DNA of 58,372 nt from Basidiobolus meristosporus CBS 931.73 (taxonomy: Eukaryota > Fungi > Basidiobolomycota). The translations under genes and the position numbers were made by a program. Location: NCBI GenBank assembly GCA_002104905.1, contig MCFE01000557.1:1-58372 (forward strand), written 5' to 3'. The notes under the pieces are model-generated. The model had not been told where the DNA came from and searched no databases. It saw nothing but the letters and a program-made list of their open reading frames with translations. Positions 1-58,372 of the stretch are shown here, piece after piece. How positions within the stretch are numbered: position 1 is the stretch's first letter; every line of letters starts with the position of its first letter.

Positions 1-544
1 TTCGTAGTCCTCGTACTTGGAGTCGGCGACGACCTCCCCAAGAAGCTCGACGAAGTAAGGCCTGCGAGCATCGCTGCGTTAGTACAAGTTCACGGCACGC
101 GCCTGTTCGAGATACAAAAACACTAACAAATCTTCACGGAGGAATTCGGCGGAGTATACGAGGCTTTCACGACCAAGGCTGGTGGTCAAGAAGGCACCTT
201 GAAGTTCAGCCTCGCGGGTGATACGCAAAGCAGAGCGTTTGTTGGTGTTCTGTGTGGTTCGTATGGTTAGGTAAGCAAGGGGGAGAGCCAAAAGCAGGCA
301 AATATGTGGGGCGTACCTTGAAGGCGAAGTTCTTCAAATGGTGGGCGACACCGAGGTTGGATGAGCTCTCGCTACGACTACCTGCACCAACAACGACAGA
401 CAAGGAGGCAACTGGGGATTGTTCAGGGAGGGTGGCAACACGAATGCCGTTAGAGGTGGCAGTGGAGACAGCAGAATAGCTGGCCTTTTGGATTAAAGGG
501 AGGACAGCAGAGGCGGTCTTTTTGGTGATGGCACTTTGAATCAT
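1..544 (-). CDS. QCR2: Cytochrome bc1 core protein 2 / MPP-alpha-like M16 family protein, 5' part (runs off window)
   Basis: MIQSAITKK...VASLSVVVGAGSRSESSSNLGVAHHLKNFAFK | intron 316-250 | NTNKRSALRITREAELQGAFLTTSLGRESLVYSAEFLREDL | intron | PYFVELLGEVVADSKYEDYE. Confidence 0.85.
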
Positions 545-1158
545 TGTACAGAGCAAACTAGTTAGAGGAAGGAAGAAGACACCTCAGGGAGAACAAGCTA
601 AGATGGCAAATTTGGCTATTCTACTTGGTATTGAATTTTTTCTGAGCGATTGTATCCAGCACCGCAAACCTTGCACTTCACCCGGAGGAATCACGTGAAC
701 CACACGTTGAGAGGTTGACATTACCCCACACAATTTTCCTCACCCCAAATTGCTGAACTGCTGTCAATCTTGCTTTTTCCCCTGCAAACACTCACCAGCA
801 CGAAACTCGGGAGGGTGGAGAATTGGGGTGATCCGCGCTGATTTGAAGAGCGGGAGTGGGGACCCCAAGATGCGAACACCTTGAGCATCACTCGCCTACG
901 CCGATTGCATAAGTTATCCCAACAACTGAGGTGAGCTGACTAAGTTTAAATAGACGACTATGCTGACTAAATATAATCACGTAATCCATAACTTTATCCA
1001 ACAATACGCCAGTTGAAGGAGTCGGCATAAAGTAGCCAGCGAACAGCAGTATATGGTCTCATGAAGGACGCCCACCCAGGCCAATCAACACCCAACTCAT
1101 ACGCCGAATGTTGAAGGAACTAATAAAAGAGGAATCCCGTCAAACCACTTACATATCC

Positions 1159-1218
1159 AGCAATATCACCCTGGTTACGTATCAAGCAATATCACTCTGG
1201 ATACGTATAGAGCAATAT
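1159..1218. repeat. 26-bp imperfect direct repeat, about 2.3 copies (AGCAATATCAC(C/T)CTGG(T/A)TACGTAT..)
   Basis: Units start at 1159, 1185 and 1211 in the QCR2/UGD divergent intergenic region. Confidence 0.7.
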
Positions 1219-1785
1219 AGCAATTGCAACATGGCCATATGAGATATCGACCCACCCATTTCGAATCGGGATTAAAGTTGCTGACATCTCGACTAATTTA
1301 AGCTTAATCGTTCTGGAAGCCGGGCCAAGCAGGCTACGCTGTCTACACCAGCTGCCTGGCTTAATCTAGAATGCTGTATGTGGAATGTTTTGTGGTGCGG
1401 AAGGGACGCCCAGTAGCTCATATCCTTTGGGCCAGGTCGGAGCACGTTGCAGATCGCATCAGCTCAATCGCCCCAATGGGAGAATGTTTATCAGCCTCAT
1501 TGGGTTTTAACAGAAATGGCAATTAATCAACCTAAAGTTTGGTAGGAGGGAGCAGCAATATATCGCCACAATAGCAATCAACTTATTCGTGAACGCCTGC
1601 TAATTAAGTCCAAACCTAGCAGGCCCAATGCATCTGTCATGACCAAACGGTATCCGTACCTCGATGATAGGGTGGACTGGGTGATTCACAAATAGCAGCC
1701 AATCAACCAGCGTCTGCAAGCTGCTTATAAGTGACAGCCTGATGGCACCCACTCCACAGTTTCCTCATATTTGCTACGTAATACC

Positions 1786-3180
1786 ATGGTTGTTGTAAAG
1801 AAGATTTGCTGTATTGGTGCTGGCTACGTTGGTGGTCCCACATGTGCAGTCATTGCCCTGAAGTGCCCCGAAATCCAAGTCACCATTGTTGACGTCAATC
1901 CCAGCCGTATCGACGCCTGGAACTCCGACAAGCTCCCAATCTACGAGCCAGGCCTTGACGAGGTCGTCCAGGCCGCCCGCGGCAGAAACCTCTTCTTCTC
2001 CACCGAGGTGGACAAGGCCATCCAAGAGGCCGATCTTATCTTCGTGTCGGTGAACACTCCCACCAAGAAGTCTGGTATGGGTGCCGGGTTTGCCGCCGAC
2101 CTGGCCTACATCGAAACTGCCACCAGACGTATCGCTACCGTCGCCAACAGCTCGAAAATCGTTGTCGAGAAGTCCACGGTCCCTTGTCGCACTGCACAGA
2201 GCATGCGCACCATCCTGGAAGCCAACTCTCGGGACGGAATTAGATTCGACATCCTCTCCAACCCCGAATTCCTTGCTGAAGGCACAGCAATCGACGATCT
2301 CTTCAACCCTGACCGTGTCTTGATTGGTTCCCTTCAGACACCCGAGGGCCGGGAGGCTCAGCAAGCATTGGTCGATGTCTATACTCACTGGGTTCCCACC
2401 GACAGAGTGATCACCACCAACCTCTGGTCCTCCGAGCTGACCAAATTAGCCGCCAACGCCCTTCTAGCCCAGCGTATTTCAAGCATCAATGCGCTCAGCG
2501 CAGTATGCGAGGCGACTGGCGCGGACGTCGACGAGGTGGCGAGAGCTTGCGGTAAGGACTCGCGTATCGGACCCAAGTTCCTGAAGGCCAGTGTTGGGTT
2601 TGGCGGTAGCTGCTTCCAAAAGGACATCCTCAACCTGGTCTACCTGTGCCAGCAATTCCATCTGGACGAGGTTGCCGACTACTGGCACCAGGTTGTTGTG
2701 ATGAATGAATATCAAAAGAAGCGATTCGCCACCCGAGTGATCAAGTCCCTCTTCAACACCATCACCAACAAGAAGATTGCCATCCTGGGCTTCGCATTCA
2801 AGAAGGACACCGGAGATACCCGTGAGTCCGCGGCCATCACATTGATCAAGGATTTCATCCAAGAGAATGCCAATATCAGCATCTACGATCCCAAGGTTGA
2901 GCACTCACAGATCTGGATGGATTTAACCGAGCCTGGGGTTCATTCCAACGAAGACCAGGTGAAGAAGCAAGTCACAATCTGCCCTAGCGCCTACGAGGCA
3001 GCCCAGGATTGCGATGCTGTGGTCGTCTGCACCGAATGGGATGAGTTCAAGGTGCTTGATTGGCAACAAATCTACAATGGAATGCACAAGCCAGCATTCG
3101 TGTTTGATGGGCGCTTGATGTTGGACGCCCCCAAATTGCGCGAGATCGGCTTTAAGGTTGAGGTCATTGGCAAGCCCTAA
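1786..3180 (+). CDS. UGD1: UDP-glucose 6-dehydrogenase, intronless
   Basis: [13 protein letters not shown] Rossmann motif, [27 protein letters not shown] catalytic Cys, [14 protein letters not shown]; first ATG at 1786. Confidence 0.97.
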
Positions 3181-3292
3181 TAGAATCGCCTATTGTAATA
3201 TCATTAATCTTCCGTAAATAAATCGAACTTGAACAAGCATATTGTAATCCCATGAATTGAACATGAAAATGGTTAACCGCCGTTAATCGCAT

Positions 3293-3407
3293 CGATTTGC
3301 TAGGCGATTGCTAGACGATTGCTAGCGATTTGCTAGACGATTTGCTAGACGATTGCTAGACGATTGCTAGACGATTTGCTAGACGATTTGCTAGGCGATT
3401 TGCTAGG
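3293..3407. repeat. 12-13 bp minisatellite (CGAT(T)TGCTAGA)n, about 9 copies
   Basis: Directly visible tandem array between UGD and eIF3g. Confidence 0.9.
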
Positions 3408-3657
3408 GTGTCAGCGGCGGGTGAAAGAATTCAGGGTTAGGGAACTGAGATTGGAAGAAAAAAAAAGCAAAAAAAATTGAACCGTAAACCAGATGAGTAT
3501 ACTGGGCAGAAATTTTCCTGACGTGCGACCACACTCTCGGGATAACTCCTTCAGCTCCTTGTGTTCTCGATTTTTTTAAGGAATCCTCCAGTGTTTCTTC
3601 TCCAACACACCAACATATCTGTATTATTTTTAATCTGCTTCGGAATTTTCCTTAATC

Positions 3658-4764
3658 ATGGCTGTTACTACTGAAACCAAAGCCAGCTGGGCTGATGAAG
3701 TCGGTGAAGAATTAGATAACGAATTCAACGACGATGGAATTAAAACTGTGGTCGACATCCAAGTTCGCGAGGATGGAAAGAAAGTCAAAGTAAGATCTCT
3801 TCCAGGCCCTGCTTTCCTTTTATGCAGAGGCTTGCCAACCTTTGCACCCGGACAAATGCTCACCTGGATACCTAGGTTACCCGTAAAATTCAAAAGAAGC
3901 TCGTCACTGAAAGAGTCAACCACGTTGTAGCTGAGAGAAAGGTTTGTCGATATATGCCTATATCCCATATTTGTCACAGCTGTACTTACCAACACCACTA
4001 TAGAAATGGGCCAAATTCGGCCAAGAGAAGGGTAACAAGCCTGGCCCTGACATGAGCACCACTACTGTTGGTGAACAAATCTTCTTGAGACTGTCGTCCA
4101 ACAGCCAGGTATTTTCGACCATTGATTTCGCTCGACAAATCGACACTCACCTCTTTACTTTCCTCAGAATGTCGAGTCCGAGGACCCTGATAGCAAACTC
4201 AAAGAACAACTTAAGGGCAAGAAGATTCTCTGCAGAATTTGTAAGGGTGATCACTTCACCCTCAAGTGTCCTTACAAGGATACCCTCAAACCTCTCGACG
4301 AGCTCACCAGTGCTCTCAACGAGAGCAAGCCCGCCGCTGCCGAAGCAGCTGCCGCCGAGTCTGGCACCTCTGGAAGATATGTTCCTCCCGCCCTTCGTGC
4401 CAAGATGGCTGGTGGCTCTGGTGCTACCGGTAGTGACGATAGAGAAAGAAGAGGCAAGTGTGCTCACTATTTGGAGTATGAAAGAAATAGCAGCTAACCT
4501 GATTCTAACTCTGTAATAGATGATACACCAACATTGCGTGTTACCAACTTGTCTGAAGATACACATGAGAGTGATATCTATGACCTCTTCCGTCCCTTCG
4601 GTCATATCGCCCGTGTCTACCTTGCTAGAGATCGTGAAACCAACATCTGTAAGGGCTTTGCCTTCGTCAGTTTCGCTGATCGTGAAGATGCTGCTCGTGC
4701 CATTGAGGGAGTTGATGGCCATGGATTCGATAACCTTATCCTTCATGTCGAATGGGCTAAGTAA
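3658..4764 (+). CDS. TIF35: Translation initiation factor eIF3 subunit G (multi-exon)
   Basis: [10 protein letters not shown]-terminus, [15 protein letters not shown] zinc knuckle, C-terminal [50 protein letters not shown]. Confidence 0.95.
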
Positions 4765-5894
4765 GTTGAACCTGAATATTGTTCCACCTTCAATTTCACT
4801 AATGTATGTTCTCGATGATTGTCTAGGTCCTCCAAATAAATTCTGAAATCTCTACTAACATAGAAATACCGAAGTTCTTCAAATTTGCATTTGTATTTGG
4901 GCTGTATACCAACATTTGGCAATAAAAACATTGTAGAAATATTAAACTGTTGTGCACCGTCACTTAACATTACACCGTCAAATTAACGTTAGTGTGCTCA
5001 TGAACTATTGGAGCTATAGTCATTACACATGACAGTTTGAGCTAGAACACTTTTGGATTTGTTTGAAAATGGAACAGTAAAAATATGTTTAAAGTTTTTA
5101 TTAATTTGTTTTGTTCAATATGTACACATCCGGCTGAAAAACTTGGAAACCTGAAATAATATACGTGTTAGTGAATGTGTAGATATTGAGGTATTGAGGG
5201 ATTCATAAGGAACTTTCAGAATATAACATTCATCTCATTATATTTCGAAATGAGCTGGGTTTAATAGCAAAATAGTTTCATCACGTAAAGTGTGAGGGGG
5301 GCTGAGTTTGAATATTAAACTGTTCACTTACCAAGATAGCGGAGAAGAGTGATGTCAGATGAACAACTGATGCGCTATTTGTATTGTCAGCTGGATTGCT
5401 TCGACATGGGTGAAAAAATAATTCAAGGATGTGCAGGACAAGGGTCCTGATCATAAGCAAGGGGCCGTAGCTGGTTGAGAAAACAAAGTTCAGATTCTAG
5501 AAAATTCGATTGCTTCGTCTAATTCAATAAGAATATAATTGCTATATAGTTATTCAATTTATAAAGTTCAACAAGAACTCGCATATGGCGTAGCAGTAAT
5601 GAATCCATATGACATTCATTCGGTCAAGGTTCGAATCCTTGATGCGAGTTAAATTTCGAGCGATGACTATAACCTTCATGCACCACTCTCAGACCCTCGG
5701 GTCGGTGATGATAAAACGAACCTTAGAATCAACCTGTATGAGCTCGAAATCCACACATCCCCATCATTTTTATTTCCTAACCACCCTGGTTGTTTACATT
5801 TTGGGGGGGGGGAGGTAAACAGCCGGATCCAGCCAAATCGCCCGATGTTCACGGCGACCGACGGAGCCCCCTTGGTTGCCTCGTGCTCGCGGAG

Positions 5895-6410
5895 ATGAAA
5901 GTGAAGATACAAAGTATGTCCGGACTTTTGTCGACTTCCCCTTTTGTGGCGTACACTCACGCAGTTGTTTAGGGTAAAGTTCAGCCGTCTACCGGAGACG
6001 AGTAAGAGACCTCCCGGTTAACCCCCTTTTCCCCTTGCAGTTGGAAACCAGTCGCCTTCTGGCGCTGGGATGTTCACGAGGACGATGTGTGTGGCATTTG
6101 TCGAGTTGCGTTCGACGGCTGCTGCCCAAGTTGCAAAACCCCTGGGGACGACTGTCCCTTGAGTAGGTGCTTTCCAAGAACTGTTCACACTGGAGCCGCC
6201 TGCTGAACTCGGTCGTTTATTTCTAGTTTGGGGGAAATGTTCCCACTGCTTTCACATGCACTGCCTGCTGAAATGGCTCGAAACGGAGAGCTCCCAACAG
6301 CAATGTCCTATGGATAGAAGACCTTGGGGTAAGCCGGGAATTCCCGCCCACCTGACCCATCCCCACCCGTTCTAACTCCACCCGCTTGTCCCTTAGAAAC
6401 CGCCACCTAA
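5895..6410 (+). CDS. APC11: APC/C RING-H2 subunit 11 (absent from ORF track; probably 5 exons including a 1-nt exon)
   Basis: Spliced: MKVKIQSWKPVAFWRWDVHEDDVCGICRVAFDGCCPSCKTPGDDCPLIWGKCSHCFHMHCLLKWLETESSQQQCPMDRRPWETAT*; exons 5895-5913, 5973, then from 6041, 6227 and 6397. Confidence 0.93.
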
Positions 6411-6543
6411 GCCCCCCCCCCGCCCCCAGATTCCTGCTGAGCTCGACGTTGTACTCCTAGTGCTTGTAAAAATAAGGCCACATACAAATCGCCATCTGTA
6501 ATGGAAAAAAAGTATCCAGATACACCACACATCACATATCTCC

Positions 6544-6592
6544 TACCACTCACCCACTCACCACCACTCACCCACCACTCACCCACCACTCG
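6544..6592. repeat. Short (CCACTCACC)-type tandem repeat upstream of CARM1
   Basis: ccactcacccactcaccaccactcacccaccactcacccaccactc. Confidence 0.7.
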
Positions 6593-6782
6593 CTTCGATC
6601 TCCATATTGATGGCAAATAAAAAAATTCATCGACTCCCTGATGACCCACCACTCGGCTGAGCCAATGGGTGTCAGAGGTGATAAGATGCCTGGAATTCAA
6701 TCGTATCCATTTGGACAACATTGTCAGCGTTGGTTGAAAGTGACCTTTCCAAGGTTTATCTCTAATAGGCCGTGGAGCGAGC

Positions 6783-8369
6783 ATGTCAGAGCAAAACGAG
6801 AACCCACCCGTGGAGCAGCGCGATCCAGCATACTTCCAATACTATGGGATGCTGACCCACCAGGTAACCTTGCCCGTTCCCTCCTACCTGCATCGACTGG
6901 CCCGTTTCATCCTAACCGCGAGCTCTCCATGCACTTTCAACACAGCAAAATATGCTTCAGGACGTGGTGCGTACCAGCACTTACCGAAACGCCATCCTCA
7001 ACAACAGTGCTCTGTTCAAGGATAGATTGGTGTTGGACGTCGGGGCAGGTTCGTTGTTCTCTTCACCCTCCGGCTCGGACCCTAACTAACCCAGGCTCCC
7101 AACCCTCACCAAGGCTCCGGGATCCTCTCGTACTTTGCCGCCCAAGCCGGGGCCAAAGTTTACGCCGTGGAGGCGTCCGGGATGGCGGAGAAGATGCAGA
7201 AGATCGTGGACGAAGCCAACAAGGAGGACGGCACCGGAAAGAACGCCTGGATGAAAGACAGAATCCAAGTGATCCAAGGTAACCAGAGCTGCGAGTAGTT
7301 ACCACTCACTTCCCCCTTCCACTTGATTCACCCGGCCATTCGCTCATCCAACCTTTCCCTGAAGACAAGATCGAAAGCCCCGACTTGCCAGTGCCACAGG
7401 TCGACACCTTGATATCGGAGCCGATCGGGGTTTTGTTGGTGCACGAGAGAATGTTGGAGTCCTTTGTGTATGCCAGAGGTACCGAACCTATATATGTGGT
7501 GGTGACCTTCAGTGGACCAACCTGCTTACTGGCTCTTGAATCTAGACAAATATCTTAAGGCAGGCGGGGCGATCCTTCCCTCTCAAGGGTCCATCGAGCT
7601 GGCGCCGTTCACCGACTTCGCTCTGTGGAACGAGACGATGGGCAAAGTAAGATTCTGGCAGCACTCGAATTTCTACGGGGTCGACTTGAGGCCGCTTCAG
7701 GAGGATGCCAGGGATGAGATGTTCGGCATGCCCGTGGTTGGCCACTTCGACCCCAAGTCTCTGATGGCAATGCCCACCCCAGGCGGATTCAACGTCGACT
7801 TCTACACCATCACCCTGGCGCAACTGCGGGAGTTTACAATCCCCATCTACTGGCAGGTCAAGTACACCGGCATCATGCATGGTATCGCCGGCTGGTTCGA
7901 CCTGTCATTCATCCCTCCCGTTGGCACCCTCAACCCAGTCAACATAGACATGTCCACCGGGCCAGCGGCCGAGAGAACCCACTGGCAACAGGTGCGTTTC
8001 CTGTTCAAGGAGCCCCTCGCGGTTAACTCGAACCAGGTGGTCAAGGGCTGGATGAAGTGCGTGGTGAACGAGATGCGAAGCTACTACGTCAGTGCGCACG
8101 TCGCGCTGTGCGACGAGGGCTCCAACATCACCCCGGAGACCATCGAGTTAATCCCCAGCTCCCTCCGAAGATCCGGCAAGTGGAACCTCCACGAGCAAAC
8201 CTACAACTACAGCTACATGCCCGAGTACGCGGCCAGCCAGGACATCTTCCGACCGGAGAGTAACTTCCTCTACGAGCCAGAGAACGAGTTCGTCAAACTA
8301 GATGTGGACCAGATCCCGGAGGAGATCATGACCTTGGCTGAAGGCGTGGAGCTTCCCAACCTCAACTAA
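6783..8369 (+). CDS. CARM1: Type I protein arginine methyltransferase, CARM1/PRMT4-like (multi-exon)
   Basis: [53 protein letters not shown] double-E loop, [22 protein letters not shown]. Confidence 0.88.
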
Positions 8370-8536
8370 GGCGCATTCGTTTATTTAGAACTACCCAACT
8401 ACTCCCCAACTACTTATAAACTTCTGATTACCAACAAGTGTTGAATGAATTAATGATGGTGGAGGTGATGAAAGGGAATGAGACGCGGATGATATGAAAA
8501 TGTACAAAAGAAATAAATCGAGCGGTGGTTGGCTCT

Positions 8537-9949
8537 CTACTTGGTTCTTGTGACAACTTTATGCGCCAATTGGATCAGAGCCTCCCGGGCTTGGGAAGGG
8601 GGCAGCTGCTGAACTGCGTTGATTGCCTTTTGGCAATAGGACTCGGCCAGCTTGCGAGTCTGCACAATTCCATTACTACGCCATACTAGGTCGTACGCCT
8701 ACAAATATGTGTTAGAGTGCGACCTGAGGGGGCGGGGCTGCGAAGGAGCGTACCTGTTCAATATCCCCTTTGGTAGAGAACTTCCGCTTGATCAGCTGGC
8801 CAAGTTCGGGGAACTCTTCCCAGGCAAAAAGCACTGGTGCGGTGGCCAAGCCAAGCTTCAAGTCGGCTCCAACGGGCTTTCCAAATTCGTCAGCGCTTGT
8901 GGTGTAGTCCAGCATGTCATCGACCAACTAGCAGAATGTGTGCATTTAGATACATTACCCCCACATTCCATCGGTGCGCGCACTTACCTGAAATGCCAAG
9001 CCCAGGTCTTTCCCAAAAGAGTAGGCCAGTTCGGCAACGGGCTTGGTACTTCCACCAAGGATGGCGGCAGCTTTGCAACTGTTGGCAATCAAGCTTGCGG
9101 TCTTCAAGTACGTTTTTCCATATAGTGCTCGAAGGTGGACAACTCAGGTCGTTCGTGGTCGTTTTGTTTGGTGTTTTTGAGTTGCTTCAACTCACCATCC
9201 ACAAGATCCTCCATGACAGTGGCCAAAAGCTCAGTCACCTCGGGATTTCTCAGACGGGCTAGGGCGATGGATGAGCGAGCCAAGATAAAGTCGCCCGCTA
9301 GTACGGCTGACCTGTTGCCAAAGGTGGCATTGGTGGAGGGAGCGCCACGACGAGTTGGGGAGTCGTCAACGACATCGTCATGAACCAACGATGTTGTGTG
9401 TATCATCTCAACGATTTCAGATAAACGACGCTGGGTGGGCAAAATGGTGCAACCTTCGGCATCTACGGTGCAGTGATAGAAGTCAGCGTCGTCAGCTCTG
9501 ATCCAGGAAGCATTGTTGGAGCACAGCTTAGTATCCATCATTTCATAAGTGTTGTATGATTCGGAGGCGGGATTCTTCGGAGCCAAGCTGGTAGCTTGTG
9601 ATATTAATAATACCAGTAGCGGGCGAATATGCTTACCAGGCTGTTCAAAATAGTATTTACTAATGTCATAGAGTCTTTTATCCTTGGTGTTTAGCAGGCC
9701 GTTGATGTTCGGTGTGATTTCGGAAATATTCTTTCCAAGTAAACTCCTGTGATCGATTTTGACTGTGGGTTCGTATTGCACTAATGGCTGTGCTTCTAGC
9801 ACGGCCTGAGTCCAGTTGCTTGCTTTACCGGTAAATTGGGCTGGTGTCGGTCTTGGGCGAGCAGAAGACATGGACACGCCACTGCGAACTCCAAGCGAAG
9901 TGCTGAAACGGCGCAGAGTGTTCCTGGTAATGCAAGTCGTGGTTGCCAT
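8537..9949 (-). CDS. COQ1: Trans-polyprenyl (hexa/decaprenyl) diphosphate synthase
   Basis: GKHIRPLL, EMIHTTSLVHDDVVDDSPTRRG (FARM), DDMLDYT..FGKPVGADLKLGLATAPVL (SARM); ends KVVTRTK*; start could be 9973. Confidence 0.92.
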
Positions 9950-10410
9950 CTTGAATGGGGAGAAATACACCATAGTTAAGTGGATAGCAAAGTAGAATGG
10001 ACCAGCGATAAGGAATGGGTAGTCTCTATATTAGCGAGTGTAGGAGAAGCACATAAAACTCTAGTCGAAGGAACTTCAATTATCACACTGGGACACGTTA
10101 ACTCGCACGAGTGGGTATGTAAATAGTAGAGCAGGAGCGAGTGCTATGCGAAATTCAATCACAACCAGAGAAATTTTTCTTTTGGTGATATGGATTCCTA
10201 TATAAGGTACAAAGACATGCCTTAAAGTTGTACCGAAAACGATTGGAGCAGTGTGCCGAAACGAAGAACGCCTACTGGTTCGTGATTATGCTAAGCTCAC
10301 TGGGGTATCGAGTGGGGAAGGGATCCAAACCAACTTAATTTAAGAGCATTCTTCACGGCTTGGCTGATTTCAGGATTATGTAAACATTCATGTGAAATGA
10401 ATGATGATGT

Positions 10411-11829
10411 TTATTGTTGCTGAGATAAGAAGTAAAGGTCACCCAACGCGTTGGCATAGAAGTCGGGCTTGATCGGTTGGTCTTGATCCAGAATTTCATG
10501 CTCTTTGCTGATGCCTATTTGTTGATGTGAATACCAACCATGATCTAACACCAGACTAACAGATACTAACCAGTCAGCACAAGAAGCGTTTTCAGCCCTC
10601 CGTTGATCCCGAACAGGATGTCAGTGTTGAGGCTATCGATGAATGTCAAAAATATCGCTCAAAATAACGCTTGTTCCGAAGCAGCTTACCGGTCTCCAAC
10701 CATACAGGTTCGATTCTTATCCAAATGATATCTAGAATGACGCATTAGTCACTCGAGATTCCGCTCATTCAACATGGAGTCTCACTTACTTGTCCACCAC
10801 ACAATCAATCATGGGCTTTTCCGGTTTGCCCATCACGATAGGCCGGCGACCAAGTGCGGTGATAACCGGGGAGATAATTGCTCCAGTTCCTAACAAAGTG
10901 TTATCGACCATGCAATATGCTCACCATCCATATATATACAATACCTGGATATACTGTCCCGTGGATTGGATAGGTGCTATCTTCGTTGGTGGCAATGAAC
11001 GTACATTCCGGATTATGGTACAAGTAGGTAAATGCCTTGGCATATTTCCGGTAGTTGAGATTAATATCAAAGCCAAGGATAACTGCCCCGATCTGAAGAT
11101 TGTGTTAAAGCGACAGTGCTGACGGAAGATAGGTAGCGACTGGAAGCTTACCGAGTCATCTGGTTTAATTGTATGGAGAGTGTCAAAATCTATAGGCTCA
11201 TTGTCTTCCTGTGAAATATAGTTTAGAATACTAATTGAATGGCTCGGCAAATACGGTTACCTACCCCGATACCACACACTGTAACATTTTGAGCCTCGAG
11301 TTCTTCCTTCAGCCCCTTATCTCCAAAAGCGTAGACCTTTTTATCAGTAGGGAAGTCAAGGATGTTCTTTACGTAGTAAGCAGTGGCATAGGCAGAGCCA
11401 AAGATTTCCTCCTGGCAAAATCAAAAGTTGAGCAATACACATCTCTCTGGTCTTGCAAAAGCTTAACAAACCTCTGTAGCCTCAATTTTCATGGAGACCA
11501 ATTTCTTCAAGTACATGGAACGAGATTTCGTGCTATTGTTAGTGACAAACAAAATGCGTTTGCCTGACGAATTCTTGTCAGTAAAGCTTAACAGACTGTT
11601 CTCACGGTGAAATGGTACCTGTTTGTCTAAGGAGACTGAGGGTTTCGCGCACACCATCTAACACACGGTCACCTTCCCAAAGTACACCTTTGAAGGGAGA
11701 TAAAGAATATTACTAAATAAACTGCAAGGAATGTCATAATAGACATTTACCATCGCAGTCAAAGAGAAAAGTGTCAATGCTGTCGAGAAATTCTCTGGCC
11801 TCTTCAGTTGTGCTGATTTTGTGCATCAT
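10411..11829 (-). CDS. PHO13: HAD-IIA phosphatase (phosphoglycolate / p-nitrophenyl phosphatase), many short exons
   Basis: [76 protein letters not shown]. Confidence 0.88.
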
Positions 11830-12030
11830 AGTTCTACCAAGTCTGAAGGGAAAACAATCTTCCTCGAAATAAAAAGTCGTGCTTGAACGTCTTCATAAAA
11901 TGCAGATCCATGACGATATTGTTGCAATCGAAGTTAACCAATTTCGTACAATCTTGATTTTATTTTAATTATGTTGCTGTTGTTGATGGTGCTTGTCTCA
12001 CCATCCAGAGGATAAAGTGTATTTGCCAGA

Positions 12031-13352
12031 TTAGAAGACACCAAAGAACCCACGTCTGCGTGACTGACTGCTATTGGCGACATTGAATTTCTCCACGAGC
12101 TAGTAAAGGGAAAGTAAGCTTGGAGTATATAGTAGAGGTGAGTGCAGACAAGTAATACCCCTTGGATCGAGTTAATTCCCTTTGTTAGGGTGGCCAAGTA
12201 AGAGATCAAGAGCACGTCGTTGTACTCGGTCATAAATTTGTCCCGGAACTCTGGCCCATTCATGGCTGGCAATTGATTACATAAGCTTGCAATCTCCCGC
12301 AGGATCTGTGGGTCTTCGGGTATGTTGCCACTTTTTACATCCTCGATGTATCGTTTCAGGAAATCTACTCGGGTGTGCAACATTTTGATAGCATTCCGTT
12401 GGTTTGTCAAGTGCGCAATTACTGGAACCGATTAACTTTGGCAGAATCAAGAGATGGACCTAACAATACATACATGCAGAGTTGCTCTCTCCAGATTCGT
12501 TGACCGTGTGGGCGACATGATCAACCGCTATACGTTCAGCTTCTCCAGTTTCGATCTTGTAATTAGATTGAATAAATAGTGTCTGCGCTTGCTCGTCAAC
12601 AATGTCAACGAATGTTTCGTAAATTGTGATAGGCAGGTTTCGAATAGCCGTTAGATCATGTGGGTCAAGCTGCAAAAACAATGGGCTTTCATTGTAGGTC
12701 ATCAACTAAAGCTAGGAGTGTTACTTCTAATAGCTGATAAGGAGGCGCTCCAGAACTGTTACCTGTCTATGAATCGCCAGATCAGAAGAAGAAGGCTGCG
12801 AGCCAACAGAATACCAGCCCAAAAAGTCATATTCAGGAAACACTTGACGGACTAAGAAGCCAATTGAATTAGTGGGAAATGGAGGAGTGTTTCCTTGCTT
12901 CAGTTTCTTTGAAGGAGATCATACATTGCTCTTGCTTGGTGATGAAATAGCTGCCGTCTACTTCGATTTGCCCATCTATCACATTGAACGCCAGCTCGTA
13001 AGAATTAAAGATTTCTATATCTCGTCCACTCTGGGCGCCTAAAAGCGCACCTAAAACTTTGGGTGCAAAGGAGGTGAAATCCAGAATTAATCTAAACTCC
13101 GCGACAAGCGCATAAATGACTCTGGTTACTTTGTGGCTGTGAACATTTCTGTTGAACTTTTATGCGTGAGAAATGATCAGAGATGTTCATCAGAGTCAAC
13201 GGATGCCTGTTGCAAATAAACTCCATTGAGCAAAACCAAGGCACTTCGAGAAACTACATATTTACATACAAGGAAACAAGGATTCCTGAATTATTCTCAG
13301 CATTGGATACTACTCCACTAGTTGGCAGAGTCTCTTGTGGCGTTATATCCAT
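12031..13352 (-). CDS. CSN6: COP9 signalosome subunit 6 (MPN-minus)
   Basis: LHPLTLMNISDHFSRIKVQ, YKIETGEAERIAVDHVA, NAIKMLHTRVDFL, EYNDVLLISYLATLTKG. Confidence 0.9.
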
Positions 13353-13566
13353 ACTAGTCATTATGAGGCTTTAACAAGAGCAGATACAAAGAATCTGGTA
13401 CGAATGCTAGGATGCTAAACCCAGTATGAATGCTAACAGAATAATTTAACAAATTACAGCCACATCAACCATAGGGTTAAATAGATATACGTCACAAAGT
13501 ATCGAACTGTGGTTTATTTTCATGGATCATGGATCAAGAATCATGAATCATCAATCAGTGGCTAAC

Positions 13567-16930
<3,364 letters not shown>

Positions 16931-17240
16931 GAGCGATTAGTGCACCTTGTTACTGTTTGGCACTTCAAATGTATGCTTATGTGAAGGCTACTATTTCAAT
17001 CCTTAATTTTTTTTATACAAATCCATTTTGTTGCAATCATCCAAATCTCACTATAATCCCATCCAAACATGAATTGTCAACACAGTATGTACAAAGTCTA
17101 GCCAAGTAAAATTCGCTTTTCATGCGCTTTGCAAATACATGGGCCCAAGACATGTACATGATAGCTGCACAAAGCTCCACAGTAGATACGTTACAAAAAC
17201 AATTTGACGATGCCTTTTATTGTATACATGATCAAAAACT

Positions 17241-17787
17241 TTAGGCAGTAAGAACAACACAGCCACCGGTTTCCTTGATCTTTTGCTCAGCACGACGGGA
17301 GACATAACGAGCCTTAACAATAACGGGTTGTTCGGGAAGACGACCCTTACCGAGGACCTTGCCGAAACCGGCACGAAGAGTGTCGATGACAGGGACGACC
17401 TCCTTGTTGTCAGCGTACTTGACACGAGTTTGGTCAGAAACCAAAGTCCACAATTTGTCAAGGTTGACAGTAGGACGGTAGTACTTGTTGCGGGTCAAGT
17501 GGAAGTGGCGCATACCAACCTTACCGAAGTAACCAGGATGGTATTTATCCATGTTGATACGGTGATGATGTTGACCACCAGCAAGACCACGACCTCCTGG
17601 ATGTTTTCTGTGCTTGCCGACACGACCGTGACCGGCGGAAACGTGTCCACGCTTCTTTCTATTGTGGTGAAGTCTGGTAGGCTAGTATCAAGAATCGGTT
17701 AGCAAAACAGAATCATTGAAAAAGAAAAGTCCATCCATCATATGCAAGCTATGATATAGATGAAACTTCCAAATCGATGCTCACCAT
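17241..17787 (-). CDS. RPL28: 60S ribosomal protein uL15 (L27a / yeast L28); first exon is ATG only
   Basis: M|[58 protein letters not shown]. Confidence 0.97.
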
Positions 17788-18086
17788 GTCTACAAGTCCA
17801 GAGGATGGAAAAGAGAAAGAGTGATGAGCTCAGTGCCAAACATATAAACCAGCCAAATTTTCCGTTTGCCTGGGCACTTACCAATCATCAAGGGTAATTG
17901 GCTGATGCGTGATCTAGCAATCTCACATATAATTGACCTAGTTAACTCCAGATTCAATTTATTTAACCACTCTCACACAATTATCAATTAAGGATCTCAA
18001 AACAAAATCCGGGCTCACACAACCGCCTGAGTCGACAGTCCTCTGTTTTTTGTCCCCACAACCGCTCTTTCGTGTTTACGTTATAT

Positions 18087-20564
18087 ATGTCGTGTCAAGA
18101 TCGCGTCCCTTCGGAAGCAATCTTTCGAATCCCTGATTTCTCAGTATTACGATCACCCACACCTCGTTCGCGTTCCGTGTCAAGATGCATGACACCAGCA
18201 GCTACGGGCGCCGCTCCTGATTTGCTCAGCACAACTCCCTCTACGCCTAGTCGATTCTCACATTCGTTGCGTTTTGGCACCCCACAAGTTCAGCCGTTAA
18301 TAAATGCTGGGTTAGCAAATACAGTGCTTCCAAATAACTCCTTCGATACTGACTTCCTGATTTAGAAGTCTTAACTCACCGGCATACAAAAGAGAGGCGA
18401 CTGCGCCTTTGAGAATGCGTGAAGCCTCGATCCCTTTAACTGATATGTTTGGTGCCAGTAATAATCCTTCTTTCGAGAGACTTTCTGTGACTAGCCCTAT
18501 TCCACAGGTAAACCTCACATAACGTCAGTGAGATCCAAGTAATTTGTTCACCGAGTCCATTTTCACCATGTTAAGCTTATCCGACGAACATATTCTCAAA
18601 TCGAATCTGATGGGTATATATCCAAGGAGCTTACCAACCACAACTATTGGATTCAAATCCCCAACCAACCCAGCACATACAGTAGCCTCATCCAATCTTA
18701 CCGCGAATCGCTCTAAACAGTCAAGGAAGAAAGCTGACAACAAAATGATGGAAATTGAACAGGATGGATCAGAGGCAGCTATGCCGAATGATGTCGCTGA
18801 TAATCACCTGACGAATCAACTAAAGTCGAGTGTAGAAACCGAGCGCGTTTCTACACAAGACCCGCCTAAGGCCACGAAAGCGCGCACTTCAAAACGGCGG
18901 ATCAATGTGGCAGCCAAATCGGTCTCAAAATCCTTGAAGAAAACAACTGGATCGAAAGCAAAAACGAAGCAGCAGGCGAATTCGAATGAAGAACCTGACA
19001 AGCAGCAGCCAGTAGATCCTGGTAGAGAGCTAGGTTCTACATCAAACGGGGACAACATACCAGATTCGATCGTTTTGAAAGAGTGGAGGCTAATCAAGGC
19101 TCGCACCGGTAATAAGGTAGCGTAGATCACAGGAACTATTTCCATTTACTTGGCAATTGATTTTGTTATGGTCCTATGGATAGCTCGCAAATTACGAGTA
19201 TTGGATCATCGTTGAAGGATTACGGGTAATGAGCGACGAAAAAGAACGAGTAAGCATTTAAACACATCAGCCATTTTCCTCAAGAGCATTCACTGAGCAC
19301 CCATCGAATCTTAGGTCTGGCATAGCTCTTTAATTGCCGAGCGTATCGACCAAACTACCTTGAAAACTTTCAGTGGTTCTATTTACCGGCTTTCCGGCCC
19401 TATATCGTTACAGGGGATGACCGATGCCGGTGGGTAAAGGCATTCTGTTAATGACTTGGATGTTCCTAACAATCAAGCTCCTTCTAGGGTTTTCCGAAGA
19501 CTTTGCCAACCTGTTCAGGGAAGGATTTCCAGAAGAATGGAAATCATGGATTTGTGTAGAGTTTGATGGCGAACTCTCTTCGGAAATGAAATATAAGGCT
19601 CAAATGCAAAAACGCAACCTGGAAGAACGGAAGAAAAGCGAAAAAGGTACCGACGTTTATCCACCACCCCTGAATGGTCTTTTATGCTCACAAGGCTACT
19701 TGGCTATTCTAGCTGATAGCACAACAACTCTTTCCGAAATTGCAAACATATCCACCGAACCAGAAAATGATCACTCAGAGTACAATAATCAAAGTATAGA
19801 GTTTTCATATGATGATCATTTGAAGATCACTCTTGATGAGGTTTTGCCAGAAGAAGGCCATCCTGAGACCACGGAGAAACCACCAGACAATGCACCCCGT
19901 CGATCCGGTAGAAAGCCAAAGCCACGTATTAATCTCGTTGCTAAATCAAGAACGCGTAAAAGCGCCAAGAAAGACCCGCCAAAATCGGAGGAGATTCAAA
20001 GCTTTGATGCATTGCTAGACAAACAGATTGTTGTTCCACAAGAGGAGAAGCCAGTATCAAAGACTTCGCTTCGAAAACTGAAAATGAAACTTAGCAAAAC
20101 AGCAGTTCAAGAATCTCACACATCTGGGAAAAGAGCGAGCGATTTGTCTGAGCGGGATGTCCACATTGCTAGCCACTCAGAGTCTACCTCATCTAATGGC
20201 TCGATCACCAATGCTATAGAAGCACACCCTAAGACCCCAGCTAGACGCGTAACGAAAGAGACACACCCAGAAGATAAAAAGGTACAGGGCATTTCTACCA
20301 CTTGATTTGATATATATATATGGTGCCCTCACACTTCTTTAGCATAATGAAATTGCATCTGAGAAAAGAGGCGACAAAGAAAAGGAACCCCCTAGTGAGT
20401 CAGGACTCACCCGCTCTGGTCGCAGTGTCCGTAAGCCTAGGGAGTATTGGATTGTTGAAGAGAATGATCACTCGCATACACCTTCAAAACGAGCCCGCCG
20501 GACTTCGGAGAAGCCAACCAAAGTGAAGCGGAAACCTGGGCCTGCTCGAAAGCGTAAAGCGTAA
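18087..20564 (+). CDS. KNL2/M18BP1-like centromere protein (SANTA domain plus C-terminal CENPC-k-like motif), multi-exon
   Basis: Spliced SANTA: LKEWRLIK..YWIIVEG..VWHSSLIAERIDQTTLKTFSGSIYRLSGPI..GFSEDFANLFREGFPEEW; last exon TRSGRSVRKPREYW; 5' exon structure approximate. Confidence 0.78.
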
Positions 20565-20940
20565 TTTTTATTAGGATTGCAATTACTTTCGTCAAATGAT
20601 TTGCAGAGTACTTGTGTAACGCTATGGAGCTGTACATGGAATTCAGTGTCTTTTGCCGCAAGACGCTAATTGATCTACTGTGAGTACGTTACATTGTGAA
20701 GTCCATTAATGTGATTAAGTTAGTGTTACTTTTTGTTGTATAGGAATAAATTCATCTTTCAATTGTTCGTTAATAGCATTATCGTCACTTGGCTAATCTG
20801 CATCCTGGATTTGAATCAATCCGAATTTCCTTACGTGACGTCAAAAGCTTAGTGGGATGTCTTCATCACCTTAGTACCAGCCCACACTGTCCGGAATATT
20901 TGTGACCATCCTTTTTCTTGCAAACAATACTTGACAGAGA

Positions 20941-21602
20941 ATGAGTGAGGTTATCATTTTTTTGCTGGCAGTAATATTCTCGGCGCTGTTTTTGTTCGCT
21001 ATGGTGTTCTACGTATGTATACCCTTCCGTATATGCTTTGAGTACAAACTAACCTTCCTCGCTAGGCTATAATGCTGAGCGATTTGGAATGTGACTATAT
21101 CAACCCAATAGATCTATGCAATAGGCTAAACCAGGTAGACACATCCTATGACCATTGTCTATTGAGCATAAAGTGATTCATTCTTCCCGACCGTAGTTTA
21201 TTCTTCCAGAGTATATTGGTCAATACGTGATGGCTATTGTATTTCTGTTCAGTGGAAACTGGACGGCCCTCATCATCAATCTTCCGGTAGTGGCGTTTAA
21301 TACTATGCAGTATGTACTTCAAGATACCCTATGATTGCACCGAGTTTGACCTTTCTACTAGGCTAACGAACAGTCGACATATGTATGACGCAACAGAGAT
21401 ATTTCGCACTCTTCCCGCGCACAAGAAGGAGACTTTTTTGAAGATGGGATTTTACCTGTTATGCTTTTTTTATTATCTGTATAGGTAAGCCGTTGGAAGA
21501 GCCGTATTCTATTACCAATGCTATTACCAATGCTATTACCAATGCCCCTAACCTCGATTTTTTGTTACTAGAATGATTCTTGGTCTAGTAGAGGAGGATT
21601 AG
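20941..21602 (+). CDS. ERV14: Cornichon family ER cargo receptor (absent from ORF track; 5 exons)
   Basis: LFAMVFY|[23 protein letters not shown]|FILPEY...[36 protein letters not shown]|MILGLVEED*. Confidence 0.93.
21518..21546. repeat. 12-bp tandem repeat (ATTACCAATGCT) x3 in last ERV14 intron
   Basis: attaccaatgctattaccaatgctattaccaatgc. Confidence 0.75.
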
Positions 21603-22157
21603 GTGTATGCTATTATGCTAAGTGAATTCATCATTTGCGGGGTCAATTCAATCAACTATAATTGCTGCACTGTTGAAATGGAAGAATGCTCTTAAATCCT
21701 AGGCTAAGCGCGCTTATTATAAACTTCAATCTGAATCTCTCCGACTCTAATAAATATGCTTGTATATATATATATAAGCATTAAGCCATATGAATCATCT
21801 ACTATAGCATAACCCTTGTCGTTCTCAATTGCTCCATAGGAAATCATTTAAAATTCATATCAATTCTGATGCCATCACGTGGATCCCGATGAGGCACAAA
21901 ATCAGGGATGGTCGACAGCAGGCACGTGACCCATTGGTCATAGAATCCATAACGTTCATGTGTGCGTCAACATAAAATTAGGAAACTACGGCAACAGCTG
22001 AAGAATACTTGACTAGTCTTTACGTACACTTTTTTCAGTTAATCTCCCCTTAGATCCAAGTGTCCCAAAGCACTTTTGAATACTACAGAATCTCACTTTA
22101 TTGGAACCACCCACTCTATTCATCTTCTCTACCACCGCACAAGTAGATTTTACTATC

Positions 22158-23875
22158 ATGTCAGACATGGATTTCGACGAAGAATACCAGGAGGAGGCCA
22201 GCTTCGACGAGGACGCTGACCTGGTAGACGAGGAGGAAAGTGAGTTCGAGATGGAGGAGGACGAAGACGACGACGACGATCTGTTAGACGAGGATTACGA
22301 GCTGGACGGAGACGACATGGGCTTCAGCACGGTGATGCTGGAGAAGAACAAAAAGAAGATCTACGAGGTGGACTTCACTGTTCTTTCCATCGAAGATATT
22401 GTCGAGAGCCAAAACAAAGAGATCAACCACGTCTCGAATATTCTAGGCCTACCGGATCAGCAGGCAGCCACCTTGCTCAGATATTTTCGTTGGAACAAAG
22501 AGACATTGATAGAAAGATACATGGATACACCGGAGAAGGTGTTGAGTAAAGCCGGGGTCATCACGAACGATGCGCGATCAGTCGACATCTCCAAGGTGGC
22601 TGGTTTCGTGTGTGACATCTGCTGTGACGATGATCCAGACCTAGACACAGTTTCTTTAGTATGCAATCATAGGTATTGCATCAACTGCTACCAGCACTAC
22701 CTGGTCCAGAAGATCAAGGAAGAGGGTGAAAGCCGGAAAATCCAATGCCCAGGCGAAGGTTGCAATCTAGTGATAGATGAATACACCGTGGAATTGCTTG
22801 TCAGTCCGGCTGTCTATGAGCGGTAGGTTTCGGCTCTCTATTCTAGACTGTTCAATTGATGAGAACGTGGCAGCTTATATTTTGTATTCAGTTACCGGAT
22901 GCTGCTCAACCGCACCTATGTTGATGACAATGATCACCTAAGATGGTGCCCTGCGCCCAACTGTGAATATGCTGTCTCCTGTTATGTTCCACACACGTCT
23001 TTGACTTCAGTGGTTCCAACTGTAGTTTGTAAATGCGGTCACAAGTTCTGCTTCGGCTGTGGTGTGGCTGATCATCAACCATGCATCTGCGCGTTGGTCA
23101 AGCAGTGGATAAAGAAATGTGAGGACGATTCGGAGACTGCCAACTGGATCTCCGCCAACACCAAAGAATGCCCGGCTTGCCATTCCACCATTGAGAAGAA
23201 TGGTGGTTGTAACCATATGACTTGTAGAAAATGTCGACACGAGTTCTGCTGGGTGTGCATGGGACCTTGGTCTGAACATGGAACAAACTGGTACAATTGT
23301 AATCGTTACGACGAGAAGAGCAGTACAGAGGCTAGAGACAAGCAAGCCGATTCTAGAGCAACTCTGGAACGGTACCTCCATGTAAGCATTTCTTTGTAGC
23401 AATACTCATGCAACCGAGCTTTAATCCACAATTGTCCTAGTACTACAATCGATATGCCAACCACGAGCAGAGTGCCAAACTGGACAGAGAAATGTATTTC
23501 AAGACCGAGAAAAAGATGGAGGAGATGCAACAAACGTCGGATCTATCCTGGATCGAGGTACAGTTCCTCAAGAAAGCCCTGGACACAGTGGTGGAATGCC
23601 GCATGACCCTCAAGTGGACGTACGCATTTGCATTCTATCTTGTGAGGAACAACATGACTGCCCTGTTTGAGGATAATCAGAGAGATCTAGAGATGGCCGT
23701 TGAACAGCTAAGTGAACTCCTTGAGACGCCAATCGCGCCGAACAAGATTACCGAGCTGAAGCAGAGCGTCCTTGACAAAAGCGTATATGTTGCTAGTCGC
23801 CGAGAGGTCGTATTAGAAGATACTGCCAAGGGGTTGGCAGAGGGCAGATGGGAGTTCATAGTGGACTTGAAGTAG
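22158..23875 (+). CDS. ARI1: Ariadne-family RBR E3 ubiquitin ligase
   Basis: Acidic N-terminus, RING1 CDICC..CNHRYCINC, IBR WCPAPNC..CKCGHKFCFGC, RING2 TKECPAC..IEKNGGCNHMTC..CWVC, Ariadne domain. Confidence 0.95.
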
Positions 23876-24191
23876 GCAGGTCGTTGTGAAATCGAGTTTA
23901 GATTAAAAATTTACGATAATTTGCGAATCCAACAGCGCTACACTCCTCCCACTTCACCCACCCAAACACATGTTTCCCAGAACATCATCACTGAACATCT
24001 CCGCACCTTAATCCATTCACACCTTCTCTCAATAAACGCCACTCAATAACCGATCTTCCCTGATCATCTCGGCAGATGGTATAGATACGATGAAGAGAGG
24101 CTCCAAAATCGCCACAACACTTAGGGCAAAGCGCAGAACGAAAGCAAAGTTCAAGAGTTCAAGGGGATTTATTTCATATAAACAAAGCCAT

Positions 24192-24545
24192 GGTCTAACA
24201 TGGGACTCGAACCCACACCTCAAGATCTCGTAGTGAAAGTCGGGTTACTTCAAGTATGGAGGGATCAGACAGTGTGAATACAACAAGAACATAAATCCAC
24301 TAAGTGGCCTTTAATCTCGAAGAAAATAAAGTCATCACATCCGCGCAGCCATACTTCCCCTAGACTAACATGGGATTCGAACCCACACCTTCAAGAGAAT
24401 CTCTTACGCTCTACCTATTAAGCTAATTAGACGTTGAGTTACGGTTGTTTCTGGGGATCAGACAGTGTGAATACAACTGGAGCATAAATCCACCGAAGTG
24501 GCATTTCATCTCGAAGAATATATGGGTCATCACATCCGCAGCGAA
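24192..24545 (-). repeat. Two diverged ~160-180 bp tandem units, each containing a tRNA-derived segment
   Basis: Both contain CTAACATGGGA(C/T)TCGAACCCACACC and GGATCAGACAGTGTGAATACAAC...CATAAATCCAC...ATCTCGAAGAA...GTCATCACATCCGC. Confidence 0.75.
24363..24432 (-). pseudogene. tRNA-like sequence (pseudo-tRNA or SINE head); anticodon not assignable
   Basis: Minus strand GTCTAAT-TAGCTTAATAGGTAGAGC-G-TAAGAGATTCTCTTG-AAGGT-GTGGGTTCGAATCCCAT-GTTAGTC: A box, B box and T-stem intact, anticodon loop only about 5 nt, one acceptor mismatch. Confidence 0.55.
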
Positions 24546-24727
24546 ACCGGCTCAAGTCCAACGACCATTCCCCCAGGACCGTGACCCCACAGAGAGGCCA
24601 CCGTCCTACCAAAAGAAACCTGAACCTAGACAAGAAAAAGAACACGGGGACGGGGGCGAGGGAGAGAAACGAGTACCTTCGGAATTTATTTCTCTTCAAA
24701 CACTGAGGATTCAGGGAAAACGACCAC

Positions 24728-25251
24728 TTAGGCGACCAAAGCGGAGGCGGTGGAGGATTCGTACTTCCAGTTGGGGGCCAATTGACCGGCGGTCTTGTAG
24801 TAACGGGCCAATCTGTGGATTCTGGATTCGATGAGAATCAAGCGGTACTTGGAGTCGGCGTCCTTTCTGTTGCGCTCCAAATGCTTGCGAACGGCGACGG
24901 CCTTCTTGATGAGGTGGTAGAGGTCCTCGGGGATCTCGGGGGCCAAACCGTTGCTCTTCAAGATACGAAGAACCTTGTTACCGGTAACGCTCTTGACTTG
25001 AGGGACACCGTGGGAGTCTCTGAGGAGGACACCGATTTGGGAGGGGGTCATACCCTTCTTGGCGAGCTTGCAAATGTGTTCGCAAACTTCCTCAGGGGTG
25101 GCCTTAACCCAGGAAGCGGGAGTACGACGATAGGGGAGGGCAGAAGAGGCAATACCCTTACTGTGAATCCGGTTAGTATATGGTTGTTGGATGGATGGGA
25201 GTGGTTACAAATGGATGGGAATACTGACCCAGGAGTGTGCATGCGACCCAT
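24728..25251 (-). CDS. RPS13: 40S ribosomal protein uS15 (S13)
   Basis: MGRMHTPG|[51 protein letters not shown]. Confidence 0.98.
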
Positions 25252-25679
25252 CTTGATATAAAGCTCGACTGGGGGAGAAAACCGTAAAGAAGAGCGGAAA
25301 GGACGGAACTCCAAGGATTCCGGTAGATTTTAATCCATTCGGATTCCCTTCCCCTTGTCGAATAGGACTCCCGAGAATTTTGGGTGAATTTTTTTTTCGG
25401 CTGGATTTTTCGAACCCGGGACCATCCAAGGAAAGGTGGCCAACTTCGCGAGCGATCTCCAACGAGTGCTTCCTTGTGGATCTCAGTCGATCCACCACCC
25501 CTCCCCTCAACATGTCCACGCATGATTGGCCCGACGGGGGGGGTAAGAAAAAAAATCGCCCCCCTCGGATATAAGCCACGAATCCCCCCATCGGCCTCCT
25601 TCTACCCACAACAAATCCAATAGTCACCGCTGCGCCGTGGACTCCGTTAATTTGTTAACTTTGCTGTATATTCACCACC

Positions 25680-26045
25680 ATGGCTTACGTCGCTAAAGGA
25701 AAACCCGGTTTCGAAGAGCAAGTCGAGGCCAAGATCCACAAGATTCGTATCACTTTGACTTCCCGTAACGTCAAGAATCTTGAGAAGGTCTGCGCCGACC
25801 TTGTCTCCCGTGCCAAGGACAAGCAACTCCGCGTCAAGGGTCCCGTCCGTCTCCCCACCAAGGTCCTTCGCATCACCACCCGTAAGACCCCCAACGGTGA
25901 GGGTTCCAAGACCTGGGATCGTTTCGAGATGAGAATCCACAAGCGTCTCATCGATCTCCACTCCCCCTCCGAGATCGTCAAGCAGATCACCTCCATCTCC
26001 ATCGAGCCCGGAGTCGAGGTCGAGGTCACCATCGCTGACGCTTAA
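25680..26045 (+). CDS. RPS20: 40S ribosomal protein uS10 (S20), intronless
   Basis: [61 protein letters not shown]. Confidence 0.98.
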
Positions 26046-26263
26046 TTGTCTCGTCTTTACTCGGACGAATAACAAATAAATTTTTTCGGAAGATTTTTTT
26101 CCTGATTTCCTTGGTCCCATCCCGTCATGTCGGTTGTTTGAAACGATGCGGTGTTTGGTATGTGTATGTGTGTGTGTGTGTATGCGGTGATTGCATCCAG
26201 AGTGGTTATTTAAGGCGGGGGCGGCTCCTTGACCCCGGCACCCTCTTTGCCATCCTTCTAAAC

Positions 26264-26692
26264 ATGATGCACAAGTCCATTGCTCTTCTTCTTGTGTGCG
26301 CCATCCTGGGTGTTAGCCACTCTGCGCCTGTGCTGGTCGACGACTCGGGGGACATGGCGGGAGTCGGGCTGATGAAGAGGGGAAAGTTGAGTGAATCGGA
26401 AGAGCTTGATACAATTAGTGAAATCAATTACTCCAACTCATTAATCGGAAGAGTGGTAGGCGTGACTAGGACTTCGGTGGACGGACTACTTGACCTGCTG
26501 GGGATCAAGGGGACCGGTGGCCTGGATTCCATGGGGATCAGCAATATCCTGAACGACCCGGCCAAGCTGCAGCAGGTCAAGGAGATCGCGCAAAAATGGA
26601 TCGCCTCCCAAAACCAGAAGTCCAGCAACCCCACCAACCCACAGCCACTGTCCAGCCTTCTAAGCACCCTCCTGAAAAAAGAGAGGAGCTGA
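26264..26692 (+). CDS. Small putative secreted protein of unknown function (~142 aa)
   Basis: MMHKSIALLLVCAILGVSHS-AP signal-peptide-like N-terminus, dibasic KR site, uninterrupted ORF; no family recognised. Confidence 0.7.
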   Translation: MMHKSIALLLVCAILGVSHSAPVLVDDSGDMAGVGLMKRGKLSESEELDTISEINYSNSLIGRVVGVTRTSVDGLLDLLGIKGTGGLDSMGISNILNDPAKLQQVKEIAQKWIASQNQKSSNPTNPQPLSSLLSTLLKKERS

Positions 26693-26799
26693 GGCGAGTT
26701 GTGAAAAGTGATTGTCGGCCATGTTGTATTATTTAAATGGGGTTCATTATCTTTTTTTAAATTAACATAGAGAAACAATAAATCTCCTTTGACTATCTA

Positions 26800-29586
26800 T
26801 CATTCCCGGATCCTGCGGACCTTCTGGAGAACCTCCATGGTCCCCTCTTGCGCCAACAGCTTTCTATCTTCGTCCGACATCTCGGCTTGCGGTTGCGCGG
26901 ATTGGGTGAGTTGACCGAGCGTCTCTGGTGACCACTCGAGCCCCTTGAAAATCCCCAAGAGCCTGTGGCCTGGTGTGATGTCGATGGCTAGCAATATGTT
27001 GGTGAAGTACTCGATGTCAGTGGCCAGCTGTTTAGCGCCGAACGGGGAGATTCTTTCTAGGCCAAGGATCATCTCGCACAGTTTGCTCTGGGTGACTTGT
27101 GCCACTGAATTGATCCATCGATGGGTGATCTCGATGCGTCGGTTGGTCTCGTGGATTTGGTCGGACGAGTTCAAAGACAAAAGTCGTGGTCGTGATCCAG
27201 ATACGGATGAGCTGCGGCGTAGTCGGGGGGTATGCGCGTTACTTGAATGATCGGAAGAGACTGTGGAGTATGATCGGGCACGGTTCAACCCTGGGGGGCT
27301 TGATCGTTCACCAGCCGTGCGACTACGAGGGCTGGGTTTATCAGGCGAAAGCTTCGGTGATGATGTGTTGGTTGATGCAGGAGGTGTGGTTTCCGGAGTG
27401 ATGGATTGACTGAACGGTAGAGTATCCAGCGAGAAGCCAAACGAATCATGTCCAGAGTATGTTTCCAGCTGCTGTGGTAACGTCAACAGGTACTCACCGA
27501 TGCGAGTGATGTATATGGATGGTGAAAGACTGAACTTGGGGATTTGAAGACGCAGCGGCGAAGTGGTCCCGCTTTCATTAGAGGTCCAAGAGGGGTTCTT
27601 CTGGAAATCAACAAACTGCCTTTTGATCATGACGTAAAGAATATTAAACAAGTATCTCTGACATTGTTCAGTGAGTTTCTTCGATGCAGCATTAGGCTTC
27701 TCAAACAAGCAGAATGGTTTGCTTTTGACCGTTTCCAGTAGGCTACGCAATTCCAGGCTATTCAGAGTCGACTCTTTGAGCAGCATCAAGGAGGTAACGG
27801 TAATGTCCTGTGTAGGAATTGTGAAGTCGGTAGGGTTCGTTTCATTCACAACTATGAGATGGTCGGCCCCTTTGCCAAACGCCAGCTCTTCCCTGGTGAG
27901 ATTCTCGGTGAAAAGAACGGCTTTTCTGGCGTTGTTCTCTAACTCGGTAATTTGAGCTGCTAATCTCTGGCAAACGCCAATCAACTCCAAGCCAAGTTGG
28001 AATAGCTGCCAATTCACCTCCCGATATTCGTCTCCATCTGCTTCCTCGTCTTCGGTTATCTGTGGCAGTGTGACAGAGTTCTCATCGTTGAACAGGGACG
28101 ATAGCTGGGCACAATAGTTGCTTAACCTAGTTATTAATTTGCAGATATGCTCAGATACTGCCTTGGTCATCCCAACACTAGCAAACCCATGAGTCAAATA
28201 AAGGCACCTCGATAGCGATGCATTAAAGACGTTGAATGCTTTGGCAACAACATCGAGCATGCTACGTATGAGAGAATCGCCTGTTTCTTTCACCGAGTCA
28301 AACTTAAGGAGCTTGTCAAGTGTGATTTCAAGATAGGAGCTTTCGTACTCCGGGTACTTGCACTGATGTGCCAGAAATCCTTCAAAGATAGAATCGCCCC
28401 AATGACTTAGGTCAGTGGTCAAGTTGCCTTGATTCTGTTCGTATAGCTGGTTTAGCAGACGTTCAACATTGCTGCCAAACTTCTCAGACGCCTTAAAGGC
28501 CCTGATGAGCTCGGGTAAAGAGTCAGTCATAGGGCGCTGACCGACCAGTAAATCGACTTGCGAGGGGAACGAAGGCCTCAACGAACGGAAAAGACTGCAG
28601 ATAAGGGCATAAATGACTGAGCCAGGCTTGGGGAAGATCTCTGTACACCAGCCTTTTTCTTGGTTCAACACGATAAAGACTTCTTCGAAAAACTTGGGTA
28701 AAAAGTCTCCCAAGTTGGCGGAGGAGATCTTTGCAGCTGAAAGGTTGCTGCCATCCGGCCTTTCTGCGAATGAGTCTTCCCACTGTTTCGACAAAGAGGC
28801 TGTACGGTGATGAAAGTAGGTCTCCAGGAAAACCTCTTCTTTGTTGATTCGGCTGAAAATGCCGTATAGATCCTTGCAATCCTTAGTTTCTCTACCATCA
28901 ATTGCCGTGCTGAGTAAGGGTTGCAATGCATGCTCCAGCTGAGTCTTCAGGTTTTCCAATAACTTCAGTCTTTCCTCGTATTCATGGGAATCTTGGAACA
29001 TTGCTAGACTATTCTGTGCTTCTTCCAATCGACTGGTGACGTCAAGGTACGCTTTTTTGGCCATCAAGGAGCTAACTTCAGCACCAAGATTATTCCAGGT
29101 TTCTGCTTCGCGCAAGACGTTCTTGGATGCCTCCATTCGAGATTTGATCAGCTCCAGCTTTACCAGATCATACAGCGTATTATCCTCTTTCTGAACCACG
29201 TTCGCCAGCTCTTGATTGATATTGGCGATTTTCCCTTTCGCCGACACCGCCTCTTGCTTGATGATTTCCAGGTCATATATTATTCGGGGCAAATTCTTGG
29301 TGACACTCTCGCACGTTGTCTCGAGTCGTTTGTTCAGCTCATGACTTAGTAGCTGTAGCCTGGTGACATACATAAAGGCCTGCTTTTCCAACGTTGTATT
29401 CAGCGGTTCACCCTCGGTTAACTTCGACTCCTCACTGTCATTACTCAATGCGCTAATCTCTGAGGCGGTATCGTCGGAGTTTCTTTGTTTTAGGATGCGG
29501 GAGGAGTTGTCACTGGATAGTGAGCTGTTGATCCAATCTTTGAGGACAAAATTAGGAGATAGAAAGGCGTTGAAGTTGCCTGACAT
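26800..29586 (-). CDS. COG7: Conserved oligomeric Golgi complex subunit 7, intronless
   Basis: F.SPNFVLKDWIN N-terminus, helical CATCHR-like body, IPKFSLSPSIYITRIGEYLLTLPQQLE, GAKQLATDIEYFTNIL. Confidence 0.85.
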   Translation of the reverse strand: MSGNFNAFLSPNFVLKDWINSSLSSDNSSRILKQRNSDDTASEISALSNDSEESKLTEGEPLNTTLEKQAFMYVTRLQLLSHELNKRLETTCESVTKNLPRIIYDLEIIKQEAVSAKGKIANINQELANVVQKEDNTLYDLVKLELIKSRMEASKNVLREAETWNNLGAEVSSLMAKKAYLDVTSRLEEAQNSLAMFQDSHEYEERLKLLENLKTQLEHALQPLLSTAIDGRETKDCKDLYGIFSRINKEEVFLETYFHHRTASLSKQWEDSFAERPDGSNLSAAKISSANLGDFLPKFFEEVFIVLNQEKGWCTEIFPKPGSVIYALICSLFRSLRPSFPSQVDLLVGQRPMTDSLPELIRAFKASEKFGSNVERLLNQLYEQNQGNLTTDLSHWGDSIFEGFLAHQCKYPEYESSYLEITLDKLLKFDSVKETGDSLIRSMLDVVAKAFNVFNASLSRCLYLTHGFASVGMTKAVSEHICKLITRLSNYCAQLSSLFNDENSVTLPQITEDEEADGDEYREVNWQLFQLGLELIGVCQRLAAQITELENNARKAVLFTENLTREELAFGKGADHLIVVNETNPTDFTIPTQDITVTSLMLLKESTLNSLELRSLLETVKSKPFCLFEKPNAASKKLTEQCQRYLFNILYVMIKRQFVDFQKNPSWTSNESGTTSPLRLQIPKFSLSPSIYITRIGEYLLTLPQQLETYSGHDSFGFSLDTLPFSQSITPETTPPASTNTSSPKLSPDKPSPRSRTAGERSSPPGLNRARSYSTVSSDHSSNAHTPRLRRSSSVSGSRPRLLSLNSSDQIHETNRRIEITHRWINSVAQVTQSKLCEMILGLERISPFGAKQLATDIEYFTNILLAIDITPGHRLLGIFKGLEWSPETLGQLTQSAQPQAEMSDEDRKLLAQEGTMEVLQKVRRIRE

Positions 29587-29953
29587 TGTTCATTCGAAAT
29601 AGAAGCGAAGTGAATAAGTGAACGGAGATGGCCACGAAGTTGTTGGCTCTATGCTAGTCTCGAAAAATGGGATAATTGTGGTTCGAAATAAATGTTGCTT
29701 ATAATCCACATAGGTTAAATTAAGGATTGATACGTCACTGAAATCGGTTCGCCATCATTTATCGTGAAGACAACACTCTCTTGATTAGCACGAGTAACAG
29801 CGCTCAGGTTGACTCAAATGGGATGGATTTATTACTTGGTGTCTCTTTATCTGCTCTCTAGGCTATATGAAGAGAAAACACTACGGTCCTGCCCGGGGGA
29901 ATTATCATTATGGGATCTGGGAGAGTAGCGGGTGTCTATCAGCGGGAGTTGTG

Positions 29954-32807
29954 CTAGGATGGGGTGAATTCAAGCTTAGGTTGTTGGTAGTTTGTATCAC
30001 GGGCTTGAGACACTGCAAAAAATAAGCGGACTGACAAACGTTGGATAATATCCTTGACCTACACAGGATGTCACGGTTAGAAAGACTCGATTGAAGGCGC
30101 GTGATGTGTATCGACTTACTCTGGTCCGGTCCAGGAATGCCGCTTTGGAGTCCACTGTTGCAAATACAATGACGCAAATCTTAGTGACGCTGTGGGAAGA
30201 AAGTTGACATCAACATCACCCTCACCTATCTTGCTATTCAGTCTTCTCAGGAAAGTGGAAATCATTTGAACGGATTTCTATACACAACACATTCAGTCCC
30301 GCACCTATAGCAAGCAATCATGAAAGGTGCACCATACCGGAGATTGTGCCAGTTCGCTTTCGTCGCCAAATATGAAATCCAACAAAATGATGATCAAGTA
30401 CAGCTCTCTATAATTGGTATCTTGATGGATGGTGAATTTCGTGTTGTCAATTATCATTCGAGCCACCTCTCCCCATGTATCGCCTCCCTGCAATGAGGGT
30501 GTACTGGTGCCTTCGGGGTTAAGGGTAAGGCGTAGGAACCTCATCGAAAGCTCTTGACGAAATAGCTTTCCTCTTGTAGAGCACTTGGACAATGTCTCTA
30601 ATAGGCGGATTTGATGTCTTAGTGATCCTTCGAAACATTTGGATGTAAATTCCACTACTTTTTCGCACTAGATTCGCAAGAAAATGTTAAAAGAGCCTCA
30701 CACCACATTGTGCTTCTGGCAATACATACGCCTAAAGGCCATTCCTCCTCGGAATAAAATTCATTGAAGCACTACGTTCAGGCCTGTCTCAATGTCGTAG
30801 AACAAATCAGTCAGTGTATTGTCCAAGAGGAGTATCATCATCAACCGAATCAATCGATGGATCTCTTCTGGGCGATAATGCTTTACTCTAAGTTCAACCC
30901 GGATTAGTACTTGCTCAACTGTAGACAAAGGAAATCCAATAAAATACCCTCGTTTGATTGAATAAACCATTAAACGGATCAAAAGCTGCAGATTGAATAC
31001 TGGAAGTGGTCTGGCTTCGGTCTGGCTTGTCTATGAGAAAGCGTTTAGGATTGAGGAAGTGCAAAGTCATACAACTTGGGGCTTACCTGAACTTGATGTA
31101 CTCTCTGTCTCAAATACAGAGACGGAGCTATCGGTGAATCGAAACCCATCTTCAAGAAGCTCTTGGCTCGCTCCGAATTTTTTGAGGGATTCAATGAAAT
31201 CATCAAATGGTATATGCAAATCCTATTCGATGTCAACAGAATGTAGTATTGAATGGAAAATGGCATTATCTACCGTGACCGACAAAGCGTACATCAGAGT
31301 GGCAGTGGCTGCATCAGCATAACGCGGATCAGCCTCGAATATTGCTAGTGTGGAAGAGCAGATGTTAGGTATATGAGGCAGATGCCGACCATGAGGAATC
31401 TCGAACCGATATCGCGCAGCCAGCTATAAATATCCCTGGGTAATGTTTCCACTGAATCGCAATACAACTGGATCAAGCCACTCTCAAGAAAAACGAGGGT
31501 GGATTCTGGATCTGAACGTCGGCGGGTTAGTATGCAACAAGTATTCATGCTATGGCCTAGCCTGTGGATACCTTTTGCAAATTGGTTGACGACGCGGAAG
31601 AAAGGATGGGTGAGTGGCAACTTGATTCTTGCTTTTGGCAAACTCTAATAGCCTTTAGATTAGTCGCGGTGGATGTATTGGTGGACTGATAATGAAAAAC
31701 ACCTTCGGCCAATCCACAAAGAACAAACACTTGATGTCTTGGTACTCGTTCAAATCGCTAGCTAGAATCTTGAAACGATACCATCGGATCAGGGTCATCC
31801 ATCAAATGGACAAGATTGAAGCACTACCAACCTCCGCTAACCTCATCCCCTTTTCTTCTGGTAAAATCTGCGTGGAAAGCTCGGTAGTATCATACATTGT
31901 GATATCCTCCTCGTGGCTATCTAGTAACTTCAAACGGTTTGAGTTCACGGTGTGTAGAAATGATGAGCCGGGTGCCCTATTTAAACTTTGGTATATTTAC
32001 ACTCTTCTCCTTCAATATTTTGTCGAGGGATTGCAGAGTCAATCCAGTAGAGTCGAGGGAGGCTTTTTCGCTTAACAAACTATTTAATGAGAATCGATAT
32101 GGTTTTGACTCCTCTTTGGCTTCAACTTCATCGTCCACGTTGTCAGGATGTGATTTTTCTTTCCCCCTGCCCTGCTCCGGTAAAGAGCTGCGACGGATTT
32201 CAATTTGGACCCTATATTGCTGATTAACCACATTTCCATGAATGCATACTGGTCTTTGTGATGGAAATGTTCTCACCTTGGTTCATATTTATGGTCTGCA
32301 TGTACATGATTTACGAGCTCATCATCCTCGTCGTCTAAAAACTGTAGTATAGCTTTAGACACAAGTATTGTAACTCAGCTTTATGTGCGCGTCTAACCTC
32401 AGGAATTGCTTCACTGTCACTCAAGTCCGAATCATCACTAAAACGAATAGGCGCGGATTTCGTATTTACTTTCTCCTCTATACACTCAACATTAGCTTTC
32501 GGTATACTCTCCATTACCCTCCCTCTTTACTTACTCCGCTTTGAGCTGGCATTTGACTCAGGAGTACTGATAACAATAGAACGGAATTTAAGCGTTCATT
32601 CGACAAAAATGAAGGACAAATATTAGAACCTAAGTACCTGTCCTCTGTGACTACAGGCACTTTGGCAAAAAAATTGGTGATAAGTGTGTTCCTGTTGCCA
32701 AAAACGAACAAGACGTGACTCGTGAGTGAAAGTTGGTGTTGTTTAATATCGAGTGTTAAACCTTACCCTTCCGGTTTTTTGGCAACGCGGCTTCGAGTAG
32801 AAGACAT
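29954..32807 (-). CDS. Multi-exon gene, tentatively SLF2/Nse6 (FAM178)-like SMC5/6 cofactor
   Basis: Exons with GT-AG ends; basic/acidic disordered N-terminus; helical C-terminus LIRLMMILLLDNTL..DIETGL and FLRRLNSKIV|DSKAAFLDRTR|VKDIIQRLSVRL. Gene is well supported; family call is from memory only. Confidence 0.5.
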
Positions 32808-33169
32808 GTCAAAAGATTTCCTGTGTTCAATTAGTGTGTGTCTTGTTTGGAAGAATTTGGGTTTATTATGCACGTTGCTTCCAGACTATATGTAGATTCG
32901 TGAAGCACTCTATTGTTTCTCTATATGCTACTTGACAATGACCAAGTAGCTGAGACTGAAATGAAAACAAATCACAGCAAGGTAATTATTTTGACTTAAC
33001 TCCACCAGATTGAAATTAAGTAATTTTACTTAATTCTAGCATATCTATAACCGCCCGCGTCACACTTGTCTATTCATATTTTAGATAACTAGCACCTCCC
33101 CAACTTGGGCCGCTTGGCTGTTCCGTAATTAACTTACCTCCCTCGACTCAGACCCCAATATAAAGAAAC

Positions 33170-34474
33170 ATGGCCACTCCGCATACCCAAAGTTCTGATA
33201 AGGACGACCAAATGGTTGGTCTAAAGCTCATGCGACTTTCTAGACCATCTTTGGCTATGGCGCAACCCATATTTTATGAGAATGGCACAGGTACACTTGC
33301 AGAAACTTTACATCAGCTCGCCCTTAACGACCCTACCGTACTGGAGAATAGGTCCAAAGATACCACGGACACCTCCTCGTTGCGACTTCGGGATTTCGGC
33401 TTGAGCGAAACCTTAATTTTACCGAATTCTTGGGGGAGCATTTACCTTGGGGAATTCCTCACCTGCTATCTGTGCCTCAATAACGAGAGCCCACAGCCAG
33501 TTAGAGAGCTCAGCGTCAAGGTTGAGCTTCAAACAACCTCCAAACGGTTCCCCCTAGCTGATACCACCACCTCCCCAGTGGAGAATTTCCTCCCCAACCA
33601 AACTAACGAGCTTGTTGTTCAGCACGAGGTTAAAGAGCTCGGTATCCATATCCTCGTATGTTCAGTACAGTACCTGACACATACCGAAGAAAGGAAATTC
33701 TTCCGAAAGTTTTTCAAATTTCAAATCCAAAACCCCTTGGCTGTCAAGACCAAAGTAAACAATAGTCATGGCGGTAAGATGTTGCTGGAAATCCAGCTAC
33801 AAAATGTGGCAGCAAGTTCCATGCATCTTGAAAACCTGCGCTTCGAACCCTCAGAGCCCTTTAATCACACCGATCTGAACCAAATCCAAGGGGACTCTGA
33901 TCATCAGGGCAACGTGGACCAGCACAGTATTTTTGGCGTAGGAGATATGCTGGCACCTAAAGACATCCGTCAGTACGTCTATATGCTATATCCAAAGTCG
34001 CTGAATGACATTACTGCTCGCACCACAAACGTTCTAGGGAAACTCGATATTGTGTGGCGCTCAGTACTGGGCGAATTCGGACGACTCCAGACTAGCCCGC
34101 TCATGCGTAAACCACCCACGCTCGAGAAGGTCGAGTTGAATGTAATCGAATCACCACTGAATATCTTCTTGGAGGAGCCGTTCCGGATCCGATGCAGACT
34201 TAGCAATCGTACATCGTCCCCCATGCATGTCAACCTAACTACTAACAAGGCGAAGATGGGATCGATCCTCATCACCGGCCATTCGAGTAAATATCTAGGT
34301 GACGTCCCAGCAAATGACTCGGTGGATCTCTCCCTCGACTTCGTCCCACTTGCCCCAGGTCTCCAAAGGATTGGCGGTATTCGGGTGCTGGATACCCTTG
34401 GTGGATACGCCCAAGACTTCGACTACCTGTGGGATGTCTTCGTTTCCTACGAGAAAGACCAGCCGGATAGGTGA
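33170..34474 (+). CDS. TRAPPC13: TRAPP complex subunit 13 (Trs65-related), intronless
   Basis: LKLMRLSRPSL, LILPNSWGSIYLGEFLTCYLCLNN, HEVKELGIHILVCSVQY, FRKFFKFQIQNPLAVKTK, LGKLDIVWRSVLGEFGRLQTS. Confidence 0.92.
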   Translation: MATPHTQSSDKDDQMVGLKLMRLSRPSLAMAQPIFYENGTGTLAETLHQLALNDPTVLENRSKDTTDTSSLRLRDFGLSETLILPNSWGSIYLGEFLTCYLCLNNESPQPVRELSVKVELQTTSKRFPLADTTTSPVENFLPNQTNELVVQHEVKELGIHILVCSVQYLTHTEERKFFRKFFKFQIQNPLAVKTKVNNSHGGKMLLEIQLQNVAASSMHLENLRFEPSEPFNHTDLNQIQGDSDHQGNVDQHSIFGVGDMLAPKDIRQYVYMLYPKSLNDITARTTNVLGKLDIVWRSVLGEFGRLQTSPLMRKPPTLEKVELNVIESPLNIFLEEPFRIRCRLSNRTSSPMHVNLTTNKAKMGSILITGHSSKYLGDVPANDSVDLSLDFVPLAPGLQRIGGIRVLDTLGGYAQDFDYLWDVFVSYEKDQPDR

Positions 34475-34696
34475 GAATCTGCGGCTACCAACAACATAAC
34501 CATACATAGCACACTTATCCCCACGCATCTGTTCACCAATAATAAATAGAAGTCTACGAAAGAATTGAATATTCACTTGAACAAGTCTACTAATACGGTT
34601 TATTTTCGTGCTAAGACAAAGGCATTTGCCAACATACAAATTCCCAATCAAACGAAGAATCGCGTCAAGTGGTGATCATCGTACGAGGCAGAAAAC

Positions 34697-35196
34697 TTAG
34701 GCCTTGACGGCGAACTTGCGTTGAGGGAAGTGGATATCCTTCTTTTGTTGCTTGACAGTCTTGCGGGTGCTCTCGAACTTGGTCAAACGGCGACGAATAG
34801 CACGGGTCTTCTTGTGACGAAGGTCCAAGGGAAGGTACTTGCGGCCCTCTTGTTTGTACAAAAGACGGATGTTTTGACGCTCAGTTTGAGTGATGACGGT
34901 AAGAACACGAGCAATGGACTTGCGGACAGCGTTGCTAATATACAATGATAAATATACTAATCGATGCCACGTAGGATACGCTAGATAGGGGCTTACATGC
35001 GGGTCAACTTGGAGGCAGCGCCACCAGCAACCTTTTGAACTCTCAAGGAAGAAAGTTCTTGCTTGAGCTCGTCAAGTTCTTTCTTGAGTTCGTCCTTGGA
35101 CTTGTTGCGGAGTTCGTGAGCCTTGACTTTAGCCTAATGAAATGTCGTCAGCTTCTGTGTGTGTGGCAGTAAATGTGTAGCATGAAAACTAACCAT
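34697..35196 (-). CDS. RPL35: 60S ribosomal protein uL29 (L35); first exon is ATG only
   Basis: M|[72 protein letters not shown]. Confidence 0.97.
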
Positions 35197-35591
35197 CTTT
35201 GGATGAATGGATACAAAGTCAGCCGATGGATAACGAAGTAAGAGGGGGAACTCTTCTCAGCATGGACTTGATATTTTATGACAGACGATTACTCGGTCCC
35301 CAAAATCAACATCAAAATTGAATGATTTTTTTTTACTTCATCGCCCAGCCTTTAGGCGAGACCATCACGCCAACTGCTCTCTGCTTGATCGTAGCAAAAA
35401 AGAAAAAAATGGACTTGATGTAAATTCCAGGATTTCAGCCAATCATCGGCAAGCCTCCAAGCCCTGGGTATCTGAAGAAAATTTTCCCAAGAGGGATTCG
35501 GGTTCGGCAGGGTAACAAAATACCGCATTTTTCTTGTAGAGTTCCTTCTTTTTTCTCTTTAGCGGAAGCGTTTTTCCATTAATTTTTAATC

Positions 35592-36123
35592 ATGTCTGCT
35601 GAGCAAGTAAGTTGCAAGTGGAAGTTACGTATGTGATGAGGATGCTAACCTCATGTTTCTGCGTACTGCTTAGGTTGAGAGAGCTTTCCAAAAGCAAGTT
35701 GGTATTTTCCAAAACGCCAAGGTTGTCGGTGCCAAGAAGAGCCGCAACCTCCGCTGGTACAAGGATGTTGGTCTTGGCTTCAAGACCCCCAAGGAGGCCA
35801 TTGAAGGTCAATACATTGACAAGAAGTGCCCTTTCACTGGTGATGTCAGCATTCGTGGACGTATTCTCACCGGTGTTGTCATCTCCACCAAGATGAAGAA
35901 CACCCTCATCATCCGTCGTGAATACCTTCACTACATTCCCAAGTACAACCGTTACGAGAAGCGTCACAAGAACCTTGCCGCTCACGTGTCTCCCTGCTTC
36001 CGTGTCGAGAACGGCGATATGGTCACCGTTGGCCAATGCCGTCCCTTGTCCAAGACCGTCCGCTTCAACGTCCTCAAGGTCCAAAAGAAGACCCAAGGCA
36101 GCAAGCAATTCGCCAAGTTCTAG
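35592..36123 (+). CDS. RPS11: 40S ribosomal protein uS17 (S11)
   Basis: MSAEQ|[55 protein letters not shown]. Confidence 0.98.
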
Positions 36124-36320
36124 ATTTGTTCTGTTATAAATAATAAAGCTTGGTTCATTTATATCGCAACTTCCATGGATTTTAACGATGCATACATCAA
36201 CAATCACACCCACATATACACACTCACCCTCAGGTTCAATGCTCAATAGCCGATGATTTATATTGGGATGGTTTAGAGAGTTTTCTTTATATAATAATGA
36301 TGAGACATAGCTTATACAGT

Positions 36321-37886
36321 CTAGTTGTCAGGATCGATGGTAGATCCTCTCTTGATCTTACCCCAACCAATTAAACGCCAATGTTTGTCGATACGTCTGC
36401 TCAAAGCGATCTTCTCGCCAACTTCCGTACAGGCGGGATGGGTCAACATGATCTTGGCCAAATCACCCTTGACGCCCAAGACACGGCCACCGGAAGAGGT
36501 GGAGCCAATGTTTACCATGAGCACCTCACCCTTGGTAAGCTTTTGCACCTTGGTTTGCTTCTTGTCGTCAGTCTTGACACCAAGAAGACGTCTGAGAAGG
36601 AAGTAATTGATCTCGAGCTCGTAGTAGATGGCAGGGAGCTTGCCCACGGAGCCCAAAACCTGACCGACCAAACGATCGGCTCTGCATAGAGTGGGATCAA
36701 CCTTGGTACCAACACCGATCAACCCTCCGGGAACGGCGAATTTCAAGTCGTTTTGTTCGGCGAAAAGAGTGATGATCTTGGAGAGAATGGGCTTGCACAC
36801 CATTCTACCCTCGCTGTCCTTGGAGACAATACCGGGTCTGATTTCAATCTCGTCTCCGATCTTCAAAACACCATTGAGAATGGAACCACCAGCAACACCA
36901 CCCTTGAGGTCGTCAACCTCGGAACCGGGCTTGTTGACATCGAAGGATCTAATAACAATCATGCGTGGGTCAGTGGTGAAATCACGAATGGGGACCGGGA
37001 TCTTCTTGACGATGTATTCGTTGATGGCATCAATGTTGTATTTGAGCTGGGCTGAGATGGGAACGATGGGGGCACCATCGGCAACAGTACCCTTGACGAA
37101 CTGAAGAATGCTCTGGTAATGCTCTTCGGCGGCACTTTCTTTGATCAAATCGACCTTGTTTTGGAGGATGATGATGTGCTTCAACTTCATAATTTCGATA
37201 GCAGCCAAATGCTCACTAGTCTGAGGTTGAGGGCAAGATTCGTTACCGGCAATAAGAAGCAAGGCTGCGTCCATTACAGCGGCACCGTTTAACATAGTGG
37301 CCATAAGAATGTCGTGACCAGGGCAATCGACAAAGGAAACGTGACGAAGGAGCTTCATCATGCCTCCGCAGAATGGACGTTCGCAAGGGAAAGTCTCTTC
37401 TTTGTCACTACGGTAAGATCTATAACAACCAGGTCTGGGGCAATCCTCATTGTCACACTTGTAAACCTATTTTTACCGGGAAAAATGATTTAGAACGAGC
37501 AAACATAGGATGCTCTTAAAGGAAGGCTCTTTTACCTTGGCATTGGCATAACCCAACTTGATGGTAATGTTACGCTCGAGTTCATTCTTGAAACGAACGG
37601 TCTGTTTGATGATGAAAGTGTTAGGAAAGAAAAGGGCAAGCTAGTTATGACGGATATATGTACCTGTACACCGGAGATGGCCTTGACAACGGTAGATTTA
37701 CCGTGAGCTACGTGGCCAATGGTACCTGTAAAATGCAGGAAAAAGTAGTTGAGCAAGTCATGTTCAAGTCTACGAAAGACGGTGGGTAAAAATACCAATA
37801 TTGATGGTAGCTTGGCGGGAGATGACCTCTGGGGAGAGGGGATTGAGAGTAGTCAGATCTATCTGGACAGCTTCAGTTTGAGCCAT
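36321..37886 (-). CDS. GCD11: Translation initiation factor eIF2 gamma
   Basis: QATINI|[73 protein letters not shown]. Confidence 0.97.
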
Positions 37887-38253
37887 GTTGAATTACTCCT
37901 AACAACAAACCAAATCTATGGCGAAAGGAAGAGAAAGACAGGAAGCTGAAAAAAGACTTTTTTTCCTAGAGGAACTCTCAGCAGGGATCCCACTAAGTAG
38001 CTTTGATCAAATCAACAAAATTAATGAATTTGGAAGTAAAAAAAAATCCCATTCAACATATCAATTAACGAAAGTGACTTATTAGGTGACGTACTCATGG
38101 GTTGGTAAATCAAAATTGCTTTTTGTTGCTTTGAAATTTTTCTCGTTTTTTTCCATCTACTCAATCCTTACTCAGTAGCATGTTTATTGTGGAGAGTGCT
38201 TACTAATTCTACATAATTTATGAGGAGATCGGGGCCAACATCCGGCGATATGC

Positions 38254-40252
38254 CTACAGGCCTATCCACGACGATCTACCGTCACAATTGTGGATGGGTG
38301 TGGTATGGATGATGGTATCCTTCTGATCATCTGGTGATGGCATGGTGACCGTTATCGCCCATTCATACCAGACTTTGCGTTGGTCCGTGAGGCGCCATAT
38401 ATGAGTTTCCACTTTGGCGCCACGGGGAACTTGAACGGGGATTTCTATCGGGAAGTATATGGGGAACCAGCTAAACATCGTGGGTGTATGGGTGTCTGGA
38501 TGAATACTAATATCAACGCTCTTGTATAATTCTGAATCGAAATATCCCGCGAGGCCGTGGAGTAAGCCACCACTCGTACAGGTGAACGTGTTGTGGGAGT
38601 ACCGGACATTATGGAGGTTGTTGGTTGGATGTCCCTCGTCATCCATGTGAACATGAGGGTTGGGGTGAACAAAATCCCATACTTTTTGAGGTGCAGCCAG
38701 TTCTTGGACAGCCTTAAACATGACCACGTACGGGGTTTCCAAGTTTTTGCGGTCTTTGTAGTTGCTGGCTTCTTTGTGTAACTTGGCCGAGGACAAGGGA
38801 GATACATAGGCAGAATAGGAGCGTGGAATGGAGATGCCGTCCGGCTTCAAGAATTTCTGGACGCCGTCCAAGCATTCTGGTGACAGCTCGTTATCTCCGA
38901 AGGATCCCAGGAGCTCGCTGACAAGTATATCTGCTAACTCTGGTGCCTTCCACTTCCTCATGTCCTCAAAAACCACTTGGACTTGATCACCCCAAATCTT
39001 CTCTTTTGTGGCTTGGAGGGTGACAAATGCATTTCTGTTCTTTTCCACGGCATAAAGCTTGACCTTCCGCTGCGCCTTCTCCGCTGCCCGCAAACAGCAT
39101 TGTACCAGTGGGCCACGGGGTCCGGCACCGACAACCATGATCACCGTGGTGGTGTCAGATTCGGGGGGAACCCGATCCAGAAGGGCGTGGTATACGGCTT
39201 TCTCGTATTGGACATACTTCATCGGGCATTGTTCAAACACCTCGTATGTCGAAGACTCCAGATTGTCCATCAACGGCTGGAGTGGTGCTTGCAAGCAGTC
39301 CTCATAGCCATCGGCGTGCTGCTCCAGAAGCGTGGGCTCGGGCTTGGTGCGATTCAGATACTTCAAATATTGAAGATAGTTCGACTCCTGATCTTGGTCA
39401 AATAGCTGGTCATCTTCGCCGGCAAGTATGAAGTAAGGATTGAACCGAAAGAGTTGGTTGATGAAATGCTGATGCTTTTTGCTGAGTACGGGGTATCCTT
39501 TGGCATTCATTGTGAAGATGTTGGTTGGAACAATAACCGCCCGAATTGGCTCAGAAAGCCATCTTTGAAGGATCTCGTCCTCGGGGAGCACTTCGGTCAA
39601 TTCAAGGGTAATTCCGAGAGATGAGTTGTGATTACATAAAGTACGTAGTTGGTTCCATTTTGACCAGGTGTCGTGCTCGGATAAAGGAAGAAGGGGAACT
39701 CGAATCCACATCCCGGAAAAACGTAATAAATCGATTGTGCTATTAACACAGCGTGCGAAATTAGCAATTGTGTCGATATTCGCAACACTTGGGAACAAAA
39801 TCGCTGATACGCCATTATACGAGGCCCATTCCACTTGCTGCTTGAAAGCCTATTGGCGAGATAGTAGTTAGTAAGTCGAAGAGGTTTTTTCAATCGGGGT
39901 GGTGAGCAATACTTGTTCAAAAGATATGCGGGAGCCGAAATCGGCCTGTTCAAATTCGATCCAATCAGAGATTTGGGCGACTATGTTTTCAGCCGAGACT
40001 ACAAAAGCCATGAGTGAGGTGCACTTGAAGGTGAGTCTTAGAGGAAAAAGATTTACAGGAGCTCTTGATGATCAGATCTTCTTCAGTAAAAGGCTTTGGT
40101 TCTGAGAAAGCAGGCTTACTGTGCTTCGCATCCGAATGCACGATCTTGGTGACAATGAAATGGAATCCACCTTGTTTAGCTACTTCGAGGGCTTCTTCAA
40201 GATTTCTGACTTGTTGAGGCAAACAACCAATGGAAAGGGTTTGATTTGACAT
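38254..40252 (-). CDS. PRMT5: Type II protein arginine methyltransferase PRMT5/Hsl7/Skb1
   Basis: LQAPLQPLMDNLESSTYEVFE, LYAVEKN, DILVSELLGSFGDNELSPECLDG, HTPTMFSWFPIYFP, IHNCDGRSSWIGL; two 5' introns. Confidence 0.95.
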
Positions 40253-41519
40253 TGTCCACGAACTCTACGGACCAGACAACACGCTTCGTGGAAAATAAGC
40301 AAAAAGTGAGAGCTTGTACAGTAGGAATGGCTAAATCCACTCACAAATTGCTCCGGTGATCCGATCCGAAAATAAGAAATAAAATGAATACGGATTGGCA
40401 TTGGCATTGCAAAAAAGGTCACAACACATTCCTACGGTGGTATATTGGTGGAGATCTGTGATTGAAGCACTGTGGTGTAAACAAACGATAGAGTGGCAGT
40501 GGAAGGTCTGGGATCAACTGCGATCATCTTTCAGGGCTCAATTGCTCCGGAACGATACTGATGAAGACATTTCGGAGAAGAGGTGGTCGATGGGTTCGGG
40601 TAATGCCCAGAGGCTTTTCCCGGTGAGAGAGTGCATGTGTGGGTCTGGTCCGAATGTTGACTTCTTTTTGACCAGCAAGAACATGATGGCTATCATCGGC
40701 AACAATAGGGCCTATCCACTGTTAATGGCTCAGTAAAAGATGCTTCTTTTTGGTGGGAATCGATGTATACAGCGTTGTCTTTGATGCAGATGGAGATGAG
40801 CTCATACACAGCAACCATAAATCCTGCTACTCCGAAGCTTCCATGATGGTAAACATTGATGATAATTGAAATATACTTGTAGTCGCCGTATTGCCTTCCA
40901 TGTAATTTTGGTGAGCATCGGCGATAACCGAATGATGTTAGTCCTGGTATTTGGTATTTTCCCTTTCATATCAATTGGTATTTTCCCTTTCAAATCAGCC
41001 GTTAAATATGAGTTCACACCGACCAACTTTATCCGTGGTTTATTTGTTAACCATGCAATATGAGTTTATTTCTCTTCGAATGCGATTAATTTCATTCCTT
41101 GCATTGTAACAGTGCGCCTTTCAAGCATTCTTGCTACTACCTTAAATTCATCCACTGGTCGTACTAGAGAGATGACGGAGTAACAATGAGCCTGGAAGCA
41201 GAGGTACATCGGAGGGTCTTGGCGATGGTGAGTGTATGATAACCATGCATCTTACAAGTGCTAATAGATAAAGGTGGAACATTGTAATAAATATATAATT
41301 CAAGGTTGAAACGCAACCAATTTATTTCATCAAGGTTCTCCAGCTTCTACATTTCCTGTATCGAACCGACATACCTTTACACACAGTGCTGATAAGGATA
41401 TATTCGATTTACACTCGTGGCACAATGATGAATGTGTCTTCTGGTAGCAGCCGAAACTTTCGGCTATAAATATCTCGCTAGGCATTGCTCACTTGGTCAG
41501 CTTTAAACTTACTACTGCA

Positions 41520-42690
41520 ATGAGGTTCAATTCTCCAATGGCGCAAGTCATGTTGGTTGGCTTTGCATGTTTCTTTTGCCTGGGAATGTACAATGTAATC
41601 AACAGTTTGGGTGCTGGTGGTCAGATGGACGACAACACCACCAAGAATGGAAATGTCGCTCTTTATGCCTGTTTCTCAATCTTCGGCGTGTTTGGTGGCG
41701 CCATTTACAACGTCCTTGTAGGGCGCTGGACAATGTTTTGCGGTGGCCTTACTTACGCGCTGTACTCCGGCTCTCTCGTATACTATAGTAACACCAAGGA
41801 GCCAGCCTTTGTCATCGTAGCCAGCGCCATTCTAGGAGTCGGTGCTGGTATGTTCTGGACTGTTCAAGGGGCGATCATGATGTTGTACCCATCCGAAAAT
41901 CAGAAAGGCCGAGCAGTCGGCATTTTCTGGATTATTTTCAACATGGGGGCCGTTCTCGGCTCGTTCATTCCATTCGGCCTTAACTTTAATTCTACAGCGG
42001 CCAAAGTGAACACTGCCACCCACTACGTGTTGATGGTGCTAATGGTCATTGGTGCTTTACTCGGCTTGGGCCTGATTCCCCTTGAGAAGGTGGTTCGTGA
42101 GGATGGCTCCCGTGTACAGGTGTCCAAATTCGAGAATGTGGGTAGTGAAATCATTGAGATTCTCAAGTTAATAAAGAGCAAGAATATGCTTCTACTTCTA
42201 TCATTGTGTGTTACATCCAACTGGTTTTACTCTTATCAGTACAGTGCAGTCAACGGAGTCCTCTTTAATGTTCGCACCCGCTCTTTCAATAGTGCTTTTT
42301 ATTGGGGCTCTCAGATGATTGGATCCCATAGTGTGGGCCTGTTGCTTGATAACCCCAAACTTCAGCCCTCTACGGATTGTCACTGGTGGCAGTCCTAACA
42401 ACAGTAATCTGGGGTGGTGGCCTTGCTCTACAGCTGCAATACACTCGGGAGGACCATCCTAAAGATATCGATTTCAACAACGGTCTAGGTTGAGGAAGCA
42501 AGTTTGCACTGTACGTATTCTATGGATTTTTGGATGCCGTTCTACAAACCTATGCCTATTGGTTGATGGGGGCTCTTTCCAACGGAAAGCCATGTTCTTG
42601 CCCGTTACGCTGGGTACTACAAAGCGCTTCAATCGGCAGGCGCGGCTATTGCCTGGGACATTGATGCCAAAAGCACTGGTTTCCTAAGCA
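41520..42690 (+). pseudogene. UNC93-like MFS transporter pseudogene (paralogue of 44445-45857)
   Basis: Aligns to the intact paralogue but has a frameshifting deletion near 42362, in-frame TGA at 42491, a second frameshift near 42588, and lacks the last helix after AWDIDAK. Confidence 0.88.
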
Positions 42691-44444
42691 CGGTTTCTCT
42701 CCCCTTCGCCTATCTGCTTGCCAGGAATGTCAGACACCTCTGCAGTGGACCCCGAGAAGATTGAGATGGAGAGAGCCTAAATCAGTTATTGTTCTGATCA
42801 CCGTCAATGATTCATCAATAAACCAGAGTTATTTAACTAAAAAGATTGAGAAAAATTTAGTATTCACCACAACACAAATCCAAGAGACATAATTTACATA
42901 TGCTTGCTTATGAAGTACCATTATTGAAAACAATATGATGATTGCTATGGTATAATGGATATACCCAGCAAGTCTATTTCTCAGCCTTTGAAATAATATC
43001 CAGCAAGTCTATTTATTATTGGGTTTTTCTTGAGTAAGGCATTCCTTCTCTTCTTATATGTTTCCACACTTTCCTGCCCTCAGCATGTACTGTTGGTTGC
43101 CTTTATATTGCCATTGATTGGCTTGTCACCTATTTTGTTTGTATATCTCCAGGTTCTACTTTTCTGATGACTAAATGAATTTGTGGTAAGTTTGCTGTTT
43201 GTTACATTAAAATCTGTTAGAACCTTCATTCTTGTGCTAATGATGTCATATTGTATCTCCCAGCACAATCATAACATTAGCTCGCAAGTACTGATGTTAT
43301 GTCAATGCACTATTGAGTTAACATATATTTCTACAAGTCCACCAAATCTTTCTCAACACCCACTCTGAATCTGTTAACAATAGTGCTTTCAGTGATAAAG
43401 TTGCAATTGATGATGGAAGCACAGGAGATTTCACAGTTGCTGACCTGGATGGTATAGCTAGTTAGAAGTTGATCTAAAGACATCAAGTAATTGGTATTGT
43501 TTAGATACTAGACTAGTTATTGCAACAGAATCAGTAAGTATCATCTAACCCTAAGCTCACTCATACGAGGGATTAATTGATTATGATCTACTGTTTCCTC
43601 CAGTCCAACTAACTATGAACATGTTAGCTACATCGATGTAAATAACGTTTTGTTCGAGAGATGTAAAATACTAAACTGAGATACAAGATATCTGATATCC
43701 TACGTTAATAGTGTATATCTCATACTTTACGCCAGAGACAAATGACCTTTTCGTCACAAACCCATAGTTGAAGGAAACGTTTCTTTGACGGTAAAGCGAT
43801 AACAAAACTCAGACGGTGCTCCACTTTCTAACCATCTTTACAGGCGAGTCAAAGTGCGTTGAGCTATACCAGACTCTAAAAGTTAATCCGAACTCTAATT
43901 CTCTCAAGGTCATCTTCACCCTGGTTTTCCCAATGCCCCTTGGAAAGCCTCATTAGTTGGCTTGCTTACAGCCAGCAAAGGCACGTTGACGAAGAGAAGG
44001 CTTTAACAAAGTGACTCAGCAAATCCCAAAAAACCTGAAATTCCTACCTCGTAGGTAGTACACAAGTGTTAGACTACAAAGTATTACATGCAAGTGTATC
44101 CGTTCCTACTAAGGAATATCTTCTCTGATATGGTAACCAACGATCGAACTAGAGGGTGGCGGAAAGAATACTATCATTATGAGGAGTGGCGGCAAGAACG
44201 CTTTCATTCGTGGCGAAGGATAGTCCATTCCATGTGATCCTGTTATGGTATATCTGGCGAGAAGGGGAATCAACCAAAAATGGAGGGCGTCGCTTCGGAG
44301 ACGAAATACACATCCGTTTGCAGTAAGCGCTCTAGTTTGGTAAAGGATTGTGGAGAAAGCCATCGCCATAATCGTCGTGGACTGTGCCTATAAAAAGGCC
44401 TCTCTGGCATATCCATTACACACTATTCTCTCTTCAAACTTGAT

Positions 44445-45857
44445 ATGTCATCTTTTTTCAACTACGACCTGTCAAAGGTCAAGATTGGCAGCTGGCGCTA
44501 CAATAGACCCCTGACCCAGGTGATATTGATTGGCTTCGTGTGCTTCTGTTGCCCCGGTATGTTCAATTGTATCAACGGTATGGGTGCTGGTGGTCAGATG
44601 GCCGGTAATACCGCAACAAATGGAAACGTCGCTCTTTACTGTACCTTTGCTGTTTTCGGTGTCTTCGGTGGTGCTTTTTACAACACTTTTGGAATCCGTC
44701 TTTGCTTGTTATTCGGAGGCGCCACTTATACGATTTACGCCGGTTCCTTGCTCTACATGCAAAAGCACAGTTATGTAATCGACAAGGTCACCTATAATAC
44801 ACCAGGGGCTGAAGCGTTCGTGATTACTGCGTCCGCCATCCTTGGTATCGGTGCTGGTATTCTCTGGACTGCTCAAGGTGTGATCATGATGTCTTACCCC
44901 CCGGAAAATGAAAAAGGTAGAAGCGTTGCTATCTTCTGGGTTATCTTCAATTTGGGAGGTGTGATGGGTGCTTGGATTCCTTTCGGTATTGAGTACAACA
45001 ACCCACATGGTGGTAGTAGCTACAGCACCTATGTTGCCTTTTTGTGTATCATGTGTTGCGGTGCTGCCATGGGAATGCTGCTTCTTCCGCCCGAGAAGGT
45101 TATCCGTGACGATGGTTCCCGCGTACAGGTCGACAAGTTCGAAAATGCCTTCGTGGAAGCCAAGGAGATTTTAAAGCTCTTTTTGGACAAAAACATGCTG
45201 CTGTTGACTCCTATCTCTGTTGCTTCCAACTGGTTTTACACATACCAATTCAATTGTATTAACGGTGCCATGTTCGACAGTCGCTCCAACTCATTCAACA
45301 ATGCCTTCTATTGGTTCTTCCAGATGGTTGGTGCTATGCTCATCGGATGGTTCCTCGATTCGAAGAAGTATGGCCGTCGTACTAGAGCCATTTATGGCTT
45401 ACTCGGTGTTTACGCCTGTATCATGATTGTGTGGGGAGGCGGTTTGGGCATGCAAGTTCAATATAGCCGTTACTCTCTGGCCCATGATCATTTGGAGAAG
45501 AACATCGATATGCTACGTGACAAAAGTACCTACTGGCCTATCTGGGTTCTCTACTCATGTTACGGATTGCTTGACGCCTCTACACAGTCATACGCCTACT
45601 GGATTATGGGTGCCATGACGAACGACTCATCCATGCTTGCCCGTTACGGTGGATACTATAAGGGTGTTCAGTCTGCTGGTGCAGCCATTGCTTGGAGAAT
45701 TGACGCAGTCAAAGCTCCCTTCATTGCTGAGTTCGCTATTGCTTGGGGTCTTTTGGTGTTTGCCTTCCCATTCACCTTCTATATTGCCAAGAATGTCAAA
45801 GAAACTAATAATACCGACGAGGAGTCGAAGGACGTGAAGCAAGTTACTGCCGAATAA
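44445..45857 (+). CDS. UNC93-like MFS membrane protein (DUF895 type), intronless
   Basis: QVILIGFVCFCCPGMFN..GAGG, GILWTAQG..MMSYPPENEKGR..AIFWVIFNLGGVMG, ASNWFYTYQF, YAYWIMGAMTND..LARYGGYYKGVQSAGAAIAW. Confidence 0.93.
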   Translation: MSSFFNYDLSKVKIGSWRYNRPLTQVILIGFVCFCCPGMFNCINGMGAGGQMAGNTATNGNVALYCTFAVFGVFGGAFYNTFGIRLCLLFGGATYTIYAGSLLYMQKHSYVIDKVTYNTPGAEAFVITASAILGIGAGILWTAQGVIMMSYPPENEKGRSVAIFWVIFNLGGVMGAWIPFGIEYNNPHGGSSYSTYVAFLCIMCCGAAMGMLLLPPEKVIRDDGSRVQVDKFENAFVEAKEILKLFLDKNMLLLTPISVASNWFYTYQFNCINGAMFDSRSNSFNNAFYWFFQMVGAMLIGWFLDSKKYGRRTRAIYGLLGVYACIMIVWGGGLGMQVQYSRYSLAHDHLEKNIDMLRDKSTYWPIWVLYSCYGLLDASTQSYAYWIMGAMTNDSSMLARYGGYYKGVQSAGAAIAWRIDAVKAPFIAEFAIAWGLLVFAFPFTFYIAKNVKETNNTDEESKDVKQVTAE

Positions 45858-46583
45858 GCTAGAGAAATTCGATATTATTGTAAAAAGAGAAGACCATAAT
45901 CACGATCAATAAACTCTCCAATATTTTGATTAGACGAACCAGTAGAACCTGTCAATCCAGCTTAGTCGATCCGTTCAATCCAGTTCAGTAGATCCAGTCT
46001 ATCCAGCTTATTTGCCATAATCAGTAGATTTCTATCACATGCCCTGAGTGGTAAATCCCTGGAATTTGGCACTTTCAGTGGCTTCTTGTTTGGAATCCAG
46101 AATTCACCTGAGCTTCTTGTTTAGGATGCAGAATGATCCTTGCTGCTCATCCTGGCCATTGATCCTGGGGTTTCTCATTCTCACACGCGGATATATAAAT
46201 CAGGCGCCAATTGAGAAGTGGCTTGATCATGATCACTATCTAAGCATGTCTATAGTTTACAACGTGATGTTTGTAGTTAAAATTGTTAGTTTTGATCCAC
46301 TCAAGGTTCGTTTGATGATCGTCCTATATATGTAGTATCACTAGTCTGTATTTGGTAGCGAGTTGGTCATTTGAGGCTGCTCGCGCTAGACGAATATCAC
46401 AAGTTTATGTAGCGAGAGAGGCGTATAAGATAGGCCTTGGATTGTTGGTAAACAAATTTAATTCCGCAAAAAATCCAGCCAAGCCTTGTGTGGTAGTGCT
46501 GGTGCTAAAGAAATGCGGGAAGATGAATTGGTGCTACAGGCCTGATATTATAATCCGATAATATCGCATTTGCTGATGACCGT

Positions 46584-46643
46584 ATATACCACACTCAGCT
46601 ATATGCCACACTCAGCTATATACCACACTCAGCTATATGCCAC
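46584..46643. repeat. 17-bp tandem repeat (ATAT(A/G)CCACACTCAGCT), about 3.5 copies
   Basis: Directly visible. Confidence 0.85.
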
Positions 46644-47055
46644 ATTCATCACAGAGTGCCGGTAACCATTGACCGCATAGAATCAGCGTTAAGATTAAAA
46701 TCAAGCTTGTAAATGAGGCTTAATTGAGCGATGTAGCATTCGCTTCAGAATCAGCCACTATGATTTGAGGCTTCGTTTCTAGAATTCCATGATCGAGGGT
46801 AAAGGTTGCTATGTTGAGCAAAGCCAGTCATATCCCTGACTGCTTCCCATAAGTATCTTGGTCAGAACTCCCAAAACCGTTCAATAAGCCACTACACTGT
46901 TGTAGATTAGTAGTGCATACAATTATTGGAGTGGTTCGACCTCCAACTCCGACCATTTTTTCTTGTTGATTGGATAGAGGTGCACCAGCAATTTGGAGTT
47001 CACCTCGTGGCTTTACGCTCCAGAATGTCAGGCAACAGTCGAAATGGCTTAATCT

Positions 47056-47093
47056 AATTACCAATCGAATTATCAATCGAATTACCAATCGAG
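47056..47093. repeat. 12-bp tandem repeat (AATTA(C/T)CAATCG) x3
   Basis: aattaccaatcgaattatcaatcgaattaccaatcg. Confidence 0.75.
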
Positions 47094-47278
47094 TTAGTCT
47101 AAATATAGTTATGTCCTAAGCTGCCAATTATTATTGTTGTTGAGTCCCATTTTAGGGAATAATTTCCGCATCACAGTGTGAAATACTTGGAATCACGGAC
47201 CAATTACCACATAGTAACAGTCGCTCCCCAACTTACCTGGACCTGTCCGCATATTTTCCTGGCCAAATAGCATCCAGA

Positions 47279-47385
47279 CTGTGTAGTAGCCAATATCAGA
47301 AACATGCGTAGAAGTGTGTAGTGCCCAATATCAGAAACATGCGTAGAAGTGTGTAGTGCCCAATATCAGAAACACTAACCCTAAC
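47279..47385. repeat. 35-bp tandem repeat (about 2.7 copies) ending in CTAACCCTAAC
   Basis: Unit GTGTGTAGTGCCCAATATCAGAAACATGCGTAGAA at about 47279, 47314 and 47349; last copy is cut at 47374 and followed by an 11-nt C-strand telomere-like motif. Confidence 0.85.
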
Positions 47386-48117
47386 ACTGTTGCAGGATAC
47401 ACGGAATCTTGAGTGAGCACTCAAAACATGATTCGATATTATTCAGAGTGTGACGATAGTCGCTACAGTTGATGAGAGGTGCTAAAATATCCACGCAATT
47501 CTTATGAACGCTTGCTCAATAGCCGAATACCTAAGCTCTTTGACAAGTTATTAAACATCTACCAAGGATTTAGGTAGTAAGATATGGGCTAGCTCTTTGA
47601 ACTCACGATGTTTTGGAGGTTATGAAACCTTATAAACCCGTTTCATAGTGTATACATTGATCCCTTCATGAAACGTTCTTACCTTTCTTAAACTAACTGG
47701 TGGGTAGTTCAACCTGTCTAGTCCTCTAACTCGCATTTAGGACCGTGCCAAATCTTACATCAAGTTGGAGATATTACATAATTTACGTAATACACCAATT
47801 GGCTGACATATATGGATTATCGATGTTTGATGGAATGGTTGGGAATATTGAAACTGGCAGTGGGTGCTTGAAATCGCTTCATAGCACTTGTTACTTAGCG
47901 CCTAATAACCCTTTCAGCTCAATAAGTCTCTATGGCATATATTGTTGTAAATCTTGCTTTGATATTGCAATATTAACATTTGCTTGGGTCCTAGTATTTG
48001 AGCTTTATCCTTTTTGGTCCAAATCTGTAGCCAGGATATACTTGCAATATGCAATCATCTAATATAAGAACATGCAAATAGAGTTGTATAATATTAAGTC
48101 TCCCTTCCTTTAGTTTC

Positions 48118-48450
48118 TGTTGTAAAAATTCGTAATTCCACCTAAATATTCACCTAACTTAGTCACTTAGATCATTACCCTCAAATCCTAGAGAATACTG
48201 ACCAAATTCCTTGTTGGGATTTACTTAGAATATTTACCCAGAACATGAAAATTAGATATGTTGTCCAAACAGCCCCAAACTTTGCACACACGCTCTTGGG
48301 ACCCTCCTTAACCTATTCTACGTGCTTGTAATGCCAAGACCATGTAAAAGTATAAATACTACTTTTACATTCAATAAATCATTAAGTGAAGACCAAATAA
48401 TGTACTTGTTCTCCCAAATCACTTCTAATATCTCCAAGACTCTTACAACA
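48118..48450 (+). mobile_element. Solo LTR (family A), 333 bp
   Basis: TGTTGTAA...TTACAACA termini; 5-bp TSD GTTTC on both sides. Confidence 0.92.
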
Positions 48451-48591
48451 GTTTCAACTCCCTGAGGTTGCTCTAGATGCTGTTCTACAGGCTAAAGATC
48501 CCCAGCTAGGTTTTGAGTTGCTGAACAAAGTTCTCTTTGTACAGACTCTGACAGATTCCAATGAACAGCTATATCTCCCTCATCAATCTGT

Positions 48592-48653
48592 TGTTGTAAA
48601 AATTCATAATTCCACCTAAATACTCACCTAACTTAGTCACTTAGATCATTACC
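48592..48653 (+). mobile_element. Truncated LTR (family A, first 62 bp only)
   Basis: Matches the start of the 48118 LTR up to GATCATTACC, then switches to TTAGGGG and a retroelement 3' end. Confidence 0.88.
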
Positions 48654-51228
48654 TTAGGGGAGGGAAAGTCACCAAGTTGGTGAAATCTTTATTTGAGTTA
48701 AGAACTAATCTAAGTACAAATAAAGAAGCCAATTCAGAGGTCTAGAACCTCTCTAATAAGTAATCTAATTTATGTTTTGTTTCATCTCTAATGTTTGTTT
48801 CAATAAAGTAAAGCTCATCAGGGGTAAATATAAAATTCAGGGGTTTTGGGGGAAGTACAAATTGTAGATGTTTCTGATCAATATAATCCAAGACTGGAAT
48901 CCAGCCTGGGATTAGGTGTAGTAGGAAAGGTGTGTGGACTTGTAAGTAGCTCTGCCACATAGATGTTAGATGGTCCTGAGCCAGTAGTCTTGGTTTCTCT
49001 GCTTTTTGAAGTTTTGAAGCAAGCTCTGTTACTACAGCAGAGCCAACCAGGGTGTGCCAGCAAGAAGATTTCAGGGAGGAGTTAGATTGAAGCCATTGTT
49101 TGATGGAGGGGTTATGTGATTTCTGAAGTTTGACTAGGAAGGAAGCCTGGAGATAGATCATTTGGATTTGGTATGGGTAGAACCCAAAGGCTCCATCAGT
49201 TGCATGGATATAGGGAGATACTGGAAGATAAGGTACCAAGGATCTGATACACTGATGGAGAAATTTATCCAGGTGGTGAAGTTCTCTGGAGGTTAGGGGT
49301 ATAATGTGGAGACCAAATTCAAGTACTGGCAGTACATACTGCTTCAGAAGTATAGGGATCTTTTGAATTGGAGTGTCTGGAGTGACTACTACCAGAAGCT
49401 TTTTGAGAGCCTGTTGGGCAAGACGGATCCTATTATTCAGGTGGAGCTTTGAGCCAATCCCATGTTGACAAAACAGCAGACCTAGATATATTGCAGTTTG
49501 TTGTGGCAGAATGCTAGTGTTCTGTATAGTTGTAGTGCACCCAATTGGGACTGTCTTGGAAATTGAGAGTGAGAGGTTGTTGGCAGCCAAGTACTTCTCA
49601 ATGATGGCAGTGTCTGCTATGGGATTAGGAGTAGCAATCTTGATATCATCTGCATAGAGAGTTAGTAGTGGATAGGGAGAGTCTGGTGAGGGGCCTTTTG
49701 GAAATAAAGGAAAGTTGTGTAGGAATATCACAAATAGTAAGGGACCTAGTACAGATCCTTGGACTACTCTATTTGGAACCTCATAGGTCTCTGATGTGCA
49801 ACTTGGATGCAAAATTTTGGCTGAGTTCTCACAAAATAGAGAACATGCAAGAAGGGTCATTGGTAGTGTGGTAACAGCTAATAGCTTTCTCCAAAGCAGA
49901 GCTCTGTCCACAGAGTCAAAGGCTTTAGTAATGTCAAACAGAATGGTTGGCAATGAGAATTGAAGTGAATGATCATGGCTTAGCACTACAGCCATATCCA
50001 AGGAGAATTTGGGCAAGAAGCCAAACTGAGAAGGATGGAATGGATATAGTTGAGATTGCAAGGATCTTGCTATTATAAGCTCAAAGATTTTCCTGCAGGT
50101 TGGGAGGAGTGAAACTGGCCAGTAAGAACCTGGGAGTGAGTGTTTCCCCTTCCCTTTGTATAAGGGTATTACATTTGCCTGTGACCAGGCCTTTGGGGTA
50201 GTCAATTGTTTGGCACAGATAGAGTAGAATGGGATAAGTAAGTGACTCATTTTGGAGTAGCACACCTGGAGTAGATTGTAGGTAATCAAGTCATGTCCAG
50301 GTGCAGTATTTGCAGGAAGCTTCTATAAAATTTTCTCCAGAAGCTTGGCTGAAATCAAAATTGGAGATGTTGGACTGCTGGATATGTTACCAGTATGGTA
50401 GAAAGGAGGAGTGGGATGCATGGATGAATCAAAGAATATAGGGGCCAGTTTGTCTGGTGATGGTGTACTCCTTGCTTGCAGTCTCATGGCTTTGTATACT
50501 TTTGATATGGACCTTGTGGTGGCATTCATATTTACTAAGGGCAAGGTATCCATGATATGAGCCCATAATCTAGTATACTCAGTGATCTGTAGTGACTTGG
50601 AGTAGGAGATTGCGCTTTCCAGGAGGTTCTGTGTTTTTGGGTTAGGGAAACATAGGTAGCTGGAATTTAAGGCAGAAATGATGGACTTCCATTTAAGTTG
50701 GTTTGCAGATGGCTTTTGGTAGGACTTGGTGGGCAGGGCCAGACAACCAGTGATTATGATGAAATGCTGGTAAAATAGCCATAATGCATTTATATCATCA
50801 CAAATCCATGCAGGTAAGCTGGGAAATGCATATTCTGTAAGCAAGGATAGGTAGTTGGCAAAGTTGTGTGTCTGTGATATTGAAGCTTTGGCTGGCAGGA
50901 TTGTAAATGGCTGAAGAAGGGTGCTAATTGGTAGGGTTTTTCTGGCAGAAAGGATAATATGTATTGGCTTGTGATCAGATTTCTCTAGTGAACCACAGCT
51001 GATATCCTCTGGAATGCTTGTAACCTGGTGGATGTACTGTAAGGCAGCTGGAGTAGCTGTTACCCAGTCAACACAACGTTGAGCTTGCTGAGTGTTTACA
51101 GTGACCAGATGGTTTTGTTGGAGGAACTTTGTAAAGTGCTCCTCTTGGGTTCTAAGTCTGGATGAAATAGTGGTGATATTTTCAGGGTGGGGAATATTTT
51201 TATCTCCCACTACCATACAAGGGATTGA
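48654..51228 (-). mobile_element. 5'-truncated non-LTR retrotransposon piece 1 (partial APE endonuclease + RT ORF2 with one premature TAG)
   Basis: IPCMVVGDKN, CVDWV, SDHKPI (APE C-half); LEKIL*KLPANTAPGHD (TAG 50323-50325, in frame); VIPLYKGKG..PVSLL, QFGF, FDITKAFDSV, QGSVLGPLLF, YADD; ORF ends 48742. Confidence 0.93.
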
Positions 51229-51842
51229 TAGGGGGGGAGACAGTGACCAACAGGTGAAATCTTTATTTCAGTTGAAACAAAGAAGCCAGCGCTACTGTTG
51301 TAGCTTTGATACAAGAGTATGTAGCTGAGGGGATATTGTAGGTAAGTTAATAAGAAGTGATGACAGCTCTTCAGTGCTCAAGACACTGTTCAGTGGGAAG
51401 GGGGGTAGCAAGAGAGGTAAGAATGACTTGTGAACAACATCAATGAGGGGAATGTGATAAGGATTGATATTCATCATAAAGGGAGTGTGATGCTGCAGAT
51501 ATTGCTGCCAAAGATCTGTCAAGTACTTCAGGTAGGCCAGCTTGGGTTTTTCTGACTGCAGAATATAGTGAGCAAACTTCTTGACTTCAGGATCTCCAAG
51601 TATAGTTCTCCAGCAGGAGCCAGGTGTTGTGTGGTGTGTTCTCTTCCAGGCCTTAATCAGTGGGTTGTTGCAGTTGTGAAGTCTGAGGTATAATCTGGTT
51701 CTAAGGTAGAGAAGTCTGATCTTATAGGGCATAAACCCAAAAGCACCAAGAATAGCATGTCTGTAGGGGCATTCAGGCAAATGAGGCACCAAGGAGGTAA
51801 TGCACCATACTGCAAACTTGTCAAGCTTAGTGCAGTCTCTAG

Positions 51843-52192
51843 TGTTGTAAAAATTCGTATTTTCCACCTAAATATTCACCTAACTTAGTCACTTAGATCA
51901 TCACCTTCAAATCCTAGAGAATACTGACCAAATTCCTTGTCGGGATTTACTTAGAATATTTTCACCAAAATACCAGGTACCCAGAACATGAAAATTCTCA
52001 AAGTTGTCTAAACAGCCCCAAACTTTGCACACATGTTCTTGGGACCTTCCTTAACCTATTCTACGTGTTTGTAATGCCAAGACCATGTAAAAGTATAAAT
52101 ACCACTTTTACATTCAATAAATCATTAAGTGAAAACCACATAATCTACTTGTTCTCCCAATCACTTCCAATATCTCCAAGACTCTTACAACA
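51843..52192 (+). mobile_element. Solo LTR (family A), 350 bp, inserted in piece 2
   Basis: TGTTGTAA...TTACAACA; TSD TCTAG; clearly homologous to 48118-48450. Confidence 0.92.
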
Positions 52193-52427
52193 TCTAGAAG
52201 TAAGAGAGAGAAGTGGTAAGCCAAATTCCAGGACAGGGAAGACAAACTGCTTGAGTAGAAGAAGGCAGTTGGGAGCTGAAGTTGTAGGAGGAGTAACAGC
52301 CAGTAGCTTGTGGAGTGCCTGTCTTGCCAGGATAATTCTCTTCTTCAGGTGTGCTCCAGAGTCTAGTCCAGTAGGAAGGAAAGGAAAGCCAAGATATGTA
52401 GCAGAAACCTGAGCAGGTAGAGTGGAG

Positions 52428-55400
52428 TGTTGCAATATTCTGAGGAGTATTGGAAGTGATGTGGAGAACTAGAAGATTTACATGTTATTCACTTGTAGAT
52501 TTATTGATCAAAAGTATAGTATTTATACTTTTGATAAAGTAGAGGAAACAAACGTGTAGAGTTTGTTAAGGAAGGTCCCAAGAATATGTGTGCAAAGTTT
52601 GGGGTCTTTTGGATGACTTTGAGAAAAATAATAATCTGGGTACCTGACAATTTGGTGAAAATATTCTAAGTAAATCCCGACAAGAAATCTAGTCAGGACA
52701 GAATGCTAATCACAGAATAAGATCTATGTGACTAAGTTAGCATGAATATTTAGGTGACAATTCAATAATTACAACACTCCCACTCAACAAAATATTCATG
52801 AGTAATAAATACATATTGTGAGTGTGCAATCTGTAATAAGCGTATAAGATTTAACTGTTTTGCATACTGGACTAATATATTATCCAAAGGTGTATGCATT
52901 TGTGTTCAACTTAATAGAACAAGTAACTTGGAATTCAGCATGCATATCTACTTAGTAATATGCCTAAAAATCTGAATGATCTGATCATAATACTTATCAT
53001 CAACTTTGATCAGTTGTACGGGCTTGAATAATAAGCTGAGTCTAATTGACAGATCGTAATAATAGTATATAGCCTCTGGGCTATTCAATGCTTCTTATTT
53101 GAGCAAAATTGACCCACTTTTGGTCAAGTTAAGGTTTTGTCATTTACAGCAGATCTGGAGTTTCCTTATTTCCGGCCAACAGTCTAATCCATTTAGACAA
53201 CTTCACTGTGTGTCCATATTAGGCTCAGGGACAGTTACTTCCATCATATAGATGCTATATGAGGTAAAAAATAGTGACCTACTTTGGGTCAAGTTAAGGT
53301 TTTGTCATTTACGCCTGATCCGGATTATCCTTGTTTCCTGGCACTGTGGCACATATAACATGGCCAAAAAAAGAAGGTTTTTGCTCAACTCTGAGCTGGG
53401 ATGGCCTGCTCCCACTTGAACCACGTCTGTTTAGTGATTCAGATCCACAAATATGATCTAGAATGGTCATCTTTGTCTTCTTTAAATAGCAATAACTTTC
53501 TTTGGACTGATTACTTCATATGCGGTAGATTCAAAGTCCATTTGCTTCTTGATTTACCCAGTTTGGTATTGGACAACACCATGGGTTGTTTGGTAGCTAT
53601 TCTTAGAGTGCTTCTACTGATTTGGATTGATACAGCTGCTTTTGTCTTATCAGAATATACTTGTAGAATAGAGATTGGCGCTTTTCCAGAAGTGAGATTC
53701 TCCTTAACAAGGGCTTTGATTATCCTTATTCTCCTGATAGTTATTTTCAACCTTGAGCTCGGTTTCCAAGGCTAACTGATCTTCTCAGTGTCTTCAGAAT
53801 CCATAAAAAAACCATCTGGTTGATCCTTGCACCTTTTTCTTTCAGCTCCATAGACAGCAGACATCAAGACTTCTGCACTAAATAATCTGTTCCAATATAT
53901 ACTACAATATCTAACAGATCCTGTTGAAGTTTCAAGGCTCTTCTGGGGTTTCTAGCTTGAGAACTTCGTACAAGAGGCTCCATAGAACATATTTGCATTG
54001 CCAGATAGTCCAAATATGGCCTACATAAGTTTTGGCACCATTTGGGAAGTACCCTAGTTTGCGGTAGTAGTATTTTCCATTTTTTCTTCTTTTCTTTTTC
54101 TGCTGATGACCCAGGGATAATTCCTTTTGTGGGGTGGTTCTGGACTTCCTTGCAGGTGGGACCACGGGGTTTTTGAGCACAAGAGTCTCCATGACATCAT
54201 TGTTCCATAATATCTGACTATTTGAGAGTGAAATAATCAAAATCGGCATCCACTTAGATCATTCATAACTTTTGATAGAGTTGACCAAATTTGATCAAAT
54301 AAACTGCATTTGATAGCTAGCTTCATCAATACTTCGGTATCAGACTCCAATATATCAGTATTTTGAGTTGCAGAACTTGGCGGTGACTTGATCAATCAAA
54401 ATTCTTTTGATCTGATCCAGAGAAGTTAAATATCACCAAGTGTTTTCTCCCACTGTAATAAGTGATATATATATAACAAGTATAAAGTACTGTGTTATCT
54501 TCTGAGTGGCTCTTAGCTGTGTACTGACCAACTGTTGCTTGGTTGTATACTCCAATCAGGCTTGCAATTATATGCTTCACTCCTTTGGCTGGCGGTAGAA
54601 TCTTCATGAGTTGATTTTGCTAAATTTGTATAATACTTTCTCCCACTGTTTTGAGACTTAAACAGAGTGATAGCACGTCTAACAGCTCCATATTTAGCTC
54701 CTGGTACACTGGTTTCAGTATCAAAACACTTGATACAATTATAGCATTCTTCTAATGGATTGTGTAGTACATATCCGTACTCCAGGTGGATATATATGTA
54801 TTATACATCATTGGGATCCTTACAATTCAGGAAGCTTGTTTCTGAGATCTTTTTCCATCAGTAGATAGTCCAGAATGGCGGCTAACAGCTCCAGTATTTG
54901 CATTCTCAGCTGTATTTTGAGTGGCAACAGATTTTTGGTAAAATCCTCCTCCGGCAATCATTAATAATGATCTAACTTTTTTTTTTTTTGCAATTCAGGA
55001 TAATATCCTATCCAAGAGCTCGTCTAACAGTCAATTGGGGTCATATGAATACATATTGCAGTATATTTCATTGTAGATCTGGACTCTCAATTGCTGGAAT
55101 TACGCAATTTTCTTCAGTAGTGGTAGAGCACCAACATACTATATTTCTTGACACAATTACATGCCAGTTTGATTGACTCTTCTTCATAACTAACTTGGAT
55201 AGTTACTGAAGGCATCTTTTGAAGGCAAGGCCTTCTTCTCCACAGCAATATCCTCATAACCATAGTCCTTTAGCAGCGGTAGTCTTCTTTAACCTTAGCA
55301 GAGCAATAGTGCGGAAAGTCTTTCTCCAGACTAGCAGAAAAGGATCCAAAGCATAGTAGACACCAAGAGGACAGCAAGCTCGGGGCTCATAACCTGTTGC

Positions 55401-55743
55401 AATATTCTGAGGAGTATTGGAAGTGATGTGGAGAACTAGAAGATTTACATGTTATTCACTTGTAGATTTATTGATCAAAAGTATAGTATTTATACTTTTG
55501 ATAAAGTAGAGGAAACAAACGTGTAGAGTTTGTTAAGGAAGGTCCCAAGAATATGTGTGCAAAGTTTGGGGTCTTTTGGATGACTTTGAGAAAAATAATA
55601 ATCTGGGTACCTGACAATTTGGTGAAAATATTCTAAGTAAATCCCGACAAGAAATCTAGTCAGGACAGAATGCTAATCACAGAATAAGATCTATGTGACT
55701 AAGTTAGCATGAATATTTAGGTGACAATTCAATAATTACAACA
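52428..55743 (-). mobile_element. Ty1/copia-type LTR element with two identical 349-bp LTRs and a decayed ~2.6 kb interior (non-autonomous)
   Basis: LTRs 52428-52776 and 55395-55743; TSD TGGAG; PBS GGTTATGAGCCC at 55394-55383 (complementary to the tRNA-iMet anticodon arm); PPT GAGTGGGAG at 52785-52777; no long ORF. Confidence 0.92.
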
Positions 55744-55942
55744 TGGAGTTCTCCAAGTTGATGGGAGAGCCCAAAGGTACTGTCTTTGCAATGGAAAGCT
55801 GGAGATTATTCTTCTGCAGATACTGGTGGATGGTCTGGGAGTCTTGTTGCACATTGGAGGAGGATATTCTGATGTCATCAGCAAAGAGAGTAACCAGGCT
55901 GTCAGCTGAGAGTCTTGGGAAGTCATTCAGGAAGATGGCAAC

Positions 55943-56970
55943 TTAGGGTAGGGGAGGGAAAGTCACCAAGGTAGGTGAAATCTTTATTTGAATGCAGACA
56001 AGTCTAACTCCAAATAAAGAAGCCAGCTGGGAATAGAAGATTCCCAAAGTAAACACTAAGTTGAATATGAATAAATCTAAGCTAAAGTTAAGGCAGTATC
56101 CCAGAGTACACTGGAGTTCAGGTTCATGGGGGAGTGAAGTAGATAAGCTTGAGAGATATAATAATCTTTGAGGAAGTGGGTAACAGCAGGTGAAGGGGAG
56201 TTTTTGATAAGTGAAGTGAATCTTGAGAGCAGAGATTCCTCTAATGAGAAGGTCTTGTAAACTGGAGAATCAGGAAACTCTTTAAAGGCATGGTCAGTAG
56301 GTTCCCAGTAAAACTGGTCAGAGACATTTTGAGAGAACTCTTTAGCAATACTTTTGTCAAGTACTACCTCCAGAGTGTGATTGTTGATAAATCTCATGTT
56401 AACAATCTTGGATAAATTGTAACCTTGTTGCTTGAGATACATCCTATGCTCAGATATAGGAATGAACTCCACATTGGCAAAGTAGCAGACAGCCCAGTCA
56501 GTAGCAGGAGGCAAATCAGAAGTAGCAGGAAACTTTCTTTTAGTCTTGGGAGGAGCAGCAGGATGTCTTGAGGAAGCAGGAGCAGGCTTTTTGACAGCTT
56601 CAGAGTAGGAAGAGTGAGCAGGAGCAGATGATTCTTGGGGAGTCTTGTTGACAGGAACAGCTGGCAGAGAGACAATAGATTCTTGCAGATCAGAGAAGGC
56701 AGAAAACAGCTTTTGAACTTGTTTCTTGAGTAAAGCATTTTCAGCTTCAACAAGTGCAAGCCTTTCCTCAAGGAAGGAAATCTGAAGGGAATGGAGTGAA
56801 GGCATAAGAAATAAGAAGAAGAGGGTAAGATGGGGTGGGTGGGAGGGAAAATTAGCAGGGAGAAGAGAAGGAAGGAGCAAAAATTCCAGAAGTCAGAATT
56901 TATAGATGGATGGACAAGGGTAGATGGATGGATTATTCCTGGGTTAGGAAAATTAGCAGGGAGAAGAGAA
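55943..56970 (-). mobile_element. ORF1-only terminal retroelement unit, copy 1 (1020-bp period)
   Basis: Shares the 3' terminal module with the RT pieces; preceded by TTAGGGTAGGGG; contains an intact ORF; near-identical to copy 2. Confidence 0.82.
56077..56805 (-). CDS. Putative non-LTR ORF1 (Gag-like) protein, copy 1, ~242 aa
   Basis: MPSLHSLQISFLEERLALVEAENALLKKQVQKL coiled coil; SYSEAVKK; Pro/Ala linker; alpha/beta domain CYFANVEFIPISEHRMYLKQQGYNLSKIVNMRFINNHTLEVV. ORF is real; function is inferred. Confidence 0.7.
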   Translation of the reverse strand: MPSLHSLQISFLEERLALVEAENALLKKQVQKLFSAFSDLQESIVSLPAVPVNKTPQESSAPAHSSYSEAVKKPAPASSRHPAAPPKTKRKFPATSDLPPATDWAVCYFANVEFIPISEHRMYLKQQGYNLSKIVNMRFINNHTLEVVLDKSIAKEFSQNVSDQFYWEPTDHAFKEFPDSPVYKTFSLEESLLSRFTSLIKNSPSPAVTHFLKDYYISQAYLLHSPMNLNSSVLWDTALTLA

Positions 56971-58151
56971 GGGGAGGGAAAGTCACCAAGGTAGGTGAAA
57001 TCTTTATTTGATTTCAGACAAGTCTAACTACAAATAAAGAAGCCAGCTGGGAATAGAAGATTCCCAAAGTAAACACTAAGTTGAATATGAATAAATCTAA
57101 GCTAAAGTTAAGGCAGTATCCCAGAGTACACTGGAGTTCAGGTTCATGGGGGAGTGAAGTAGATAAGCTTGAGAGATATAATAATCTTTGAGGAAGTGGG
57201 TAACAGCAGGTGAAGGGGAGTTTTTGATAAGTGAAGTGAATCTTGAGAGCAGAGATTCCTCTAAGGAGAAGGTCTTGTAAACTGGAGAATCAGGAAACTC
57301 TTTAAAGGCATCGTCAGTAGGTTCCCGGTAAAGCTGGTCAGAGACATTTTGAGAGAACTCTTTAGCAATACTTTTGTCAAGTACTACCTCCAGAGTGTGA
57401 TGGTTGATAAATCTCATGTTGACAATCTTAGATAAGTTGTAACCTTGTTGCTTGAGATACATCCTATGCTCAGATATAGGAATAAACTCCACATTGGCAA
57501 AGTAGCAGACAGCCCAGTCAGTAGCAGGAGGCAAATCAGAAGTGGCAGGAAACTTTCTTTTGGTCTTGGGAGGAGCAGCAGGATGTCTTGAGGGAGCAGG
57601 AACAGACTTTTTGACAACTTCAGAGTAGGAAGAGTGAGCAGGAGCAGATGATTCTTGGGGAGTCTTGTTGGCACGAAGGGTTGGCACAGGGACAATAGAT
57701 TCTTGCAGATCAGAGAAGGCAGAAAAGAGCTTTTGAACTTGTTTCTTGAGTAGAGCATTTTCAGCTTCAACAAGTGCAAGCCTTTCCTCAAGGAAAGAAA
57801 TCTGAAGGGAATGGAGTGAAGGCATAAGAAATAAGAAGAAGAGGGTAAGATGGGGTGGGTGGGAGGGAAAATTAGCAGGGAGAAGAGAAGGAAGGAGCAA
57901 AATCAGAAGTCAGAATTTATAGATGGATGGACAAGGGTAGATGGATGATTATCTGGGTTAGGAAAATTAGCAGGGAGAAGAGAAGGAAGGAGCAAAAATT
58001 CCAGAAGTCAGAATTTATAGATGGATGGACAAGGGTAGATGGATGGATTATTCCTGGGTTAGGAAAATTAGCAGGGAGAAGAGAAGGAAGGAGCAAAAAT
58101 TCCAGAAGTCAGAATTTATAGATGGATGGACAAGGGTAGATGGATGGATTA
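56971..58151 (-). mobile_element. ORF1-only terminal retroelement unit, copy 2, with 5' tandem repeats, capped by telomere
   Basis: Starts GGGGAGGGAAAGTCACC at 56971; ORF 57097-57825; 95-101 bp repeats up to the telomere junction. Confidence 0.82.
57097..57825 (-). CDS. Putative non-LTR ORF1 (Gag-like) protein, copy 2
   Basis: Same length as copy 1 with scattered substitutions (e.g. FYWEPTDH vs LYREPTDD). Confidence 0.7.
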   Translation of the reverse strand: MPSLHSLQISFLEERLALVEAENALLKKQVQKLFSAFSDLQESIVPVPTLRANKTPQESSAPAHSSYSEVVKKSVPAPSRHPAAPPKTKRKFPATSDLPPATDWAVCYFANVEFIPISEHRMYLKQQGYNLSKIVNMRFINHHTLEVVLDKSIAKEFSQNVSDQLYREPTDDAFKEFPDSPVYKTFSLEESLLSRFTSLIKNSPSPAVTHFLKDYYISQAYLLHSPMNLNSSVLWDTALTLA

Positions 58152-58153
58152 TT
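57866..58153. repeat. 95-101 bp purine-rich telomere-proximal tandem repeat, about 3 copies (another 1.2 copies at 56846-56970)
   Basis: GGAAAATTAGCAGGGAGAAGAGAAGG... at 57866, 57961 and 58062; each full unit ends CTGGGTTA, which with the next unit's GG reads GGGTTAGG. Confidence 0.92.
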
Positions 58154-58372
58154 AGGGTTAGGGTTAGGGTTAGGGTTAGGGTTAGGGTTAGGGTTAGGGT
58201 TAGGGTTAGGTTAGGGTTAGGGTTAGGGTTAGGGTTAGGGTTAGGGTTAGGGTTAGGGTTAGGGTTAGGGTTAGGGTTAGGGTTAGGGTTAGGGTTAGGG
58301 TTAGGGTTAGGGTTAGGGTTAGGGTTAGGGTTAGGGTTAGGGTTAGGGTTAGGGTTAGGGTTAGGGTTAGGG
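58152..58372 (+). repeat. Telomere (TTAGGG)n, right chromosome end
   Basis: Uninterrupted to the window end except one TTAGG variant near 58206; G-rich strand runs 5'->3' toward the end. Confidence 0.99.

Follow-up and report, generated by a model that had tools for sequence, protein, structure and literature searches.

One-base exons are an extreme test of splice-site recognition, and few have been documented: those of plant APC11, plant VPS55, and Fusarium CYP621A. In Arabidopsis thaliana, APC11 (At3g05870) has a constitutive exon of one nucleotide, which was proven by mutation (Guo and Liu 2015, PMC4674806). This exon is conserved in land plants and was missed by annotation, and its origin has been dated to early land plants (Yu et al. 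2022, PMC8831610). VPS55 of plants resembles APC11: it too has a conserved 1-nt coding exon close to its N-terminus, which annotation overlooks, and some lineages have lost one of the flanking introns. It differs in that it is another gene and that its exon is alternatively spliced in several plants and is known from plants only (PMC8831610). Finally, the 1-nt exon of the P450 gene CYP621A in Fusarium was called the second known and the first in a fungus, in a report that does not mention fungal APC11 (Nelson and Syed 2026, PMC12940212).

Here we describe APC11 in Basidiobolus meristosporus CBS 931.73, an early-diverging fungus. The gene lies in a window of 58,372 nt (contig MCFE01000557.1, positions 1 to 58,372), and the second of its five exons is very probably a single base, G5973, between introns of 59 and 67 nt. 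An initial annotation of this sequence had proposed the exon and had pointed to the plant case, which the two papers on APC11 bear out. We found no report of a 1-nt exon in fungal APC11 in a full-text literature search with incomplete journal coverage.

The two APC11 genes, from Arabidopsis and Basidiobolus, are alike in gene family, in the length of exon 1 (19 nt), in a 1-nt exon at base 20 of the coding sequence (CDS), in a next exon that begins one base before the codon for Trp8, and in the position and phase of the next intron. In both organisms, public annotation fails at this site. The inserted letter is A in Arabidopsis (CAA, Gln) and G in Basidiobolus (AGT, Ser), and the flanking introns are 332 and 89 nt long in Arabidopsis instead of 59 and 67 nt. 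One host is a plant and the other is an early-diverging fungus. Also, the Arabidopsis case was proven by mutation, while the case for Basidiobolus is built on a cDNA contig and on comparison with other species. The exon in CYP621A is fungal as well, has the same AG-G-GT core and short flanking introns, and was likewise deduced from frame and phase and afterwards confirmed by RNA reads; unlike APC11, it is in an unrelated gene, in one genus only, with no counterpart outside of the fungi (PMC12940212). The present case puts the 1-nt exon of plant APC11 at the identical coding position in Basidiobolus, Endogone, and Calcarisporiella.

Structure and expression of APC11 in Basidiobolus meristosporus

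The exons and introns of APC11 and the neighboring genes are listed in Table 1. On re-reading the sequence, we found that all of the exon and intron coordinates in the initial annotation were correct. Exon 1 runs from the ATG at 5895 to CAAA at 5913 and is followed by GTATGT (5914-5919). The next large exon opens with T TGG AAA at 6041, just after an acceptor (TTGCAG) that ends at 6040, and 127 bases separate it from exon 1. Joining 5913 straight to 6041 shifts the frame and leads to a TGA at the end of the exon that starts at 6041, which reproduces another of the annotation's claims. Within the interval, TTTAG runs up to 5972 and is followed by G at 5973 and by GTAAAG at 5974-5979. Splitting the interval around G5973 gives two introns with canonical ends (GT..AG twice), as had been claimed, and their sizes are close to those of the gene's other introns (64 and 68 nt). 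Each of the two introns has one match to a branch-like motif (yTnAy), with the A of CTCAC at 5959, 13 nt before the acceptor, and the A of TTAAC at 6021, 19 nt before the acceptor. With the G at CDS base 20, the encoded protein begins MKVKIQSW, and the conserved MKVKIxxW spacing is restored, just as the annotation had it.

Table 1. Features of APC11 and the neighboring genes in the window
Feature	Position	Strand	Details and evidence
UDP-glucose 6-dehydrogenase, intronless	1786-3177		
eIF3g	3620-4858		
APC11 5' UTR, minimum extent	5880-5894	+	X3 cDNA contig begins at 5880, right behind sequencing adapter
APC11 exon 1, 19 nt	5895-5913	+	codons 1-6 and base 1 of codon 7 (MKVKIQ + A); covered by cDNA
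APC11 intron 1, 59 nt	5914-5972	+	GTATGT...TTTAG; branch-like CTCAC at 5956-5960; RNA depth zero inside
APC11 probable single-nucleotide exon, G	5973-5973	+	CDS base 20, codon 7 base 2 (AGT, Ser); cDNA joint leaves out 126 of the 127 bases; only this base gives canonical GT..AG for both introns; position equals that of the Arabidopsis 1-nt exon
APC11 intron 2, 67 nt	5974-6040	+	GTAAAG...TTGCAG; branch-like TTAAC at 6018-6022; RNA depth zero inside
APC11 exon 3, 122 nt	6041-6162	+	codon 7 base 3 to CPL and base 1 of Ile codon; cDNA piece 6039-6162; translation
APC11 intron 3, 64 nt, phase 1	6163-6226	+	GT..AG; cDNA joint 6162 to 6227; position as in Arabidopsis and the other fungi compared
APC11 exon 4, 102 nt	6227-6328	+	second half of RING-H2 domain; cDNA piece; translation
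APC11 intron 4, 68 nt	6329-6396	+	GT..AG; cDNA joint with one-base ambiguity
APC11 exon 5 and start of 3' UTR	6397-6427	+	last codons ETAT; stop TAA at 6408-6410; cDNA piece 6396-6427
Gene with last exon resembling protein arginine methyltransferase	~6700-8369		translation alone
COQ1-type polyprenyl synthase	8400-9973	-	

The product that includes the G is an 85-residue APC11. It matches Pfam's zf-ANAPC11 (PF12861) with E = 1.5e-36 (124.7 bits, compared to a cut-off of 25), so it has the RING-H2 domain of the ANAPC11 type. There were 581 matches with E ≤ 1e-10, and the best match was APC11 from Bifiguratus adelaidae (79% identity over the full length); identity to APC11 from Arabidopsis is 65%. 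This is similarity at the level of orthologues, and the N-terminal MKVKIxxW strand is conserved as well. Among 18 homologues that we read, most have seven residues before Trp8, and serine is common at position 7, while none of the 18 has an extra residue between Ile5 and Trp8. From what is known of ligases of the RING-cullin type, this N-terminal strand pairs with APC2, and including G5973 would keep the strand in register.

The gene is expressed. A cDNA contig from run X3 (318 nt, word depth 396) has sequencing adapter at its start and consists of 5880-5912, 6039-6162, 6227-6327, and 6396-6427, which are contiguous in the record. X3, although tagged as possible DNA, is RNA, as is clear from the adapter, the spliced joints, and the zero depth in introns; its depth is zero in intergenic DNA as well. 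X3 is labelled with another organism code from the same study, and the contig matches the window in every exon, with one differing letter in the last piece (which covers the final codons and the beginning of the 3' UTR). The two downstream joints correspond to plain GT..AG introns. At the first joint, from 5912 to 6039, the contig skips 126 of the 127 bases, and three letters fit on either side. In other words, the mRNA carries one base beyond what the flanking exons supply. Across this joint it reads CAAAGTTGGAAA, which is the reading that the initial annotation had predicted, and the contig reads CAAAGTTGG there. The support from RNA is one assembled contig from one run, and assembled contigs drop rare isoforms; neither a lariat nor an intermediate with one of the two introns removed appeared in these data.

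Two runs of the same organism yielded DNA contigs that agree with the window over 5803-6551, except for one missing C at 6412, in the 3' UTR. This C belongs to a poly-C run that is one base shorter in the DNA contigs from X1 and X2, and the RNA contig agrees with the window there. Also, one contig from X2 has an extra G in a poly-G run at 5802. In a DNA contig from a related organism (organism C, run X4), exon 1 and the start of exon 3 are free of indels and about 122 bases lie between them.

Several features of the surrounding DNA are worth recording. Synteny with B. ranarum comprises UDP-glucose 6-dehydrogenase and eIF3g only, as far as the contig from B. ranarum (L001) reaches. Between eIF3g and APC11, a 70-nt segment (5214-5283) is 88-89% identical to two places on that contig (9466-9538 and 9725-9797) that are about 260 nt apart, and the intergenic DNA around the segment does not align with L001. 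Scans of 4800-7000 for tRNAs and for Rfam families found no match, including at 5214-5283. Downstream of APC11, at 6522-6600, there is a short direct repeat with units like CCACTCACCCA. The DNA contigs are 7 bases shorter than the window there, and the depth rises several-fold, which suggests that the repeat is also present elsewhere in the genome.

Source of the extra base in the mRNA

The inserted letter is G. Since the donor at 5914 also begins with a G and the acceptor at 6040 also ends with one, the mRNA alone cannot show which G was used. The joint could be placed in four ways as a single intron (with ends AG..GC, GT..CA, TA..AG, or AT..GT), and all four are non-canonical. Only the reading with G5973 gives canonical ends, with GT..AG for both introns. 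In the genome, this base has an AG acceptor immediately before it and a GT donor immediately after it (TTTAG-G-GTAAAG, 5968-5979). We asked how often such a site would arise by chance, by shuffling the 127-nt stretch 20,000 times: an internal AG-N-GTR with both halves of at least 40 nt appeared in 3% (strict) to 7% (loose) of the shuffles. The same calculation gave chances of 0.036 for Endogone and 0.056 for Calcarisporiella, whose genes are described below. If the three fungal lineages are taken as independent draws, the joint chance is about 6e-5. We infer that G5973 is the source of the inserted base on four grounds: the signals are canonical, both halves are of normal intron size, a site of this kind seldom arises by chance, and other species have comparable genes.

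The strongest competitor is a single 126-nt intron with one splice site shifted by a base (GT..CA or TA..AG), which would yield the same mRNA and leave G5973 unused. The three ambiguous letters at the joint in X3 fit these placements equally well, and the inserted letter is G, which is not diagnostic, in all three of the fungi; a diagnostic letter (A) is found in Arabidopsis only. We nevertheless consider a shifted splice site to be very improbable. To our knowledge, introns with TA..AG or GT..CA ends lie outside the known spliceosomal types (GT-AG, GC-AG, and AT-AC), and the same holds for the other two placements of the joint. At 126 nt, it would be twice as long as the gene's other introns. 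It would also leave unexplained why three fungal lineages, whose introns look unrelated in sequence, each have AG-G-GTR and an upstream branch-like motif in the middle of the interval, when the chance of an internal site is 0.03-0.06 per lineage. And in Arabidopsis, mutations showed that the internal base is used (PMC4674806).

Two other explanations are far less plausible still. A weak donor at 5918 (GTCCGG), if joined to the acceptor that ends at 6040, would keep the frame with canonical GT..AG ends and would add one residue (MKVKIQSIW). The initial annotation had named this mRNA as the one to look for against its own proposal, and the GTAT addition that it would carry (5914-5917) is absent from the X3 contig, where the joint skips 126 bases and not 123. 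An extra residue between Ile5 and Trp8 would also be without precedent among the 18 homologues. This form failed as the main form of the mRNA; it may occur as a rare isoform, given that assembled contigs drop rare variants. Similarly, we give almost no weight to the idea that the frame problem reflects a one-base error in the assembly or a decaying pseudogene. There are differences in homopolymer length nearby, at 5802 and 6412, but the DNA contigs of the two runs agree with the window over exon 1 and both introns, exon 1 and the exon 3 start show no indels in the contig of the related organism, transcripts of the gene are spliced into an intact APC11 reading frame, and the AG-G-GTR architecture recurs in other genera. 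The DNA contigs and the intact spliced reading frame together exclude both an assembly error and pseudogene decay. We also tried two other ways of dividing the interval, and rejected both: an acceptor at 5962-5964 (CAG) gives a 9-nt exon with an in-frame TAG, and an exon that starts at 6009 has the wrong phase.

If G5973 is an exon, then splicing would involve two ordinary short introns, each with a GT donor, a branch-like motif, a pyrimidine tract, and an AG acceptor, with one G between them. Five bases (AG-G-GT) hold both the acceptor of the first intron and the donor of the second. One splicing complex cannot bind the two sites at the same time, so the introns are most likely removed in sequence, by intron definition. 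Sequential removal by intron definition was also proposed for APC11 in Arabidopsis. Removing intron 1 first would create AAAG-GTAAAG, and the context of the second donor would improve, from AGG-GTAAAG to AAG-GTAAAG. An intermediate with intron 1 out and intron 2 still in would read exon 1, then G, then GTAAAGTT, while the opposite order would give GTTGTTTAG-G-TTGGAAA. Either way, the G would become the middle base of codon 7, so that both the frame and the spacing before Trp8 are restored.

Zero-nucleotide recursive splice sites, or ratchet points, occur in long introns of Drosophila and vertebrates. They resemble the site in APC11 in that a donor comes almost immediately behind an acceptor, splicing has to proceed in two successive steps, and the first of these restores a donor. 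Ratchet points keep no base, whereas APC11 keeps one, which is coding and essential for the frame. By this measure APC11 does not have a zero-nucleotide site, as one base lies between the AG and the GT and is retained in the mRNA. Ratchet points also belong to long introns; given the very short ones of APC11, taking out a long intron step by step is not at issue.

APC11 genes and gene models of other organisms

The initial annotation had suspected that the exon might sit at the same codon as in plants. The codon position of the plant exon is not stated in either of the papers on plant APC11 (PMC4674806 and PMC8831610) or in their supplements. We derived it from the genomic locus in Arabidopsis and from a cDNA contig (L005 and L006, respectively). 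Exon 1 has 19 nt and ends with TTGC; it is followed by GTATCC and, after 332 bases in all, by CAG-A-GTAGGT, and then, after 89 bases, by AATAG and the next exon, A TGG CAT. These numbers reproduce A333 in the 422-nt interval of PMC4674806. The A is base 20 of the CDS and base 2 of codon 7, and the next exon starts with base 21. The two exons do sit at the same codon, at CDS base 20 after a 19-nt exon 1 in both Arabidopsis and Basidiobolus. Farther downstream, the two organisms also share an intron, identical in position and phase, after base 1 of the Ile codon that comes right behind CPL. Intron 4 of B. meristosporus was also found in the other early fungi that we compared, and Arabidopsis does not have it.

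We chose candidate fungi whose APC11 homologues had odd annotated N-termini and then read their genomic loci. A comparison with other early fungi had been suggested in the annotation. Two of these fungi have AG-G-GTR at CDS base 20. In Endogone sp. FLAS-F59071, the 19-nt exon 1 is followed by GTAAGT, 82 bases, TATTAG-G-GTGAGT, 85 bases, and CCAG, before C TGG. In Calcarisporiella thermophila, the 19-nt exon 1 is followed by GTAAGG, 80 bases, TTGTAG-G-GTAAAA, 70 bases, and TCTAG, before T TGG. Both genes encode MKVKIKSW, and in both the next exon starts from CDS base 21.

Overall, we compared two plants, early-diverging fungi, one aphelid, two beetle assemblies, and loci from metagenomes. Some of these have just the downstream intron, between bases 20 and 21, with a 20-nt exon 1: Bifiguratus adelaidae and two metagenome loci (L019 and L062). 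In two animal-like fragments from metagenomes (L063 and L059), we found an acceptor that matches the 20/21 intron. Others have just the upstream intron, between bases 19 and 20, with a 19-nt exon 1 or its equivalent: Gonapodya prolifera, Amoeboaphelidium protococcarum, a beetle (GCA_000390285.2), and metagenome loci L065 and L069/L071. (The 19-nt exon 1 itself is present in Gonapodya and a beetle.) Asparagus, the second beetle assembly, and many Dikarya-like metagenome loci have no intron at the codon 7 site, and APC11 of Asparagus has no introns at all. Most of the loci from the metagenome scan were intronless or Dikarya-like, and only eight had an intron at codon 7. Inside the 19/20 intron of A. 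protococcarum (L090, around 2550-2556), AATAG abuts GTATTC with zero bases between them; this acceptor-donor pair may be coincidental or may be left over from a state with two introns. Lastly, we looked for APC11 of B. ranarum by synteny. It was not on L001, which ends about 300 bases before the expected start of the gene, nor on L002 or L004, which are not syntenic.

Five early-diverging fungi have public APC11 models that are incorrect at codon 7: B. meristosporus, B. ranarum, Endogone, Jimgerdemannia, and Calcarisporiella (models P0342, P0341, P0340, P0005, and P0010 were compared at this site). For B. meristosporus (6039-6400 of the window), the model (ORX87169.1) is 5'-partial, starts with SWKPV by taking the AG of the acceptor into its Ser codon, and continues through the last intron. 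For B. ranarum, the model (KAK9763964.1) reads MKVKIKIAFW, and Trp8 is lost. From this protein model, it appears that the 19-nt exon 1 was joined to a cryptic CAG that is 10 nt inside the next exon, and that B. ranarum has the frame problem too. The models for Endogone and Calcarisporiella begin at spurious ATGs, either upstream or internal, and the model for Jimgerdemannia is aberrant, with a spurious N-terminus. APC11 is an essential cell-cycle gene, and it is truncated or mis-joined in the public models of at least five early-diverging fungi, which may lead comparative studies to count it as aberrant by mistake.

Ancestry of the exon

The shared position makes common ancestry likely, though short of proven. 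Our preferred explanation, which we hold with moderate confidence, is that fungi and plants both received a single 1-nt exon at base 20 from their common ancestor, near the root of living eukaryotes. Under common ancestry, the genes with just the 19/20 intron (in a chytrid, an aphelid, and a beetle), with just the 20/21 intron (in Bifiguratus and several eukaryotes), or with neither (in Dikarya and most monocots) would be secondary losses. Some lineages have one of the flanking introns and some have both, which is the pattern expected of differential loss from an ancestor with both introns. In particular, the 19/20 intron is common to an insect, a chytrid, an aphelid, zygomycete fungi, and plants. 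We also considered a transfer from plants, which is unlikely: the best matches of the protein are fungal (79% identity, versus 65% to Arabidopsis).

It is possible, if rather doubtful, that the exon is real in both groups and arose independently in plants and in fungi, for instance if a second intron was gained beside one ancient intron in each group. In favor of this, those lineages we compared that branch near the base of the fungi or outside of them (Gonapodya, Amoeboaphelidium, and the beetle) have the 19/20 intron only, and work on plants has put the exon's origin in early land plants (PMC8831610). Against this, two gains would need to have struck the identical phosphodiester bond, one base away from an existing intron. 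The 20/21 intron is also found by itself in Bifiguratus and in metagenome loci, two of which are animal-like, and the next downstream intron is likewise common to plants and fungi in both position and phase. Moreover, in these groups, introns are lost far more often than they are gained, which speaks against two independent gains.

If common ancestry is correct, then the 1-nt exon of plant APC11, which was thought to have originated in early land plants, is probably an ancient feature of eukaryotes. The lineages with one or both introns make it testable whether adjacent intron positions arise from intron sliding or from differential loss from an ancestor with two introns. And the smallest possible exon would also be among the oldest, which would mean that for well over a billion years the spliceosome has dealt faithfully with an acceptor and a donor that overlap.

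Follow-up and report, generated by a model that had tools for sequence, protein, structure and literature searches.

Telomere-capped, one-way arrays of non-LTR retroelements with a predicted AP endonuclease at contig ends of the fungus Basidiobolus meristosporus

Introduction

How does a contig come to end in a stack of retroelements that all point the same way and carry a telomere on top? The question is raised by the last 10 kb of contig MCFE01000557.1 of Basidiobolus meristosporus CBS 931.73, analysed here as a stretch of 58,372 nt (the window). Telomere-targeted retroelements bear on the relation between retrotransposons and telomerase and on the healing of chromosome ends. The observations cover the anatomy of the array, the folds of the encoded domains, the shared 3' tail, the junction statistics, the clustering and polarity at contig ends wherever these could be checked, and the conservation in relatives. 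Taken together they suggest that the contig end is probably a chromosome terminus, built by telomere-targeted non-LTR retroelements through end-primed reverse transcription and then capped by telomerase.

Results

Anatomy of the array

As a preliminary description of this DNA had it, four retroelement pieces follow one another head to tail on the minus strand, with their 3' ends facing the centromere, beneath a 221-nt TTAGGG cap (Table 1). Successive pieces are joined through 0-2 telomere units, and the junction strings reported then were recovered in the window: TTAGGGG at 48654, TAGGGGGGG at 51229, TTAGGGTAGGGG at 55943 and GGGG at 56971, the last of which joins the tail of copy D to copy C without TTA. 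Inspection of the window revealed no poly(A) at these junctions. At the proximal border a TIR element is broken off at 48653 and, as also claimed, never resumes distal to the array; a full 333-bp copy, with a 5-bp duplication (GTTTC), lies at 48118-48450.

Table 1. Features of the terminal array and its proximal border in the window.
Feature	Position	Strand	Evidence
Proximal breakpoint: a 333-bp TIR (MITE-like) element of which the first 62 nt remain	48592-48653	+	97% to 48118-48179
LINE-A copy, 5'-truncated within the endonuclease domain (ORF2 residues 122-949)	48654-51228	-	RVT_1 1.1e-17
LINE-B fragment 1: 3' tail and C-terminal part of ORF2	51229-51842	-	LINE-B tail type
Nested 350-bp TIR element, target-site duplication TCTAG	51843-52192		92-97% to the 48118-48450 copy
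LINE-B fragment 2	52193-52427	-	52% to LINE-A ORF2 residues 689-769
Nested 3,316-bp composite TIR element, target-site duplication TGGAG	52428-55743		100% direct repeat
LINE-B fragment 3, 5'-truncated inside the RT	55744-55942	-	RVT_1 0.0011; 48% to LINE-A ORF2 residues 622-692
ORF1-only element, copy C	55943-56970	-	Tail 55943-56030; ORF 56077-56811, 244 aa
ORF1-only element, copy D	56971-58151	-	ORF 57097-57831; 98% to copy C over 300 nt
Terminal (TTAGGG)n tract, directly on the 5' end of copy D	58152-58372	+	Sequence

The LINE-A copy (3' tail 48654-48737) has a single in-frame stop (50323-50325), and at the amino-acid level its ORF2 is 95.8% identical to that of locus L016, which is intact (949 aa); at least 40 copies on other contigs match LINE-A at 95-98%, mostly 97-98%. 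The second piece, 51229-55942, had been taken for a retroelement, which holds for about 1,045 nt of LINE; the remainder consists of two nested insertions of TIR-type DNA transposons. All three LINE-B fragments align colinearly along ORF2, fragment 1 having 42% amino-acid identity to LINE-A ORF2 residues 767-927. The composite TIR element ends on both sides in the same MITE-like module, more than 300 bp long, and its empty site is present in other LINE-B copies, where 52422 is joined to 55744 and 3,321 nt are skipped (12 and 11 read-derived contigs). Loose ends at 55941 indicate that other LINE-B copies extend further 5'. That every piece is cut at its telomere-facing end is correct for LINE-A and LINE-B, but copy C may be complete, because its 5' end is the commonest 5' end of the ORF1-only family. 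In copy C a 5' monomer of 101 bp is present about 1.2 times (from 56846), and copy D has about three such monomers of 98-101 bp (57863-58151). The G-strand of the elements is G-rich, with a GC skew of +0.30 to +0.40 versus 0.02 in unique DNA.

Element families and their proteins

The window contains two autonomous LINEs (LINE-A and LINE-B) together with a non-autonomous element whose sole ORF is a homologue of ORF1; the rest of the genome adds a SINE-like element of about 540 nt and a fifth short family. In the autonomous LINEs, ORF1 precedes ORF2, which encodes a domain of AP-endonuclease fold and a reverse transcriptase; ORF1 is open for at least 378 aa and shares its frame with ORF2, from which a single stop codon separates it, and ORF1 homologues lie upstream of ORF2 in loci L062 and L067. 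The ORF1-only protein, modelled as a coiled coil with an RRM-like domain, is homologous to LINE-A ORF1 (BLASTP 2e-12), in line with the ORF1-only partners proposed earlier.

Pfam identifies the reverse transcriptase as RVT_1 (1.5e-20) and detects no REL domain in ORF2; the nearest solved reverse transcriptase is human L1 ORF2p (1.5e-11, versus 1.9e-5 for R2). Pfam and PDB profile searches returned nothing for the LINE-A endonuclease domain, and a relative (P0001) gives a weak match to PF14529. When modelled with AlphaFold2 (pLDDT 84.8), the N-terminal 215 aa of ORF2 adopt an APE/ExoIII fold (Foldseek 7e-11 to APE1, TM 0.6-0.67; matches to APE1 and ExoIII at E about 1e-10). The endonuclease motifs N, GDxN, D and SDH are kept across relatives at 36-55% identity, and every member that aligns at the metal-binding Glu of AP endonucleases has Asp there. 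Fold and motifs indicate that ORF2 carries a predicted N-terminal AP-endonuclease (EEP) domain with catalytic residues, as the original assignment to an APE-RT LINE family implied. A conserved domain of this fold would be unexpected if it were never used, which counts against priming on chromosome ends without nicking; TART and TAHRE also keep their endonuclease.

A shared 3' tail

The five families have only their tail in common, a 3' module in which a 10-bp hairpin, whose closing pair covaries, is followed by a second hairpin of 5 bp (UCACC/GGUGA), then a C-run and a single CCCUAA unit. Its end (C-run plus CCCTAA) is complementary to the telomeric G-strand. The tail 16-mer GGTGAAATCTTTATTT has four matches in the window, all on the plus strand (0.10 expected by chance), and 1,739 in the genome (1,589 forward and 150 reverse; control 0), while a telomere 30-mer occurs 7,145 times forward and 73 times reverse; the genome has at least about 240 assembled telomeric contig ends.

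Distribution and junctions

On the few contigs where this can be checked, the tails cluster next to contig ends and lie in one orientation, consistent with the subtelomeric confinement and uniform polarity expected from the preliminary description. All tails lie within 22 kb of the telomere on a 345-kb contig (C1) and within 10 kb on a 264-kb contig (C2), and their orientation is uniform inside each of 60 loci. All 87 upstream neighbours that could be identified are co-oriented, and they are truncated at many different points; the 17 mapped LINE-A neighbours, for instance, break off at 16 distinct positions. Some stacked fragments are as short as 35-70 nt. Terminal tracts of about 21-45 units (127-271 nt) rest directly on an element 5' end in all 20 loci having such a tract.

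Among 141 junctions, exactly one telomere unit is found at 90 (64%), none at nine, two at 20 and three to nine, the maximum, at 21, with one junction unparsed; at least one unit is present at 131 of the 140 parsed. The junction G-runs vary from 2 to 10, the upstream sequence ends in GGG at 44 of the 141, and poly(A) occurs at none. Relatives in other samples, with 44-65% ORF2 protein identity, show this tail too, along with CCCTAA units and head-to-tail joining. The junction units had been attributed to brief telomerase capping, an explanation that fits less well: exactly one unit stands before 90 of the 141 tails irrespective of the upstream sequence, and the relatives are alike in this, so that the single TTAGGG is better read as copied from the 3' end of the element RNA.

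No gradient from proximal-old to distal-young copies emerged in adjacent pairs, the distal copy being nearer its closest copy in 17 and less near in 15, a test confounded because near-identical whole ends sit on different contigs. Loci L004 and L009, for instance, share a terminal junction, nearest copies reach 99.9% over 3.7-3.9 kb, and some junction types recur between loci.

Discussion

How the array may have formed

From these observations we infer how synthesis is primed, that the single junction unit stems from the RNA, and in which order the steps take place, as follows. The C-rich, telomere-like end of the element RNA would anneal to the G-rich 3' end of the chromosome G-strand, mostly at ends stripped of all or nearly all telomeric repeats, and the LINE reverse transcriptase would extend the chromosome end so that the 5' end of the element becomes the new terminus. 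This terminus could then be reused by another element or by a template jump, or be capped by telomerase, and repeated cycles would yield one-way stacks of full-length and 5'-truncated copies. It is possible, if doubtful, that the whole constitutes a mixed system of an early-diverging fungus, in which a telomerase cap is combined with AP-endonuclease LINEs, ORF1-only and SINE-like elements copied onto bare ends as repair, their RNAs ending in a telomerase-template-like C-run plus CCCUAA. If true, the system would represent a living stage between telomerase-only telomeres and retrotransposon telomeres of the Drosophila type, and the elements would help to maintain the ends.

A rather unlikely course, resembling that of TRAS/SART, is that the AP endonuclease nicks a TTAGGG unit of the G-strand, at the base of the terminal tract or in an existing inter-element unit, whereupon ordinary target-primed reverse transcription follows. 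The retained fold and catalytic motifs, the telomere units at nearly all parsed junctions and the missing age gradient agree with such nicking, and array structure alone cannot separate insertion at junction units from terminal addition. However, internal tracts are at most nine units long and mostly one, against about 21-45 at the termini, and insertion at random positions within the terminal tract is therefore rejected. Nine junctions, including that at 56971, lack any TTA and follow arbitrary sequence, stacked fragments may be a mere 35-70 nt, the TIR element interrupted at the proximal border never resumes, and the metal-binding Glu is replaced throughout the group, all of which speak against nicking.

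It appears improbable that recombination between chromosome ends is the main way in which the arrays grow and spread, through break-induced or telomere-attrition-induced replication starting at short interstitial telomere units and with retrotransposition rare. Recombination from such units is documented in MoTeR arrays (PMC8381367). Here every junction supplies a telomere unit, and the near-identical ends on different contigs and the recurring junction types are of the kind that recombination would leave. Yet it cannot make the many truncation points, and it leaves the variable G-runs, the junctions without a unit and the sharing of nothing but a tail by five families unexplained; recombination may well contribute without explaining how the elements got there. 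An assembly artefact, that is a chimeric or collapsed repeat contig representing no real chromosome end, is highly improbable. In its favour are the 97-99% similarity of the repeats, the ease with which the 101-bp monomers are miscounted in assembly, and the finding of the sequence only in runs from the sample that was probably assembled (in no RNA run of the sequencing-run search), which yielded just short contigs. Against it, the same architecture recurs with differing junctions on dozens of contigs and with diverged relatives in contigs of other samples, and similar junctions between a tail and an element are seen in the short contigs built from reads.

End-primed addition could be examined further in this material, as some 1,700 tails and hundreds of ends offer many natural junctions from which to derive a priming rule, and in a culturable fungus end addition could be tracked directly.

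Comparison with known systems

The array resembles HeT-A, TART and TAHRE in its one-way, head-to-tail arrangement at chromosome ends, where 3' ends point to the centromere, in the presence of a gag/ORF1-only element alongside elements encoding a reverse transcriptase, and in the variable 5' truncation and healing of broken ends; as for HeT-A, placement is exclusively telomeric on the few contigs where exclusivity was checked. The Drosophila elements, however, have poly(A) and no telomerase repeats, whereas the fungal ones have a telomere-like tail and a TTAGGG cap. TRAS and SART of insects (R1 clade) are likewise AP-endonuclease-type LINEs targeting telomeric repeats, and TRAS is oriented relative to the G-strand as the fungal elements are. 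They lie inside long (TTAGG)n tracts, with poly(A) and repeats on both flanks, while here 0-9 units, mostly one, are found on the 3' side only, some junctions have none, poly(A) is lacking and the 5' side borders directly on either the next tail or the terminal tract.

Athena and Coprina share with the present elements short 3' stretches complementary to the telomeric G-strand and 5'-truncated, one-way, terminal copies that alternate with or are capped by telomere repeats. Theirs is a Penelope/telomerase-like reverse transcriptase without endonuclease, as opposed to a LINE with ORF1 and ORF2, an APE fold and an RVT_1 domain nearest to L1 ORF2p. In stringent-type LINE/SINE pairs such as UnaL2/UnaSINE1, as in the present elements, a common conserved 3' hairpin is followed by a short repeat without poly(A), which implies that the reverse transcriptase recognises the tail. 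UnaL2 and UnaSINE1, however, occur scattered through the genome and end in a repeat other than the telomere unit. Endonuclease-independent L1 insertion at dysfunctional telomeres, in which a LINE reverse transcriptase primes on a deprotected chromosome end, is a by-product in mutant cells, as against a dedicated family with a telomere-like tail.

Closest in host are the fungal MoTeR, FoTeR and Cnl1, which also form telomeric or subtelomeric arrays with short telomere tracts between copies, no poly(A) and, in MoTeR2, a non-autonomous partner. These belong to the CRE clade and have a single ORF with a restriction-like endonuclease C-terminal to the reverse transcriptase (PMC12857005), in contrast to the N-terminal APE fold, the separate ORF1 and the SINE-like and ORF1-only elements sharing one tail described here. 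The system thus appears to differ from known fungal telomeric non-LTR elements in its predicted endonuclease type, in line with the preliminary description, where the combination was not recognised from fungi, and our literature search found no report of an AP-endonuclease-type telomeric LINE at fungal chromosome ends. Features so far seen apart are joined in it. Like TRAS/SART and TART it has a LINE of the AP-endonuclease type; with Athena/Coprina it shares a 3' end that lacks poly(A) and is complementary to the telomere; like HeT-A it includes a dependent ORF1-only element. To these it adds a SINE-like element with the same tail and coexistence with telomerase repeats.

Structure of the terminal array

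The retroelement array beneath the telomere is a system of telomere-targeted AP-endonuclease LINEs and of partners that depend on them. Reading of positions 48000-58372 bore out the layout proposed in the preliminary description, four polar pieces under the telomere, together with the junction strings at their borders and the absence of poly(A), of which there is none anywhere in the array. The sense strand of all four pieces is the minus strand, and one common module (the tail) opens every piece at its centromere-facing end. A 16-mer of this module occurs four times in the window, in a single orientation, against 0.10 occurrences expected by chance. The sequence interrupted at the proximal border indeed never resumes, as from 48654 onward TTAGGG and the LINE-A tail stand in place of the remainder of an element with terminal inverted repeats (TIR). 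The cut in this element and the loss of its rest fit terminal truncation followed by healing, and not insertion. No ORF2- or ORF1-like sequence was found in the other 48 kb of the window, which carry ordinary eukaryotic genes.

On the strand continuous with the telomeric G-strand all four pieces are G-rich, with a GC skew of +0.30 to +0.40 and 16-40 runs of at least three G versus 2-8 of C, while the skew is 0.02 in neighbouring unique DNA and 0.04 in a nested DNA transposon. The G-rich array strand agrees with an asymmetry between strands that has been described in telomeric retroelements (PMC10088271). Centromere-proximal to the array lies a 35-bp tandem repeat, the final copy of which ends CTAACCCTAAC; a CCCTAA-like match within this repeat was considered as telomere sequence and is taken as chance.

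Features at the telomeric end of the window
Feature	Position	Strand	Target-site duplication
35-bp tandem repeat, three copies	47280-47384		
CCCTAA-like match in tandem repeat	47373-47384		
TIR element, complete 333-bp copy	48118-48450		GTTTC
TIR element, first 62 nt of 333 bp	48592-48653		
Piece A, LINE-A copy	48654-51228	-	
In-frame stop in piece A	50323-50325		
Piece B, LINE-B fragment	51229-55942	-	
TIR copy nested in LINE-B	51843-52192		TCTAG
3.3-kb TIR copy nested in LINE-B	52428-55743		TGGAG
Piece C, ORF1-only element	55943-56970	-	
5' monomers of piece C	56846-56970		
Piece D, ORF1-only element	56971-58151	-	
5' monomers of piece D	57863-58151		
Terminal TTAGGG repeats, 221 nt	58152-58372	+	

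The elements and their proteins

Piece A contains RVT_1 (Pfam) and its protein, broken by a single in-frame stop, is 95.8% identical to residues 122-949 of an intact 949-aa LINE-A ORF2 (locus L016). No endonuclease family was detected in LINE-A ORF2 by Pfam, the first 215 residues being unrecognised, and a six-sequence profile of the N-terminus found no match among PDB sequences. An AlphaFold2 model of these 215 residues, built on six relatives (pLDDT 84.8), matched APE1 and ExoIII in Foldseek (E ~1e-10, TM 0.6-0.67). As modelled, the N-terminus is thus an AP-endonuclease (APE) fold that is visible by fold search only. The N, GDxN, D and SDH motifs are kept among ORF2 relatives that are 36-55% identical, while the metal-binding Glu of AP endonucleases is replaced by Asp (motif LIDVK) in every group member aligned there (alignment A1, comprising L016:3719-4438, minus strand, and relatives). 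An ORF1 of at least 378 aa lies upstream of ORF2 in the same frame with one stop between them (L016:4439-4441), an arrangement whose sequence suggests readthrough or termination-reinitiation. The LINE-A ORF2 starts without an AUG; a relative on contig L067 has an AUG directly after the stop (L067:2112-2120).

Piece B represents a second family, LINE-B, with 42-52% protein identity to LINE-A. Its remnant of ~1,045 nt forms three colinear fragments, interrupted by a pair of nested insertions of the TIR family, which has TGTTG...CAACA ends and 5-bp target-site duplications, and read-derived contigs of other LINE-B copies run beyond its 5' break. In the larger insertion two MITE-like modules, each longer than 300 bp, 100% identical and directly repeated, enclose 2.6 kb of unrelated DNA; a Pfam search of the ORFs of this copy gave no match. 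The insertion moved as a single unit, resembling a composite transposon; the empty site is seen in read-derived contigs of other LINE-B copies.

Pieces C and D are ~97% alike and are copies of a ~1-kb element encoding solely a 244-aa protein, which is homologous to the C-terminal domain of LINE-A ORF1 (BLASTP 2e-12; six-sequence alignment). The model of this protein shows a long N-terminal helix, a disordered linker, a beta-alpha-beta-beta-alpha domain and C-terminal helices, with a low overall pLDDT of 59.5 and only residues 102-178 above 80; the RRM-like character of these residues (Z 5.6-8.3, middling) is suggestive only. The 5' ends of both pieces are tandem monomers of 98-101 bp, which across contigs (C560, C369, C616 and C110 among them) number from ~1 to more than 12. 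The 5' ends of the element, including that of piece C, gather at one monomer phase (...GAGAAGAGAAGG), perhaps marking a transcription start inside each monomer.

The tail is common to five element families and reads, on the plus strand, a G-run, AGGGAAAGTCACC (or AGACAGTGACC), a short loop, GGTGAAATCTTTATTT, a variable stretch and AAAGAAGCC. RNAalifold predicts a first hairpin of 10 bp (UCUUUAUUUG / CAAAUAAAGA), with a covarying closing pair (G-C 11, A-U 5, C-G 2, G-U/U-G 2), and a second, invariant hairpin of 5 bp (UCACC / GGUGA); as most pairs never vary, the structural support is modest. An AAUAAA in the 3' strand of hairpin 1, ~35 nt short of the end, could from its position also serve as a cleavage signal. 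In LINE/SINE pairs of the stringent type the two partners have a common tail, which is recognised by the LINE protein. The sharing of the tail between autonomous and non-autonomous elements would by analogy fit such recognition here. A SINE-like element of ~540 nt (for example L041:2555-3100, minus strand, and many other loci) also carries the LINE tail; A-box- and B-box-like motifs (GGTTCAAATCC) were spotted in its head by eye only, and ARAGORN called no tRNA in it. Among the upstream neighbours at junctions this element is the most frequent (31/140), and none is present in the array of the window.

Distribution across the genome and in relatives

The genome contains at least 40 copies of piece A (95-98% identity) and well over 40 complete copies of the ORF1-only element (96-99%). 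Almost all matches are on the plus strand, and many lie close to the high end of the contig concerned. Forward and reverse counts are 1,589 and 150 for the tail 16-mer (reversed control zero) and 7,145 and 73 for a telomere 30-mer. This forward excess shows that contigs end in telomere at the right, a polarity which the tails share. All 5 tails of C1 (345 kb) lie within 22 kb of the telomere and all 10 of C2 (264 kb) within 10.4 kb; those of C21 and C22 behave likewise, and reverse tails lie near the low end of their contigs (C27, C80, C1246, C1213). Tail orientation is uniform within each of the 60 loci fetched. Hence the anticipated subtelomeric clustering and uniform polarity hold across C1, C2, C21, C22, the window contig and the 60 loci, the set to which the distance-to-end statistics apply. 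The 30-mer count corresponds to ~240 or more telomeric contig ends in the 89.5-Mb assembly, almost all of them right ends, which suggests that chromosomes are very numerous or that copies were assembled separately, and that the assembler tends to orient contigs one way.

In a protein search five ORF2 relatives stood at 44-65% identity, well apart from the next matches, generic APE-RT LINEs at ~25-30%. Their contigs come from other sequencing samples and show the same organisation, that is ORF1, one stop and ORF2 in the same frame, followed by a tail with two hairpins as here and a C-run with 1-2 CCCTAA units; one of them (L062) holds three elements head to tail, joined as in this array. The shared organisation and joins indicate that the system is older than the 97-99% copies found here, and has been maintained across diverged lineages. 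The end of the public contig for one relative protein, P0001, is Illumina adapter (L061:3826-3852), an artefact of that assembly. An assembly artefact as the origin of the array itself is unlikely, as dozens of contigs, and other samples as well, show this architecture.

Junctions and the proposed route to the chromosome end

Among 141 distinct tails within the fetched loci, no telomere-like unit precedes the tail in 9 junctions, one unit in 90, two in 20 and three to nine in 21, with one unparsable. The window itself has a unit-less junction at 56971, where the tail GGGG follows a monomer ending ...AGAGAA. The G-run that adjoins the core of the tail is 2-10 long; ahead of the units, the upstream sequence has GGG as its last bases in 44 cases and G as its last base in 77. 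Identifiable upstream neighbours are co-oriented without exception (87/87) and all belong to these element families (SINE-like 31, ORF1-only 25, LINE-A 19, LINE-B 12). Break points are scattered (for LINE-A neighbours, 16 distinct positions among 17 mapped); two recurrent ones, at SINE-like position ~537 and at one ORF1-only monomer phase, look like natural 5' ends. Further junction variants were seen in short contigs derived from the only reads that contain the sequence; these belong to four runs, none of them RNA, of a single sample that is probably the one assembled. A gradient from proximal-old to distal-young elements was not detected, the distal member being closer to its nearest copy in 17 adjacent pairs and less close in 15, a comparison confounded by near-identical ends on different contigs.

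In all 20 loci that reach a terminal tract, the tract (127-271 nt) sits directly on an element 5' end. Terminal tracts comprise ~21-45 units versus at most nine, usually one, internally, which excludes random insertion into a normal terminal tract. The fact that a single unit is found whatever lies upstream, also in diverged relatives, is most simply read as the unit being derived from RNA: it would be part of the 3' end of the element RNA (C-run plus CCCUAA) and be copied along. The remnant of brief telomerase capping invoked in the preliminary description as source of the units is therefore not required, one unit being the rule regardless of upstream sequence.

We favour reverse transcription primed by chromosome ends stripped of all or nearly all repeats. 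A G-rich chromosome 3' end that has lost its repeats, or nearly so, would anneal to the C-rich end of the element RNA, as the GGG enrichment at upstream ends suggests, and reverse transcription from that end would add the element. The uncapped 5' end of the new element may then be extended either by telomerase repeats or by a further element, the latter possibly through template jumping in a single event. The nine unit-less junctions point to priming on non-telomeric ends, with an overlap of at most a G or two.

The same array structure would be expected from TRAS/SART-like nicking at a telomere unit, either at the tract base or in an existing junction unit, and the conserved endonuclease fold speaks for this route; as the only route, however, it is at odds with the junctions that lack a unit, with the stacks of tiny fragments and with the TIR element truncated at the proximal border. 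A probable contributor is recombination between ends by telomere-attrition-induced replication, a process demonstrated in MoTeR arrays (PMC8381367), since some ends are near-identical on different contigs, but it cannot generate the variety of truncation points and G-runs. Such end segments are found at loci L004 and L009 (also L006), with an identical terminal junction and 99.9% identity across 3.7-3.9 kb; they are allelic copies or stem from a recent exchange between ends.

Comparison with known telomeric retroelements

Telomere-associated retroelements include SART/TRAS, Zepp, Tx1_Acar, MoTeR1, Athena, GilM/GilT and the Drosophila elements (PMC10088271). The fungal cases in the literature searched, with partial coverage, are MoTeR, FoTeR and Cnl1, which belong to the CRE clade with a restriction-like endonuclease (PMC12857005); subtelomeric arrays of Cnl1 reach 80 kb (bioRxiv 10.1101/2021.08.11.455996). 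Within partial full-text coverage without Repbase, the literature on telomeric retrotransposons of Basidiobolus/Zoopagomycota gives no account of such a system. The present system is not of the MoTeR/Cnl1 type. It fails the defining features of endonuclease-less Penelope elements, a Penelope RT and no endonuclease, although it works in a like mode. Similarly, poly(A) and the absence of telomerase repeats, which define HeT-A/TART, are not features of this system, but its mode of working is like theirs.
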